Shown here: one piece after another, positions 1 through 64,000 of the stretch | How positions within the stretch are numbered: position 1 is the first letter of the stretch | Layout: each line of letters begins with the position of its first letter | Source: Candidatus Heimdallarchaeota archaeon | Lineage (GTDB): Archaea > Asgardarchaeota > Heimdallarchaeia > JABLTI01 | NCBI GenBank assembly: GCA_019058275.1 | Contig: JAHLVW010000066.1 | Span: 192,001-256,000 of the forward strand | Length of the DNA: 64,000 nt | Reading direction: 5' to 3' | Notes under the pieces: model-generated | Told to the model about the DNA's origin: nothing | Databases searched by the model: none | What the model saw: the letters and a program-made list of their open reading frames with translations, nothing else | Made by a program: the position numbers and the translations under genes

Positions 1-753
1 TCCTCAAAAGTTAGAGCAAATGCTGCTATGTCTTTGGGACAATTAAATGATAACAGAGCAATACAACCATTAATTCAAGCTCTAAAAGACAAAGATAGTT
101 TTGTTCGAGGAATGATTATCTATTCTTTAGGTTTGATGAAAGCTGATTCTGCTGTAGATGCTTTAATTGTTGTGTTGGAAAGTGATTCAGATAAGGAAGC
201 AAGAATGGCTGCTGCAGATTCCTTAGCTCAATTAGAAAACATTAAGGCAATTCATCCATTAGTGAAGGCACTCGTAAATGATGAATCAAACGATGTAAGA
301 AATGAAGCTAAGAATTCATTAGACAGATTAAGTATAATAACTTCGTTCCATGATCTTGATAACCTTGTACTAGAAGAAGTGCAACGTAAAAAGGAGTCTG
401 GAACTGAAACCAAGGTAGAGGAGCGTCAACAATTCTTAGATGATATGCAGCAAAAAGAAATCGATAATAGAAGAAAGGAAATTGTTACAATCATAGAAGA
501 GGAATTGCCTAAGATGTTAGAATATGCAATCCATAATGAGGAAATTTCTTTTGATAAAATATGTGATAAATTTGATTGTGATGACTTTACTTTAGAATTT
601 GCTATAACAAAATTAACTGATAACAAAAAAATTAATGCTAAGGTTAATCCTGGAAGAAGAAGTTTCATTGTTATGAAACCAAATGCTGAACTAAGTGAAG
701 AAGCTCAAATGAAATTGAAGCTGATTAGAAAGAAATTTGGCATCGATTGGTAA
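1..753 (+). CDS. HEAT/PBS-lyase repeat protein with C-terminal PCI-like winged-helix domain (5'-truncated by the window edge)
   Basis: Frame open from base 1 (SSKVRANAAMSLGQL...). Repeated 'VR..Aa.aLg.l....Ai.pLi.aL.D' HEAT units. C-terminal EISFDKICDKF..LEFAITKLTDNKKINAKVN resembles a PCI winged helix. Confidence 0.8.
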   Translation, partial: SSKVRANAAMSLGQLNDNRAIQPLIQALKDKDSFVRGMIIYSLGLMKADSAVDALIVVLESDSDKEARMAAADSLAQLENIKAIHPLVKALVNDESNDVRNEAKNSLDRLSIITSFHDLDNLVLEEVQRKKESGTETKVEERQQFLDDMQQKEIDNRRKEIVTIIEEELPKMLEYAIHNEEISFDKICDKFDCDDFTLEFAITKLTDNKKINAKVNPGRRSFIVMKPNAELSEEAQMKLKLIRKKFGIDW

Positions 754-892
754 ATGCTAATAGAAATTCAATTGAAGCTATTTTTTTTAGGTTAAATTTA
801 ATAAAAAGTATTCATTATTAGTTTTGTAATATAATGAGTACAATCAAGGAATTTTCATTTAGTAATACAATAAAATAGTTGTGGAGATATCT

Positions 893-1783
893 ATGCAGAA
901 TGTAGCGATTATAACTAACGGAAGTTGTGATTTACCTAATGACTTGGTGCAAAAATATAATATACATATTGCTCCTTTTCAAGTAATTTTTGATTCAGAA
1001 GTGTTTAAGTTATTTGGAGATTCAGGTGATATAACCAAAGAAGAATTTTATGATCGATTAGTAAATGGTCCAATATTTCCATCAACTGCAGTTCCAACAC
1101 CAAAATCATTCCTAGATGCATTTGAGAAAGCATCAAAAGAAGCTAAATCTGTAATTGCGATATTTTTGTCAAAAGAATTATCAGGAACAATTCAAAGTGC
1201 ACTTAGAGTAGTACCTATGATAGAGAATGCTGACATAACAGTAGTAGATTCGAAAGCTTCAGCATCTGCTTTAGGTTTAATTGTTTTAGATGCTGCACAA
1301 CTAGCAGTAAATGGGGCAACTAAAGATGAGATTTTAGAAAGGTTAAATGAAATAATCCCACAAACAAGATTAGTATTGACACTTAATACAATGGAATATC
1401 TTTATAGAGGTGGTAGAATAGGGAGGGCAAAGAAGCTCTTAGGTCAAGCATTAAACATTAAACCAATTTTGCATTTTGAAGATGGATTTGTATCTTCGGG
1501 TGGAACAATAAGGGGAAGAGATGAAGTAATTAAAAGATTGAAATTCACTGCTCCTTATATTGTTAGAAATGCAGTAACAGATTATATCTTCGTTTGGCAT
1601 ACAAGAGATTTAGATATTGCTAAAGAACTTCTTGATATCATGGAAAAGGTTAATGAAAATAATAAAGAGATTAGGATTCAAGAAGCAGGTCCAGTCATAG
1701 GCACACATATAGGTCCGAAATCATTAGGATTTACATACATTGGTAAATACAATAAGAATTGGTTACTAAAAATGGAAGAGTAG
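893..1783 (+). CDS. DegV family fatty-acid-binding protein
   Basis: AIITNGSCDLP, PSTAVP, SKELSGT, YLYRGGRIG, LNIKPIL, GPVIGTHIGP motifs. ATG 893 follows a GGAG RBS (the ORF track starts at GTG 881). Confidence 0.93.
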   Translation: MQNVAIITNGSCDLPNDLVQKYNIHIAPFQVIFDSEVFKLFGDSGDITKEEFYDRLVNGPIFPSTAVPTPKSFLDAFEKASKEAKSVIAIFLSKELSGTIQSALRVVPMIENADITVVDSKASASALGLIVLDAAQLAVNGATKDEILERLNEIIPQTRLVLTLNTMEYLYRGGRIGRAKKLLGQALNIKPILHFEDGFVSSGGTIRGRDEVIKRLKFTAPYIVRNAVTDYIFVWHTRDLDIAKELLDIMEKVNENNKEIRIQEAGPVIGTHIGPKSLGFTYIGKYNKNWLLKMEE

Positions 1784-1784
1784 G

Positions 1785-2708
1785 TTAATTTTCCTCTTTT
1801 CTTCTCTTCTTTCTAATGCAGCGAATTATCACATTGAATACAATGATTAATCCAATTGTAAATACTGCAATACCAATTTCAAATCCAGGGATGAATGCTG
1901 ATATAAACTTGAAACTCGGTAAATCATATCCACTTAAATGAATAACTACATTGATTTCTTCAGCAATTGAATAGCTAGCAAATAGACCATTGAAATTTGT
2001 TGATATTCTATATCCTAACAAAATTCCTGTTGTATCGTTCCATACAAACTTAATACTGTGATCAAATTGAATATTAACATCCAGCGTTTGATTTTCAAAA
2101 GAACCTCGCATATAAACATCAAACATAACTTGCTTATTTTGATGTTCAAAATGTGCTTGCAAATATGCTTCATATGCATAAACACCCGGAAGAACGTTAT
2201 GGTATTCTACTGTTGTTAGATTGTCCATAAAATCCCAAACATCAGCTTCTGTTTCTATAAAAAACCAATCTAGAATCTCTGGGCCATTTACTATATCCTT
2301 TGAATTAAAACCTTCTGTGGTAATTCGTGAGCATTCTTCTTCTGGATAATAAAGGAATTTAGCAAATTCCATCAAAAATTCATCATTTGTTATATGGCCC
2401 AATACATTATCAGTTGCGTTACTAACTCTAAAATCAACACCCCAATTTGCATCTACATCTAACACTTCAACAGAAAATTGTCCTCTTTGTGGCAAGTTAA
2501 GATTGCCAAAAGTACCACCTGTTCCACCTTCAATAAGGTCATTAACTTGAACAGACCATGCAGAGCTGTCAAGTACATAATTAAATGTTTGATCTGAGAT
2601 ATCACTATAATCTGCTTTTGTATCAATACAGGTAATTAAGATAATGCCAATTAGAAGTATATTAATTGACAATGAGGTCATAATTGCTCTTAGGGTTTTT
2701 AATTTCAA
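1785..2708 (-). CDS. Secreted/surface protein with PGF-like C-terminal sorting signal; paralog of 4211-5081
   Basis: N-terminal signal peptide; C-terminal FIPGFE + TM helix + RKKRRK tail. Shares TTG..GYR and GY.LP.F blocks with the 4211 protein. Confidence 0.75.
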   Translation of the reverse strand: MKLKTLRAIMTSLSINILLIGIILITCIDTKADYSDISDQTFNYVLDSSAWSVQVNDLIEGGTGGTFGNLNLPQRGQFSVEVLDVDANWGVDFRVSNATDNVLGHITNDEFLMEFAKFLYYPEEECSRITTEGFNSKDIVNGPEILDWFFIETEADVWDFMDNLTTVEYHNVLPGVYAYEAYLQAHFEHQNKQVMFDVYMRGSFENQTLDVNIQFDHSIKFVWNDTTGILLGYRISTNFNGLFASYSIAEEINVVIHLSGYDLPSFKFISAFIPGFEIGIAVFTIGLIIVFNVIIRCIRKKRRKEEN

Positions 2709-2897
2709 ATGGAATTCACCATACTAAAGAATCAATATGCATTAGTAGTCAAATAAATAATCACAGATTAAAATATTGCTTTAAGTTGGATGAAATATAC
2801 CTTTTTGATACAAATCAAATCGAAGAGAAGAAATTATTAAAAGTAAGCAATAAACAATTATTACAACTACTTTAGATTATTACTGTGGTGAAAATTA

Positions 2898-4166
2898 TTG
2901 AAGGAAATTAAAATTGGGAATGTCTCAGGAGAACCTGGGAAAATAAATTATGGTTTTCTAGACATATTGGAACATCCTGTTGGAACAGTTGAAAGGTTAC
3001 CTATAATAATCGCTCAGGGATTAAAAGATGGACCTGTATTATGGCTTACAGCAAATATACATGGAGATGAATATACTGGAATTCCTGTTATTCATAGAGT
3101 AATTAAGAATATTTACATAAAAGAGCTTAAGGGAGCAATTGTAGCCATACCCACTCTGAATCCTTCTGGTTCACGAATTAAAACAAGATATCCTTATTTC
3201 GATAAAAAAGATCCAAATCGACTTTTCCCTGATGGAAACCCATTCAAAGACAAATCTAAAACTGATAAATCAAGTGTAAGTCAAATCGTTTTGGATGAAG
3301 TGCAAAAAGATGCAGACATATCTATAAAAACCGAACAAGTCATTAAGATATCTGTTGAGGATGAAGAAAAAACTGAAATCAAGGATCCTCTGGCAGTTTA
3401 TGATAATGAAGAATTGTATCCATCTACACAAGAAATGATTTGGAAGAAACTTTTTGAGATAATAAAATCCTCTGCTGATTATTTGATAGATTTACACAAT
3501 GCATTCATAAAATCTATACCTTTTATATTTCTAGATCGGGTCCTCTACAATGATAATTTAGGGGAAGACGCAAAAAAGGAAGCTGAGGAATTATACAAGA
3601 AAACAGAAGAAATGGTAAAAGCATTTGGTTTTACAGTTGTAAGAGAAACTACTCCCACAAAATATATACAGAAAAAGCTTCACCGATCCACTTCAGGAGC
3701 AGCTTTAAATTATCTAAGAATTCCTTCTTTTACTGTTGAGCTTGGGATGTATTTAGACGTCGAACCAGAAGTGGTTGACGCAGCAACTGTTGGAGTATTG
3801 AATGTTCTCAAATGGTCTGGGATGATTGCTGGTTACATTGAAAAAATAAAAGATGTACCAGTAATAGCTGAAAATGCAGCTGTTAGACATATAGGACATC
3901 CAAGAGCAAAAGAATCCTCAATCATTGAATTAAAAGTAAAGAAAGGTGATTTCGTTAAAAAAGGAGATGTAGTTGCTAAAGCAAAAGACATCTTCGGACG
4001 ACCTTTAGCAAGTGGTTCAGAAATTAAAACTGAAGTTAATGGGTATGTTTTCATGATTAATGAAGGCATTTTGAGATATCCAAATGAAGAGATTTGCTGG
4101 CTAGCTGCTGAAGATGTTAAACCTATGGTTGATAAATGGCCAAAGAAAAGCCAAATACAACAATAA
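2898..4166 (+). CDS. Succinylglutamate desuccinylase/aspartoacylase (M14-like AstE/AspA) family protein
   Basis: IHGDE zinc motif, DPNRLFP, LIDLH, TVELG, C-terminal biotinyl/lipoyl-like KGDFVKKGDVVA. GGTGA RBS before the TTG start. Confidence 0.88.
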   Translation: MKEIKIGNVSGEPGKINYGFLDILEHPVGTVERLPIIIAQGLKDGPVLWLTANIHGDEYTGIPVIHRVIKNIYIKELKGAIVAIPTLNPSGSRIKTRYPYFDKKDPNRLFPDGNPFKDKSKTDKSSVSQIVLDEVQKDADISIKTEQVIKISVEDEEKTEIKDPLAVYDNEELYPSTQEMIWKKLFEIIKSSADYLIDLHNAFIKSIPFIFLDRVLYNDNLGEDAKKEAEELYKKTEEMVKAFGFTVVRETTPTKYIQKKLHRSTSGAALNYLRIPSFTVELGMYLDVEPEVVDAATVGVLNVLKWSGMIAGYIEKIKDVPVIAENAAVRHIGHPRAKESSIIELKVKKGDFVKKGDVVAKAKDIFGRPLASGSEIKTEVNGYVFMINEGILRYPNEEICWLAAEDVKPMVDKWPKKSQIQQ

Positions 4167-4179
4167 AAAAAACTGGGAT

Positions 4180-4198
4180 GCGTAGATTTTATCTACGC
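4180..4198 (-). terminator. Hairpin (GCGTAGAT-ttt-ATCTACGC) with adjacent U-tract between convergent genes
   Basis: Perfect 8-bp inverted repeat; the A-run at 4165-4172 reads as a U-tract on the minus strand. Confidence 0.55.
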
Positions 4199-4210
4199 TT
4201 CTTAATAGAT

Positions 4211-5081
4211 TTATTTTCTCTTTTTGATTATGTACGCAATAGTACCGATTACAGCTAATGTAGGAATTGCTATTAACAATTCAAAACCTGAAATGAATCC
4301 ACTTGGAAATATTAAGAATGCCGGTAGGTTATAACCTTCTACTTCAAAATGCTGAACCATATCAATTTCCATAATAGATCCTGCAACATTTCCAGTATAA
4401 TCAATGTACATACGGAATCCTTTGACTGCTCCAGTAGTTTTATCGAAAGCAAATTTCATATTATATACTCCTTTGAAATCAGTGTTGTCAGCTGAAGAAT
4501 AATATCGACCACTAAGATACCAATCAAATACTGCAGTACTCGATGAATTAACGAATTCTCCTTGTAATTGGCTAAATGTCCATTCAGGATCTGTAAACAT
4601 GGACTCTACATATGTATCATTAGACAATTCAGTAAGCAAATCTGAGTATCCTACAGGATCGACGAAGAATAATCTAAACAGTTCAGGACCTTTTTCAATT
4701 TCATCTTGATCCCAAGTAGAGAATCCACCTGATATCATAATTGGATAAAATAGTAATAAGACGAAGCCAAGAATATCGAATCCTGAATTCGTTCCTTCAT
4801 CAAATTCTGAACCAATAGTCACATTCCAACTAACAGAAGAAGTACTTGCAGATGTTACATTAAGATCAAATTGTGTTCCTGCTGGATAAGAAGTGTTCTC
4901 AAAGTTAAATCCAGTTCCTGCTCCTGTATTTGTACCTTGCTTAAGAGTCCATTCTGATGCTACTACATCAAATGTGTATGTTGTACCTGCTGTGACATTA
5001 TAGTCAGCTTTTATCACGGACATGCTCGATACTAAACCAATAACAAATATTCGGTAATATAAAATTGATTAGTTTTTTCAA
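4211..5081 (-). CDS. Secreted/surface protein with PGF-like sorting tail (signal peptide cut off by a frameshift near 5052)
   Basis: ORF 4211-5023 ends FISGFE-TM-KKRK. Upstream GGTGAT RBS + TTG at 5081 encodes MKKLINFILP, which joins IFVIGLVSSMSVIKAD after a 1-nt shift. Confidence 0.72.
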
Positions 5082-5245
5082 ATTTATCACCCAAAATTAT
5101 AATGTTTAATGAAAAACATATAACAATTAAAAACCCCGAAGCATATATGAACTTTACTTTATGAGAAAATTCTGTGCAAATCCTTAGTGATTGTTTCTAA
5201 TGGAGACATTGAATCTCAAATACTAAACCAATAAATGAATTTATT

Positions 5246-6757
5246 ATGATATTTGAAAGTACTAGTAGTATTTCAGAGGAGCTTTATTCAGTGAATCTCT
5301 TTAAAATATTTAAATCACAGTATCTTTTGCTTTTTATTTTAGCATTTAATTTTAGCATTATTTTCTCTTCAGTTCATTTTAATGATCAGAATACACTATC
5401 CAATGCAAGAATTCAGAAATCTGATCAAATGTTAAATGAATATGTTGAAGTTAATGCAGCAGATAAAACACAGATTCTATCTTTTACCTTTGCAATAGCT
5501 CCTACAAACAAAATATACTTGATTTATAATGAGCAAAATATCGATAATAATTCCATTAAAATGATAACATCTGATAGTAATTATCTGTGGAATAAATCAG
5601 CTGAAACAATTCTGGTTGAAAATGAAACTTTCAATCTTTTTGGAACACCAACTGCTTTTGCTACATCAGATGAACTTGCTGTAGCAATTACCTATTCACT
5701 GAATGAATATTCTGGTATTAAGATGTTAGTGAAGCAGTATTTGGATTTGAATTGGGTGGAGAAAATCACCCTATCAAATGATTCCTTTTCATTTCATGAA
5801 CCAATATTAAGATTAGATCAGAACTCAAATGACTACTGGCTATGTTGGAAAGATAATAGAGTTGGAGATTATAATCTATATTATCTCCATTATAATAGTA
5901 CTTCAGAACAATGGAGTAATCAAAGCAGGATAACTGAAGCAACAGGATTGAATAGTACAGATTGTGATTTTATATTAGATGATAATGGTAATGCTCATTT
6001 CGTATGGTCAGAGGGATTACATTTTGAAGAAAAAATCCTTTACAAGATGATATATAGAAATGGAACTCAAAAACCAATTGAAGAATTAACTACTGGTACT
6101 ACTAGATGTAGACATTCAAAAATCATAATCGATTCTTATAGTATGTTAAATGTTTTCTGGGGTAATTATACAGTTGAGTTTCCAGGAACACAATTTGGAA
6201 CAAAAAACATCCATTCTGCCAATAAACCTATTTTTGGTAATTGGAGTGAACCAATTGAAGTTGCTCCATTTATCCCTCCTGATAGACCTGCATCAGGTGA
6301 ATCAGATGCAAGCATGCCTTCAGTTGCTTTGGATGGGCAAAATCAACTCTGGTTAGCTTACGAAATAAGAGAGGAATATGCTTACCATCAAGGTGTAGAT
6401 ATTAGGGAAAGAATTAATCTGAATTGGCAACCTAGTACTCAACTTTCTCATGCTAATAATGCTGCTTTAAGACCAAAAATCAAAGTTGATGCTACTGGAA
6501 ATCTTCATTGCTTTTGGCTCGACGGAAGATTTGGGAACTATGAGCTATTCCATCGAATAAGATTTGCAAGTGGTGCTTGGTCTGATGAACTTAGCCTAAC
6601 AAAAGATGCTTTAGAGCTGGGTTTAGTTTGGACTATAATTATAGTAGTTATTTGTGGAACAATCTTGCTAGCTGTTCCAACAATAATAGTAAAGAGAATT
6701 AGAGCAAGAAGAAACATGGAAATAGTAAGGAGAAAAATGCAAGACTTAGAGAAGTAA
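5246..6757 (+). CDS. Membrane-anchored extracellular beta-propeller (BNR/sialidase-like repeat) protein
   Basis: N-terminal hydrophobic segment; repeated 'P.i..D..Gn.H..W.d......i.y......WS...l' blades; C-terminal TM plus basic tail. Confidence 0.65.
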   Translation: MIFESTSSISEELYSVNLFKIFKSQYLLLFILAFNFSIIFSSVHFNDQNTLSNARIQKSDQMLNEYVEVNAADKTQILSFTFAIAPTNKIYLIYNEQNIDNNSIKMITSDSNYLWNKSAETILVENETFNLFGTPTAFATSDELAVAITYSLNEYSGIKMLVKQYLDLNWVEKITLSNDSFSFHEPILRLDQNSNDYWLCWKDNRVGDYNLYYLHYNSTSEQWSNQSRITEATGLNSTDCDFILDDNGNAHFVWSEGLHFEEKILYKMIYRNGTQKPIEELTTGTTRCRHSKIIIDSYSMLNVFWGNYTVEFPGTQFGTKNIHSANKPIFGNWSEPIEVAPFIPPDRPASGESDASMPSVALDGQNQLWLAYEIREEYAYHQGVDIRERINLNWQPSTQLSHANNAALRPKIKVDATGNLHCFWLDGRFGNYELFHRIRFASGAWSDELSLTKDALELGLVWTIIIVVICGTILLAVPTIIVKRIRARRNMEIVRRKMQDLEK

Positions 6758-7270
6758 ATCCTCAATTTTTTTCTCTTCTTCAATATCGAGATTTTCTAAA
6801 ATTTCTAAATAAACTTCATTGGGATATTTAACACCCAAGAATCTAGCAACTACTTTTTTCTTACCATCTTCAGTTTTGTTATAAAAGACAATCGTTCCAA
6901 AATTAAAAATATTTGACAAAATTGGTGTTTTTCTAATTTTCATATCAACAATTTTCTCAAACTCAACAATTTTACTTTTTTTGGATCTATAAACACTTCT
7001 TATCTCAATTGAATCTGTATCGACCCAATATCTAGGAGCACTAATGAAGATGTAAGTAAGAGCAAAAACAGTGAACCCAACTAACGTAAAACCTACCCAA
7101 ATTATCTTAGAGTACCGTTCTGGATTAGGCCAACCTAAATCATATGGATTTAGCAAGAAGTGAACAATTGTGAATAATCCTAGATTAATAATCAAAGTAA
7201 GTGCTAACCATTGCATAATATATTCTATGGAAACTTCCAATGAAAATCTTGAACTTTTACTTTCGCTCAT
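6746..7270 (-). CDS. Membrane protein with bacterial PH (bPH_2-like) domain
   Basis: Two TM helices, then RYWVDTDSIEIR...FEKIVD.....L..IFNFGTIVF...F.GVK.P, a pattern typical of PH-like domains. Confidence 0.7.
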   Translation of the reverse strand: MSESKSSRFSLEVSIEYIMQWLALTLIINLGLFTIVHFLLNPYDLGWPNPERYSKIIWVGFTLVGFTVFALTYIFISAPRYWVDTDSIEIRSVYRSKKSKIVEFEKIVDMKIRKTPILSNIFNFGTIVFYNKTEDGKKKVVARFLGVKYPNEVYLEILENLDIEEEKKIEDLLL

Positions 7271-7402
7271 TGCTATTTGCTCTTTTTTTTTTATTATGCA
7301 ATTGCTTTCCCTACTTTTCTAATTTTAGTTGATTTCTACAATTATTTAGTTAAAACTAGAAATTTGAGAAATAAAAAAGAAAAATGAGATATCAAATAAA
7401 AG

Positions 7403-8027
7403 CTATTCGTCACTTTCTTCTGGTTCTTCGTCTACTTCATCTTTCTTCTGTTTCAGTTGTGTCTTCTTCAACTTCTTCGTCAGGTGTTTCTTCTTCCTCT
7501 TCACATGTTTCTTCGACTACTTCATCTTCTTCAGTTTCAGTTGTATCTTCTTCACTTGTTTCTTTGTCTACTTCTTCATCTTCTTCCTCTGAAATTTCAA
7601 TAACTTCTTCTGCAATATCTTCAGCAATCTCTTCAATGACTTCTTCATCAACTTCTTTGTCAACGATTTCTTCCATCGTGTCTTCTAAGGCTTCTTCTAC
7701 AGCTTCTTCTAAAGTTTCTTCTATAATTTCTTCTTCTTCCTCTTTGGTGACTTCTTTGACTTTAGGAGCTTTCTTTGGTTTCTTCTTACCGCTACGAACA
7801 GCCAATACAATAATAATGACTGTTAAGCCAATCAATGCAAGTCCTGCTCCAACCAAAAAGAGTACAATGAATATAATTGGTACGTCTGGAAGATTAGATA
7901 TCCCTTCAACAAGTATCATTAAAGCTGGTATAATGACTAAAAACAATCCAAAAACTGCAACTGCATATGATAGAGCAATTGCTAAACTACCTTTAGTTCT
8001 AGGTTCAGTTTCTTCTTCAGCTGTCAT
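7403..8027 (-). CDS. Two-TM membrane protein with long Glu-rich disordered tail (1-nt insertion near 7443 shortens the called ORF to 7437)
   Basis: 2 TM + KKKPKK + acidic tail. The internal repeat EEDTTETEEDEV continues in the shifted frame to DEVDEEPEESDE-TAG at 7403. Confidence 0.7.
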
Positions 8028-8294
8028 GTTTCTTCTTATCCACAACATCAAAATTAAACATTTTGTCTAAAAAAGACCATTTTAGTTCTAGTAATTCTGC
8101 AATTATAATTTGCATATGTTTCCAAAACAGGTATTTTTTTGTAGTAAAAAATTCAATTAAATTTCCTTAAGAAAAGATCCTCTTTTTGTTAGCATTCTAA
8201 ATTAAATACCCTCGAAAGTTAAGAAAATAAACGATTATTGTTAAGAAAAAGACTGTCAATAGTACACTAAGAAAAGAGTAATTGGAGGCCTATA

Positions 8295-8699
8295 ATGGAA
8301 ATTACTAGTAAATGGATTGAAAAAAATAAATTCAAAGTTGATGATGGAAAACATCCATTCTTTATCCTTGACACACCAGAGAAATATGGTGGGGATGATG
8401 CTGCCCCAACAGCATTAGAAATGGCGGTAATGGCTTTAGCAACATGTTTAGGTACATCCTATCGAATGACTTTAAGTCATATGCATCTTACATTTAAAGA
8501 GCTTGAAATAAAAGCAATAGCAAATAAATCAGATGATATACACTTGTCAGACATTCATCTAATGGTTTATGTGAAATCAAAAGAATCTCAAACGAAATTA
8601 GAGAAAGCTTTAGCTATCGCTGAGAAGAATTGTGCAGTTGATATAATATTTCATCAAACAGAAATTCCAATAGAAACAAAGCTAAAGATATTAAGTTAA
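8295..8699 (+). CDS. OsmC/Ohr family protein
   Basis: GGDDAAPTALE..ALATC and KNCAV (two conserved Cys); GGAGG RBS. Confidence 0.88.
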   Translation: MEITSKWIEKNKFKVDDGKHPFFILDTPEKYGGDDAAPTALEMAVMALATCLGTSYRMTLSHMHLTFKELEIKAIANKSDDIHLSDIHLMVYVKSKESQTKLEKALAIAEKNCAVDIIFHQTEIPIETKLKILS

Positions 8700-8807
8700 A
8701 AATAGAACTTCATTTGTTTTCGTGTAGTTCCTTTTAAAAGATTTATACATAATATACTGAATCACAATTTTCGATTAGATCGCCTAAACTTTAGAGGTAA
8801 AATAAAA

Positions 8808-9215
8808 ATGAAATCAACATATAAACTAGTGAAAAATTATCAAGCAATTGTAGATAATGGAAGAAATCATGCTACAGTAATTGATTTAACACCAAAAGGT
8901 GATGGTGAGAGTTTAGGTCCAACAGCATTAGAATTATGCTTAATGAGTTATTCCGGTTGTATCGGTACGATCTTCGCCAAAATTGCTAGAAAAATGCGTT
9001 TAGCTATTGAAAGCTTGGAAGTTGTTCTTGAAGCTGATAGAGACAAAGAAGACCCTACGATGAGATCTGTAAATGCAACAGTAAATGTAAAATCTCCTGA
9101 TTCAGTTGCAAAACTCGAAAAGTGCTTAGATTTTATATTGCACACTTGCCCTGTAGGTGTACTTTTTGATAATGCAGATGTACCAAAAAATGTTAAATTG
9201 AATGTAATAGAGTGA
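8808..9215 (+). CDS. OsmC/Ohr family protein (tandem paralog)
   Basis: GESLGPTALELCLMSYSGC and TCPVG; GAGGT RBS. Confidence 0.9.
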   Translation: MKSTYKLVKNYQAIVDNGRNHATVIDLTPKGDGESLGPTALELCLMSYSGCIGTIFAKIARKMRLAIESLEVVLEADRDKEDPTMRSVNATVNVKSPDSVAKLEKCLDFILHTCPVGVLFDNADVPKNVKLNVIE

Positions 9216-9381
9216 AGGATTATTTGCTTTTTTCCCAAAATTTCCTGTACTTTATTCAAAAATTAATGCAATCATCACTTTTTCTAGTTTTTTTTCATGT
9301 CGCTTTAGTAAAAGATTTTTATTAGATAAATATTAAATACTCGTATAGCTATTTCAATTCAATATATTTGGTGTATACATC

Positions 9382-9933
9382 ATGTCTTTTGGCAGTATAT
9401 TACTTGGCGCCTTAATAGGCGGTTTATTAAGTAGCGGTGCAGTAATTGGCATCTCTTTCTTGTTCACACTTCTACCATGGTGGGCCATACTCCTAATTGG
9501 CGCTGGTGGCAGTTTAATCGGTGGTATAATCGCTGGTGTAATTGCTAAAGGTGTTGGAGCAGGTGCCCTTGCAGGTCTATTATCTGGTTTAATAGTGCTT
9601 ATTGCTAGTTTCCTATTCTTGTGGTTGTACTATAAAGCTACAATATCCGCATTTGTAGTCTCTATGGGAAGTGTAGCACAGTTCGCAGATGAGGTAGTTG
9701 ATCTATTTGGTGTTGGTGGAACTGACGTAGGCATCATGATGGAACAATGGATAACAGCTTCGATTCCTACAACAGCTGACATACAAGCCTTTGTTGATAG
9801 TAAATTTATTTTCTTTGCATTAATACTTGGTGCCATATTTGGCGGTATCGCTGCTGTAACAAACTTCTTCGCTGGTATGATTGTCGGTCTTTTCACAAGA
9901 AAGAAGAAGGAAAGCTACGATTCTTACTATTAA
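9382..9933 (+). CDS. Glycine-zipper multi-TM membrane protein (DUF5518-like)
   Basis: GxxxG-rich TM helices (IGGIIAGVIAKGVGAGALAGLLSG); basic C-terminal tail. Confidence 0.6.
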   Translation: MSFGSILLGALIGGLLSSGAVIGISFLFTLLPWWAILLIGAGGSLIGGIIAGVIAKGVGAGALAGLLSGLIVLIASFLFLWLYYKATISAFVVSMGSVAQFADEVVDLFGVGGTDVGIMMEQWITASIPTTADIQAFVDSKFIFFALILGAIFGGIAAVTNFFAGMIVGLFTRKKKESYDSYY

Positions 9934-9945
9934 AACATAAGACAA

Positions 9946-9971
9946 CCGCGTGATACTACAATCCCACGCGG
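9946..9971 (+). terminator. Hairpin CCGCGTG...CACGCGG followed by T-rich tract
   Basis: 7-bp GC stem 12 nt after the stop at 9933, extendable by ATAAG/CTTAT, followed by tttcttttttt. Confidence 0.55.
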
Positions 9972-10086
9972 AACTTATTTCTTTTTTAAATACTCTAAAA
10001 TACATTAATATTCTTAGGAGAATTTTTAGTAAACAAAAATTAAGCTATTTTATTAATTTCATAATCTGTTAGTCGGGAATGAAAAA

Positions 10087-11157
10087 ATGAAAATTGTTTT
10101 CCTATATCCAATAACTCAAGATGCATTAGATTATTTGAAAGAAGAACTACCAGAAGATATTACAGTTATTGCTCGAATTAGAGGAGAGACTGGTCATAGA
10201 CCTCTAAATGAAGATCCTGAAATAATAAAGGAAACAAAAGATGCAGATATTTTAATGGGTCCATATGTTACAGAAGAAATTTTATCACAAGCAGTTCCAG
10301 AAGCAGGGGGAAAACTAAAATTAATTTTTATTCCCTGGACTGGAGTGGATAGGCTAAATTTTGATTTGCTAAAGAAATACTCAGTTCCGATTGCAAACAG
10401 TCATGGCAATGCAAGAACAGTAGCTGAACATACAATAGCCCTTTTATTAACAGCTGCAAGGAATATAATACATCATGATAGACTAATGAGAGATGGAGAT
10501 TGGAGCTCAAGATTTGTAAAAATGCCTGCAGTTAATATAACAGGTAAAACAGTTGGCTTACTTGGATATGGTAAAATTGCTACTGAAAGTGCTAAATTAC
10601 TCAAAGGATTTGACCTTAAATTCATAGGTTGTAGGAGAGATCCTAAAAAATCAACAGAAGAACAAAAGCAAATCGCTTCTAAAATATACTCTATAGATGA
10701 ATTGGAGCAGTTCTTGAAAGAATCTGATATTATCATTAATTCTCTTCCACTTACTAAAGATACCAAAGATATTTTGAGTACAAAAGAATTTGAACAGATG
10801 AAAGAAGGTGTAATTATTGTAAATGTAGGAAGAGGTCATACAATTGATGAAAAAGCATTTTATGACGCAGTTAAAAATGGTAAGGTTTTTGCAGCAGGAA
10901 TCGATCCACAGTGGGTTTATCCACAGAGAACTTCAGTTCCTAGACGCACAGATGGAGGTTCTGATTCAGTGGAAAAAACATTTCCATCAAATTATCCCAT
11001 TCATGAGTTTGATAATGTTGTTCTTAGCCCTCATCGTGCAGCTCACATAACCAAAGGATACGAACGTAGTCACTGGCATGATGTCATTGAGAATATACTA
11101 AGGATATACAATGGTAATAATCCTATTAATGTTATAGATAGTGAAAAAGGATATTGA
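10087..11157 (+). CDS. D-isomer-specific 2-hydroxyacid dehydrogenase
   Basis: VAEH, GLLGYGKIA Rossmann motif, LPLT, NVGRG, SPHRA. Confidence 0.92.
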   Translation: MKIVFLYPITQDALDYLKEELPEDITVIARIRGETGHRPLNEDPEIIKETKDADILMGPYVTEEILSQAVPEAGGKLKLIFIPWTGVDRLNFDLLKKYSVPIANSHGNARTVAEHTIALLLTAARNIIHHDRLMRDGDWSSRFVKMPAVNITGKTVGLLGYGKIATESAKLLKGFDLKFIGCRRDPKKSTEEQKQIASKIYSIDELEQFLKESDIIINSLPLTKDTKDILSTKEFEQMKEGVIIVNVGRGHTIDEKAFYDAVKNGKVFAAGIDPQWVYPQRTSVPRRTDGGSDSVEKTFPSNYPIHEFDNVVLSPHRAAHITKGYERSHWHDVIENILRIYNGNNPINVIDSEKGY

Positions 11158-11168
11158 AAAAGTAAAAA

Positions 11169-14100
11169 TTAAGCAGGTACTTTAGTTTGTCCTGCTTTTC
11201 CTACCCATTCTTTGAGAATGTATTTACCAATTAGAAACTTAGCTAGTTCCATTATACAAGCTGCTATGATACATATGCCTAGTAGTAATCCCCAAGCTGG
11301 TCCTGTCAATGGCATTGAGTCAAAAATGGTATTATTCACACCATTGAATGTATTCATTGGAACATATATGGCAATCATTTGCAGTCCCATTGCAAGTCCA
11401 ATAGAACCCCAAATCCATTTGTTGTTGAATGGACTCATTGTAAAAGTAGAACTTTCAAAACCAGTTCTTGTGATAAACACATTAAACATTTCAAAAACAA
11501 TTGCTGTTGTAAAGTTGAGAGTTCTCGCATGAGAATACCATTGTTCTGAATTAAGTTCTGTTAAACTTTCAGCACCAGTAAATGTTAATGCAAATGATTT
11601 TATCCATTCTGGAGTTTCTGCTAAGGCTGCATTAATTGCACCTAAATTATCTGTAATAATTACTCCACTAGCATCTATAATTTCACCAACTGTATGTGCT
11701 TCAGCTACATAAGCTATAGGTACAAATACAATCATACCAGCTACAAAAGCTAAAAATCCTGCGATAATTGAAAAGATGTAAATATCTTTCATAAAACTTT
11801 CATCTTTTTTCCTCGGTGGCTCTCTCATAATACCAGCAAAAGGAGGATCAACACTTAATGCAATTGCTGGTAAACCATCTGTAACTAAATTAATCCAAAG
11901 AATCTGAATTGCAGTGAAAGGAGTCCTTAATCCAAGAAAGACCACACTAACAAAGACAACTAATATTTCATCAAAGTTTGAAGCAATTAAGTAACGAATG
12001 AATTTCAACATATTTTGAAAGATGGTTCTGCCTCGTTCAACAGCATCAACAATAGTTGCGAAATTATCATCAGCTAAAACCATTTGAGCTGCTTCTCGAG
12101 TTACATCTGTTCCTTGAATCCCCATTGCAATACCTATATCTGCTTTCTTAATAGCTGGAGCATCATTTACACCATCACCGGTTGTAGCCACTGTATGCCC
12201 TTTCTCTTGAAATGCACTTACAATTCGGTGCTTATGTTCAGGACTTACTCGAGCGAAAATCTTGACATCTTCGATTATATTCATTAATTCTTCATCAGAC
12301 ATCTCTTCTAATTCAGTACCAGTAATAGTTTGCCAATTTTCACCAGTAACTAAACCGATATCTTTAGCAATAGCTTCTGCAGTAATCTTTTGGTCTCCAG
12401 TAACCATAATTGCATCAATACCTGCTGCTCTGCATTTTTGAAGAGCATCTTTAACTTCTGGTCTAGCTGGATCTATCATACCTACAAGTCCAAGGAAAAT
12501 TAAATCTGTTTCAATATTATCTTCCAATTCTGACAAGAAATTATTTTCATCAACTTGTATCAAGCGCTCTTCTATAAGCCTATATGCAATAGCTAAAACT
12601 CTTAATGCTCTAGAAGCCATTTCATCATTTAATTCAAGAATGGATCTTTTTAATCCATTATTAATGGGTGAAACCTTGCCATCAATTGATACAAAACTGC
12701 AACGTTCTAGAAGCACGGGAGGTGAACCTTTAGAGTAAGCAACGAGATCCTCCTCAAATTCCTTTTTAGTCAATTGTCTGTTTATTGTGGTCATTCTCTT
12801 TCTTTGAGAATCAAAGAAGATTTCAGTTTCTCTAGGATAATCATCTTCATCATATAGTCCAGCTTTGCGTGCTAAAACAATTAATGATACCTCTGTTGGA
12901 TCACCAATTGTTTCAACAAATTCTGTATCCTTATCATAGTTTATCTTTGCATTATTACAAAGTAGTGATGTTCTTAATAGTTTCATGAGATCAAGATTGT
13001 CTGATGGATTAATCTTTTTCTCATCCTCAAAGAAATCACCTATTGGTTTAAATCCTTCTCCAGAGATTTTTATAGTATGATTAAGCGTCTTAACCTCTGT
13101 TATGGTCATCTCATTTTTAGTTAAGGTTCCTGTCTTATCGCTACAAATAACATCAACAATTCCCAAAGTTTCAACAGCTGGTAATCTAGAAACTATGGCA
13201 TTTTGCTTTGCCATCATTCTTACTCCTATAGCATAAGTCAAAGTAATAGCTGCTGGAAGTCCTTCTGGAACTGCGGAAACTGCTAAGGCTAATGCTGTTT
13301 CTAATGCTTCGACCCATCCTTCAAGGTTACCAAACTCTATATAATGTTTAATAATAACAGTCGAAAATACAATGGCACATATGATAACTATCGTTAATCC
13401 AAGTATTTTGCCTAATTTATCCAAGTTCTTTTGAAGTGGTGTTGGTTCTTCTTCCTCTTTTTGCATTAATGCTGCAATTTTACCCATTTCAGTTTCCATA
13501 CCAACATCTACAACAACAGCTTTAGATCGACCATAAGTTACTGTAGTTCCCATGAATAACATATTTCTTCTATCACCAACTACAGCATTTGGTTCAATAA
13601 TTTGCTTAGAGTCTTTACTTAAACTGATAGATTCACCAGTCAAGGCACTTTCATCCACTTTGAGACTAGTTGATTCAACTAAGCGCATATCTGCAGGAAC
13701 TTTCTCACCAGCTTCGATTAATACAATATCTCCAACAGTCAGATATTTTGAATCTACAATATGCTCCTCATCTTCACGAAGAACTCGAACCTCTTTGCTA
13801 ACCATTTTCTTGAGTTCTTCCAGTGATCTTTCAGCTTGATATTCTTGTATGAATCCTATAACACCATTGATGATAACAATTGCAAAAATAACAATAGCAT
13901 CAATATAATCTTCAAAAATGATAGATATAATAGCTGCAATAAATAACAAACCAATTAAAATATCAAAGAACTGCCTAAAAAACAATACTAATGGATGAGT
14001 TCTGCCTTTTTCAACCAAAATGTTTAGTCCATATTTATCTAAACGGTATTCTACTTCTTCATTTGTTAATCCACGAAGTGGATTAGAATCAACTTCTTCC

Positions 14101-14195
14101 AATACTTCTCCAGTATCCATAGCATGATAGGTTTTATCTGGACCAGCTTCATCTAAACTTGCTTCGATATCTTTCTTTTTCATTCGTTTAGGCAT
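11169..14195 (-). CDS. P-type IIA (SERCA-like) cation/Ca2+-transporting ATPase
   Basis: LTGES, VPEGLP, DKTGTLT, GDPTE, TGDGVNDAPA, ASNFDE, WINLVTDGLPA, FEMFN. Confidence 0.93.
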   Translation of the reverse strand: MPKRMKKKDIEASLDEAGPDKTYHAMDTGEVLEEVDSNPLRGLTNEEVEYRLDKYGLNILVEKGRTHPLVLFFRQFFDILIGLLFIAAIISIIFEDYIDAIVIFAIVIINGVIGFIQEYQAERSLEELKKMVSKEVRVLREDEEHIVDSKYLTVGDIVLIEAGEKVPADMRLVESTSLKVDESALTGESISLSKDSKQIIEPNAVVGDRRNMLFMGTTVTYGRSKAVVVDVGMETEMGKIAALMQKEEEEPTPLQKNLDKLGKILGLTIVIICAIVFSTVIIKHYIEFGNLEGWVEALETALALAVSAVPEGLPAAITLTYAIGVRMMAKQNAIVSRLPAVETLGIVDVICSDKTGTLTKNEMTITEVKTLNHTIKISGEGFKPIGDFFEDEKKINPSDNLDLMKLLRTSLLCNNAKINYDKDTEFVETIGDPTEVSLIVLARKAGLYDEDDYPRETEIFFDSQRKRMTTINRQLTKKEFEEDLVAYSKGSPPVLLERCSFVSIDGKVSPINNGLKRSILELNDEMASRALRVLAIAYRLIEERLIQVDENNFLSELEDNIETDLIFLGLVGMIDPARPEVKDALQKCRAAGIDAIMVTGDQKITAEAIAKDIGLVTGENWQTITGTELEEMSDEELMNIIEDVKIFARVSPEHKHRIVSAFQEKGHTVATTGDGVNDAPAIKKADIGIAMGIQGTDVTREAAQMVLADDNFATIVDAVERGRTIFQNMLKFIRYLIASNFDEILVVFVSVVFLGLRTPFTAIQILWINLVTDGLPAIALSVDPPFAGIMREPPRKKDESFMKDIYIFSIIAGFLAFVAGMIVFVPIAYVAEAHTVGEIIDASGVIITDNLGAINAALAETPEWIKSFALTFTGAESLTELNSEQWYSHARTLNFTTAIVFEMFNVFITRTGFESSTFTMSPFNNKWIWGSIGLAMGLQMIAIYVPMNTFNGVNNTIFDSMPLTGPAWGLLLGICIIAACIMELAKFLIGKYILKEWVGKAGQTKVPA

Positions 14196-14294
14196 TTAAG
14201 TTTCCGCCATTTTGAATTTCAATTAAGAACAGTGAAACATCTATTTATATTAAATATATAAATTCGACCGATAATCTCACATTATGATATTGAT

Positions 14295-14990
14295 TTAAAT
14301 TTTCCTATGAATTGAAGCAATTATTTCCTTGTCATAATTCAATCCTGAAATAATAGCACTTTTTCTAGCAACTTCAAATGAGCTAGCACTCACAATTAGT
14401 ATTTGATTCAAAGGGTCAAGAAACTTTTTCGCTTTATTTTCAAAATAAGTTTGTAAATCTGGATAGTAGTTTTTTAAGTCAATATCTTCTTCAGGGAAAA
14501 CTAGTTGTTTCTGGTCGTTAATAAAAAGAAACAATATAGCTTCCCCCCCGTAAGAGACAACTATATCTCTCAGTTTCCAAGAAGTGATTGTGTTTTTTTT
14601 ATCAGTAGACTTTTCAGTTTTCTTATTTGATATTATTGTATAGTAGTGATATTTATCTGGAAAAACTTCAAACTCATAAATATCGTGTTTGGGAAGTATT
14701 CTCACTATTTCTTGAATTAATTCCTCTCCTTTAGGTGCCAAAGAATGACCCGATCTACCAGATGAAGCTTCCAATAAATCTTTCTTTTTACAGTAATTCA
14801 AAAGGGATTTCGTACTGCTGTCAGATAAATTCAACTCATTTTGAAGTTTATAACGACCCATTGGATTTTGATAAATTAAAATAAGAGCAGTAATTAAATC
14901 ACTATCAGTAAATTCTGCTCTTGCTCCTCTTTCACCTGTTTTAATCCAATGGACTATTTCGGACAAATGTATAAAACCTCGATAATTCAC
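14295..14990 (-). CDS. Archaeal winged-helix protein (DUF2111/DUF4443-like putative regulator)
   Basis: PMGRYKLQNELNLSDSSTKSLL...GHSLAPKG wHTH; LRDIVVSYGG C-terminal motif. Confidence 0.7.
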   Translation of the reverse strand: MNYRGFIHLSEIVHWIKTGERGARAEFTDSDLITALILIYQNPMGRYKLQNELNLSDSSTKSLLNYCKKKDLLEASSGRSGHSLAPKGEELIQEIVRILPKHDIYEFEVFPDKYHYYTIISNKKTEKSTDKKNTITSWKLRDIVVSYGGEAILFLFINDQKQLVFPEEDIDLKNYYPDLQTYFENKAKKFLDPLNQILIVSASSFEVARKSAIISGLNYDKEIIASIHRKI

Positions 14991-14993
14991 TTT

Positions 14994-15665
14994 TTAGTCT
15001 TTTTTCTCTCGATTAGCTTTGGTTAATTCTGCCCAACAAATTAATGTTTTAACCAATTGATCTCCTTTAGATTTTCTCAAAGGATAAGCTCTTATCCAGT
15101 GCTCCTTCTCATCGCTTACTATCTGGATAACTTCAACACCATATCTAAGAAAACCTTTTATTTTAATTAAATAGCAATAGTTCCCTTGCATGGCATTTAC
15201 GCAATCAATACTAACATTAGGAATTTCCTTCCACCTAAAGATGCTTCGCCACTTAATAGCAATAGTAGTTACATCTATCTTATAAGAGCAAGCAAAAATT
15301 ACTCTAAGAATTGCATATAGAAAAGCAAAACCTGCTAATACAATTAGGATTAAAGCTGATAAATCATTAGGAAGATAAATTATACCGGGAACTAGACAAG
15401 CTGCTCCTAATGCTAATAAAGGAAGAAATTGAGCGAGGATATAGATAAGAACATCTTTGAAATCCATAGAAAAAGATAATCCCCTTTTTATTTGTTTGAG
15501 GAATTCTTCTTTTTCTGAATCTTCAATGAAATATTTACTAGCTTTCTTCTCTTCCATTTTTATTCTTTTTTCTTCAACATCACTAATGCCTTCTCCACCT
15601 AATAAAGAATCTCGAATTGGTCTCTTCTTTCTTGAGTCACTATTATTTTCAGCAGATTCATTCAT
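14994..15665 (-). CDS. Hypothetical 2-TM membrane protein with PH-like C-terminal domain
   Basis: Charged N-terminus, two TM helices, beta-rich C-terminus (YKIDVT..AIKWRSIFRWKEIP). Lies 3 nt from the next gene. Confidence 0.55.
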   Translation of the reverse strand: MNESAENNSDSRKKRPIRDSLLGGEGISDVEEKRIKMEEKKASKYFIEDSEKEEFLKQIKRGLSFSMDFKDVLIYILAQFLPLLALGAACLVPGIIYLPNDLSALILIVLAGFAFLYAILRVIFACSYKIDVTTIAIKWRSIFRWKEIPNVSIDCVNAMQGNYCYLIKIKGFLRYGVEVIQIVSDEKEHWIRAYPLRKSKGDQLVKTLICWAELTKANREKKD

Positions 15666-15916
15666 CTGGTTTTCCCCATATTACAGACACTTTGCTAATT
15701 CATTCTATGCTAATAAATTCTTCTTAAGAACTTTTAGAAATTTCCTCTAAGTATTTTACTAGATTTAGCAATGTTCATTGGAAAATTATAGTTTGGTTAG
15801 CTGAAATTTTAATAGTACATTTTATAATTACGAGAGGTATTTTTTACACTAAAGATAACTTAATAAAATCTACAGTAAACGGTTTGACTTGATTTATCTC
15901 TAAAGGTAGAAAAACA

Positions 15917-16174
15917 ATGGAAGTACATCAACATCCTAAGAAAAAATATTACATTATTACTGATGAAAGCAGATGCAAAGGATGCGGTTTGTGCATTGAA
16001 TTCTGTCCCAAAGATTGTCTTGGTTATTCTGATGAGATTAATGAAAAAGGTTGGCGGGTGTCAAAAATACACCGAATGAAGGATTGCATAAAATGTTACA
16101 TGTGTGAGAGAATGTGTCCTGATTTTGCTATCTTTATCGATGAAAATACGAAAGAAGAAGGAGCAAAAGCTTAA
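15917..16174 (+). CDS. korD: 2-oxoacid:ferredoxin oxidoreductase delta subunit (2x[4Fe-4S] ferredoxin)
   Basis: CKGCGLCIEFCP and CIKCYMCERMCPDFAI; first gene of the operon. Confidence 0.88.
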   Translation: MEVHQHPKKKYYIITDESRCKGCGLCIEFCPKDCLGYSDEINEKGWRVSKIHRMKDCIKCYMCERMCPDFAIFIDENTKEEGAKA

Positions 16175-16191
16175 TCGCAGGAGTAGAGAAC

Positions 16192-17361
16192 ATGGCAGTG
16201 GAAAGACAACCCAAAGTATTAACAGGGACATACTTCAAAAATGGAAATTGGGCTTTGGTTGAAGGAGCTATTGCAAGTGGTATAGCAGAATTTTTTGCTT
16301 ATCCAATTTCCCCTGCTTCGGAAATTGTTGAATATGTTAGTTATAGGTTGCCAGCTGTTGGAGGTAAAGCTGCTTTTATCGTTGAAGATGAAATTGCTTC
16401 AATCAATATGTGTATTGGAGCATCCTGGGCTGGATCAAAAGTACTTACTGCAACATCAGGACCTGGTTTTTCTCTAAAACAAGAAGGTTTAGGATTAGCA
16501 TACATGACTGAAACACCTCTAGTATGTTTGAATGTTCAACGAGGTGGACCATCTACAGGATTACCAACTTTTTCAGCACAAGGAGATTATATGCAAGTTC
16601 AATTTGGTTCTCATGGAGATTACCCAGCAATTGCGTTAACACCTTGGTCTGTACAAGAATGTTTTGATCTAACAATTGAAGCGTTTAATATTTCAGAAAG
16701 ATTAAGAACACCAGTAATTTTACTTGCTGATGGTGAAGTAAGTCGAATGATGGAACAAGTAACCATACCAAAAGAAGAGGAAATTCAAGTCATAAATAGA
16801 AAAGGTCCTAAACAAGGAATTGATAAGACAAAATTCAAGCAATTTGATGCTTCTGATCAAGAGGACCTAGTACCACCAATGGCACATTTTGGTGAAGGGT
16901 ATAAAATATTTGGAACAGGTTTAACTCATACAGAGGAAGGAATACCAAAATTAGATGAAGATCTACATATTGAGTTAATAGATCGTCTCTATAAAAAAGC
17001 GGAAATCAACAGTCATCTCTATCCTAAAGCTCATACATACATGGTTGATGATGCTGAAATTGTCATTATATCAACTGGAATATCTGCAAGAGCTAGTTTA
17101 GAAGCAGTTCTTGAAGCTAGAGAGGTAGGAATAAAAGTTGGATTATTTAGACCAATAACAGTCTGGCCATTTCCAAGAGATGAATTTGAACCTCTAGCAA
17201 AGAAAGCCGATCTAATTGTTGTAGAAATGAGTATGGGACAACTCATTTGGCCAGTGGAGCGATATGCACGAAAAGAATGTACTCTCGTTAAACGCATTGG
17301 TGGTACACCACCTGATCCGAAGAACATTCTGAAAGCAATAAAGAAGTTAGCAAAGAAATGA
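16192..17361 (+). CDS. korA: 2-oxoacid (2-oxoglutarate-type):ferredoxin oxidoreductase alpha subunit
   Basis: YPISPASE, EDEIAS, TATSGPGFSLKQE, QRGGPSTGLPT. Confidence 0.92.
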   Translation: MAVERQPKVLTGTYFKNGNWALVEGAIASGIAEFFAYPISPASEIVEYVSYRLPAVGGKAAFIVEDEIASINMCIGASWAGSKVLTATSGPGFSLKQEGLGLAYMTETPLVCLNVQRGGPSTGLPTFSAQGDYMQVQFGSHGDYPAIALTPWSVQECFDLTIEAFNISERLRTPVILLADGEVSRMMEQVTIPKEEEIQVINRKGPKQGIDKTKFKQFDASDQEDLVPPMAHFGEGYKIFGTGLTHTEEGIPKLDEDLHIELIDRLYKKAEINSHLYPKAHTYMVDDAEIVIISTGISARASLEAVLEAREVGIKVGLFRPITVWPFPRDEFEPLAKKADLIVVEMSMGQLIWPVERYARKECTLVKRIGGTPPDPKNILKAIKKLAKK

Positions 17362-17370
17362 GGTTGAAAG

Positions 17371-18279
17371 ATGGCAGAACAAAGTAAGAAGATTGATAAA
17401 AGTACAATTATAGAAAAACCACCTAAAGAATTCCAACATCCACAAGAATCTTTATTGCGAAAAAAAGCGATACCAACGATTTACTGTCCTGGTTGTGGTA
17501 TTGGGACTACAATAAATGCATTCTTAGAAGCAATTTCTAAATACTGTCAAATCCCACATGATCAACTATTTGTTGTTAGTGGAATAGGTTGTACTGGAAG
17601 AGCAAGTGGATATGTAAATCTCGATGGATTTCATGCAATACATGGAAGAGCAATTCCATTTGCATCTGGTGTGGAAATTGCAAAACCTCCAATGAAACCA
17701 GTTATTATCTCAGGAGATGGAGATTTATTTTCAATAGGTCTCGGACATCTTGCACATGCTGCAAGAAGAAATATCGATATGACTGTTATCTGTGTAAATA
17801 ACGCAATTTATGGTTTAACAGGTGGACAAGATGCACCTACAACTCCTGTTGGTGCTAAATCAAGAACAACTCCTTATGGTAAAATCTCATTTCCATTCAA
17901 TTTATCACATATTGCAATAGCAAACGGTGCGACCTTTTGCGCACGATATACAGTTTACGAATACATTCAATTATCAAAAGCAATTGCACGTGGAATGAAT
18001 CATCAAGGCTTCTCATTTATTGAAGTTATTTCAAATTGTCATGTTAATTTTGGCAGAAGAAATAATTTGGGAGATGCTGTTGCTATGCGTCAAATGTTCA
18101 AGAAAGCACGAAAAAGAATGAATGAGGAAGATATTGGTCTAGACTATCACAAAACTGATATAATTTTTGAAGCTGGTAAAGGATTTACAAGAATCCCTAC
18201 TGGTATCTTTCTTGAAGAACGAGATGAACCTGAAGAATTTTCGGAGAGGATAATTGATGCCTATGAATTCAAAAAATGA
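17371..18279 (+). CDS. korB: 2-oxoacid:ferredoxin oxidoreductase beta subunit (TPP-binding)
   Basis: YCPGCG, SGIGC, HGRA, GDGD...NNAIYGLTGGQ. Confidence 0.92.
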   Translation: MAEQSKKIDKSTIIEKPPKEFQHPQESLLRKKAIPTIYCPGCGIGTTINAFLEAISKYCQIPHDQLFVVSGIGCTGRASGYVNLDGFHAIHGRAIPFASGVEIAKPPMKPVIISGDGDLFSIGLGHLAHAARRNIDMTVICVNNAIYGLTGGQDAPTTPVGAKSRTTPYGKISFPFNLSHIAIANGATFCARYTVYEYIQLSKAIARGMNHQGFSFIEVISNCHVNFGRRNNLGDAVAMRQMFKKARKRMNEEDIGLDYHKTDIIFEAGKGFTRIPTGIFLEERDEPEEFSERIIDAYEFKK

Positions 18280-18859
18280 AAATTGTGATATTAATATTAT
18301 GATCCGAGGTATAGGTGGTCAAGGTGTTAAGCTAGCCGGTACAATAATTGGTCAAGCAGCTATAAACGATGGACATCATGCAATTCAAAGCATGAAATAT
18401 GGAAGTGCTATTACTGGAGGAGAAACTAGGAGCGAAATAAAAGTCTCGACTGAGAAAATCATTTACCCTCGAGTTACAGATATTGATGTTTATGTAGCAC
18501 TTACTTTAGATGATCTCGAGAACTATTTTGAATCAATAATTTACATTACCGTTCTTGAGGTTGCAAAAAGAATTCCCAAGGAAATCAAAAACAAAGTAAT
18601 ACTTGCTCCCATATTAGGGATTGCAGAGAAAATTGGTAGTAGTAAAGTTGTAAATATGGTTCTTCTTGGAATTTTAAACCAACTCTTCAATCTTGCCTCT
18701 ACTGACTCGTTTATCGAAGCAATAAAAGAGCTAACTGCTAAAAGCTTCCATAAATCAAATATTGAAGCATTTAAACAAGGTAGCAAGTTAGATTTAACAA
18801 AATACAATGATAAAACAACATTAGAACAAGCAGAAATTTGCAGAATAAAAATCCGTTAA
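18254..18859 (+). CDS. korC: 2-oxoacid:ferredoxin oxidoreductase gamma subunit
   Basis: GIGGQGV, YGSAITGG..RSE, NMVLLG, NIEAFKQG; overlaps the end of korB. Confidence 0.88.
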   Translation: MMPMNSKNENCDINIMIRGIGGQGVKLAGTIIGQAAINDGHHAIQSMKYGSAITGGETRSEIKVSTEKIIYPRVTDIDVYVALTLDDLENYFESIIYITVLEVAKRIPKEIKNKVILAPILGIAEKIGSSKVVNMVLLGILNQLFNLASTDSFIEAIKELTAKSFHKSNIEAFKQGSKLDLTKYNDKTTLEQAEICRIKIR

Positions 18860-18885
18860 ATAGTGGAGAGAAAAAACCAGGTTTT

Positions 18886-19692
18886 TTAATCTCTACCAAG
18901 TGTTCTTGTTTTTGCTCTTAACTGCACACCTTCATGATTAGGATAAAATTTAGCCATTCGTTCCAATTCATCCTCAAGTTCTGCAACAATATCAATGTGA
19001 TTTTTGTCTTTAGCAAAAGCATTCATTGCGGTAACTATACCATTAGCTCTTTGTAGGATGAAATCTTCATCCTCAGGATAATCATCAGTAAGAGCAATTA
19101 GTTCATCCAGTAAAGGAATAGCTCTCTTGTACTCTTGGTTTTTGCTTAAATAACCAATAGCATTGACTAATCCTTTTGCTAATGCTAATTGTATTTCATG
19201 ATTTTCTTTATGGGCATTGGATAAAATAAGTAATTCTTTGATTAATTGCTTGACTGGTTCCATCATTGTTCGCTGACCAAAATTAATAATAGAGTTTACT
19301 AGTCCCCCTGCTAGGGATCTTTGACAAGACATGTTCATAGGATAAGTTCTAGCAAACATACGAAGTTCTTCTAAACGCTCATACATCGATTCAAATTTTT
19401 GCTTTTTCATAAGATAAGACATAGAATTAGCAAGTGCAGTAGAAAATTGATTTTGGATTTCATCTATATTACCAAATTCCTCAACTAAATTTCTAAATCT
19501 TATTAGAACAAGATCAATCCCTTCTGGATCACCTGACATGCCAAAAATGGTTATGGTATTTACTAAACCTTTAGCATAACGTAGAAGATTCATTAGGTCT
19601 TCGCCATCTTCAAAAGCCTTATCTCGCATACCATCTAATTGACCTAATGTTCTATCATAAAATTCTTGCTTTCTTTTTTCTTCGCCTGTCAT
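18886..19692 (-). CDS. Alpha-helical repeat (TPR/HEAT-like) protein
   Basis: Five ~42-aa repeats (YAKGLVNTI, FSTALANSM, LAGGLVNSI, LAKGLVNAI, RANGIVTAM). ATG 19692 follows GGAG; the track start is 19722. Confidence 0.6.
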   Translation of the reverse strand: MTGEEKRKQEFYDRTLGQLDGMRDKAFEDGEDLMNLLRYAKGLVNTITIFGMSGDPEGIDLVLIRFRNLVEEFGNIDEIQNQFSTALANSMSYLMKKQKFESMYERLEELRMFARTYPMNMSCQRSLAGGLVNSIINFGQRTMMEPVKQLIKELLILSNAHKENHEIQLALAKGLVNAIGYLSKNQEYKRAIPLLDELIALTDDYPEDEDFILQRANGIVTAMNAFAKDKNHIDIVAELEDELERMAKFYPNHEGVQLRAKTRTLGRD

Positions 19693-19871
19693 GCATCTAT
19701 CTCCTACTTTCGTTGTTGCCAAACCACTTAAGCTTCTGCATGAGTCCTATTCACAATATTAATCTTCCAAATATGACCTTTATTCTTTTTAAATTTGACT
19801 CATAGCTTTGTTTTTTTCTTAAATTGATAATCAACAATTGAAATTTAAAGTATTTTGGGGGCAGACAAGTT

Positions 19872-20996
19872 TTAACCTAATTCTTGCATTATTTCTTCTA
19901 ATGATTGCAAGAAAACATCGTTATTTTCTTTAGTTGTAATTGATACTCTTAAGCAATTCTCGCATAATGGCATAGCACTCATATTTCTTACAAGAACACC
20001 TTTTTCTTTCAAAAGTGTTTTCTGAACATCTGCTGCATTGTAATTATCTATCTTGAACATTATAAAATTTGTAAATGATTTGTATGGTGATATGCCATTC
20101 AATTTTGTTAGTTTATCATATATTGCATCTCGTTCTGAAATAATATTTTCTACAATATTTTTTAGAGCTATTTTTTCTTGAATTACTAATTTAGCTAATT
20201 CAAGTGAAGCAATGTTGACATTAAATGCTGGAAGAAGCTCCTTAAGCCTAGCTATCAGAAACTCATCAGCTAATGCATACCCAAGTCTCATACCTGCCAT
20301 CCCATGGAATTTCGACATACTTTTCATAATTATTAGATTCGGGAATTGCTTCAAAGAATTGACAATAGAATAACCACCAAAATCTGTATATGTTTCATCA
20401 AGGGCCACAATACCTGGAAATTCAGCAATTATTTTGCTTATTTTGTCTTTTGTGAATTGATTACCTGTGGGATTGTTTGGAGAACATAAAAACAGTAACT
20501 TGTCTTTTTTTGGTTTAATATTTGATAGAATATAATCAGGATCTATATCATATTCAGGTGGAGGAGTTAGAAATAATTCAGTTACATCGCCACCCTGAAC
20601 TTTTACTGCGTGTTCGTACATGGGGTAGGTTGGATAAACTATTGCCGCAAAATAGCCTGCTTTAATGGTTAATCGGACCATTAAATCAATTATCTTATCT
20701 CCACCATTACCTGCTACAACTTGGTTTGGGTTAAGTTGATAATCATAAGATATTAAATCACACAATGAATCACAATAATCTTCAGGATAAACTCTAGGGT
20801 CGATTCTACCAGCAACTTGCTTTATTAGTTTTTTAATTAGATTCTCAGGAAAAGCTAGATTCTCATTTAATCCAACACGAACCATAACTTTATGCTCTAT
20901 TTTATCTGGCATGAATCCTCCTTTGCCTTTAAATGGATCATTAATCATATCAGATAGGTCAATTATTTTTTCTTTCAAAGTAATCCCACAAGTCAT
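19872..20996 (-). CDS. hisC: Histidinol-phosphate aminotransferase family (PLP class I/II)
   Basis: LNEN, RVYP, GNGGD, CSPNNPTG, DETY, SMSKFHGMAGMRLGY. Exact substrate uncertain because no his operon is present here. Confidence 0.8.
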   Translation of the reverse strand: MTCGITLKEKIIDLSDMINDPFKGKGGFMPDKIEHKVMVRVGLNENLAFPENLIKKLIKQVAGRIDPRVYPEDYCDSLCDLISYDYQLNPNQVVAGNGGDKIIDLMVRLTIKAGYFAAIVYPTYPMYEHAVKVQGGDVTELFLTPPPEYDIDPDYILSNIKPKKDKLLFLCSPNNPTGNQFTKDKISKIIAEFPGIVALDETYTDFGGYSIVNSLKQFPNLIIMKSMSKFHGMAGMRLGYALADEFLIARLKELLPAFNVNIASLELAKLVIQEKIALKNIVENIISERDAIYDKLTKLNGISPYKSFTNFIMFKIDNYNAADVQKTLLKEKGVLVRNMSAMPLCENCLRVSITTKENNDVFLQSLEEIMQELG

Positions 20997-21169
20997 TTTT
21001 ACATTTCAAATTGATTCAAATTTATCCTTTATATTCAATTGTGAAACATTATTTCTAACGTATTCTTATGTTATATAATTTAGCTAAAAAATAATTCTAT
21101 CTAAGAAAGTGTAAACTTAATTATAGACTAGCTCAAAATACTTTTGAAAGAAAACCCCATAATTACCCT

Positions 21170-23119
21170 ATGAAAAGGCTAAACATCAATTTATCTTCAG
21201 AACGGTTTCGGTTATTAGTGATTTTTCTAGGGACTATTCTCATTGCTGGTTTACTCTTTATTATCAATAGTATTTCAGGGATACTAAACATCCTTGTTTT
21301 TATAACTCAAGCAATAGCTGGTATTATTTTTGCTCTATGGTATGCTCGAATTTTTCTATCCTATTTAGTAGAATTAAGGGAAAAAGAACCAGAAAAAAAA
21401 GTTGGTATACCTTTAGGATGGGCAATATTTGGAATTATTACTTGTGTAATCAATATTATTGTTTGGGGTTTTTTTTCACCATTAATTTTTAATTTTCCAA
21501 AAATCTATTTCCTGGTGCCATCAGCATTGGTTATGGTTGAGATTTCCTATGTTTTTATTAAAGGAAATCGCCGTAAAGCAAGAGATTGGTTGATAATTGT
21601 CTATAATGTTTTTGCATTTCTTTATTTGTTCAACTGGACACTTGTTGACTTTGGAATTGATTTACCCAACATTTTAGGAATTTTTTCGCATACAATAAAT
21701 AGTGGAGTTATGTGGTGGCAAATTGTTTTTGTTAACACAACAGCATTTTTCTCTCCAACTTTTATTTTTCCGATTTATATGCTGAATCCCAGGTATTATT
21801 TTGCAAAACCAGTTAAGGACTATATTAAAGCAAGAGCAGAAATCAAAAAAGAGACATTACTTGATGAATTAAAAGAAGGAGATAAAGAAGCAGATCAATC
21901 AAAATTGCCAGGTGAGAGAACACCATTCTTTGAGGAAAGAAGGAAATTACGAGAACAAGATGAAGAAATTCAAGCTATAGAAAAGGAACTAGCAAAAGTT
22001 TCGGAGGAAGATGATGTTAAATATGCTCAGCATATAGGAGCAAATGATTTCCCTTTTTATTTAAGAAAATTTGTCTCAAATTTTGATTCGTTTTTACGAA
22101 TTATCTCATTGAGTATAATTTTAGTTTTAATTGTTGTAACACCTATTGTTTTCGTAGGTAATATTACTATGAATGCTATTCCTAAACACACCAAACAAAC
22201 GTATGATGTAAGATCAAATATGGTTCTAGCAGTACAAGGCAATGTCTTTTCAACCTTTGATATTAACGGAAACCTTACATCAAGTTGGTATAATGATTTG
22301 ATAAAGGAAATAGCTTGGGTAAAAGAGCTACATGCAACACATATTCGATACGACATTAGTTCAAATGCATTATCCAATAGTGCTACTAAAGGCTATTTGA
22401 ATTTTGGATTGAATAAGATACAAAATAGTGGTTTGAAATTAATCTTGAGTGTTGCTGGTGATTTTGTTCTTACAAAAAGGGAACTGCTAAATACAATCTA
22501 TGAAGACTCTATTGAAATAGCAAAGGACTTTCAACCAGATTATATGATCATATTCAATGAAGTAAATGGTGAATTACTTAGTTATGTAAGTGAACCGGTT
22601 GAAATAGAGGAATGGTTTCCAGCAATTATTAACACTACAAATGTGATCAAAACACAAAATCCTACAACAAAAGTTGTTACAACAATTTTAGCAATAGGTG
22701 ATGGAATTGATGCGCTTCAAAAGATGTTAGCTAACAGCAGCTTGAATCTTGATGCTATTGGCCTCATTTTCTATCCTGTATTTTTTGGTTGGAGATTAAA
22801 TAAATTACTAAAATACCGTGACATTTACAGAGCTGCTGATACTTCTCTTCAATTCTGGATAAGTGAAATTGGTATGGAATCATTCAATTTTGGTGAAGTT
22901 GCGCAAGCAAAATTCCTGTCGAAGATTGCAAGTATGGCAAGTAATGAAGATGAATTAAATGCTTCGGGTATCTGTATAACAAGTTTGAAGGATAATCTAG
23001 GTTATACAATTAATAGAGGTTTAACAAGCCATTTTGGATTAGTATATTACAATGAACGTAAAAAAAGAGCTTTTGAAGCAATTTCATATGCTTACGGTAA
23101 GATTTTGGGAATAATTTAA
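21170..23119 (+). CDS. Multi-TM membrane protein fused to a clan GH-A glycoside hydrolase TIM barrel
   Basis: About 7 TM segments and a charged loop, then a barrel with IFNEVN (acid/base), WISEIG (nucleophile) and HFGLV. Confidence 0.65.
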   Translation: MKRLNINLSSERFRLLVIFLGTILIAGLLFIINSISGILNILVFITQAIAGIIFALWYARIFLSYLVELREKEPEKKVGIPLGWAIFGIITCVINIIVWGFFSPLIFNFPKIYFLVPSALVMVEISYVFIKGNRRKARDWLIIVYNVFAFLYLFNWTLVDFGIDLPNILGIFSHTINSGVMWWQIVFVNTTAFFSPTFIFPIYMLNPRYYFAKPVKDYIKARAEIKKETLLDELKEGDKEADQSKLPGERTPFFEERRKLREQDEEIQAIEKELAKVSEEDDVKYAQHIGANDFPFYLRKFVSNFDSFLRIISLSIILVLIVVTPIVFVGNITMNAIPKHTKQTYDVRSNMVLAVQGNVFSTFDINGNLTSSWYNDLIKEIAWVKELHATHIRYDISSNALSNSATKGYLNFGLNKIQNSGLKLILSVAGDFVLTKRELLNTIYEDSIEIAKDFQPDYMIIFNEVNGELLSYVSEPVEIEEWFPAIINTTNVIKTQNPTTKVVTTILAIGDGIDALQKMLANSSLNLDAIGLIFYPVFFGWRLNKLLKYRDIYRAADTSLQFWISEIGMESFNFGEVAQAKFLSKIASMASNEDELNASGICITSLKDNLGYTINRGLTSHFGLVYYNERKKRAFEAISYAYGKILGII

Positions 23120-23240
23120 GAAGACAAACAATATTTTGTAACAAAGAAATTAAAAAGAAGTTATTTTCAATTGTAGAATTAAGAATAACTGAAAAAACAT
23201 ACTTGAAAAGTAAACTGGTTAACCCTGGAGGGTTTATGCT

Positions 23241-23798
23241 GTGAGCTTTCGTGAAAGAAGATATAAAACCTCAACAGATAAAGACATAAAAATTAGATTG
23301 TTGGATTGGACGGATCTTAACGGAATAACAAAATTCCATGGAGAATTATACGATTCAAATTACTTTGATTCTCCACCTAATACCACTTTAGAAGTTCGCT
23401 ATGTTTTACGAAATCTTGAAGCTAGAGAATTAGCTGGTGGTTTAAGTTTAATTGCTGACCATCAAAAAGAAGTTATTGCTGAAGCTACTTTAGAAACTAG
23501 CATTTTCGGTATACCTGTTCAAAAACACATTGGTAAAATTTGGATGGTTGTTTTACCAGAATGGCGTAGATTAGGAATTGGTACAGAATTAATAACTGCT
23601 TTAGAGCATTTTGCTATCCGTAATGGTATTCTCACACTTTGGACCCACTTTGAAAGGGACTGTGAAGCTGAAGAAAAATTCTATTGTGAGAAACACAAAT
23701 ATGTTAAAACTGGTCTAATCAAAAAGGCATTAATGCGCCAAAATAAACCTAAAGATCATTTATTAGTTCAAAAGGAGCTTCCAAGAGGAGGAATATAA
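23241..23798 (+). CDS. GNAT family N-acetyltransferase
   Basis: VLPEWRRLGIGTEL acetyl-CoA motif A; A.KFY...Y...G. Confidence 0.88.
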   Translation: MSFRERRYKTSTDKDIKIRLLDWTDLNGITKFHGELYDSNYFDSPPNTTLEVRYVLRNLEARELAGGLSLIADHQKEVIAEATLETSIFGIPVQKHIGKIWMVVLPEWRRLGIGTELITALEHFAIRNGILTLWTHFERDCEAEEKFYCEKHKYVKTGLIKKALMRQNKPKDHLLVQKELPRGGI

Positions 23799-23948
23799 TT
23801 CCTATTTTTCTTATTCCTACTCTCCATATTTTCTTTATTGATTGAAACTCATTTTATTTTATATTTCTATTTTTGCTTTTGAAAATTGCACATGAGTACT
23901 ATAATAAGAGATAAAAAGAGATTGTTGTGAAATGAATATATTCCTTAT

Positions 23949-25460
23949 ATGGAGAAGTTAAAAGTAATGAATGATAATGAAAAAGCAAAACCAAGAATAG
24001 CTATTATTACTCTAATACAAGAAGGAGCTGTAAAAGTAGGTGGAGAACACGCAATGCTCTTTCCATATGTAGAGCAAATCCTAAAAGCTGCTGAAACATC
24101 TAAAGAAAAATTAGAAATAATACCTTATGTTGTTTCCCCAAGACCAAAAAAACTAGAGAAACTGGCTCGAGTTGAGGAACTAAAAGAAAAAATGAATAAT
24201 ACTTATGGTGGACAAATGATTCTAGTTTCAAATGGTGCAACAGGACCATATACAAATCCTTGGAATTGGGAGAAATATGGTCATGAAGCTAATAAGGCAA
24301 TCCTTAAACTAGCAAAAGAAAAACAGCTTGATGGTATAATCATTATGGCTCATGGGTTTGCGAGTATTCCGGGAGTTCTCAATCTTATAACCTCTAAAGA
24401 GAATGGACTGTTAGGTGATATCCCAGTTTCTTGTTATTATATAACCCATTCATCATTTGATGAACATAAAGATAATCGTCCCCAAAGAAGAATTCTCGAG
24501 AGAGAAATACAAAATCATGCAAAAATGATAGCCATTAGCCCATATATGAGTAATCATTTAGAAGAAATTGGATTAGTTAAAAGTAGTAATGATACAATTC
24601 CTCTCTATAATGCTTTACCAGAAAAAGGATGGTTCTCGAGTAAAGTTTCAAAGGAACTAACTCTAGAAATGTTGAATGAACGAAATAGTAAAGTAAACCA
24701 AGGTCCATTTTTTGGAGTGGAGCTTCCAATTGAAGACATTCTAGAAGGAAGAAAAGAGTTAGTCTTGTATTTTGGTCGAGCACAAAAATATGTCAAAGGT
24801 ACTGATGCAGTTATTGCATGTGCCAAAAGTGATTCAAAACGACATTACATGTTAATCTGTAGTGGTTCACAAGATGAATTGACTTGGCATAAACGTTTGA
24901 TAAAAGATACTGATAATATAACCATGGCTTGGGAACATAACTCAAAGCTTGTTTTAGGTGTTGTTCAACTGACTGAAGATAATCCAAAAGCTCGAATCTA
25001 TTCCTTGTTTCTGTCAAGAAGAGAACCAATGGGTTTAGTTAGTAGAGAAGTTGTTTTAATGCAAGACAATGGCTCAGTTTTACCTTTAGTTTCAGATAAA
25101 TGTGGATTTGAAGATCAATGGCAGAAAGAATTTAGCTTTGTAGTTGCCAATCCAAGTAGTTATGAAGATGATCTTACAAAACAGAAATCAAATTCACAGT
25201 TAGCCAAAGGTAATGACATCTTTATTCATGATGATTGTATAAGGGATACTTTAGATGCTTTAGATAAATTAAGTAACCTTACAATTAATGAACTAAGAAA
25301 AAGAGTTCTAGGTTACAAAGAAGCAGTAAAAATCAACTATTCACAAAACAGATATTGGTCATTCTATTTAGACGCTGTAGGTGTGAATGCACCAAACATT
25401 GAAACCTATATTGAAAATATAATAAAAAAGAATAATCTCGAAAAAATTCCAAACGTTTAG
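23949..25460 (+). CDS. Divergent GT-B fold (GT4-like) glycosyltransferase
   Basis: N-terminal VGGE, AISPYM, LYNAL, YFGR...KG, EPMGLVSRE (EX7E). Confidence 0.7.
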   Translation: MEKLKVMNDNEKAKPRIAIITLIQEGAVKVGGEHAMLFPYVEQILKAAETSKEKLEIIPYVVSPRPKKLEKLARVEELKEKMNNTYGGQMILVSNGATGPYTNPWNWEKYGHEANKAILKLAKEKQLDGIIIMAHGFASIPGVLNLITSKENGLLGDIPVSCYYITHSSFDEHKDNRPQRRILEREIQNHAKMIAISPYMSNHLEEIGLVKSSNDTIPLYNALPEKGWFSSKVSKELTLEMLNERNSKVNQGPFFGVELPIEDILEGRKELVLYFGRAQKYVKGTDAVIACAKSDSKRHYMLICSGSQDELTWHKRLIKDTDNITMAWEHNSKLVLGVVQLTEDNPKARIYSLFLSRREPMGLVSREVVLMQDNGSVLPLVSDKCGFEDQWQKEFSFVVANPSSYEDDLTKQKSNSQLAKGNDIFIHDDCIRDTLDALDKLSNLTINELRKRVLGYKEAVKINYSQNRYWSFYLDAVGVNAPNIETYIENIIKKNNLEKIPNV

Positions 25461-25470
25461 AAAAAATGAT

Positions 25471-25950
25471 TTAGTATAGTTTTTCAGTTTTAATTATTTG
25501 ATCTAAAATGGAACTATTATTTTCTTTATCTGGATATTCAGAGCATTCTGAATGTTTCCCACAATTTTTTTGAGCAATTTCTAACTCTAACAGTGTATTT
25601 TTGAATTGAGAAAAGGAAGTAATTTCACCTGTAAAATCCTTTACAGTATTCCCAAATTTTTCATTAAATAATCGTGCTATCTTCTTCAGTTTTGATCTTA
25701 TAGTTTGCATCCGATCTGATGTATCTGAAACTAAAATGTATAGTAATCCATTACTTTTAAGAAAATTCACATTCGTATTCTCGAATTTCAATTGCTCCAA
25801 AGTTCCTTGCTCAAATTCCTCAGAAAAAGAGATAAGTGCTTCAAAGAAAGCAGAAAGTAATATCGGATTTGAATTTAGACTATGACAATTGCCAAAATTA
25901 TCATTTAACAGAGTAGTACCATCTTTGATTATAATTAAATTCTGAATCAT
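25471..25950 (-). CDS. Longin-like domain protein
   Basis: MIQNLIII.DG..L...F......LLSAFFEALISFSEE...L....F...N......L.Y.L..D......L..I...F...F......G....F..F longin pattern. Confidence 0.72.
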   Translation of the reverse strand: MIQNLIIIKDGTTLLNDNFGNCHSLNSNPILLSAFFEALISFSEEFEQGTLEQLKFENTNVNFLKSNGLLYILVSDTSDRMQTIRSKLKKIARLFNEKFGNTVKDFTGEITSFSQFKNTLLELEIAQKNCGKHSECSEYPDKENNSSILDQIIKTEKLY

Positions 25951-26202
25951 TTCATGTGAATATCAATGAAATACTATAAAATATCTGTGAATCATTAACT
26001 AATGTTTTCGTATTTCGATATCTCAGAATTTAACTTAATACATATTTAAGCTAAGATTTGCTTCAAAGCATAGATTTATTTCTTACAACAAAAATAGTGA
26101 GTTATACTTAGAATTTGTAATAATTTAAACCATATCAGTTCAATAGGGATTACTATTCACGATTAATTTCTTTATAGATAATCATTATAGAGGAATCTAC
26201 AT

Positions 26203-29200
26203 ATGACGAATATTGAGAAGAAAAAGGAACTAAACCAAGAAGCCAAAACTAAAGATTCCCATATTATTGTGGATGGCAAAATTAATTCAGACTTGACAGA
26301 TATAGAAGCATTACGTCAAGAATTAATTATAAGCGAAAGAAAATCATTGGGACTTTTTGAACTAACAAATGACGCTATTTTTCTTATAGGTCTGGATGGT
26401 AAGTATATTGATGTGAATCAAAGAGCAGCAGAAATGTTAGGTTATAACCGACATGATATGATTGGCTCATCACTGCTGAACTTTATTGTAGAAGACGAAC
26501 AAGAAAATACTATGGAAAAATTAAATGAATTGCTGTCTGGACGTATTTTACCAATCTATATTCGTAGGTTTAAGCGAAGTAATGGTTCAATTTTTCCCGC
26601 AGAAATTAATGCTGCTGTTGTTCAAGATGAGGATGGTAATCCTGCATATATTCAAAGTGCTGTAAGAGATATTAGTGAAAGAGTTGAAGCTGAAGAAGCA
26701 CTTGTAAAAGAAAGAAAAGCGTTTCATTTTATTGCAGAAGCAACTATTTTTGCAGATGATATTGCTGATTTATGTCAGAGGATTCTATCAGGAATAACAC
26801 AAATACTAGGTTTTGATGCTTCCACGGTAAGATTATATGACACAGAAACTAGAATGTTGATTCCTGTTGCAGTAACTAATTTGGAGAAGAAGGCACTAAA
26901 TCCTGATGTTAAACCACAATCTATTGATGATCCAAATTGTGTATTTGCTTTAACTGCTAGAAAGAAACGCGCTATAGTTTCACCTAAATATGAAGACAGG
27001 TCGCTAATGGCTCCTTTTGTTGACAAAATGATCAAACTAGGAATTTATGCCATTATTTCTTGGCCAATTTTAGATGCTAATAATAACTTACTAGGAGTCC
27101 TTCAATTAGTATCACATAAACCAAAAGAGATACCAGAAGAAGATATGCTGTTTTTTGAAACAATAGCTAGAATATTTACAGTAGCTTTAGAACGAAAAAG
27201 AGCCGAAGAAGCTCTTAAGGAAAGTGAAGAGAAATATCGATCATTTGCTCAAAACTTTCAAGGGATAGCCTATAGAACGAAAATAGATTGGACACCAATT
27301 TTCTTCAATGGTGCAGTAGAAGCAATAACAGGCTATACCGAAGAAGAACTTAAAACATGGAATCCAAGATGGGAGGATATTATACATCCTGATGATAAAG
27401 CATTTGTTATTGGTTTAGAACAGCGACTTCAGACATTACCAAACCATGTTATTGAGCTTGAATATAGAATTATTCGTAAAGATGGACAAATTAGATGGAT
27501 ACATGAGATAAGCCAAAATATTTGCGATGAAAAAGGAAAGCTGATTTTTGTCCAAGGTGCGATATATGATGTTTCAGAAAGAATGCGTACTGATAGTATG
27601 CAGAAAATAAAACAAAATCTAGGCATTTCTTTAAGTTCAATAAGTAACATAAAAGTTGGTTTAGATGTTGTTTTAGAAGCTACGTGTACGATTGATGTAA
27701 TAGAATGTGGTGTAATATACCTAGTTGATAAAGATACTGGCTTTCTTAATCCAGTTTCCTCTGAAAAATTAAGTGGTGAATTCATTGATCAAATATCCTA
27801 CTTCTCAACTGAATCCCCTTTTACAAAAGCAATCTTAACTGGAAGTTCAGTATATAGTGATTATAATGATTTGACTAAAGATGCAAACTTCAAAATGATT
27901 AAAGAAGAAGGAATACATGCATTAGCCAATATCCCAATCTATTCTGAGGACAAAATTGTAGCAATAATGATGCTTGGTTCTCTTTCATCTGACACTATAC
28001 CAATAAATACACGAAATACACTTGAGATTATTTCTTCCCAAATAAGTGGTGCTATAGCAAGAATTAGAGCAGAACAAGCTTTAAGAGAAAGTGATGAAAA
28101 GTATCGTACATTTGTTATGAATTTCCAAGGAATTGCTTATCGGTGTGATCTAAATAGCAATTATTTATTCTTAGATGGAGCAGTTGAAAAAATAACCAGC
28201 TATTCATCTGATGAATTAATTTTAAAGAAAAATACTCGAAAAGAGCTAATCCATCCTTATGATTTAGAGGAAGTAGATAAAAAATTCAAGGAATCAATTA
28301 CATCTCCAGATGAAATTGGCAAACATGAATATCGAATAATAACCAAGGATGGTCGTATTAATTGGGTTCAAGATATTTGGCGAGTACTTAAAGATGAAAA
28401 TAATAAGCCTATAGGTTTTCAAGGGTCTGTACATGATGTTAGCGAAAGAAAAAGTGCTCAAGATGAAATTCAAAAATTGTATGCTGACTTAGAGCGAAGA
28501 GTAGAAGAGCGAACTGAACAGCTAACAGCAACGAATAAAGAATTAACAGCATTTTCTTATTCCGTTTCCCATGACTTGAGAACACCACTCAGACATATTG
28601 GTGGTTTTGCACAACTATTGCAAAAACGAGTCACAACTGCTTCTGAACATGATGAACGGATCTTAAGTTATACGCAAAAAATCATAGATTCTGTAGAGGA
28701 AATGAATAAGCTAATTGATGGATTACTTACTTTTTCAAGAATGAGTCGAGTTGAGATGGTTAAAATCAGAATTAATCTCACTGAACTTATTCAAGATGTT
28801 CTCAATGACTTTCAAGTTGAACTTGGTAATAGACAGATTGATGTTTCTGTCAATTTCTTGCCTGATGTCATAGGTGATCCCTCTCTATTGCGTTTGGTTT
28901 TAGTTAATTTGATAGCTAATGCACTTAAATTCACAAAGAAGAAGGATATTGCTAAAATCGAGATTGGAACAATGGCTGCAAAAGATTCGGAAAAGGCTAC
29001 AACTTACATTCGAGATAATGGCATTGGTTTTGATATGAAATACTATGACAGGCTTTTTGGTGTATTTCAGCGACTTCATAAAAATGAGGAATTTGAAGGT
29101 ACAGGTATTGGATTAGCAACAGTGCAGCGAGTGATCCGTCGTATGAATGGATCAATTTGGGCTGAGGGTGAAGTAGAAAAAGGTGCGACATTCTATTTCT

Positions 29201-29241
29201 CCATACCAAAAGCTGAGATGAGTGAAGAATCAGAAGAATAA
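26203..29241 (+). CDS. Soluble PAS-GAF-PAS-GAF-PAS sensor histidine kinase
   Basis: Three PAS/PAC and two GAF domains; H-box SHDLRTPL, N-box NLIANALKF, DNGIGF, LFGVFQRLH, GTGIGLA; no TM. Confidence 0.93.
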   Translation: MTNIEKKKELNQEAKTKDSHIIVDGKINSDLTDIEALRQELIISERKSLGLFELTNDAIFLIGLDGKYIDVNQRAAEMLGYNRHDMIGSSLLNFIVEDEQENTMEKLNELLSGRILPIYIRRFKRSNGSIFPAEINAAVVQDEDGNPAYIQSAVRDISERVEAEEALVKERKAFHFIAEATIFADDIADLCQRILSGITQILGFDASTVRLYDTETRMLIPVAVTNLEKKALNPDVKPQSIDDPNCVFALTARKKRAIVSPKYEDRSLMAPFVDKMIKLGIYAIISWPILDANNNLLGVLQLVSHKPKEIPEEDMLFFETIARIFTVALERKRAEEALKESEEKYRSFAQNFQGIAYRTKIDWTPIFFNGAVEAITGYTEEELKTWNPRWEDIIHPDDKAFVIGLEQRLQTLPNHVIELEYRIIRKDGQIRWIHEISQNICDEKGKLIFVQGAIYDVSERMRTDSMQKIKQNLGISLSSISNIKVGLDVVLEATCTIDVIECGVIYLVDKDTGFLNPVSSEKLSGEFIDQISYFSTESPFTKAILTGSSVYSDYNDLTKDANFKMIKEEGIHALANIPIYSEDKIVAIMMLGSLSSDTIPINTRNTLEIISSQISGAIARIRAEQALRESDEKYRTFVMNFQGIAYRCDLNSNYLFLDGAVEKITSYSSDELILKKNTRKELIHPYDLEEVDKKFKESITSPDEIGKHEYRIITKDGRINWVQDIWRVLKDENNKPIGFQGSVHDVSERKSAQDEIQKLYADLERRVEERTEQLTATNKELTAFSYSVSHDLRTPLRHIGGFAQLLQKRVTTASEHDERILSYTQKIIDSVEEMNKLIDGLLTFSRMSRVEMVKIRINLTELIQDVLNDFQVELGNRQIDVSVNFLPDVIGDPSLLRLVLVNLIANALKFTKKKDIAKIEIGTMAAKDSEKATTYIRDNGIGFDMKYYDRLFGVFQRLHKNEEFEGTGIGLATVQRVIRRMNGSIWAEGEVEKGATFYFSIPKAEMSEESEE

Positions 29242-29259
29242 TCTTATTCTAGTTTTAGA

Positions 29260-29688
29260 CTATAGACTGTTTATCCATGCAGGTAAGGCATCTGAAAACA
29301 ATTCATCTTCATCATTTGTCTCGATGTTATTGTAAAGTTCTTCAAGTGCATCCTTAACAAGATAGATGTTTTTTGTTGATGTAGGATAACTCATTGCAAA
29401 ATTAAGTAAAGGAAAATATTTTTCAGTTAATTGATCTACTGATTCTATAAGCATAGGATAAAGGTCATTTGGAACCGGAAGATCTTTTACCCAATCAATT
29501 GCTATTTCAACAGTAGGTAATTTTTCTTCTGCTAACAAATAAGATGCCATAGCTATACTATTAATTGCTTTTTGACATTGCTCAAAAACTGAGTTATGGT
29601 TTAAACTTCGTCTTGCTTTCATAGCAAGCTGATACTTATGCAAAGCATCAATAGCTAATTCAGATATTTTCTCATGATTAGTAATCAT
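29260..29688 (-). CDS. Hypothetical protein, possibly HEPN-like fold
   Basis: All-helical; FEQCQKAINSIAMA..L....LP and L..KY......YP echo the HEPN consensus. Confidence 0.45.
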   Translation of the reverse strand: MITNHEKISELAIDALHKYQLAMKARRSLNHNSVFEQCQKAINSIAMASYLLAEEKLPTVEIAIDWVKDLPVPNDLYPMLIESVDQLTEKYFPLLNFAMSYPTSTKNIYLVKDALEELYNNIETNDEDELFSDALPAWINSL

Positions 29689-29743
29689 TTTCCTAACCTT
29701 GTCATACTACCATTGTGTAAACAGATTAAAATACTATCTTATT

Positions 29744-30610
29744 TTATTTGCGAGACCAACTTGATATGTAATAGAGATTGCTTTTTTCAGTATTAATTTT
29801 GGGGTCATCAACAAACCATTTTCCATGAATTCCTCTTTCCTGTAATGTCAAGTCAAAATGACACATTGCTATCCCCAAATCAATTCGTTTCAGAGTTGGA
29901 ATTCTCACTTCCTTTCTCTTTAATCTTAAATGTATGTAGAAGTGATAATTATCATTTGAATCCCTTACAATTCTCCAAGGTTGCTCATTTCTAGCAGATG
30001 GTGCGATTCGAACCATTTCTAATGCTCTAGAATAAGTATCATTATCTAATTTCTCGAGAGATGTACCGAAATTATTAGAAAAGAATAATCTAGACCAAGC
30101 CTTTCTTTTTCTCGCTTTAATCCCCCAACTTAGAATAGATTCCCTAGCATCAGGATTATCTAAAGCATAACCAATAGGTGAAATTGCGGGAATATATTCA
30201 TTACCAAGAATGTTTGCTTTTTTCTCAAAATCTCTTCCAGTGAATTTTGCACCAAGCCAACAAGTGTCAAGACCTATTTCAGATGATTTTAAAATTATTT
30301 TTTCGAAATTGTAACCGAAATCTTCCAACTTGTTTTCGTTTTTATCAATAATTCCAACAATGAAGTTTTTAGCTCCAATAATCATACCATAAGTTCCTAT
30401 TCTTATTTTTTCATCAGAATTTAATGGTTCTTTATCTACAATTATAAAACGAGATTTACCATCTAAAGGTCCAACAAATGGTTCTTTTATTAGATCAGAT
30501 AATTTTCCAAGTACCTTTGCATCAATGCTATCTTTTTTGTATGTTCTTCTTGATATTCTAGACTCAATTATCTCTTCAATAGGCTTACTAAATTTCAAAT
30601 CAAAATGCAC
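29744..30610 (-). CDS. Nitroreductase family protein (duplicated-domain type)
   Basis: RISRRTY, GYNFEKIIL...GLDTCWLG, RIAPSARNEQPW, IDLGIAMCHF. Confidence 0.9.
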   Translation of the reverse strand: MHFDLKFSKPIEEIIESRISRRTYKKDSIDAKVLGKLSDLIKEPFVGPLDGKSRFIIVDKEPLNSDEKIRIGTYGMIIGAKNFIVGIIDKNENKLEDFGYNFEKIILKSSEIGLDTCWLGAKFTGRDFEKKANILGNEYIPAISPIGYALDNPDARESILSWGIKARKRKAWSRLFFSNNFGTSLEKLDNDTYSRALEMVRIAPSARNEQPWRIVRDSNDNYHFYIHLRLKRKEVRIPTLKRIDLGIAMCHFDLTLQERGIHGKWFVDDPKINTEKSNLYYISSWSRK

Positions 30611-30660
30611 CGTTTGTAAAAAAAGAATAAGTTATGGATAAAAATATATCCATTTATCAT

Positions 30661-31316
30661 TTAATATTGCTCATCCACTTCTTCTTTGATATCATCAAGA
30701 TGCTCGAAAAGCTTTCTCCTCTTAACATCTTTTTTCTCTTCTGAAATCAAAATGCCTTCTTGTGTTGGTGGTGGTGTTATCTCTGGAATTGGTAATTGTA
30801 CTGATTTAACCATAGCATAAATACTTGCAGCCATTAGTAGTGGGAAATAAACAGCTGCATAATAGAAACCATATTGTAATTCTAAAAGAGGGTCAAAGGA
30901 CTGGTTATTCAAGAATCGAAAGAAAAGCATTGTACCTATGAAACCAATTATTGAACCAAAAAGCATGAAAGTGCTGCTGATTCTTTGAAGTTTAAAGCTT
31001 CTCCACTTATTTCTACCAGTAAAGAAAATTGAAGCAAAAATTACTACAAATCCAGTTAAAACAAGAACGAGTATTTCAATTTTGTAATCAGGAAGAGACC
31101 ACCATGCTACGCCTTCATCCGAATCCTCATCTATGCGATCATATGTATGCCATAATCCAGCAAACGATACATCTATTCTCCAAGTTATATCTTCCTCATC
31201 AGTGTATTTACTATGAGCAAATGGAAAAGCTATAATACAGAAATTAGAAAGAACAACAATTGAAAATAAAACTATCAAATATGTCTATCCCTAAATCTCT
31301 CTACAGATACTGTCAC
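30661..31316 (-). CDS. Tetraspan membrane protein, claudin/PMP22-like (1-nt deletion near 31279)
   Basis: GGAG RBS + GTG at 31316 (MTVSVERFRDRHI) joins the ORF at 31278 after a 1-nt shift. 4 TM; GLW in loop 1; YGFY before TM4. Confidence 0.6.
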
Positions 31317-31411
31317 TTGTTAAATTACACTCCGTTAAGTAAAATTTGATTATCAATCTTATAAACATAAGGAGACAAAAAAACTTTTGTTTTTAAAGAA
31401 GAAAAAATAGC

Positions 31412-31440
31412 GAGGTTTTGTGATCAAAGCTCAAAACCTC
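31412..31440 (-). terminator. Hairpin GAGGTTTTG/CAAAACCTC plus U-tract after the ABC operon
   Basis: 9-bp perfect stem; the minus strand continues gctattttttcttc. Confidence 0.6.
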
Positions 31441-31479
31441 TAGCGATTGATGTGGGACACTTAAGGAGTTATGTGAGTA

Positions 31480-32205
31480 TCAAGCATAACTTATTTGACC
31501 ATCAATTAGATGTAACAGAAGATCCGTTTTCTCCCAAACAAGTGGGTCGTGAGAAACAACTACTACTGTAACACCAGTATTTTGATTCAAATCTCTTAAA
31601 ATTGCAAGGATTTCATCACCAGTTTTCGTATCGAGATTGCCAGTTGGTTCATCTGCAAAAATGATTGCTGGACTATTAATTAACGCTCTAGCAATCGCAA
31701 CTCTTTGCTTTTCACCACCGCTTAATTCCTTGGGTTTATGATCAGCTCTGTCTCTTAAACCAACTTGTTCTAGAATGTTCAAAGCTTTTTCTCGATCAGC
31801 TTTACTGATGCCATCTGGTATCAAAGGTAGGAGAACATTCTCCAAAGCTGATAATGTAGGAATTAAAAGGAATTCTTGAAAGATAAAACCAATCTTATTT
31901 TTACGGATTTCTGATAATTCACGTTCTGATAAAATTGTGATATCTATTCCATCAAGGATAGCTTTTCCAGCAGATGCTGAATCCATACAACCTAAGATAT
32001 TCAGGAGTGAACTTTTACCAGAACCACTTGGTCCTGCAATGGCAATCATTTTTCCTGTCTCAATACCGAAGGAAACATTGTTCAAAGCAGTTACCATGGA
32101 AGGTTCACCTGCATTGTAAATTTTGTAAAGTCCATATGCTTTTATGATGAAATTATTTGAATTATCAAGCTCTTCTCTTTCTGAATTGTGTATTCTATCT
32201 ACCAT
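31480..32205 (-). CDS. ABC transporter ATP-binding protein (LolD/MacB type)
   Basis: GPSGSGKS, LSGGEKQRVAIARAL, ADEPTGNLD, SHD. Confidence 0.95.
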   Translation of the reverse strand: MVDRIHNSEREELDNSNNFIIKAYGLYKIYNAGEPSMVTALNNVSFGIETGKMIAIAGPSGSGKSSLLNILGCMDSASAGKAILDGIDITILSERELSEIRKNKIGFIFQEFLLIPTLSALENVLLPLIPDGISKADREKALNILEQVGLRDRADHKPKELSGGEKQRVAIARALINSPAIIFADEPTGNLDTKTGDEILAILRDLNQNTGVTVVVVSHDPLVWEKTDLLLHLIDGQISYA

Positions 32206-32218
32206 TTTTTCATTTCTC

Positions 32219-33445
32219 CTAGGTTGCTCTTAATACCTCCATAGGTTTAATATTTGCAGCTCGGATACCAGGGATTAAACCACCAGCTAATCCTAACCCT
32301 AATCCATAAGCAAGCACTTTAAGTGCTATCTGCCAAGTTATAGTTACAAATGTCTGCCCAGCTCCTAATTGTACAAAGAAAATTAACCCTGCACCTAAAC
32401 CAAAACCAACTAGTGCACCTAATATACCGATTGTAACTGATTCCAAAATTATGTCTAAGAAGATTGATGAATTCTTCCAACCTGTGGCTTTCATTATAGC
32501 GAATTCTTTCATTCTTTCACTTACACCCATCAATTGGGCAACTACGATTGCCATACCGCCAGCAACAATTACTATGACTGTAAGTATGGTTTGGAAAGTT
32601 TGGAAATTTGCCATGATATCACCCATACCTTCAATTTCTGCACCTAGTGAAGTGACATCCAATTTTGGTTCTAATGCTTCTAATTCTTTAACATAACTGT
32701 TTGTTTCTTCTACACTTTCACTATCAAATCTTACTTTGGCAATATTATAACCTGTTTGTTCAAAGGGTAAAGTCATAGAGTTAATTTGTAGAGAAGTATT
32801 TACAGACATAATAAAAGAGGGTTCAAGAATACGTGTCATATCCTCACCTGTATCAAATACTCCTACAATTGTTATTGGAACTGTATATGTGTAATTGATC
32901 ATTAAGTCGAAAGATTCGTCAATTTCGAAAACTTCTGAACCTCCTTCTAAAATATAGTCTGCAATGATTATTTCGAAATCATTCTCGAATAAACGTCCTT
33001 CAGTTAATTTAGTCGTAGGACCTTCAAATAAAGTATCTTCATCTATATTTACACCTCGAGCACCAAGAGCCATAATGCTCATACCAGATTCAGGCGGTGC
33101 CATACCAACTTGTACAGTGACATTATCTGCAAATTGTACGAAATTTGATACAACTACCTCTGCTCCAACTGCTAGAATTTTATCACTTGACTCAATAGTT
33201 CTAATAATGTCTGTAATATTAGTTGGTAATTGTGATAAAGTGATTTCAGCATTGTATTCTGTTATCTCAACATCACCTACAGTAGCTGCAACTGTCTCAC
33301 CTAATATGTTGTCAAAACCTGCTGATGCTGATGAAAGCGCTACCATCAATGCAATACCTATAGCAATTCCTGTAATAGAGAGTGCTGCGACTAGCTTCTT
33401 TCTAAAAGCATTCTTTAATGCGAATCGAATCGTCTGGAAAACCAT
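32219..33445 (-). CDS. ABC transporter permease (MacB/FtsX type)
   Basis: TM1 GIAIGIAL, large extracytoplasmic domain, ERMKEFAIMKATGW, PGIRAANIKPMEVLR. Confidence 0.92.
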   Translation of the reverse strand: MVFQTIRFALKNAFRKKLVAALSITGIAIGIALMVALSSASAGFDNILGETVAATVGDVEITEYNAEITLSQLPTNITDIIRTIESSDKILAVGAEVVVSNFVQFADNVTVQVGMAPPESGMSIMALGARGVNIDEDTLFEGPTTKLTEGRLFENDFEIIIADYILEGGSEVFEIDESFDLMINYTYTVPITIVGVFDTGEDMTRILEPSFIMSVNTSLQINSMTLPFEQTGYNIAKVRFDSESVEETNSYVKELEALEPKLDVTSLGAEIEGMGDIMANFQTFQTILTVIVIVAGGMAIVVAQLMGVSERMKEFAIMKATGWKNSSIFLDIILESVTIGILGALVGFGLGAGLIFFVQLGAGQTFVTITWQIALKVLAYGLGLGLAGGLIPGIRAANIKPMEVLRAT

Positions 33446-33497
33446 TTTTCATCACCATTTTTATCTATCTTTTATGTTATTATAAAATATCAATTTT

Positions 33498-33536
33498 GTT
33501 GTCATTAGTATAAACAAATCACAACCTTTATATAAA
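33498..33536. promoter_or_regulatory. 28-bp imperfect palindrome (putative TetR operator) next to a symmetric TATA box
   Basis: GTTGTCATTAGTATAAACAAATCACAAC (22/28 positions self-complementary), followed by TTTATATAAA, in the divergent permease/TetR intergenic region. Confidence 0.6.
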
Positions 33537-33565
33537 CATTTACTATTATCCTAAAATGATGGTAA

Positions 33566-34252
33566 ATGTCAGAGGAACCTTCAAAACTGAAAAAAGATCA
33601 AAGAAAAGAATCCATTTTAAGCAGTGCAATCAAGGTAATGTCTGAGAAGGGTTTCGATGCAACAACGATGAGAGAAATAGCAAAAACAGAAGCGATTTCT
33701 GAAACATTACTTTATCGTTTCTTTAAAAATAAACATGAAGTATTATTTGGCATCATGCAATCTAAAATGCTAGAAACAATAAAATCTTTTGAGGAATTTG
33801 TTGAGACAACTAAAGTGCTGATACCTGATCCTAAAACTTCTCTTCCCTTAATTTTTAAATTAATGAAGAATAAATTCAAAGAAAACAAAGAGTTAATTGT
33901 TTTACTAACTAAAGAACAGGATAAATTAAGAGAACATTTTTCAGAAATTAGAAAGAATTCTGCTCATAAGGGAATATCCCAATTTGGAAAACAAATTATG
34001 GATAAAATGAGGAGTTTGCAAATTGAAGAAGCATTAACTGAATACTTTGTTAGATGTAAACAAGCTGGTAATCTTAAAGAAGAATTAAATACCAAATCTG
34101 TTACAAAAATATTCCTAAATTTAATTTTCTCACCATTTCCACTTTTACCTATGATGAATCCAATGAAACAATTTCCTGATGAAGCTATGATAGATAATTT
34201 ATTAGAAACACAAATACAGATTTTTCTGTATGGGATATTGCCAGATAAGTAA
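33566..34252 (+). CDS. TetR/AcrR family transcriptional regulator
   Basis: RKESILSSAIKVMSEKGFDATTMREIA..AISETLLYRFFKNK. Confidence 0.92.
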   Translation: MSEEPSKLKKDQRKESILSSAIKVMSEKGFDATTMREIAKTEAISETLLYRFFKNKHEVLFGIMQSKMLETIKSFEEFVETTKVLIPDPKTSLPLIFKLMKNKFKENKELIVLLTKEQDKLREHFSEIRKNSAHKGISQFGKQIMDKMRSLQIEEALTEYFVRCKQAGNLKEELNTKSVTKIFLNLIFSPFPLLPMMNPMKQFPDEAMIDNLLETQIQIFLYGILPDK

Positions 34253-34381
34253 AAATAAGACCATTTTAATACAAAAAACGGATATTTCTTTTCCTATAAA
34301 GAATGGTTTAATTATAAGAAAATAGATTTGTTAATAGAGTTAGTAGTGAAATAAATAGACAAGAATTAGAAGGGAAATAAA

Positions 34382-35089
34382 TTGAGTGAAGATGCAAAAA
34401 GCCTGCTTTTAAGGTTAAAAAAAGAGAAGAAGATAAACAAACAAATTGAGCTCATACAGAAATTAAGGGATTACAATCAAGAGGATATTGTAAATAGTGT
34501 TCTTTTGAAACACCTTGAAAGTAAGGATCATGATACCTTAAGATTAGAAATTCTAAGTGCTCTTAATTATGGAGATGAACAAATCATCAAACCATTAGTT
34601 AATATGGTAAATAACTCAAAAGAAATTCTTTCCATAAAGGAGAAAGCTGTAACACTACTAGGCCAAAGTAAGAACAAGAAAGCAATGAAGGCATTAATGT
34701 CTGCATCTAAGAAAGTAAAGGATCCAAAATTATTAGACAATATTGTCTATGCTCTCACATTCTTTAATGATTCAAGTGTTATAAAACCTATAATAAAAGC
34801 ATTGCACAATGATGAGTTGAGAATACAAGCTTTAACTGGACTCGCCAGAAACGAACATCTGGTATTAACATCAAATACCATGCTTAAGGAATTAGCCACA
34901 ATAGAAATCACAAAAAGTTTTGAAAAACTACATCATGAACAAATCATCAATATAATATTGGATGAATTCAAATTTCAAAATAAGGGAGAATTGCAAGCAG
35001 CAATTTACAACAAATCAATAAATAAGAAAATTGATCAATACAGGAAGAAACAAAATGAAATCGCTAAGACCTTGAAAAAAGTATCATAG
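34382..35089 (+). CDS. HEAT repeat-like protein
   Basis: Helical repeats (IKEKAVTLLGQSKNKKAMKAL; IVYAL..F.DSSVIKPIIKAL). Confidence 0.65.
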   Translation: MSEDAKSLLLRLKKEKKINKQIELIQKLRDYNQEDIVNSVLLKHLESKDHDTLRLEILSALNYGDEQIIKPLVNMVNNSKEILSIKEKAVTLLGQSKNKKAMKALMSASKKVKDPKLLDNIVYALTFFNDSSVIKPIIKALHNDELRIQALTGLARNEHLVLTSNTMLKELATIEITKSFEKLHHEQIINIILDEFKFQNKGELQAAIYNKSINKKIDQYRKKQNEIAKTLKKVS

Positions 35090-35401
35090 TAAGGTCTTAT
35101 TATTTCCATTTTTACATAAAATTAACATTTTGCAGCTAACTTTATTTTTAAATACTTAAACATTCAAAATATATTTAATGTTTAAATGGCATGAAACAGA
35201 AGACACATTCAATAGATTACGATTATGATCCTAAATATTAGTTCACCCTTCCACAAAAGTTGGTAACCTCAAAGATTGCGAAACAACGTTTGTTTTCATC
35301 GTTTCTGCGATTTAGCTTTGTTCAAATCCCACTTAAAAAGTTGCCAATTCAACTGACCTCAAGGTTGAATTGGCATCTACCCTCCCTTTTGATTCATTCT
35401 T

Positions 35402-35947
35402 TTATTCGCTAAGTTTTTCTGTAGAAAGCATTAGACCTGCAATATTTGAGGGAGTAAAGAACCCATCAAAATCACCAAATCTTTGAATATATTCTATGAT
35501 ATGATTAGCTCCTTCAGTAGGTAGAGTGAAAATTTGCTTAATTCCTTCTTCTTCACTTCCTAAAATTTCATCAGTTGTGAATTTTACTCCTCGAGATTTT
35601 TGTATCTCTACTACTTTATCAATATCTGTTACTTCATATGCTAGATGATGAACTCGACTACCATATTTTTGACAATATTTCTCTACAATAGAATCATCAG
35701 ATAAGCCCTCACTTATCACAATTATTGGAAGTGATTCATGGAGTTTTAAAGCAATAGTTATGGCGTTTGAAGATACTACTTCAAAGCTCTTGTAAAGACG
35801 ATAAGGTAGATGATTTGTGAACTCTGTCATTAACTTCTCTCTTTCTCCTCTCTTCACTCTATAAGCAACATGGTCCAACTTTACGATATATTTGTCTATT
35901 CCAGATTCTTTTCTATCTTTTTCTGTTTTATTAAATTCCTCAAACAT
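35402..35947 (-). CDS. VOC (glyoxalase/HPPD C-terminal-like) metalloenzyme
   Basis: LDHVAY, VHHLAYEV.DI, QIFT, IEYIQR, GFF..SNI; GGAGG RBS. Confidence 0.8.
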   Translation of the reverse strand: MFEEFNKTEKDRKESGIDKYIVKLDHVAYRVKRGEREKLMTEFTNHLPYRLYKSFEVVSSNAITIALKLHESLPIIVISEGLSDDSIVEKYCQKYGSRVHHLAYEVTDIDKVVEIQKSRGVKFTTDEILGSEEEGIKQIFTLPTEGANHIIEYIQRFGDFDGFFTPSNIAGLMLSTEKLSE

Positions 35948-36099
35948 TTTTAATCCTCCAAAATGAGAACACTTAACTTAGAATTTGTTTATACTAATTT
36001 TAAATTAATCGTTAAAAAAGTAAAGTGAGTTTAAAGTGCAGAAAGCAATTGAACAACAAAACTCAAAAATAGTTTTACATTTATCATTTCATAAAAAAC

Positions 36100-37371
36100 T
36101 TGGAGTTCATAAAATTGGATATAAATAAAGAAATTCAAGATTTACTACTGAAGGAAGGGATGGAACGTTTTCTAAAATATGTTACATATCATACAACTTC
36201 TGATGAAAACACAGGAACTTTTCCTTCTACAGAAAGGCAATTTGAACTTGGAAAAGAATTGGCAAAAGAATTGAATGAATTAGGTTTCCAGAATGTTATA
36301 TTGGATGAATTTTGTTATGTTTATGGTAACCTTCCAGCTAGCAAAGGTTATGAAAAAGCTCAAGCAATTGGCTTGGTTGCTCACATGGATACTTCACCTG
36401 CTGAGAGTGGATTAAATGTAACACCAGTTATTCATGAAAAGTATGATGGGAGCTCAATCAAATACCAAAAAAATCCAGACATAACTCTAACTAAAAAAGA
36501 TTCACCAGAACTGGAAAAATTTATTGGAATGGACATTATTACATCCTCTGGAGATACACTTCTAGGAGCTGATGATAAAGCCGGTATTGCTGGAATAATG
36601 ACTGCTGCAGCTGCTTGGCAAAAATATCCAGAATTAGAACATGGACCAATTACCGTTTGTTTTACTCCAGACGAGGAGATCGGACATGGTACGACTAAAA
36701 TAAACATGGATAAATTACCAAAATACTGCTATACTTTTGATGGTGGAGAAATAGGTGAATTAGAATTCGAGTGTTTTGATGCTTGGAAAGCAACAATAAA
36801 TTTCAAGGGTATTAGCGTTCATCCTGGATATGCAAAAAATCTTATGGTTAACGCTATTGAAATTGCATCAAGATTTGTTGCACAAATACCAGAAGCTGAA
36901 ATACCACAACATACTGAGAAACGAGAAGGCTTTTATCACTTATATATTATGGATGGTGATTGCGTAAAAGCAAAAACGATTTTCATCTTAAGAGATTTTG
37001 AAAAAGCAAACAATGAAAAACGCATCAAGTACCTCAAGGATTTGAAAGAAACATTTGAAACAAGATATCCAGGGTTAAAGATCGAACAAAAGTTTGAACA
37101 TTCTTATGAGAATATGATTGTTTATCTTAAAGATCATCAGGTAGTAATTGATAAAGCAGCAGAAGCAATAGAAATGGTTGGTATTGAATTACATAAAACC
37201 ATAATCCGTGGTGGAACAGATGGTGCAAGATTAAGTGCACGAGGTATTCCTACACCAAATATTTTTGCTGGGGGGATATTATTCCATTCCTTGAAGGAAT
37301 ATATTCCTGCACAAGCACTTCAAAAATCAGCTGAGACAATTCTCTACCTTGGGAATACTTGGATAAAATAG
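36100..37371 (+). CDS. pepT: Peptidase T (M20B tripeptidase)
   Basis: AHMDTS, LLGADDKAG, FTPDEEIG, HPGYAK..MVNA, IRGGTDG, PNIFAG...HS..E. Confidence 0.95.
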   Translation: MEFIKLDINKEIQDLLLKEGMERFLKYVTYHTTSDENTGTFPSTERQFELGKELAKELNELGFQNVILDEFCYVYGNLPASKGYEKAQAIGLVAHMDTSPAESGLNVTPVIHEKYDGSSIKYQKNPDITLTKKDSPELEKFIGMDIITSSGDTLLGADDKAGIAGIMTAAAAWQKYPELEHGPITVCFTPDEEIGHGTTKINMDKLPKYCYTFDGGEIGELEFECFDAWKATINFKGISVHPGYAKNLMVNAIEIASRFVAQIPEAEIPQHTEKREGFYHLYIMDGDCVKAKTIFILRDFEKANNEKRIKYLKDLKETFETRYPGLKIEQKFEHSYENMIVYLKDHQVVIDKAAEAIEMVGIELHKTIIRGGTDGARLSARGIPTPNIFAGGILFHSLKEYIPAQALQKSAETILYLGNTWIK

Positions 37372-37629
37372 AATCAAATATTATCAGTTAAAATCTTCAA
37401 AAAAAATCCAAACTGTTGCTAGAAAAACCTACCACCATCTCAAGGCTAATAAAACCAGTACCACCAGAAAGTGGACTCTAGATGAATGGTAAGGTTAAAC
37501 ATTACTAGCAACCTTTAAAGTCTATTAAAGATAGGGTTTGTGTTTTCCTATTGAATAGGTAAACTAACTAGATGAGCGAATTTTAATAAAACTAATTTAT
37601 TTTTACAGTAAAACTAGTTTGGCAAAATT

Positions 37630-39225
37630 CTAATTACATTTTCCAAAGAATTCTTTAGTTTTCAAGTATTCAGAGACATCTTTTTCTTTATCATTGATAG
37701 TTAATCTTACATAATTTTTAGCAATATCAATTTCGTAGATATTTGAATTGTGTTCCAACTTACCAATGCAACGGAATCTTATTCTTAAATCATCTACTAA
37801 ATTAGGGATGTCAAAAACATTCAAGAATCGTCGACATTTATCTTTAAAAGCAATCTCTGGATTTAAACCAGCAATATTTTCATCATCAAAGATAAAATCG
37901 ATACATAAGCAACCATCGTTCATACTCATTTCAGTCTTACAGAATTGATTAACAAACTGCCTATATTGATCTGCTCGAGAGATTCGAGAAAATTCTTCAA
38001 TTTCATCGACTAAAACTAAAAAAGCTGAATAACTATTAATTTCTCTTATTTGGTATCCTTTGCTTGTATGATCTGCCATTGCAACAAGTAGATGAAGTTT
38101 GGAATAAATGCCTGAAAAATCAAGACTTTCAACAGGTAAATCTGAAGCGTCACTATAGGTTAATTGGATCTTAGTAAATGCGTTAAGGATTTTCATGAGC
38201 AAATAGGAACTCATAATGCCATGTTGATAATCCTCGAAATCATTAGCAAATCTAAGAAGACGAGACATTTGTTTAGTAAGTTGAGCTCTACCTATGAAAA
38301 TTCGTCTTAGTATGAATAGTTCTTTTTCTCCTGCTTTATCAAGAATATTTTTGAGCTCTTGAATTTCATTTTCATCCGCACCAACTGCAGAATTTAGCAT
38401 AGCAGAAATACGACCAATTCTACTTGTAATAGCATCGATTTGTTTTGATTCATCAAAACTTATTTTATCAATTTCAATTGCAAAGTGTAATTCATATGAT
38501 AAGAGTTCTAACAAATGTTCAATGTATAATTGCTGAACATTTTCATACTGGAAATTAAATTCACCAAAATTAGTTATTGAAAAATAAGGTAAGATCTCAC
38601 CTATTGATTTGTTAATTTTGGCAATTTTCTTTAATGGATAACCTAAATCATGAGCTAATGCAATAATGCATCTAATTGAATCATCAAGGTCTAGAATTGT
38701 TTGGACATTATCTAAAATTAAGTAGAAATTACTAAAGATCTCAGGTTTGTTAAGCTTTAAGTAGAAATTTCTTACTCTGGCAGTATCAACAATTTCTCTG
38801 TTCATGTTAGAAAAAAGAACTGAAAATTGAGGTTCTCTAATAAGAAATTCTCCCAGAAAATAAACCCAAAGACTATGCAAAGTATGGTCCCGATAGAATG
38901 AATCAGAAGCAAAAATCAATTCTTCAAATTCTACAAATTCATTAAAATATGAAAACAATAAATCATACCCTTGCTTGTCAGGATCAATGAATACCATAGC
39001 GGATTCAAATAGAATCTTCCAAAGTTCCTTAGCAGCATTTATTTTGTCATGAATGTCTTCGCTTTTTTTGAGCTCTCTAATTATCTTTGTGATACTTTTT
39101 TTAGCATCTTCTTTTCCTACAAGAAATTTAATCTGATCTTTCTTTAATAATTTTAAGTAATAATCCATAACAGTATTTTCACTTACTTGAACCAAATCTA
39201 TCCCTCTAAATTTAATAGGTATCAT
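37630..39225 (-). CDS. HD-superfamily metal-dependent phosphohydrolase
   Basis: RDHTLHS, AHDLGYP, HGIMS, ADH, LVDEIEE motifs. Confidence 0.75.
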   Translation of the reverse strand: MIPIKFRGIDLVQVSENTVMDYYLKLLKKDQIKFLVGKEDAKKSITKIIRELKKSEDIHDKINAAKELWKILFESAMVFIDPDKQGYDLLFSYFNEFVEFEELIFASDSFYRDHTLHSLWVYFLGEFLIREPQFSVLFSNMNREIVDTARVRNFYLKLNKPEIFSNFYLILDNVQTILDLDDSIRCIIALAHDLGYPLKKIAKINKSIGEILPYFSITNFGEFNFQYENVQQLYIEHLLELLSYELHFAIEIDKISFDESKQIDAITSRIGRISAMLNSAVGADENEIQELKNILDKAGEKELFILRRIFIGRAQLTKQMSRLLRFANDFEDYQHGIMSSYLLMKILNAFTKIQLTYSDASDLPVESLDFSGIYSKLHLLVAMADHTSKGYQIREINSYSAFLVLVDEIEEFSRISRADQYRQFVNQFCKTEMSMNDGCLCIDFIFDDENIAGLNPEIAFKDKCRRFLNVFDIPNLVDDLRIRFRCIGKLEHNSNIYEIDIAKNYVRLTINDKEKDVSEYLKTKEFFGKCN

Positions 39226-39328
39226 TATAAATTTACTTAATCTTAAATTTCTTAATCCTTAAAGTAGATAATATATTTTATCTAGAAAATACCTCATAAA
39301 GTGTAAAATAAGTTAATAAAAGAACAAA

Positions 39329-40054
39329 ATGGAGAAAAGAAAATTGTCGAAAAACGAAGCTTTGAATATTGTGATTACAGGAGCCTCAAGTGGAATTGGT
39401 GAAGCAATTGCCTTAGAAATGGCTAAAGACAAACACCATTTTTTTCTAACTGCTAGAAATCAAGAGCGGTTAAGTAAAGTAGCGGAAAATCTGGATAAAA
39501 TGGGTTGTCAAGTTCATTATGCAGTGGGTGATGTACGAGATGCAAAAGAAGTAGAGAAGATTCATTCTTATGTAGAAAAAGCATTTGAAGGAAAAGTGGA
39601 TGTTCTTGTTGCAAATGCAGGTGTAGGATACTTTGGTAATTTGGAAGATCTAACTGTAGAGCAATATGATTTACAATTCAACACAAATGTCAAAGGCGTT
39701 TTTCTTTGGTTGCGAAAGGTTTTACCAAATATGAAAAAACGGAATAAAGGACAAATAATTGTTTTATCATCTAATTTAGGTTTAAAGACAGATTCAAGAG
39801 CAAGTCTATACGCTGGAACAAAACATGCAGTTCAAGCAATGGTGTGGTGCTTACGTGATGAACTAAAAGGTACACATGTAAAGGCTGCTACTATAAATCC
39901 TGGTTCAGTAGATACACCTTGGTTTAATAGTAAGGATGTTGATAGAACAAAAATGCTGTTTGCAGAGGACATAGCTAAAACCACAAGGTTAATCATAGAA
40001 CAATCTGAAACTTCCAATATTGATCATATTCTACTCTTGCCAGGAAAAAGATAA
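39329..40054 (+). CDS. Short-chain dehydrogenase/reductase (SDR)
   Basis: TGASSGIG, NAG, S..., YAGTK, PGSVDT. Confidence 0.93.
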   Translation: MEKRKLSKNEALNIVITGASSGIGEAIALEMAKDKHHFFLTARNQERLSKVAENLDKMGCQVHYAVGDVRDAKEVEKIHSYVEKAFEGKVDVLVANAGVGYFGNLEDLTVEQYDLQFNTNVKGVFLWLRKVLPNMKKRNKGQIIVLSSNLGLKTDSRASLYAGTKHAVQAMVWCLRDELKGTHVKAATINPGSVDTPWFNSKDVDRTKMLFAEDIAKTTRLIIEQSETSNIDHILLLPGKR

Positions 40055-40132
40055 AGAAATGAGCTATTTTTTCTTTTTTTACTAATAATTTTTTAATCCA
40101 GTACTACTTTACAAGATTTAGCGGTTAAAGCA

Positions 40133-42073
40133 TTGATTAAAAGAAAGACATTTTCAAGTTTATTTATAATAATAATAATTCTAACCGTTAGTTTTTCTTT
40201 AGAAGATATTCAGAGTAAAATACAAGTTAAACCTTATAGAAATACATTTGATAAACAAACAACAAAAGAATGGACTTGTATGATCTATTGTTATGCGGAT
40301 ACTCGATTATCATCAATACAAGATCCACAGGATAATAGTTTGAATAAGCTTTTTCTAGTCATGTATGATTCATTGTATGATTTACCTTCCCGTTTGCAAG
40401 CAGATTCTGAAACTGACATGAACATTATTGTACTATTTGATTATCCTTATACTCAAGCAAACCCATTTGGAGATGCTGAAATTTATGAAGTAACATCAAG
40501 TGAGGTCAATAAGGTTGCAGATTTGGGTGCAAAAAATATGAGTTCATGGACAGTATTGAGGGATTTCATAAGCTACTGTAAAACAAATTACCCAGCATAC
40601 CATTACTCAATAAATTTAGTCGATCATGGACATGGGTACGCAGGCTTCTGTTATGACTACCATGCTTCCCATCCTTATTGGGATTATGCTCTCGGTGATT
40701 GTTTAGAAGTTTCAGAATTAGAACTTGCTTTATCTTTGGAAGGAGGGGTTGATGTACTATTCTTAGATACTTGCTCTGGTGGTTCCTTTGAAGTTGCTTG
40801 GCAATTGTATGAAGAAGTTGATTATATGGTAGCTGGTGAAACAGTTCAAGGTTATGTTGCTTTATGTCATTTTGTTGATATATATTCACAGCTAAGCCAT
40901 GACACAAGTTCTACTCCTATAAAATTAGCTCAAATAGGGTTTAATTCTGCGAAATTTATCAATTATTATTCGCTAGTACTGGATCCGACTCATAACAATG
41001 TTGATTCCTGGGGATCTGTCACGATGTACTCTTTGAATAGATTTGAATCGTTTACAGGCGGTCCCAGTTTTAAACCGTTATTTGAAGAGCTTACAACGGA
41101 GTTGTCTTATGAATTAATGATAAATAAAACAACCGCTTTTGAATTATTTAGTAATATTAAAGGAAATCTAACAACTTCTGGATTATCTTCCAATTCACTC
41201 ATGGTTGATCTTTATAATTTTCTAGAAGTCATAATAGATTTCACTGGGCAATTTAATAACACAATTATTGAAACGAAGGTTGTTCAAGTGAAAAACCTTC
41301 TTGAACCAGGTCCTAGGTATATCATTCATGATAACTGGGTTTATTCTGAAACTGCTTTACCAGACATTCATGGTTTTTCTATATGCTTCCCTGATTCCCT
41401 TAATTTATATCAAGGATATCTCTATCCTAATTTTTATGAAGATCTTAATATCTCAGCTGATACCTATTGGGATGATTTCATTTTCAGTCTCTTCCCTCAC
41501 AATTATACTAACTTCCTCAATCCTCCCCATCTTGAATTTTATGAATTCTATCTTAACTTGATAGACCCTGTAGTTGCTCTTCATATCTATATTTATCTTG
41601 GAGATGAAATGTACCATGTTGGACTGAAAGATTCGTTAGATTTCGGAATGGGTATTGATATTGGACTAGATAAAGCTCAGTTTATGGATGACTTACTCTT
41701 TGGAAATTCATACGTTAGAATCCCAACAGCAAGTTTTCAATTTGGTGCCAAGAAAAGTTTAGACGAAACTGTTACAATGCAAGTTGTTATTAATGCAACT
41801 GGTTCTCCAACAGCAACTCAATTGGTCAATTTGACAGTAAACCATGTTAAAGATGATAAGGTTGTGTGGCACGCAAACCAAGTCACTGATTTTGAGGTAG
41901 GACAAATCATTGAATGTAATGTTACAACTGATGATGAAATAACTGATTTTGAAAAGACAGATGCATCACCAACTAAGAAATTTGAATTCGAACCAGAAAT
42001 TACCATAATTACTGTTACTACATCAATTGTGCTGTTAATAGTATTAGATAGGAGAAGAAAAAAGATCAATTGA
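40133..42073 (+). CDS. Secreted, C-terminally anchored clostripain-like (C11) cysteine peptidase
   Basis: Signal peptide; KEWT.MIY..AD, YPA.HY, DHGHG (His), LDTC (Cys), AGE; C-terminal TM + RRRKK. Confidence 0.85.
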   Translation: MIKRKTFSSLFIIIIILTVSFSLEDIQSKIQVKPYRNTFDKQTTKEWTCMIYCYADTRLSSIQDPQDNSLNKLFLVMYDSLYDLPSRLQADSETDMNIIVLFDYPYTQANPFGDAEIYEVTSSEVNKVADLGAKNMSSWTVLRDFISYCKTNYPAYHYSINLVDHGHGYAGFCYDYHASHPYWDYALGDCLEVSELELALSLEGGVDVLFLDTCSGGSFEVAWQLYEEVDYMVAGETVQGYVALCHFVDIYSQLSHDTSSTPIKLAQIGFNSAKFINYYSLVLDPTHNNVDSWGSVTMYSLNRFESFTGGPSFKPLFEELTTELSYELMINKTTAFELFSNIKGNLTTSGLSSNSLMVDLYNFLEVIIDFTGQFNNTIIETKVVQVKNLLEPGPRYIIHDNWVYSETALPDIHGFSICFPDSLNLYQGYLYPNFYEDLNISADTYWDDFIFSLFPHNYTNFLNPPHLEFYEFYLNLIDPVVALHIYIYLGDEMYHVGLKDSLDFGMGIDIGLDKAQFMDDLLFGNSYVRIPTASFQFGAKKSLDETVTMQVVINATGSPTATQLVNLTVNHVKDDKVVWHANQVTDFEVGQIIECNVTTDDEITDFEKTDASPTKKFEFEPEITIITVTTSIVLLIVLDRRRKKIN

Positions 42074-42240
42074 AAGAATGTGTGAAGTCTGCCATAAATC
42101 AAAAAGTCAAGGAACACTATGCTACGTGTTTATATTCAAAACGTTTAATTAGAAAAAACGTTATTTGTTTAAAGGAAAATATCTAAATTTAGATTTGCAA
42201 ATATTTGAAGGATAAAATTGCTTGGAGCGGGTAATTTATC

Positions 42241-42987
42241 ATGAATAAAAAGAAAAAAACAAGTAAAAAGAAATCTACAAGTAAGAAAGATACAGCTAAG
42301 AAAACAACACCAAGCAAAAAGAAAACAACTGCGAAACCAAAAACAAAATCACATAAAGCAGAAGAACTAGAGGGAGTTGATGATTCACTTCTTCTTGATG
42401 GAATAACATATATTGAACAAAATAAAATGGAAGCTGCTCTCGAGTGCTTCGAAGATTTTTCAAAGGAATATCCCGGTAGTCATTTTGGCTGGTACTATCA
42501 AGGGTATACAAAAATGCTTCAAGATAAGAAGAAGGATGCTGTGAAAAATTTCAAGAAAGCAACCAAAATAAACAAAGCTTTCCTTCCAAGTCTCTATTAT
42601 CAAGGATTAATAGAATTCGAAAACAGTAATTTTGAAAAAGCCTTGTCAATCTTTGACGGTATCATGGAGAATTTTAATATTGATGTATTAAAGGAAAGTA
42701 ATTTTAATATTCCTTATTTCATAGCAATAAGCCATCACTATTTGGGGAATCTACAAAGAGCCGAAGAGTACTTTATGTTTGCATATAACTTATCACCAGA
42801 TGATCCTGTAATTTTATATTATAAAGGATTCAATGAATTAGCAATGAGAAATTATAACTATGCTATGGAGACTTTCAAGAACTTGTTACATATTGATATA
42901 AACAACCTAAACTTCTGGGACTTGATAAAGGGTTATAGCTACTATTATCACCAACATGAGGATAAGAAGAAACAAGAGGAACAATAG
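42241..42987 (+). CDS. TPR protein with Lys/Thr/Ser-rich N-terminal tail
   Basis: Several TPRs (WYYQG..., LYYQG..., LYYKG...); N-terminal 40 aa of low complexity. Confidence 0.82.
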   Translation: MNKKKKTSKKKSTSKKDTAKKTTPSKKKTTAKPKTKSHKAEELEGVDDSLLLDGITYIEQNKMEAALECFEDFSKEYPGSHFGWYYQGYTKMLQDKKKDAVKNFKKATKINKAFLPSLYYQGLIEFENSNFEKALSIFDGIMENFNIDVLKESNFNIPYFIAISHHYLGNLQRAEEYFMFAYNLSPDDPVILYYKGFNELAMRNYNYAMETFKNLLHIDINNLNFWDLIKGYSYYYHQHEDKKKQEEQ

Positions 42988-43048
42988 AAGAAACTACGAA
43001 ATAGCATATTAATTCTCCTCTTTTATCTTTGAAAAATCCAATGGTGAT

Positions 43049-43507
43049 TTGAATATGGAGATTGAAGAGCTAGAAATTAAGATAAAGCAATCTGTAAAGA
43101 AGCTAATTTTTATTATTGGTGACGATCTGAAAAAGAAGGCAGATTTCTTCAAGGATTTTGCTCAAAAAGAAAATTACTCATTTCTAACTTTTCAAGAATT
43201 AATGTTCGCATTAACAACAATCGAAGGTGATTTTGCTGATTTTCCTTCAATTAGAGATCAATTAATTGTTTTGATTACTGCTTTAATAAGTAAAGAAAAA
43301 ACAAAAGGGGTAATAATCGATCAATTTGATTTTGATATAATAATTAAATTCCAAGTTCAAATTAGACTTCTTCAAGAATTTAAGAGATATCCAAAAGATC
43401 CAACCGCAAAAGGAAAACTAATTTTAATCAATTATGGTAAACCGTTAGAAGACATGTTTGAATCTGAATTTATTAATAGCTGTTCAGTTATTAGATTGCA
43501 AATATAA
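43049..43507 (+). CDS. Hypothetical protein, possible degenerate P-loop (BrxF-like) fold
   Basis: LIFIIG....K followed by VIIDQFD and RLLQ; no intact Walker A. Confidence 0.4.
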   Translation: MNMEIEELEIKIKQSVKKLIFIIGDDLKKKADFFKDFAQKENYSFLTFQELMFALTTIEGDFADFPSIRDQLIVLITALISKEKTKGVIIDQFDFDIIIKFQVQIRLLQEFKRYPKDPTAKGKLILINYGKPLEDMFESEFINSCSVIRLQI

Positions 43508-43541
43508 AAGACATTTATTCAGATTTCAAGGTGGATTTCAT

Positions 43542-45569
43542 TTGTCTAACGTAAAAGAAACTATAACAGACTTCACTACAGAAGAAAGAATTATTTTAGA
43601 ATTAATAGGACAGCTATCAAGGAAACATCAAGACAAAATAAGAAACCACTATCTGAAAGAGAAAAAAATCAAGCTTAAAAAACGAAAACTAAAAGAAAAG
43701 TTCCTTAAAAAAAAGAAAGGAAAAAAACTAACTGAAAAGGAAAGAATTAGGTTTCAACTAATACCTGCAGTTCTTTCACAGGCACTAACCAAAGGTATTC
43801 CTATAAGGGAACCCAAAAGAAAGAAAAGTAGTCGTGAAGAATTAAAACCATTACTTTTTGAAGTTGAAGATAAACTGCGTTCTGATGAAAAGCTGCTAAA
43901 AAGAAGCAGCTTTACAAACCTTGATTTGGATTTAACTTTTGATAAGATATATCTGCAACGATTAGATACTAATAATAGTAAAATTCTGGTTAAACTGTTC
44001 GTTGATTGGGGATACTTGAATGAAAATAAACTTCATCTATTTATTGATTCAAATAAGGATGAAATCGCTGATTGTCAGATAGTTGTGATTGATAAAAATA
44101 CAAAATTAGTTGACATATATCCACTAAGACACATTTCAAAATTAATCGTTGATAAAGAAGAATCAGCTAATTCGTTATTTGTTGGTCAGATAGATGGTCT
44201 AGTGCCAGATGAAAAATACAAATATCGCATTGAATGTTATAAAAAATCTGATGGAAAGCTCTTTGCTGGAACCCAATTCAAAGAATTCCGAACCTCGTTC
44301 AATTTAAATGAACAAAATAAACCACTATTTTTCAGTATTAGTTCGGATTTACATAGTGGTCGTAATGGTGGATTTATGAGAGGAAATGTTAAAAGTTCTA
44401 AAATTAGTGGCAATCTTGATTTAAATAGAGTTTTTACAAGCATTGCTAAAACTGAAAATAAAGTCACTTTTGATATGGGATATTCATTAGCAATTGCAAC
44501 AGGTGATTTAACGGAAAACGCATCCTATAGTGAATATTGGGCTGATCTCTTCAAAAGATGTTCCATTTTGTGGGATCATGTTCCACTTTTAACAAGTATA
44601 GGTAACCATGATTACTATTGCGGTGGAAAAGGAAAAGGAAATATGATAGGCGGTTTAGAAGAAGATTGTCGTTATTGGCACAAATATATAACAAATCCTG
44701 TCTCTAGTTCAGGAAGTTTACTGGGTCATTGGTACTCTTTGGATCAAGGTAATATTCATGCTGTATTTTTAGATAGTAATGGAACCGGCTGGGGTAAATA
44801 CGAAATTGATTGTACAACAGAACAATGGCACTGGTTAGAAAATGACTTGAGGATTTGGCATAAAAGGGTCAATAAAGGTGAGAAAGTTCCTCAATTCTGT
44901 TTTGTTTTCTTACATTCAGCTATTATGAGCTTGGGTTTTTGGGGTCGAGGTTTCAATAGTGGTAATGATGAAAAGGCGCAATCATATCTCACACCACTCT
45001 TTAGAAAATATGGTGTTGATATGGTATTCTGCGGACATGATCATATATATCAAAGATCAAATTGGATGGGAACACTGTATCTAGAAAATGGACGACATGG
45101 TGGATCAACAAGACCATACTTTTTCTGGAAAAAAAGGAGAGCAGTATATGATATAGAAAGAATTTGTGAGGATTGGAACACAAGAATTTACACAACAATT
45201 TATGTTCCTCCAAATGCTAAACACCTAACTAGTAATGATAATATAAAAATGAAAAATTTCAAAGAAAAAGCTAGAGAGGAACTATTGTCACAACCACTTG
45301 CTAGTAATTTCTTTTTTGGTGTAAGAAGCAGCAATCAAGAAATTGGTAGATTATTTGATGAAAACTCAAAACAGAAAGAGAAACTTATTGATGAACTTAT
45401 TTTGACAAAATTAGTTGACCATGTATGGTTAAGAGCATATGCTGTAGAAGAAAACTATAAACCAGAATTTCGAGAAATCATCGATTCGATTTTTGTTAAA
45501 GCAAAAAACACAACTGAAGTTAATCAAATAAAAAATAAAATTGTTTGTCCTGAGAAAGTTGTTGAATGA
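43542..45569 (+). CDS. Metallophosphoesterase (purple acid phosphatase-like) with FN3-like domain and Lys-rich N-terminal extension
   Basis: SDLH, GDL, GNHD, FLH, GHDHIY motifs; GLVPDEKYKYRI FN3-like strand. TTG 43542 follows GGTGG (track start 43458). Confidence 0.85.
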   Translation: MSNVKETITDFTTEERIILELIGQLSRKHQDKIRNHYLKEKKIKLKKRKLKEKFLKKKKGKKLTEKERIRFQLIPAVLSQALTKGIPIREPKRKKSSREELKPLLFEVEDKLRSDEKLLKRSSFTNLDLDLTFDKIYLQRLDTNNSKILVKLFVDWGYLNENKLHLFIDSNKDEIADCQIVVIDKNTKLVDIYPLRHISKLIVDKEESANSLFVGQIDGLVPDEKYKYRIECYKKSDGKLFAGTQFKEFRTSFNLNEQNKPLFFSISSDLHSGRNGGFMRGNVKSSKISGNLDLNRVFTSIAKTENKVTFDMGYSLAIATGDLTENASYSEYWADLFKRCSILWDHVPLLTSIGNHDYYCGGKGKGNMIGGLEEDCRYWHKYITNPVSSSGSLLGHWYSLDQGNIHAVFLDSNGTGWGKYEIDCTTEQWHWLENDLRIWHKRVNKGEKVPQFCFVFLHSAIMSLGFWGRGFNSGNDEKAQSYLTPLFRKYGVDMVFCGHDHIYQRSNWMGTLYLENGRHGGSTRPYFFWKKRRAVYDIERICEDWNTRIYTTIYVPPNAKHLTSNDNIKMKNFKEKAREELLSQPLASNFFFGVRSSNQEIGRLFDENSKQKEKLIDELILTKLVDHVWLRAYAVEENYKPEFREIIDSIFVKAKNTTEVNQIKNKIVCPEKVVE

Positions 45570-45690
45570 AAAATTGAGTTCTTTTCTAAAAAGCGAAATC
45601 ATTGACATATAAAAACTAAAATTTACTTTTTAGAGGAAACTTTAAAGCAAGAAAAAACAAATTAGACCACAATTAGTCATACTTTTTTGG

Positions 45691-46980
45691 GTGTGCGATT
45701 TGACCGATATTAAGAAGAAATTACTGATATCAGAGGATAGACTAAAAGCTATCAATGATTTTTTGATAAAAGAAGACAATCCATTGATAGATGAACTTAT
45801 TGCCGTCGTAGAGAAACATGGCGGTGTGGATGAAATTAATAAGAAAGCAGCAGAAGCTCGTAATGTTGATAGTTTATTAGCTCGCTTAGATAAGAAAGAA
45901 CCAAAATATGTTAAAGATCTTACTTGGTTAGTCGAGCAACGAGATAATGATGCTTTTATCAGTATAGCTGATTATCGTCGAAAAATTCTTGGAAAAGAAG
46001 CAGATAATATTACTTTTGATGAATCATACGCTGTAACACTCGAGATTAGTGCTTGTCAATATTTCCCCTTCTTTGTCGCTCAAGCTAAACAGGCTGTAAA
46101 GAAGCAAGAGCTAATGCCTGCAAGATTCATTCGTGTTAGAAGAATGAAAGAGCAAGAAGAAGATGGAGATTTGCTTGCTATGACAGCTGCTATGCTACTA
46201 GTTGGTGCATCTTGTGTAGAAACTTTGGATACAAAAGGAACAGCACCTGGACCAGATGGTTTGCCAGTCAATATACATCTAGGTGGTCCAGCAACCATTA
46301 CCGGTTATTTCGGTGGTGTTGGTCAACCAAATGATTACGCTCTGAAATGGGTTGATGAATACCTTTACTATTATACAAAATATGGCATCCAATCAGCATT
46401 GAATATCAATCCTGGAACAGTTATTTTAGGTTATATGCTCTATAAATTAGGAGTTGATATGGTGTATAAAATATCAGTTTTTGTGGGTAATGATAATCCA
46501 TACTCTTGTTTTTGGACTCTATTAACTGCTAAGCTATTCAGTAGAGATGATGGTACAAGTCCATTAATTGGGTTTAACTTATCTAATGCAGTTAATAATA
46601 GAACAATGGAAGTAGCAGCACAATTCCGTAAGGATTTCGGATTTGAAGATGTTGTTCGTTTTGAACATCATATCACAGAAACATGGAAGAGTATTGTTCG
46701 TCAACCATATGATAGAACTGATGAACTTGTGGAATTAGCTAAAACTGTTAAGAATGTTAGTGCAAAACACGAAGGTGGAAAGCAAAAAATCGAAGAAACT
46801 CGAGAACATCAATCTGATATTTTGGATTATTTCAGAGAAAAAAGTGAGGTTATTGAAGCTGGTGATATGGATAATATGCTTATTAATTATCTCGATAAAC
46901 ACCATGCATTGAATTTCTCTGCTGATACTTTAACAAAGAATAAAATCTCTGTTTTAGCTGCCACAAATTTGCACAAATAA
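45691..46980 (+). CDS. Uncharacterised enzyme-like protein (probable TIM barrel), first gene of an operon with the DapA-Fae fusion
   Basis: Long soluble ORF with enzyme-like blocks (TLDTKGT, HLGGPATITGYFGG, KISVFVGNDN, EHHITE, KHEGG); 18 nt upstream of the next gene. Confidence 0.7.
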   Translation: MCDLTDIKKKLLISEDRLKAINDFLIKEDNPLIDELIAVVEKHGGVDEINKKAAEARNVDSLLARLDKKEPKYVKDLTWLVEQRDNDAFISIADYRRKILGKEADNITFDESYAVTLEISACQYFPFFVAQAKQAVKKQELMPARFIRVRRMKEQEEDGDLLAMTAAMLLVGASCVETLDTKGTAPGPDGLPVNIHLGGPATITGYFGGVGQPNDYALKWVDEYLYYYTKYGIQSALNINPGTVILGYMLYKLGVDMVYKISVFVGNDNPYSCFWTLLTAKLFSRDDGTSPLIGFNLSNAVNNRTMEVAAQFRKDFGFEDVVRFEHHITETWKSIVRQPYDRTDELVELAKTVKNVSAKHEGGKQKIEETREHQSDILDYFREKSEVIEAGDMDNMLINYLDKHHALNFSADTLTKNKISVLAATNLHK

Positions 46981-46998
46981 AATGGGAGAAGATTAATC

Positions 46999-48516
46999 AT
47001 GGCAAAGAAATTCAGACCTGGAGGAGTTAGTCCAGCACTAGTTACTCCATTTACAAAAAAAGATGTACTAGATGAAGAAGCTTATCGAAAATTAATCAGA
47101 TTTGTTATAGATGATCTCGGTGTCACAGGGATTGTACCTGCTGGTTCAACTGGTGAGTTTTCATCACTATTCTGGGAAGAGCAACAGAAAGTAATTGAAA
47201 TTGCTGTAGATGAAGCAAAGGGCAAAGTAGATGTTATGGCCGGCACTGGTACAAGTGGAACAAAAAGAACTATTGAAATGACTAAGTATGCTATGGATGT
47301 TGGAGCAGACGCAGCATTAGTAGTAACACCTTATTACATGAAACCAACACAAAGAGGTCTATTCAAGCATTATTCAGCTCTAGCTGATAAAGTTGATTTT
47401 CCAATTATGCTTTATCAATTACCAGCATTAACAGATGTTGTTCTACCAAGAATGGTAGTTGAAGATTTAGCAGTAGAGCATGAGAATGTAGTAGGTATGA
47501 AATGCAGTTGGGGAAATATGGCTTATCTAATGGAAATACTTGAGAGAGTAAAGCCAGTTGCTCCTGACTTCAAAATTCTCTGTGGCTGGGATGAAATTGT
47601 CTTTCCAGCACTAGCAGGAGGAGTTGATGGATGTATCTTAGCTTCAGCTAATTTCATTGGTGATCATTGGCTCAAAATCAAGAAATTAGTTGATGAAGGA
47701 AAGCTTGAAGAAGCTAGAAAAGCTGAGATGGAGATTCATAAACTAACTCGAATTGCTGTTAAAACTGGTGCAGCTGGTACAAAAGAAGCCTTAAACATGA
47801 TGGGTGTAAAAGTAAGAAAACCAAGATTGCCATTAGAAATCGGTGGAAGTATTAGCCATGAACTTCGTTCTGAATTACGGTTAGAACTCGAGCGAATTGG
47901 TAAAATTGAAACTAAACCAATTATTGGTTTACCAAAAGCTCCTGAAAAGATTGAGGAAAGATTCGGACAAGTTGATGTTACAGCAGAAACTATCCTACAA
48001 AGTAAATTACTAATTGGTGAAGGATTCTTTGGTGGTGATCGTCCAGAAATGGCTCATATAGACCTTTTACTAGGTCCAAAAGATGGACCTGTAGGAATAG
48101 CTTTCGCAAAAGCATTAGCGTTAGTAAAAGACGACCCATCAAAAATCGAAGGTCATGAACCACTTCTAGCACTTTTAGAAACAAATGAAGCAGTGAAACC
48201 TGAGACACTATTAGTTCCAAAAGTTTTCATTAGAAACTTACGGCAAGCAGCAATGGTGTTTGGTCCAGTGCAAGCTGGTGTAGCAAAAGCAGTGATCCAA
48301 TGTGTCAAAGATGGATTTATTCCAGAGAAATATGTTAACAATATGGTTATTATTGCTTCAGTCTTTGTTCATCCAACAGCAGTATCTAGAAATAGAGTCT
48401 ATGTTAACAATCGAAAAGCAACTGTTATGGCTATTAGAAATGCTGTTGAAAAGAAACCAGATCTTGACTACTTGTTTCAAGCACCTGCAAGACATCCTTT
48501 AAAGAATGAACCTTAA
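46999..48516 (+). CDS. fae: Fusion of a DapA/NAL-family class I aldolase and a formaldehyde-activating enzyme (Fae) domain
   Basis: N-terminal ALVTPF, GSTGE, TPYY, LYQLP, GMKCS. C-terminal (from ~48007) IGEG...EMAHIDLLLGPKDGPVG.AFA.AL...GH.PLLA.L......KP.TLLVPKV......A..VFGPVQAGVAKAV...VFVHP...N..AT..AI..A. Confidence 0.88.
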   Translation: MAKKFRPGGVSPALVTPFTKKDVLDEEAYRKLIRFVIDDLGVTGIVPAGSTGEFSSLFWEEQQKVIEIAVDEAKGKVDVMAGTGTSGTKRTIEMTKYAMDVGADAALVVTPYYMKPTQRGLFKHYSALADKVDFPIMLYQLPALTDVVLPRMVVEDLAVEHENVVGMKCSWGNMAYLMEILERVKPVAPDFKILCGWDEIVFPALAGGVDGCILASANFIGDHWLKIKKLVDEGKLEEARKAEMEIHKLTRIAVKTGAAGTKEALNMMGVKVRKPRLPLEIGGSISHELRSELRLELERIGKIETKPIIGLPKAPEKIEERFGQVDVTAETILQSKLLIGEGFFGGDRPEMAHIDLLLGPKDGPVGIAFAKALALVKDDPSKIEGHEPLLALLETNEAVKPETLLVPKVFIRNLRQAAMVFGPVQAGVAKAVIQCVKDGFIPEKYVNNMVIIASVFVHPTAVSRNRVYVNNRKATVMAIRNAVEKKPDLDYLFQAPARHPLKNEP

Positions 48517-48544
48517 AGTTCATTCTCATTTCTTTATTTTTTCT

Positions 48545-50287
48545 TTAAATTAATGATTTTTTGAATTTAATATAATCTTCTTTGGAAATTTCTTTTTTAC
48601 TTTTAAAATTAGATTCTTCCCAAATTGATTGTATATCATTAAATGTCAGAGAATTAGCCAAATCACTAAAGGAAATACGCATTAGAATTTCTTTTGTAAA
48701 AGGTCTTTTAGAGTTAAGAAAAACTATTGATTTAAAAAATCCTTTTGCAACTGAACTGTTTAAGATTGTACAAAAGAATAAAGCTTCGTTATAAGCTTGA
48801 AAACCTAGGAAATAACAAGTATCATCTAATAACACAGGTTTCTTGTTAATTGGTGGTATAAATGTAAATTGAACTGTTTTGTATAATCCTGCAATAGCAA
48901 CCTTAAATGGAGAAAATGTATAATCTCCAATACCAAATATAGTAAAATCGAACTTATTTTGAAAGACTCTAGATTTTCTTTTGTCAAAGTATTTTTTATT
49001 TCTTGATAGGTAATTCCAAGTTTTTGGGTATCTTTCCTTTATGTAACTTGTATCTTCACCTAATTTTGTTTGTGTCAGAAGCAATCTTTTACTAGTATTT
49101 AACACTTCAAATTTCTTCAAATTAGAACCTTTCAACAATGGATAAATCAAATCTTTCTCAATTGTGAGATTTTCATTCAATTTGTTAAAAAGCTGATTCT
49201 CCCTTTCAACTTGTAATTCAAGGATCTTCGAGCAGTCATGTTTTACACCTTGTCTCCAAGTATAATTAGATAGTTTATCAAGGAAGGAGTAATTTCTATA
49301 AGATTTAATATCTGAAACGAATTTTTCATTAATCCAACCAAATTTTCTCGTTATTTGATTTGGTGATTCAATATCACTAACATTACAATAATCATCGTTC
49401 AATCCAGGAATTAAATCAGCAAGAAATAATGAAGCATCACAATTTTTACCAAAGTTTTTTCTAGCATCAATTTTCAAAGCTCTGATATTCGAAATTGGAA
49501 ATTGGGTTTTCTGAATCTCTTTAACAAAATTCCTGATAACAGAATCTTTACAAAGAAAAGCTAATTTACCTTGATGATCTGAAAAAAGATGTAGCAATCT
49601 GGTTATGATTGATTCTGCGATATCAAAATTACTTCGACCAGTAATTGCTTCAATACCGCTAAACCCCTTAATGTTTGATTTCGTTGGTAAATTACTTGAG
49701 TTTAATGAAGATAATTCAGAAAGTGTAACCCAAGGAGGATTCCCAATGAGAAGGATATTTGCTTTTGTATCTAAAAAGATATTTTTTGCGAATTGATGAT
49801 GGAAAATATCATCTTGAAAAATTCTTATCGTATATTGATTATTTTGGCTAATTTCTTTACTACCAGCTTGTGTTATTTGCGATGCAACATAATGAAAAAT
49901 GTGTTTTTGTTGGATTTCTACCCCATAAACTTGCTTAAGATTTGTGAATTCTTCAGGTATACATTGTATGAAATGACCTAACCCAAATGTTGCTTCAATA
50001 AGTATGTAAGGATTAAAATCAATATCGATTAAGATATCATATATCTGGTTAACTAATTGGTTTGGTGTTTGGACGTCTCCCCATTCCTTTGAGATTATGT
50101 CTTGATTATGAGAAAAGGATTCATCTTTAAGATATTCAATGAAATTTCTTAAATCGATTTCATTTTTAAATAAACCAACAATATTCGTTACTGACTCAAT
50201 AAGGTTATTAGCTTTTTTAATTGATTTGGTTTGCTCTAGTCTAGTGATCAGATTTTCGGGTTTTTGATGCTCAACCAAATCAATCAA
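48545..50287 (-). CDS. N6-adenine DNA methyltransferase (gamma class, TaqI/Eco57I-like), orphan
   Basis: GDVQTP (motif X), EATFGLG (motif I), GVEI, IGNPPW (motif IV), C-terminal target-recognition region. Confidence 0.85.
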   Translation of the reverse strand: MIDLVEHQKPENLITRLEQTKSIKKANNLIESVTNIVGLFKNEIDLRNFIEYLKDESFSHNQDIISKEWGDVQTPNQLVNQIYDILIDIDFNPYILIEATFGLGHFIQCIPEEFTNLKQVYGVEIQQKHIFHYVASQITQAGSKEISQNNQYTIRIFQDDIFHHQFAKNIFLDTKANILLIGNPPWVTLSELSSLNSSNLPTKSNIKGFSGIEAITGRSNFDIAESIITRLLHLFSDHQGKLAFLCKDSVIRNFVKEIQKTQFPISNIRALKIDARKNFGKNCDASLFLADLIPGLNDDYCNVSDIESPNQITRKFGWINEKFVSDIKSYRNYSFLDKLSNYTWRQGVKHDCSKILELQVERENQLFNKLNENLTIEKDLIYPLLKGSNLKKFEVLNTSKRLLLTQTKLGEDTSYIKERYPKTWNYLSRNKKYFDKRKSRVFQNKFDFTIFGIGDYTFSPFKVAIAGLYKTVQFTFIPPINKKPVLLDDTCYFLGFQAYNEALFFCTILNSSVAKGFFKSIVFLNSKRPFTKEILMRISFSDLANSLTFNDIQSIWEESNFKSKKEISKEDYIKFKKSLI

Positions 50288-50487
50288 CTTCAGAAAATAT
50301 TACCTTAATTCACCCTTACATGTGAGTTTTAACTCATTTTTCGAATAAATAAGTTCCGAAAAGTCCGACGAAAATTAAATAAATGAGAAGCTCAAAGCTT
50401 AAAAGCTGTAAGGTGTTGTGCATATAAATATCTTACACAGGTCACTTCTATTGGCCATCGAAAACAGGTCTCTTGAGTTGAGAAAAT

Positions 50488-51096
50488 TTGCTGAGTATAC
50501 AAGAAGCTGAAAAACTAGTCGGTGAACTGGAGAGTAAAAACTTAAATACAAGAAGTCGAGCTATCGAAGTTTTATCTTCATTAGAAAAAATGGAGATAAT
50601 AGATTTCTTGATTTCACTTCTAATGAAAAACTCACATAGGCTAGTAAAAGAAGGTGTTTGTAAATCATTAGGAAAAATAGGGCATAGGAAAGCAACTGAT
50701 GTTCTAATAGAAACACTCAATGATGAAAACGAAAGTGTTCGATATCAAGCAGTGATTGCACTTGGACAACTAGGTGATACACATACTGTTCCTCCACTTT
50801 TGGAATTACTAAAAAGGCAAGATGATCCATTAGTTCGATCTGAAGCTGCTAAGGCTTTAGGATTAATTGGCGATCCCAGTGCACTTAAAATCCTATTAAG
50901 TATCCTCAAAAAGGAAGAAGATCGTTTCATCAAATATCACGCTGTAACATCACTAGGTAAAATCGGTGATAAAAAAGCATTAAAGGATTTACAAAAGATA
51001 GTCAAAGAGAAAAAAGATGCTAGACTAGTACTACGTTCAATGGAAGCAATTGAGGCTATACAAAAAGCAAATAGTAAGAAAGTAGTTGCAGGATAA
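50488..51096 (+). CDS. HEAT/PBS-lyase repeat protein
   Basis: VRYQAVIALGQLGD, VRSEAAKALGLIGD, IKYHAVTSLGKIGD. Confidence 0.9.
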   Translation: MLSIQEAEKLVGELESKNLNTRSRAIEVLSSLEKMEIIDFLISLLMKNSHRLVKEGVCKSLGKIGHRKATDVLIETLNDENESVRYQAVIALGQLGDTHTVPPLLELLKRQDDPLVRSEAAKALGLIGDPSALKILLSILKKEEDRFIKYHAVTSLGKIGDKKALKDLQKIVKEKKDARLVLRSMEAIEAIQKANSKKVVAG

Positions 51097-51415
51097 AAAA
51101 GGATGAGTGGTCATATCACACTCATTTTATCACCAATCGGATGGTGAGATAAAGGGAGGCCTTAAAAATCGCTTCTCCAACAGTTTTTTCATTGAAGTAA
51201 AGTTGTGCTGTGTCAAGAAATCTAAACCCTATCAGAATTCCTTTTATCAAACCTTATTTAGCCTTCTCTGAACGCGCCAACATTGTTCCTAAACCTATTT
51301 TTGTAATTTTAAAGATGCCATAATAATCAAATTCTATGATTTAATACGAAATATAATCTCTTTGATTTATTTAATAGGAAAAAAAAATTTCTCTTAGAAG
51401 AAATCAAGCAGACTT

Positions 51416-53584
51416 TTACTGTTTTATTAATTTAATACTACGAAGAATAAAACCGGAAATCAATATTGTAACGCCTATAATGCCCAAAATTATTACAAGA
51501 TTAGTATAACTTACTGAGAGTGGTAAATCAACGGGTAATGGTTCTAAATGCATTATAAACAACCCATCTTGATAAGAAGTAACATAAGCTATATTCTTTT
51601 GAACATAAACATCAGATAAAAGGCAGTATTCAGAAGCTAATCCAGAGGTGGGGTCAAATTTCTTAACTGGTCGATAAAGACCAACAGAACCTAGATTCTC
51701 GAGATTATGAATATTGATTATCAAAACACCATCATCACCATAGTTTATGTAAATGTGATTATTCTCATAGAAAATATTATATGCTTCTTGACAATCTATT
51801 CCTTCTGCTTCTGCATCAAAGTCATTTACAAAGGTAGGATTAGTTAAATTTGAAATGTCTAAAATAGTTAAATCTTGATAACCTGTTAAAATGAAAATAT
51901 TGTTGTTAGTTATACTAGTATCCCTAATTTCTGATATTGAATAATTGCTCGTTTGAGTTAAATTGTTATCACTTTCACTAAATATATGCAATCCATCTCC
52001 AGTAATTACAAAATAGTTATCATTCTGAAAATTAAAACTATAAGAAAATAATTCTAAGTAATAGTCCTTTTCAAGGGTAATATTATCAAGGTTTGAACAA
52101 TCATAAACAAGAATAGCTGTCTGTATATAATAATCTGTAATATTATGGTAAGTAATGAGTATATGAGCTTTTGAGTTTTTAATGTGAACTGCTAAACAAT
52201 AAATTGGACCTTGGAGTTCATATGGTATTACAGCTACTTTTGTTGGATGATCTGGATCAGAAATATCAAAAATATCCATTAAATTCTGATACCAACTTAA
52301 AAAATATGCATAGTTGCCCTCTATATACACATCCACATAAAAACTTAAACCAGAACAATATGCACTTTTTGTTTTTGGTTTTAATGGATTAGATACATCG
52401 ATTAGAACAAAACCTGCATCAATAATCATTATTGCTAAATCATCATGTACATATATACTATTGATATCACTCCCACAAAAGAATTGACCTGCAAGATAAA
52501 TTTCCATATTTTCATCATCAAAATAGAGTATACGTAAATTTGCACCATTTTCTGAGATATATAATCTGTCATTTTTCATCATTCCAATGTATGCATTATT
52601 CGGATAATAAAAGTCTAAAACTCGTGTTAAATTATTGACATCGGAAAAATCAATTACAATAATTCCATTAGAACATAGAAGAAAAGCAAGTTCGTTTTGA
52701 ATCATAATTTTATTTACATGATATGTCTTGTCTGTGAAATAGTTCACCATAATAAGCTCTGATGAATTTGAGATATCATAGAAAGAAACTCCTTTATGAG
52801 AATCAAAGCATATTAATAAGTCTTCAATAACTGCTCCTGTTTCCCCACCATACAAAGAAAGATAAGTAACAAACTGTGGATAAGTAGCATATTCAATATT
52901 TACTACTTCACATCCGTAGTACTCTGTAAGATAGAGCGTGGAATCCTTCAAAATCATATTACTAATGTAATATAAAATTCTTGTTTCATATTGTGCAATA
53001 ATTTCTGTTTTTTCGGGATTAGATACATCCAATATGAAGACATGGTCATCATAAAGAGATGCAGCATACATAAAACCATTGTCAACTATCATGATTGTGA
53101 AGTCATCCATAGTAATGTCTTGAAGAATTAATTCCGGTTTAGATGGTTTTGTAGTATCAAAAACCCTAAAACCAAAATCATTGCCAGATATGTATACATA
53201 TTCATCATCAACAACAAGACAAGTGGTTACATTACCATCAAGAAATTCTCCAATAATCTTAGATTTGGATGGTTTTGAGACATCTACAATGATAAAACCC
53301 TCTTCAACTGCTATATAGGCTAATATTTTCATTTTACTTTCGACGATTTCAAAATCAACAATTCTTCCATACATTTCATCCCATCTTCCCAAATCAATAC
53401 AATTACTCCAGTATTCTTGATTAGTCTCGAAAGGTGAATTTTTGTTGTTATCTAGATTGGTACTAATTGGTTCTTCAATTTGATTATCGAAGAAAAATCC
53501 AAATGTATAACTAAATGTCATCGAAACAATAATGAAAGCAATAAGCAAATAACAAATAGAACTGCTTTCTTTCTTTCTTAACAT
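51416..53584 (-). CDS. LVIVD-repeat surface protein with C-terminal TM anchor
   Basis: Many 'gl.IvDvSnP..P' repeats; signal/TM at the N-terminus. ATG 53584 overlaps the upstream stop (track start 53626). Confidence 0.82.
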   Translation of the reverse strand: MLRKKESSSICYLLIAFIIVSMTFSYTFGFFFDNQIEEPISTNLDNNKNSPFETNQEYWSNCIDLGRWDEMYGRIVDFEIVESKMKILAYIAVEEGFIIVDVSKPSKSKIIGEFLDGNVTTCLVVDDEYVYISGNDFGFRVFDTTKPSKPELILQDITMDDFTIMIVDNGFMYAASLYDDHVFILDVSNPEKTEIIAQYETRILYYISNMILKDSTLYLTEYYGCEVVNIEYATYPQFVTYLSLYGGETGAVIEDLLICFDSHKGVSFYDISNSSELIMVNYFTDKTYHVNKIMIQNELAFLLCSNGIIVIDFSDVNNLTRVLDFYYPNNAYIGMMKNDRLYISENGANLRILYFDDENMEIYLAGQFFCGSDINSIYVHDDLAIMIIDAGFVLIDVSNPLKPKTKSAYCSGLSFYVDVYIEGNYAYFLSWYQNLMDIFDISDPDHPTKVAVIPYELQGPIYCLAVHIKNSKAHILITYHNITDYYIQTAILVYDCSNLDNITLEKDYYLELFSYSFNFQNDNYFVITGDGLHIFSESDNNLTQTSNYSISEIRDTSITNNNIFILTGYQDLTILDISNLTNPTFVNDFDAEAEGIDCQEAYNIFYENNHIYINYGDDGVLIINIHNLENLGSVGLYRPVKKFDPTSGLASEYCLLSDVYVQKNIAYVTSYQDGLFIMHLEPLPVDLPLSVSYTNLVIILGIIGVTILISGFILRSIKLIKQ

Positions 53585-56385
53585 TTTAATCTCCTCCTTT
53601 TCTTTCCAGCATAAATTAAAATCCAAGCAAAAATTAAACCAATTGTTGCAGCAATTAGAGTAGGAATTGATATGTTAGTTGTTAGTGGTGTTTTAGTATA
53701 ATCAGGATGATCATCAGAATCAGTAGGATCAGTACCTTCTTGAACTTCCTCATAATCGGAATAACCATCATAATCCGAATCACTTCTATTAGGAGCAGTA
53801 CCAAGTAAGTATTCTTCGTAATTTGTTAATCCATCTAAATCTAGATCTTCGTTAGCATCTGTAGGATCTAAGGGATCTAGTTGATAAATTACTTCGAAAT
53901 AATCATCCATCAAATCATCATCGGTATCTACATCTAAAGGATCTGTACTATAGTAAAATATTTCGCGATAATCCAATAATTGATCAGAATCAGTATCATT
54001 AAGAATAGGACTAGTTAATGAAATAAACAATTCATAGGGATCTACTAGATAATCATCATCTGTATCTATAGTACTAGGATCAGTATTGTAATTGTTAAGT
54101 TCTAGGTTATCTGGTAATGTATCTCTATCTGAATCAGAGCTTATTGGATTAAGATTGTAGTTGTATTCTTCTAGATTAGATATTGTATCTAAATCAAAAT
54201 CCAAATTTGCATCAGAACTATTCAATGGGTCAAGATTGTAAGTAATTTCAAAATAATCACTCATCAAATCAGAATCTGAATCAATGTTATGTGGGTCAGT
54301 TAAGTATTTTGTAGTCTCCTGGTAAGTAGCTATTTGATCTGAATCATGATCCTCACCAAGAATAGCTAAACCATTGTCAAGCAATGGCAGAAAAACTGTT
54401 CCATTATCAACAGCGAAGTTATATTTATCGATACTATAGTAGTTGTAATTCATCTCTTTCCAAAATAAGATTTCTAGTTGAAGATTTGGTGGGTTACTAT
54501 TATCTACAACCCCAAATCTGACGTAATTGTCAATTGAAACAAAGTATATTGAACCATTAATAATCATAAGATCTCTAAAATCTTCATAATCATATTGTTG
54601 ATTGTAGGAGATCAATTCAAAATTCAAGATATCACTAATATTATATGTATAAATTCTCCAACGGTTTTCAATAGTATATAAGATTCCATTTGAAATCACA
54701 AACTCTGTAACATACCTTTCTAGATTGAAAATAGAAATAAGCTCTATTGATTGTAAATCTGTTTTATTAAAAATATAGTAACCATAATACTCCCAAGCAG
54801 CAATTATATAGTTATCATAAATTACAATTGATTTAATATTGTAAATATTAAAATTAGTCTTATATATTTGTAAAACATTAGTAGCATTTGTTGCATTAAA
54901 AACGTACATGTCAGTATAGCCTGTATAAATAATACTATTGTTTACAGTCAAGCACATCGTATAATGCGGTATACTTAATTCTCCTATTTTTGTTATGTTA
55001 TAAATATCTGTTAGATTCAAGATTTGGATATTCGAAGAAGTTAAAACATAACCTCTATCGTATTCAACACAAAAATCTACAAAAGTGTCTTGAAGTCGAT
55101 ATTCAGTAATGACACTCAGATTATAATAATCAGATACATTTAGAACAGATAATTTATCATTTCCAGAAACAATTAGACAATTTTCATAGAATAATGCACT
55201 TTTAAAATATTCTGTATTTGTTCTGCTTATTTCTATAAAATTATAATCATTCGTTATATTCCCTAAAAGAAATCCATCTCTCCCACATGCAAAAGCAACA
55301 GTATTATTGGAAAAATCGATATCCCAGAATCCCTCTATATTATGATCGTTTGAACTAAAGCAATCAACATAGGTAGGAATGTATGGATTACTAACATCAA
55401 TGATATAAATATTAGAATTATATTTTGATGTTAAATAGAGATAGCCATCATTATACCCTTTAATTTGCCCACCATATGTTTGCTGATCTATTTTGCTTCT
55501 AAATGATGGATTATTAGGATTACTTATATCGTATATAGTGAGATTCTGCCAATCAGTTAAATATAGAATAGTTTTATGAACAAAAAATGACTCTACGCTT
55601 TCCAAATACACCATTTCATGAATCTTAATTGGATTTACAAGATTAGATATGTCAATGATTGTAATATCATTGTATCTATTTAAAATATAGATATAATCTT
55701 CAACAATTTGCATATTCTCCCCATAAATTATATTTTCATACTGACCAACTAAATGATAATTAAATGGATCACTGAAATCAAATATTAATAGGCCATCATA
55801 TTCAGATAAAATGAACATATAGCTTGAGTTTACAAAGAAATCTATAATATTATAATAAAAAAAGCTAGTTAAATAAATTGGATTTTCAGGATTACTAATA
55901 TTATAAATCTCTATTTTTTGTATTTCCCATTTGAAAGAATTTTCGATTATAAATCCTAAATAAGCCAAATTATTATCAATTTCTACTTTTTCTAGTCTGT
56001 TTACCTCTAAGTGTTCGGTCTTAGAACTTATTATTGGCTCACTTTTATTACTAATATTTATACTAATGAATCCTGATACATCTGTTAAGAATATCCAATC
56101 ATCTTCTACTTCAATTGATCGCACTTCTACAAAAGGATTGTCGTTCCAAATGTCGATTTCAGAATAGTTGTAAATGTCATTAGAATTATGTAGTGCAGAT
56201 TGCTTAATCTCTTCAGATTTTTGATCAAGAGATTCAGATAATGAGCTTTCAATCGTGTTTAAACCATAATCCCTAAAATTAAAACTATTCGTTATTGTAA
56301 TTGGAATTAAAAGCATTAATGTGAAAACAACTAAGAGAATTCTAAACCTCGTATCTCTAAATCTAATAACATTTAACAATTCCAT
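53578..56385 (-). CDS. LVIVD-repeat surface protein with Ca2+-binding DxDxD (thrombospondin type-3-like) repeats and TM anchor
   Basis: LVIVD blades; about 10 'D.D.D.l.d..E....tdP' repeats at ~53715-54350; TM + KKRRR tail. Confidence 0.85.
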   Translation of the reverse strand: MELLNVIRFRDTRFRILLVVFTLMLLIPITITNSFNFRDYGLNTIESSLSESLDQKSEEIKQSALHNSNDIYNYSEIDIWNDNPFVEVRSIEVEDDWIFLTDVSGFISINISNKSEPIISSKTEHLEVNRLEKVEIDNNLAYLGFIIENSFKWEIQKIEIYNISNPENPIYLTSFFYYNIIDFFVNSSYMFILSEYDGLLIFDFSDPFNYHLVGQYENIIYGENMQIVEDYIYILNRYNDITIIDISNLVNPIKIHEMVYLESVESFFVHKTILYLTDWQNLTIYDISNPNNPSFRSKIDQQTYGGQIKGYNDGYLYLTSKYNSNIYIIDVSNPYIPTYVDCFSSNDHNIEGFWDIDFSNNTVAFACGRDGFLLGNITNDYNFIEISRTNTEYFKSALFYENCLIVSGNDKLSVLNVSDYYNLSVITEYRLQDTFVDFCVEYDRGYVLTSSNIQILNLTDIYNITKIGELSIPHYTMCLTVNNSIIYTGYTDMYVFNATNATNVLQIYKTNFNIYNIKSIVIYDNYIIAAWEYYGYYIFNKTDLQSIELISIFNLERYVTEFVISNGILYTIENRWRIYTYNISDILNFELISYNQQYDYEDFRDLMIINGSIYFVSIDNYVRFGVVDNSNPPNLQLEILFWKEMNYNYYSIDKYNFAVDNGTVFLPLLDNGLAILGEDHDSDQIATYQETTKYLTDPHNIDSDSDLMSDYFEITYNLDPLNSSDANLDFDLDTISNLEEYNYNLNPISSDSDRDTLPDNLELNNYNTDPSTIDTDDDYLVDPYELFISLTSPILNDTDSDQLLDYREIFYYSTDPLDVDTDDDLMDDYFEVIYQLDPLDPTDANEDLDLDGLTNYEEYLLGTAPNRSDSDYDGYSDYEEVQEGTDPTDSDDHPDYTKTPLTTNISIPTLIAATIGLIFAWILIYAGKKRRRLKC

Positions 56386-56497
56386 TTCATCCCTTGCCTA
56401 TCTATCCGCCAATAGGTATTAGAACAATCTCTCTACCATTTAAAATAATTTAGTTAAATAAAAAATATTGAAAAATGGTTGAATAATGCTGAGATTG

Positions 56498-57577
56498 TCA
56501 GTCATCCTTTACTAAAACATTCCAACCATATTCATCTTTTATGCGTCCATATTGAATTCCGGTTAAAAGCTCATAAAGCTTCTCACTAATAGGTCCAACT
56601 CTATTGTTGTTTATCTGATAGACTTTTTCTTTATACCGCAATTCACCAACAGGAGCTATTGAAGCAGCAGTTCCAGCACCAAAAGCTTCTGAAAGTGCTC
56701 CGTTTTTTATTCCATCAATCACTTGATCAATGGCCAAATATTCTTCCTTTACTTTATAACCCTGATCTTTAGCTAATTGTAACACACTTTCTCGAGTAAC
56801 TCCCTTCAAAACAGTACCATCAGTTGGTGCAGTATAGATGATATCATCCATAACAAAGAATTGGTTCATTGTACCAACTTCTTCGATATATTTGTGCTCT
56901 TTTGCATCTAACCACAATACTTGACTACAGCCAGAAGCTCTCGCTTTCTTAAGTGCAAGTAAACTAGCAGCATAATTGCCACCTGTTTTAGCTTCACCAA
57001 TTCCTCCATGAACAGCTCTGACATAACTGGGTTCTACATAAATTTTGATAGGTTTAAATCCTTCAGAGAAATAAGGACCAACTGGACTAAGGATAATATA
57101 GAATCTATAATCGCTAGAGCTCTTAAGACCTAAAACACTCTCAGTTGCAATCAAAGTAGGTCTCAAATAAAGCGATGTACCATGTGAATTTGGTACCCAA
57201 TCTCTCTCGATATTGACCAGTTTATTTAACCCTGTAAGAAAATGCTCTTCAGGAAATGGTTCCATATCCAATCTAATAGCAGAATCAACCATTCTTTTAG
57301 CATTCTTTTCTGGTCTAAAGAATGAAACATCTTTTTTATTTTCTTGTCTAAAAGCTTTCATCCCTTCAAAAATCTCTTGCCCATAATGCAATACTAACGA
57401 TGCAGGAGAAAGACTAAATGGTCCAAAAGGCATAATTCGAGCATTTTTCCACTTACCTTCGTGATAATCCACAACAAACATATGATCAGTAAATATGCGA
57501 CCAAAACCCAATTGATTATCATCACTAGGTAATGATCCTCTTTCAGATTGTGGTTTCAGTTTGACATTAATATCCAT
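56498..57577 (-). CDS. ilvE: Branched-chain amino acid aminotransferase
   Basis: FTDHM, LHYGQEIFEGMKA, LYLRP, AKTGGNYA, EEVGTMN, L.GVTR.S, GTAA. Confidence 0.95.
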   Translation of the reverse strand: MDINVKLKPQSERGSLPSDDNQLGFGRIFTDHMFVVDYHEGKWKNARIMPFGPFSLSPASLVLHYGQEIFEGMKAFRQENKKDVSFFRPEKNAKRMVDSAIRLDMEPFPEEHFLTGLNKLVNIERDWVPNSHGTSLYLRPTLIATESVLGLKSSSDYRFYIILSPVGPYFSEGFKPIKIYVEPSYVRAVHGGIGEAKTGGNYAASLLALKKARASGCSQVLWLDAKEHKYIEEVGTMNQFFVMDDIIYTAPTDGTVLKGVTRESVLQLAKDQGYKVKEEYLAIDQVIDGIKNGALSEAFGAGTAASIAPVGELRYKEKVYQINNNRVGPISEKLYELLTGIQYGRIKDEYGWNVLVKDD

Positions 57578-57643
57578 TATAACTTCGCCATTTAAAATAA
57601 GATATTCTATTTGAAAAATCTTTAGTAAAATAGAGTCATAATC

Positions 57644-57997
57644 TTAACTTGTTTTAATCATTATCAATAGCATTTTGAATTGCTTTTCAGCATATAGTGC
57701 ATGAGGAATATCTGCTGGCATAATAATGATTTCATCGTTTTTCATATGATAATCAGTTTTATCAATAGTAATTTTAGCTTCACCATCAAGGATGTGAACT
57801 AGAGCATCAAATGGAGCAGTATGTTCGCTCAATCCTTCACCTTCAGCAAAAGCAAAAACTGTGACAGTGCCTTCCTTCCTTTTAATTAGCTGTCTGCTTA
57901 TGACTGAACCTTCTTGATAATTTACTAGATTACCAAGATTGTATACTTCTGAGAAATTTATTGTGCTTGTCTTATTTACTTCCATATGTAACACCAA
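57644..57997 (-). CDS. Cupin domain protein
   Basis: VFAFAEGEGLSEHTAPFDA, MPADIPHAL, FKMLL. Confidence 0.9.
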   Translation of the reverse strand: MVLHMEVNKTSTINFSEVYNLGNLVNYQEGSVISRQLIKRKEGTVTVFAFAEGEGLSEHTAPFDALVHILDGEAKITIDKTDYHMKNDEIIIMPADIPHALYAEKQFKMLLIMIKTS

Positions 57998-58072
57998 GTT
58001 ATTGCCATTTTTATGACTTTAAAATACGGGTGCTTTACAACCTAAATAAAAACGAGAAGCTGCTTTCACACC

Positions 58073-60280
58073 TTATTTGGATTCTTCTTCTTCCTTCTTC
58101 TCTTTCAAAAGGTCAAGTTCTTCACCTATCAAGTAATGTGAAAACCAATTGAGATTTTGATACATAATCGCTCTGTTTTCTCGAGGCTTAGTTATAGGAT
58201 GCCCCATTCCAGGATAGATGAAAAGTTCAACATGAACATTCATTTCTTTTAACCCCCGATAGAGTTCTTTAGCATTTGATAATGGTACTCTCATGTCAAT
58301 TTCACCATGTTGTATAAGCATAGGTGTTTTCGCTTCTTTGATTTTACTAATGGGTGCTGTTTTCTCATAGAGCTCTCTATCACGGAAAGGTGAGCCAGAC
58401 AAATAATGGGTGGTAAAATGAGGAATATCATTACTAATATGATAAGTGTACCAATCTGAAATACCAGCTCCAACTGAAACTGCCATAAAGCGATTGGAAT
58501 GAAGACCAACAAAAGCTGAAATGTATCCGCCTTGGCTCCAACCCATGCAGCCAATTTTGGTAGTATCAATAAAACCTTCTTTATCGAGATAATCTATTGC
58601 ACTTTCTACATCCCACAAATCACCAATACCAAGGTTATCCTTATTTAATTCCAGAAATGCTTGCCCTCTTCCAATAGATCCTCGATAATTCACTTTTAAA
58701 GTAAGAATCTCTTTATTTACCAATTGAACAGAAGGATGATAAAGGATATCTGAATGTTCTAATAGACTTTCAGGATCAAATGCTTGTGGTCCGCCATGAA
58801 TAATAAAAGCTAATGGATATTTCTTCTTAGGATTGAAATTTAATGGTTTTCTTAGTACTCCTTCTATTTCTGTTCCATCTTTACTTTTCCAACGTATTGT
58901 TTCGATTGTACCAAAATTCCATGTTTTAACATCTTCTGAGTAATTTGTAACCTGCTTGAGTTCTAAATTACTTGATTTGATGGATTTTCTTGATATATAT
59001 AGCTCAGATAATTTCTCTGCTGTCTTCCCAAAGAAACTAAGATAACCGTTTTGAGAAATATCAAATCCATTGTATAATCTTTGAATGTATCCTTCTAGAT
59101 CAAGAGGAGTAATTTTACCACTTTCTGTAACCTTAGCAATTACTGTTTTTGTTCCATAAGCATAAGCAATAACAATACCATCATGTATCCAAACACCACC
59201 AAATGGAATACGGTCTAAATCACCTGTAATTTTCACGAATTTCTCTATAATTTCCTCAGATTCAAGAAGTTCTTTCCACTTTACTATGTCAAGAATCCAA
59301 TAATCCACTTGAGTATAAAACATATCATCTCTTTCTTTTTTAGCAATTAGTAATTTATCTCCATCTGGAGAAGTATCAACAATATAGGCTCCCTTAGGAA
59401 AAGCAAGCTTTTGGATTTCTCCAAGATAGCTTACATCTTTATCTTCTTCTTTCACTTCTTCCTTTTCCTCGTCTTCTTTAGTTTCTTTATCCTTGTCTTT
59501 CTTTTCTTTTTTCAGTGCTATGTAAGCTTCTAATGCTTCATCTGGATTAGTTTTAATACAATAATTAAAAGTCTCTAGATAGTATACCAGATCATCTCGA
59601 ATTTTACAAATAAGGTATATTGAATCATTTTGTTTTGAAGGGATAAAACGTACTATTGATAATGGTTCCTCTAACAATTTGGAGAATTCAATAATTGGTT
59701 TTATTAATTTCTTTGAATCATCTTCTGTTTTAGTTTTCAACTCATTTTGATAAGCAACCATCTTTTCTAAATTAACATAATATAATGCACTAGCACTTTT
59801 TTCATGTTCAAAGTGAATATATGTGCCGAATTTATTCTTTCGATCCTTTTTCTCTTGTCTTTTAGGATCCTTAGCTAAGAAAAGTAAACCTTTTCCAAAT
59901 GGTTTAAAATTTCGTACGCCATTTTCATGTTCCGTTACTTTCCAAGGTTCTCCTACTAAGTTATCAAAAACATAGATTTGATTACCACCCTTATTTGCAT
60001 TATCACCTTGCTTTAGAATAGCGATAGAATCATTATTCAGCCATTCAGCTTGTATAACAGAACCAGATCTTGTTAATTGGTATGTTTTATTAGCTTTAAC
60101 ATCATGTATAAAACAGTTCTTTTCATATGAATTCTTATTCCAATCTGTCTTTAATGATAAATAAGCCACTTTATCTCCGTTTGGTGAGATTTTTGCTCCA
60201 TAAGCATATCCTAAAGTAATCAAATCAGTTATTGTTGGTTCATAAGCTTTAACCATGATAAACCCTACATTGATCGACAT
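58073..60280 (-). CDS. S9 family (acylaminoacyl/dipeptidyl) serine peptidase
   Basis: Beta-propeller N-terminus, IHGGP, NYRGS.G.G, GWSQGG, HGE.D.RV, GH catalytic triad. Confidence 0.93.
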   Translation of the reverse strand: MSINVGFIMVKAYEPTITDLITLGYAYGAKISPNGDKVAYLSLKTDWNKNSYEKNCFIHDVKANKTYQLTRSGSVIQAEWLNNDSIAILKQGDNANKGGNQIYVFDNLVGEPWKVTEHENGVRNFKPFGKGLLFLAKDPKRQEKKDRKNKFGTYIHFEHEKSASALYYVNLEKMVAYQNELKTKTEDDSKKLIKPIIEFSKLLEEPLSIVRFIPSKQNDSIYLICKIRDDLVYYLETFNYCIKTNPDEALEAYIALKKEKKDKDKETKEDEEKEEVKEEDKDVSYLGEIQKLAFPKGAYIVDTSPDGDKLLIAKKERDDMFYTQVDYWILDIVKWKELLESEEIIEKFVKITGDLDRIPFGGVWIHDGIVIAYAYGTKTVIAKVTESGKITPLDLEGYIQRLYNGFDISQNGYLSFFGKTAEKLSELYISRKSIKSSNLELKQVTNYSEDVKTWNFGTIETIRWKSKDGTEIEGVLRKPLNFNPKKKYPLAFIIHGGPQAFDPESLLEHSDILYHPSVQLVNKEILTLKVNYRGSIGRGQAFLELNKDNLGIGDLWDVESAIDYLDKEGFIDTTKIGCMGWSQGGYISAFVGLHSNRFMAVSVGAGISDWYTYHISNDIPHFTTHYLSGSPFRDRELYEKTAPISKIKEAKTPMLIQHGEIDMRVPLSNAKELYRGLKEMNVHVELFIYPGMGHPITKPRENRAIMYQNLNWFSHYLIGEELDLLKEKKEEEESK

Positions 60281-60352
60281 TTCAAGCTATTAATTTACAA
60301 TTATAATTCAAACGGTGAGTATTGAATTTAAAGTTTTACAAGAAAAAGAAGA

Positions 60353-60371
60353 TATTCCCAAGATGGGAATA
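60353..60371 (-). terminator. Hairpin TATTCCCA-aga-TGGGAATA after pmbA
   Basis: 8-bp perfect stem 6 nt past the stop; the minus strand continues tcttctttttct. Confidence 0.5.
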
Positions 60372-60377
60372 AATCAA

Positions 60378-61705
60378 TTATTTTCCAGCAATTGTCATTT
60401 CAGAGATTTTTATTGCAGGACTATACATATGACCATTATTGGATAGATCAGAACCAATAGTATCGATTTTATCCTTAATAATCTCAAAGAAATTGCCAGC
60501 GATAATCACATTTTTTACTGGTTTAGTAAGCTCACCATTTTCAATAAGATATCCATGTGTAACAGTAGCATTCATTTCACCACTAGATGGTCGTGAAAGC
60601 CATTCACCAATTGTTCTTTCAATGAAGAGTCCTTTCTTAGTGTCTTTTATCATATCTTCCAAGCTTGTAGTTCCTGGTTTAAAGATGAAATTGTTTGTTG
60701 AGGGGACTGGTAAAGTGTTGAAATTCCTTCGTGCATTTCCACTTGATTTCAAATTTTCCTTTTTAGCACGGTAGCTATCATAGATGAAATTCTTGAGAAC
60801 ACCTTTCTCTAAGATAGTTGTTTTTTGAGTTGGATGACCTTCGCTGTCAAATGCTCGAGTTCGTACACCATTGGGCATAGTTCCATCATCAATTACTGTT
60901 ATTCTTTCATCAGCAATCTGTGTGTTTAATTTAGCAGCGAATGTTGATCTACCTTTCTGGATATTCTCTGAGTTAATGTTACTACCTAACATGAAACCAA
61001 ATAAGAATGCGCCAAATTTGTTTCGCATAATCACGGGAAGTTTAACACTACCTATCGGTTTTGCTTTTACATACATTAGTGCTTGTTCTGCTGCATAATC
61101 TGCAACCTTATCATAATTTAGATCCTTCCAATAACGAACTTGCAATGATTCTGCACCAGTACTTTCACCGCCTTCAACAGCTTTAGTCATCATGTAAGTA
61201 GTGATATAAGAACCGTAGTAGGTTTGTGTATCATTGTAATTGTTGGTAACAGAAACTTCACTATCATTAATAGTTAAGGCTCCACGAGTTACCTTCACTT
61301 TTCTACCATTTTCAGTTGCCCTATTGATTCCACCAATAACTTTGTCTATGATTTTATCATAGTCCAAATTCTTGAGAGAATCATCATAATTGCCCTTTAC
61401 AGATGTTTTGCCAAATTTATCATTAAGGCTATTCAATTAGGATCCTCAGGAGTTACTTCTGCTATCTTAACAGCTTTTTCAACAGCTCTTCCTACTTCAG
61501 CTTCAGTTAGAATTGAAGTTGCATGAAGACCAATTTGCTTTCCTTTGGCAACTCTAATACCTAAACCCCGAGAATCAACAGTTTTGAAACTCTCAATTTC
61601 AGAAGCAAACATTACATCAGTTATTTTCTTTCTCAAGATGTAAACTTCAGCTTCATCTGCACCCAATTTCATTGCTTTCTTAACTGCTAGTTGACCTAAA
61701 TCCAT
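60378..61705 (-). pseudogene. pmbA: TldE/PmbA family protein split by a 1-nt deletion at ~61434 (probably an intact gene with an assembly indel)
   Basis: N-part GADEAEVY..GLGIRV and C-part FDSEG...GVL..FIYD..SSGNA..G.LIENGE lie in adjacent frames. Restoring a G gives EDPN-W-NSLND. Confidence 0.85.
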
Positions 61706-61709
61706 TGTT

Positions 61710-63131
61710 CTATCTTCCTCCAACAGTCATTTCTTGAACCCTAATGTGGGGACCACCAAAACCAACTTTTGCTGCTTGTCCCCCCTTCCCACAACCACCA
61801 AAATAGCTTGTAGAAATCTCTAAATCATTACCAACAGCATCAACGGTTTTCAAAGTGTCAAGTATAGCTCCACTAATAATAACACCTCTAACAGGTTCAG
61901 CAAGCTCACCATTTCGAATCATGAAGCTTTCACCACCATTAAATGTGAAAGTTCCCATGCCTACTTCTACTTGACCACCACCCGAACCCTTATTCTTGAT
62001 GTAAACACCTTCTTTGATACCTTCAAGTAATTCATTAAATTTGTAATCACCATTATCGATGTAAGTATTTGTCATACGAACAAGTGGTTGATTTTCAAAA
62101 TCCTGTGCTCTTGAATTGCCTGTAGGTGAAACTGCTAAGACATTAGCAGAATTTCGATCATGAATATATGCTTTTAGAACTCCTTTATCCATAATTACCG
62201 TTTTTCCTTTTGGAGTTCCTTCATCATCAACAGGGATATAGTAGCCACCTTTAGAAGTGCCTTCATCAATAATAGAAACTTGTTCATTAGCTAGTTCTTC
62301 ACCAAGTCGATCCTTGAGTGTAGATGTTCCAGTGAAAACTAAATCAGCTTCTGCAGCATGGCCAAACGCTTCGTGAACTAGTATTCCAACTAATCGTGGG
62401 TCAACAACAACTGGATATGTACCTGGAGGTGGGGAAGAAGCTTTAACAGAACGAAGTGCTAATTCAGAAAGATCAACTGAGAAATCATTCCAATCATATT
62501 TCTTTGTAAATTCATAACCGCTACATGCGCCATGCCCATGATATGTTGTATCCATTTTGCCATTTTCAACTGCTACAGCAATTTGAATCAAACCAATAGT
62601 TGTTACCTGAACCAGAGTTTGAGTTCCCTGAGATGATATAAAAAATCTATTATCTACAGAGGAGCCCATAATTGTAATGACATTTTTTATCTGGTCACTA
62701 ATCCAGGCTGCCTTATTGGTTTCCATTAATAATTCAACTTTTTCTTTTGGAGAGACACTTATTGGATCAGTTTTAACTGACACTTTTTCATCAAACTTGA
62801 TTGTTTTAGTCTCTGCAAAATTTCCTTTCTCACTTTCAAATGATTTTGCCAATTTTAATGCAGCATTAATAGAATTGTTAACACTATCCATAGAAAAATC
62901 ACTTGTCGATGCAAATCCTACTGCACCATTGACTACCACACGTATTCCCAAACCACCAAAATCGAGAGATTTATACTCTTCAAGAGATTTATTTTCTACT
63001 CGTATTTCTTCGTTGCTAAAGTGCTGATACCGAACGTCAGCGTATGAAGCTCCAAGTTTTAAAGCTTTATCGATGATTTTTTCCGGTTTGAGTTGGTTTA
63101 ATGTTTCCTTAAAATTACTCATAATTGCCAC
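61710..63131 (-). CDS. tldD: TldD family metalloprotease
   Basis: YADVR, GLGIRV, HEAFGH, DDEG, RMTNTY, GCGKGGQ; adjacent to pmbA. Confidence 0.93.
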   Translation of the reverse strand: MAIMSNFKETLNQLKPEKIIDKALKLGASYADVRYQHFSNEEIRVENKSLEEYKSLDFGGLGIRVVVNGAVGFASTSDFSMDSVNNSINAALKLAKSFESEKGNFAETKTIKFDEKVSVKTDPISVSPKEKVELLMETNKAAWISDQIKNVITIMGSSVDNRFFISSQGTQTLVQVTTIGLIQIAVAVENGKMDTTYHGHGACSGYEFTKKYDWNDFSVDLSELALRSVKASSPPPGTYPVVVDPRLVGILVHEAFGHAAEADLVFTGTSTLKDRLGEELANEQVSIIDEGTSKGGYYIPVDDEGTPKGKTVIMDKGVLKAYIHDRNSANVLAVSPTGNSRAQDFENQPLVRMTNTYIDNGDYKFNELLEGIKEGVYIKNKGSGGGQVEVGMGTFTFNGGESFMIRNGELAEPVRGVIISGAILDTLKTVDAVGNDLEISTSYFGGCGKGGQAAKVGFGGPHIRVQEMTVGGR

Positions 63132-63264
63132 ATCAATTATACTAAAACCATCATTGAGACAGTAATTTGCTTATATGGTTATTTCGTTGGGTCTTATTTG
63201 CTTTGAATGAAACTAATTGACAAAAATATCTTATAATTCAAAAATAGATTTACGTAGGATTATG

Positions 63265-63387
63265 TTAGATCATTCCATCGACATAATATAATCCTAACAA
63301 TATACCTGATTTCTCTAGCTCCTTAGCCTTCTTCCTGCTGAGTTGCTTTTTATCTTTTCGAGGTTTTGCCTTTTTGATCTTAACCAT
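63265..63387 (-). CDS. Small 40-aa Lys-rich protein (not in the ORF track)
   Basis: ATG 63387 after GGGATG; translates MVKIKKAKPRKDKKQLSRKKAKELEKSGILLGLYYVDGMI, stop TAA at 63265. Confidence 0.45.
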   Translation of the reverse strand: MVKIKKAKPRKDKKQLSRKKAKELEKSGILLGLYYVDGMI

Positions 63388-63552
63388 CTTCATCCCAATC
63401 TATTATTCCAATAACGTGGAAGGTTCTTTAATATTCTATTTATCTATTGTTTTTCGAATATTTAAATTCTTCGAAAAAACTGCTAATTTTAGAATATTAT
63501 AAGAATTATCAAAATTTCGTATATTTTTATAAATGATGATTGTATAAATGAA

Positions 63553-64000
63553 ATGAATACAATGTCTATTAAGAAATTAGAAAAGGAAGTTCACGAACAA
63601 ACAAAGAATATCATAAAAGCAATTAGCAATGAAACTCGTTTTAGCATTTTACTACTAATAGTAGTTTATAGAGAAATGACTCTAGATAAAATTAGTGAAT
63701 TAGTGAACAAAAGCAAATCAACTGTTCATCATCACATAACACAATTGCTAAAATATGGTCTTATTGAGGAAACAACAAAACCCGGAAGCAAAACAAGGTA
63801 CTATAAACAACTTGAATCAGACATAAATAAAAGATTAAAAGAGACATTCAATTGGGAGCGATTTCAAGAACAATTACCTGAAGAAAAAGAAGAATTGTGT
63901 GAATTGTACACTGAATTAGCAAAAACAAACAACATCATGATGTTAAATGCTCTTCAATTCCTTATTAGAACTTACTACAGTAATTTAGATGATCTAGAAG
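63553..64000 (+). CDS. ArsR-like winged-helix transcriptional regulator (3'-truncated by the window edge)
   Basis: Translated by hand: KAISNETRFSILLLI...EMTLDKISELVNKSKSTVHHHITQLLKYGLIEE....KTRYYK; frame open to the window end. Confidence 0.85.
   Translation, partial: MNTMSIKKLEKEVHEQTKNIIKAISNETRFSILLLIVVYREMTLDKISELVNKSKSTVHHHITQLLKYGLIEETTKPGSKTRYYKQLESDINKRLKETFNWERFQEQLPEEKEELCELYTELAKTNNIMMLNALQFLIRTYYSNLDDLE

Follow-up and report, generated by a model that had tools for sequence, protein, structure and literature searches.

A DHDPS-family aldolase fused to formaldehyde-activating enzyme in an Asgard archaeon is a candidate for homoserine synthesis from pyruvate and methylene-H4MPT

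A 64,000-nucleotide stretch of a Candidatus Heimdallarchaeota genome (contig JAHLVW010000066.1, positions 192,001 to 256,000; hereafter the window) encodes a fusion of a class I aldolase and a formaldehyde-activating enzyme (Fae). The fusion protein, P0001, belongs to a widespread, uncharacterised enzyme family. We consider it somewhat probable that P0001 is a bifunctional enzyme that would convert methylene-H4MPT and pyruvate to 4-hydroxy-2-oxobutanoate (HOB), a precursor in turn of homoserine and threonine. A broader proposal is offered more tentatively, as a possibility a little short of even: many Asgard archaea and Bathyarchaeia, and some Thermoplasmata and Anaerolineae, may make homoserine and threonine free of the aspartate pathway by means of the fusion, with the upstream protein P0122 or its homolog A3 replacing homoserine kinase. 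The substrates of the fusion, the direction of its reaction, and the role of P0122 are those that we infer from domain architecture and comparative genomics.

The locus comprises the following features (positions in the window).

45570..45690, + strand: AT-rich intergenic region, read from the sequence as the presumed promoter of a two-gene unit; the previous ORF ends at 45569
45691..46980, + strand: P0122, a TIM-barrel protein of 429 aa, family unassigned, directly upstream of the fusion
46999..48516, + strand: P0001, aldolase-Fae fusion ORF, 505 aa, no internal stops
47020..47880, + strand: DHDPS-family class I (Schiff-base) aldolase domain, aa 8-294 (Pfam PF00701, E 4e-72)
47428..47430, + strand: Leu144 codon, at the DapA Arg138 position (alignment to M. 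jannaschii DHDPS, 2yxg)
47500..47502, + strand: Lys168 codon, Schiff-base lysine at the position of E. coli DapA K161 (aligned to the M. jannaschii DHDPS lysine)
47896..48009, + strand: interdomain linker, aa 300-337, of low model confidence and variable in the alignment
48013..48486, + strand: Fae domain, aa 339-496 (Pfam PF08714, E 2e-49)
48055-48057, + strand: His353 codon, in the AHIDL motif of the Fae domain (aligned to 1y5y)

The start of P0001 lies 18 nt past the P0122 stop codon, and a GGGAG motif precedes its ATG. A sequence-only reading of the window had described a DapA-type barrel joined to a complete Fae domain with its catalytic His, and the profile searches recovered both domains. 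Within the aldolase half, GSTGE occupies residues 49-53, TPYY 110-113, and LYQLPAL 138-144 (including Tyr139), and GMKCS includes Lys168, so that the pyruvate-binding GxTGE motif, the active-site Tyr (E. coli Y133), and the Schiff-base Lys are all present. Lys168 is conserved in 35 of the 36 aligned fusion-family members; Phe54 and Arg251 are examples of family-invariant residues. Members from the P0001 genus have atypical active-site motifs, with KCSWG for KDSSG and YQLPALTD for YNIPQCTG. The match to PF08714 spans positions 1-151 of the 159-position profile, and the Fae half, alignable to M. extorquens Fae (1y5y), retains both AHIDL and FGPxQ. Both halves of the fusion thus look catalytically intact from their motifs.

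The aldolase domain was modeled with confidence (pLDDT mostly >90), and the linker is unstructured in the model (pLDDT <50 at residues 307-323 and 327-335). The sequence-only reading had raised the possibility of a stop codon between the domains. The ORF is open in the window, and the 3-kb region is contiguous in three further sediment-metagenome assemblies, two of which appear to be duplicate filings of a single data set. These differ by 6-10 substitutions and show neither indels nor new stops. A survey of the architecture found the single-ORF aldolase-Fae arrangement in hundreds of assemblies.

We searched the genome that carries the window for genes of related pathways. The H4MPT genes whose presence the earlier reading had left to be checked were found: Mch (two copies), Mtd, Ftr (two copies), and RFAP synthase. 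A canonical Fae-Hps (5,6,7,8-tetrahydromethanopterin hydro-lyase / 3-hexulose-6-phosphate synthase; NCBIfam NF009833, 520 bits) is encoded by a separate gene on contig C55, and a full-length ThrC-like gene (PRK05638, 359 bits) is also present. No match to homoserine dehydrogenase (Hom) was found, and neither ThrB nor an ApgM-type homoserine kinase was found; such absences are provisional because the assembly is a MAG with 92.8% completeness and 6.8% contamination. In the same-genus genomes sampled in phylum searches, Hom, ThrB, ApgM-type kinase, and DapB were all not found.

Distribution of the fusion was compared with that of Hom. The fusions form one clade, with members in Asgard, Bathyarchaeia, Thermoplasmata, and Anaerolineae, and their presence is anti-correlated with that of Hom in two phyla. 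The following counts are approximate, made by hand, and overstate the case because related genomes are not independent.

Asgard, 201 genomes: fusion and Hom, 14; fusion without Hom, 87; Hom without fusion, 60; neither, 40
Bathyarchaeia, 101 genomes: fusion and Hom, 4; fusion without Hom, 23; Hom without fusion, 59; neither, 15

Outside Asgard, Hom was found in none of five genomes that carry the fusion and are large or closed. Genomes of the Asgard family f13 (families are numbered here with the prefix f) have either Hom with an ApgM-type kinase or the fusion with P0122. At the family level, the gene combinations are complementary: Hom with ThrB, Hom with the ApgM-type kinase, Hom with P0122, the fusion with P0122, or the fusion with A3. 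ThrC-like genes occur in nearly all families showing these combinations. The complementarity of Hom and fusion is imperfect: both occur together in f19, f12, f21, and seven f13 genomes, and a ThrC-like gene occurs without either Hom or the fusion in f20 and f23.

The upstream protein P0122 has more than 8,000 homologs and is ~67% identical across Asgard classes. It had no matches in Pfam or NCBIfam, and no recognisable kinase features. Its AF2 model (pLDDT 88.6) consists of a helical N-domain and a beta/alpha barrel. Foldseek returned weak matches to DAHP synthase and class II aldolases (E ~2e-4, TM 0.3-0.45), and VIA-align listed TIM barrels with no clear leader (Z up to 12.7); the structural matches from both are generic TIM barrels only, to which no family is assignable. 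A feature search of the ESM Atlas gave no usable match.

P0122 or A3, its remote homolog (hhalign E 1e-4), adjoins the fusion in ~66 of 80 species loci. In f1, f13, f26, Loki, and Bathyarchaeia, P0122 is the gene immediately upstream of the fusion; in f10 it adjoins ThrC, and in f2 and f4 it belongs to an operon of P0122, an aminotransferase, Hom, AOR, and PatB. It is present in families that yielded no known homoserine kinase. A3 occupies the same slot upstream of the fusion and, bar one weak match in f22, was detected in fusion-bearing families only (those without a found P0122, plus f19). In an Atlas search, A3 matched U32-peptidase-like clusters. A reading of the A3 family as UbiU/V-type Fe-S hydroxylases was dropped, since no invariant Cys is present in either A1 or A3. 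Nothing conserved was seen in the Pfam-labelled neighbourhoods of the fusion loci of Atabeyarchaeum, Borrarchaeum, and one Bathyarchaeon; the partners have no Pfam family and surfaced only after ORF clustering. P0122 is proposed, from its gene context, as a candidate for the homoserine-kinase-equivalent step.

In the proposed biosynthetic route, the C-terminal Fae domain would bind methylene-H4MPT, run the Fae reaction backwards, and free formaldehyde locally. The N-terminal aldolase would combine that formaldehyde with the pyruvate enamine formed on Lys168, giving HOB. An aminotransferase would convert HOB to homoserine, P0122 would take the step normally done by homoserine kinase, and threonine synthase would then yield threonine, so that the fusion and P0122 as a pair would stand in for homoserine dehydrogenase and homoserine kinase. 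In the vicinity of the fusion gene, no aminotransferase dedicated to HOB was identified. Fae (EC 4.2.1.147) is a homopentamer that interconverts formaldehyde plus H4MPT and methylene-H4MPT, with the equilibrium toward methylene-H4MPT (condensation), and the reverse run would therefore need pull from the aldol step. DHDPS enzymes are mostly tetrameric. The sequence-only reading had suggested the reversible reaction of pyruvate and formaldehyde with HOB and a link to homoserine; both suggestions appear to fit the anti-correlation with Hom and the gene neighbours.

To our knowledge, a route from pyruvate and a C1 unit to a homoserine precursor has so far existed only as a laboratory design. The earlier reading knew of no characterised DapA-Fae fusion, and our literature search agreed, finding no paper that joins Fae with DHDPS or DapA; no discussion of the Asgard Hom/threonine gap was found either. 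Surveys of Bathyarchaeia tally 'fae' and make no mention of the fusion.

The same aldolase could instead work in the catabolic direction. HOB from breakdown of homoserine, threonine-related compounds, or tetronate-type sugar acids would be cleaved to pyruvate and formaldehyde, and Fae would trap the formaldehyde on H4MPT, from where the C1 unit would go to oxidation or assimilation, like Fae beside Hps. This would follow the known Fae-Hps logic, in which Fae consumes released formaldehyde, and condensation is the direction that Fae favours. The genome also has the Mtd, Mch, and Ftr required for oxidation of methylene-H4MPT. However, replacement of biosynthetic Hom across two phyla would be surprising for a catabolic enzyme, as would a partner gene in common with the ThrC and Hom operons, and no homoserine source or dehydratase gene was seen alongside the fusion. 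We regard the catabolic direction as unlikely, and the data favour homoserine biosynthesis over the catabolic options that the sequence-only reading had listed.

A different acceptor or product is about as improbable. H4MPT-derived C1 might be added to another 2-oxo acid, or HOB might feed another product, such as a cofactor or, by way of a 4-substituted 2-oxobutanoate, methionine, with P0122 acting there. The PatB C-S lyase in the P0122-Hom operon of f4 hints at methionine, the substrates of the fusion are themselves inferred, and the invariant Phe54 and Arg251 have no assigned role. Against this, the G[TS]TGE motif and Tyr139 are of the pyruvate-aldolase type, and the gene context points to Hom and ThrC. 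PanB provides an analogy for another acceptor in that it also takes C1 at the oxidation level of formaldehyde from a methylene-pterin and transfers it to C3 of a 2-oxo acid, differing from the fusion in fold, cofactor (methylene-H4F in PanB), and acceptor. A role as a PanB analogue, making ketopantoate from methylene-H4MPT, was rejected because PanB is present alongside the fusion in the P0001 genome, in 37 of 43 f10 genomes, and in 18 of 19 f16 genomes.

It is very unlikely that the Fae domain is non-catalytic, serving as an oligomerisation or regulatory module for an aldolase whose aldehyde substrate is an ordinary one with no link to C1 carriers. Such a role would suit lineages with two tandem paralogs, in which each copy lacks different Fae motifs, and the whole-fusion model, in which the linker is disordered and no domain arrangement is fixed (pTM 0.67). 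However, single-copy family members, P0001 included, maintain AHIDL and FGPxQ and score above the Fae equivalog cut-off (TIGR03126, 167 bits for P0001; cut-off 118). The complementary losses in the paralogs are more in keeping with sites shared in a hetero-oligomer than with decay, and every H4MPT gene searched for is present in the P0001 genome.

The last alternative is that P0001 is a genuine lysine-pathway DapA (4-hydroxy-tetrahydrodipicolinate synthase, EC 4.3.3.7) with an extra Fae domain. Public databases label the protein DapA, a name that stems from a score barely above the DapA equivalog cut-off (TIGR00674, 213.5 bits versus 206.15). The closest solved relatives of the aldolase half are the DHDPS structures 2yxg (M. 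jannaschii, 178 bits) and 2ehh, and P0001 shares with DHDPS the fold, the motif for pyruvate binding, the Tyr, and the Schiff-base Lys. P0001 differs from DapA in its Fae domain and in Leu144, which aligns with the Arg of PSRT in 2yxg. This Arg corresponds to E. coli R138, which binds the aspartate-semialdehyde carboxylate. At this position, all 36 aligned fusion-family members have C, V, L, or M, and none has Arg. The P0001 genome (92.8% complete) had no match to DapB_C or to Semialdhyde_dhC (Asd-type). A search of 171 Asgard genomes found DapB in f13 and one f26 genome only; it was not found in f1, f10, f12, f16, f17, f19, f21, and f24. In f13, which had the most DapB matches, a standalone dapA adjoins dapB in six of six genomes checked, and in the tree the fusions form their own clade apart from these dapB-linked DapA proteins. 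The sequence-only reading, which had noted the Leu and argued that the protein is not a lysine-pathway DHDPS, is borne out by the family-wide loss of Arg138, by the phylogeny, and by the DapB, Asd, and Hom genes not found in the genome. That the fusion is not lysine DapA is well supported, and the genuine-DapA reading, extremely improbable, is already close to refuted.

The biosynthetic route proposed for P0001 resembles two known systems. In Fae-Hps, as in the fusion, Fae is joined in one polypeptide to an aldolase-type enzyme that uses formaldehyde, and the toxic C1 is handed between H4MPT and an enzyme acting on C-C bonds. Fae-Hps is an established precedent for joining Fae to an aldolase that handles formaldehyde. 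The partner differs, being an OMP-decarboxylase-family Hps in Fae-Hps and a Schiff-base DHDPS-family barrel in P0001, from which the Hps domain is absent. Domain order is reversed, with Fae C-terminal in the fusion. The proposed carbon partner is pyruvate rather than ribulose 5-phosphate, and the proposed direction is release of C1 from H4MPT for biosynthesis. The second system is the synthetic homoserine cycle, in which promiscuous E. coli RhmA serves as HOB aldolase (review PMC8879981). RhmA performs the reaction proposed here, from pyruvate and formaldehyde to HOB, and is followed by transamination to homoserine, a kinase, and threonine synthase (PMC8879981). RhmA is a metal-dependent class II enzyme that uses free formaldehyde by a side activity in an engineered pathway, whereas the fusion would be a dedicated class I aldolase that draws C1 from H4MPT in a natural pathway.

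In MAG surveys, the aldolase-Fae fusion is counted as Fae. If the biosynthetic reading is true, hundreds of fusion proteins called DapA are systematically mislabelled, and their recognition would correct this. The fusion would provide the first counterpart in nature to the corresponding step of the engineered homoserine cycle and, for synthetic methylotrophy, a dedicated carrier-coupled formaldehyde-pyruvate aldolase. In metabolic reconstructions of Asgard archaea and Bathyarchaeia, it would close the gaps at homoserine dehydrogenase and homoserine kinase, and it would reveal an unrecognised route by which an essential amino-acid skeleton is drawn straight from the Wood-Ljungdahl/H4MPT C1 pool.

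The window carries the fusion gene (P0001), the gene of its upstream partner (P0122), and several neighbors.

40133-42073 (+): clostripain-family (C11) peptidase
45691-46980 (+): P0122, 429 aa; stop codon 18 nt ahead of the fusion start
46999-48516 (+): fusion, 505 aa, stop-free on translation
48545-50287 (-): 580-aa ORF convergent with the fusion; faint match to the class II ribonucleotide reductase N-terminal domain (E 6e-4, under the cut-off)
51416-56385 (-): two large adjoining LVIVD-repeat proteins (736 and 935 aa), the 935-aa protein with a bacterial TSP3 repeat

The C11 peptidase and the LVIVD-repeat proteins appear unrelated to the fusion finding.

Translation, Pfam, NCBIfam, and alignments confirmed a single intact ORF joining a DHDPS-family aldolase to a formaldehyde-activating enzyme (Fae), as proposed in the sequence-only reading. 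By Pfam, residues 8-294 form a DHDPS domain (E 4e-72) and residues 339-496 a Fae domain (E 2e-49). The score against the NCBIfam dapA model TIGR00674 was barely over its cut-off (213.5 vs 206.15 bits), and that of the Fae equivalog domain was 167 bits vs 118. The closest solved structures to the aldolase half were the DHDPS of M. jannaschii (2yxg) and Aquifex (2ehh). In these alignments, the GSTGE pyruvate motif, TPYY, the Tyr of LYQLP, and Schiff-base Lys168 were positioned as in solved DHDPS, and Leu144 occupied the place of the Arg in PSRT, equivalent to E. coli DapA Arg138, which binds the aspartate-semialdehyde carboxylate. The complete Fae domain aligned to M. extorquens Fae (1y5y), with AHIDL and FGPxQ retained; apart from FGPxQ, these features had all been read correctly from the sequence. 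This genus is unusual in the motif flanking the Schiff-base Lys, KCSWG. Contigs from four sediment-metagenome runs fully covered 3 kb of the region, and none had indels or new stops. One contig was identical to the window and may be from the source sample; the others had 6 or 10 substitutions, and two resemble one data set filed twice.

Surveying the architecture across genomes showed that the fusion is common. The closest protein relatives are in records labelled Heimdallarchaeota, and full-length relatives occur in records labelled Heimdall-, Hod-, Borr-, Atabey-, Loki- (Promethearchaeota), and Thorarchaeota, in very many Bathyarchaeia, in single records labelled Odinarchaeota, Methanofastidiosia, and Thermoplasmata, and in bacterial MAGs (Anaerolineae/Chloroflexota and Thermodesulfobacteriota). 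Public sources name these proteins 4-hydroxy-tetrahydrodipicolinate synthase. No paper on an aldolase-Fae fusion was found in the library searched, and MAG surveys count "fae" without mention of it. The fusion is a genuine bifunctional enzyme, intact and widespread, that databases mislabel. An alignment of 36 members showed no variation in G[TS]TGEF or in the LYN Tyr; the KDSSG Lys was kept in 35, and the Arg138 position was C, V, L, or M, never Arg. Single-copy members kept the Fae motifs and shared a C-terminal tail, ARHPF[KR]xxP. Thor-type genomes, Thermoplasmata, and Chloroflexota carry two tandem paralogs (loci L035-L039 in Asgard family f10, L033, L034, L122, and L125-L129): a short one lacking the AHID histidine and the tail, and a long one that keeps AHVDL with FGPxQ lost. 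Each type clusters across taxa in the tree. These motif losses and cross-taxa groupings suggest that the gene duplicated long ago, that the two copies form a hetero-oligomer sharing Fae sites, and that the fusion has moved between archaea and bacteria.

The alternative that the fusion is a true lysine-pathway DapA, already disfavored in the sequence-only reading, is close to refuted. In a maximum-likelihood tree of aldolase halves, all 43 fusions formed one clade (support 94/92), and the dapB-linked standalone DapA of Lokiarchaeia-type genomes formed a separate group (100/100). A search for DapB in 171 Asgard genomes gave hits only in families f13 (27/30) and f26 (1/3) and none in f1, f10 (0/33), f16 (0/19), f17, f19, f21, or f24; a separate 305-aa dapA adjoined the DapB gene in the six f13 genomes checked. 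The MAG containing the window (4.1 Mb, roughly 32% GC, 6.8% contamination) is 92.8% complete, and within it we found neither DapB, nor an Asd/ArgC-type semialdehyde dehydrogenase domain, nor homoserine dehydrogenase (Hom), nor the homoserine kinases ThrB and (proposed) ApgM-type. Besides the fusion it encodes two DHDPS-family paralogs, in which the GTTGE motif, the Tyr of the active site, and a counterpart of Arg138 are all missing.

Standalone paralog 1: G000:C107:1273-2121 (L004:1219-2142)
Standalone paralog 2: G000:C1:86555-87412 (L005:1438-2376)

A beta-Ala-His dipeptidase-like gene adjoins one of them. DapB and Asd were not found and the paralogs lack key residues, so this genome contains nothing credible as a lysine DapA and no source of aspartate semialdehyde. 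The fusion is very probably not a lysine DapA. The tetrahydromethanopterin (H4MPT) C1 genes named for checking in the sequence-only reading are present (RFAP synthase, two Mch, Mtd, and two Ftr), a canonical Fae-Hps is encoded elsewhere, and a full-length threonine-synthase-like gene (PRK05638, 359 bits) provides a phosphohomoserine consumer.

Distribution of the fusion was compared with that of Hom. Across 201 Asgard genomes, Hom was rare or unfound in most fusion families (f1 0/3, f10 2/43, f16 0/19, f17 0/3, and f24 0/3) and frequent in fusion-less ones (f2 15/21, f3 5/7, f4 8/10, f7 4/4, f8 2/2, f11 5/5, and f22 5/6). The counts below include related, non-independent genomes and describe a pattern, not a statistical test.

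Genomes by presence (+) or absence (-) of fusion and Hom
Asgard, 201 genomes (approximate hand count): fusion+Hom+ 14; fusion+Hom- 87; fusion-Hom+ 60; fusion-Hom- 40
Bathyarchaeia, independent sample of 101 genomes (approximate hand count): fusion+Hom+ 4; fusion+Hom- 23; fusion-Hom+ 59; fusion-Hom- 15

Hom matches in the four Bathyarchaeia with both were low-scoring. Outside Asgard, no Hom was found in five fusion-bearing genomes that are large or closed. Fusion and Hom coexist in f19, f12, and f21 and in seven genomes of f13; in f20 and f23, a threonine synthase (ThrC)-like gene occurs without either. ThrC-like genes were present in 180/201 Asgard genomes, including all fusion families. Canonical ThrB was found in only 15 of the 201 and ApgM-type kinase over its cut-off in only 22 (f22, 6/6; f11, 3/5; f19, 3/5; and ten in f13, of which eight have Hom and lack fusion and P0122). 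Most Asgard archaea therefore have no recognised homoserine kinase.

Searches of Pfam and NCBIfam assigned P0122 to no family. Its homologs number over 8000, share ~67% identity across Asgard classes, and include few distant relatives. A confident model predicts a helical N-domain and a TIM barrel, with no specific structural match and no kinase signature. P0122 lies directly 5' of the fusion in f1, f13, and f26, and is divergent in f10, where it adjoins a 500-aa threonine synthase. In fusion-less f2 and f4, P0122 is the first gene of an operon that continues with a class I aminotransferase, Hom (431 bits), an AOR-family (aldehyde:ferredoxin) oxidoreductase, and PatB C-S lyase. The AOR-family enzyme may convert aspartate and aspartate semialdehyde into each other using ferredoxin, so that neither aspartate kinase nor Asd would be needed. 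A3, a remote P0122 homolog (~315 aa, no Pfam family, labelled U32-peptidase-like by Atlas features), takes the place of P0122 beside the fusion in f12, f16, f17, f21, and f24, and in Thermoplasmata, Methanofastidiosia, Anaerolineae, and a few Bathyarchaeia.

P0122-family loci in other genomes: L042:970-2253; L045:5952-7244
AOR-family genes directly 3' of Hom, fusion-less Heimdall-class genomes (+): L042:4550-6340; L043:6960-8759
A3 genes: L027:9734-10681 (-); L023:9929-10876 (-); L034:7340-8287 (+); L010:6862-7854 (+); L126-L128

Profile comparison of A3 with the P0122 barrel gave an hhalign E of 1e-4 (probability 58%), and both share hEIS and FK[IV]S[VI]FxG[NH]xNP. Within Asgard, A3 was limited to fusion-bearing families, bar one weak f22 match; it was not found in the window's own genome. 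P0122 or A3 lay beside the fusion in ~66 of the 80 best species-level loci. The phyletic pattern of P0122 is complementary to those of ThrB and ApgM-type kinase, and its neighbors are the fusion, ThrC, or aminotransferase and Hom. P0122 may be a non-orthologous homoserine kinase or some other enzyme that activates homoserine.

Replacement of PanB by the fusion was considered and rejected, as PanB co-occurs with it. At family level, the combinations were Hom with ThrB, ApgM-type kinase, or P0122, and fusion with P0122 or A3. The simplest reading of these combinations is that the fusion supplies the homoserine skeleton as Hom does, and that P0122 or A3 covers the homoserine kinase step. By analogy with Fae-Hps and from class I pyruvate aldolase chemistry, 4-hydroxy-2-oxobutanoate (HOB) would be the sole 4-hydroxy-2-oxo acid pairing pyruvate with formaldehyde. 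The substrates, the reaction direction, and the role of P0122 are all inferred. The Fae domain would hand formaldehyde from methylene-H4MPT to the aldolase, avoiding its accumulation; the aldolase would join it to pyruvate, giving HOB; HOB would be transaminated to homoserine; and P0122 or A3 would then act in place of homoserine kinase. No dedicated aminotransferase was found accompanying the fusion. The proposed route from pyruvate and formaldehyde through HOB to homoserine corresponds to the aldolase and aminotransferase steps in the synthetic homoserine cycle, where they depend on E. coli RhmA acting through a side activity (PMC8879981). Overall, we lean slightly toward the fusion being a pyruvate-formaldehyde aldolase coupled to methylene-H4MPT, which would feed homoserine and threonine synthesis jointly with a new TIM-barrel protein.
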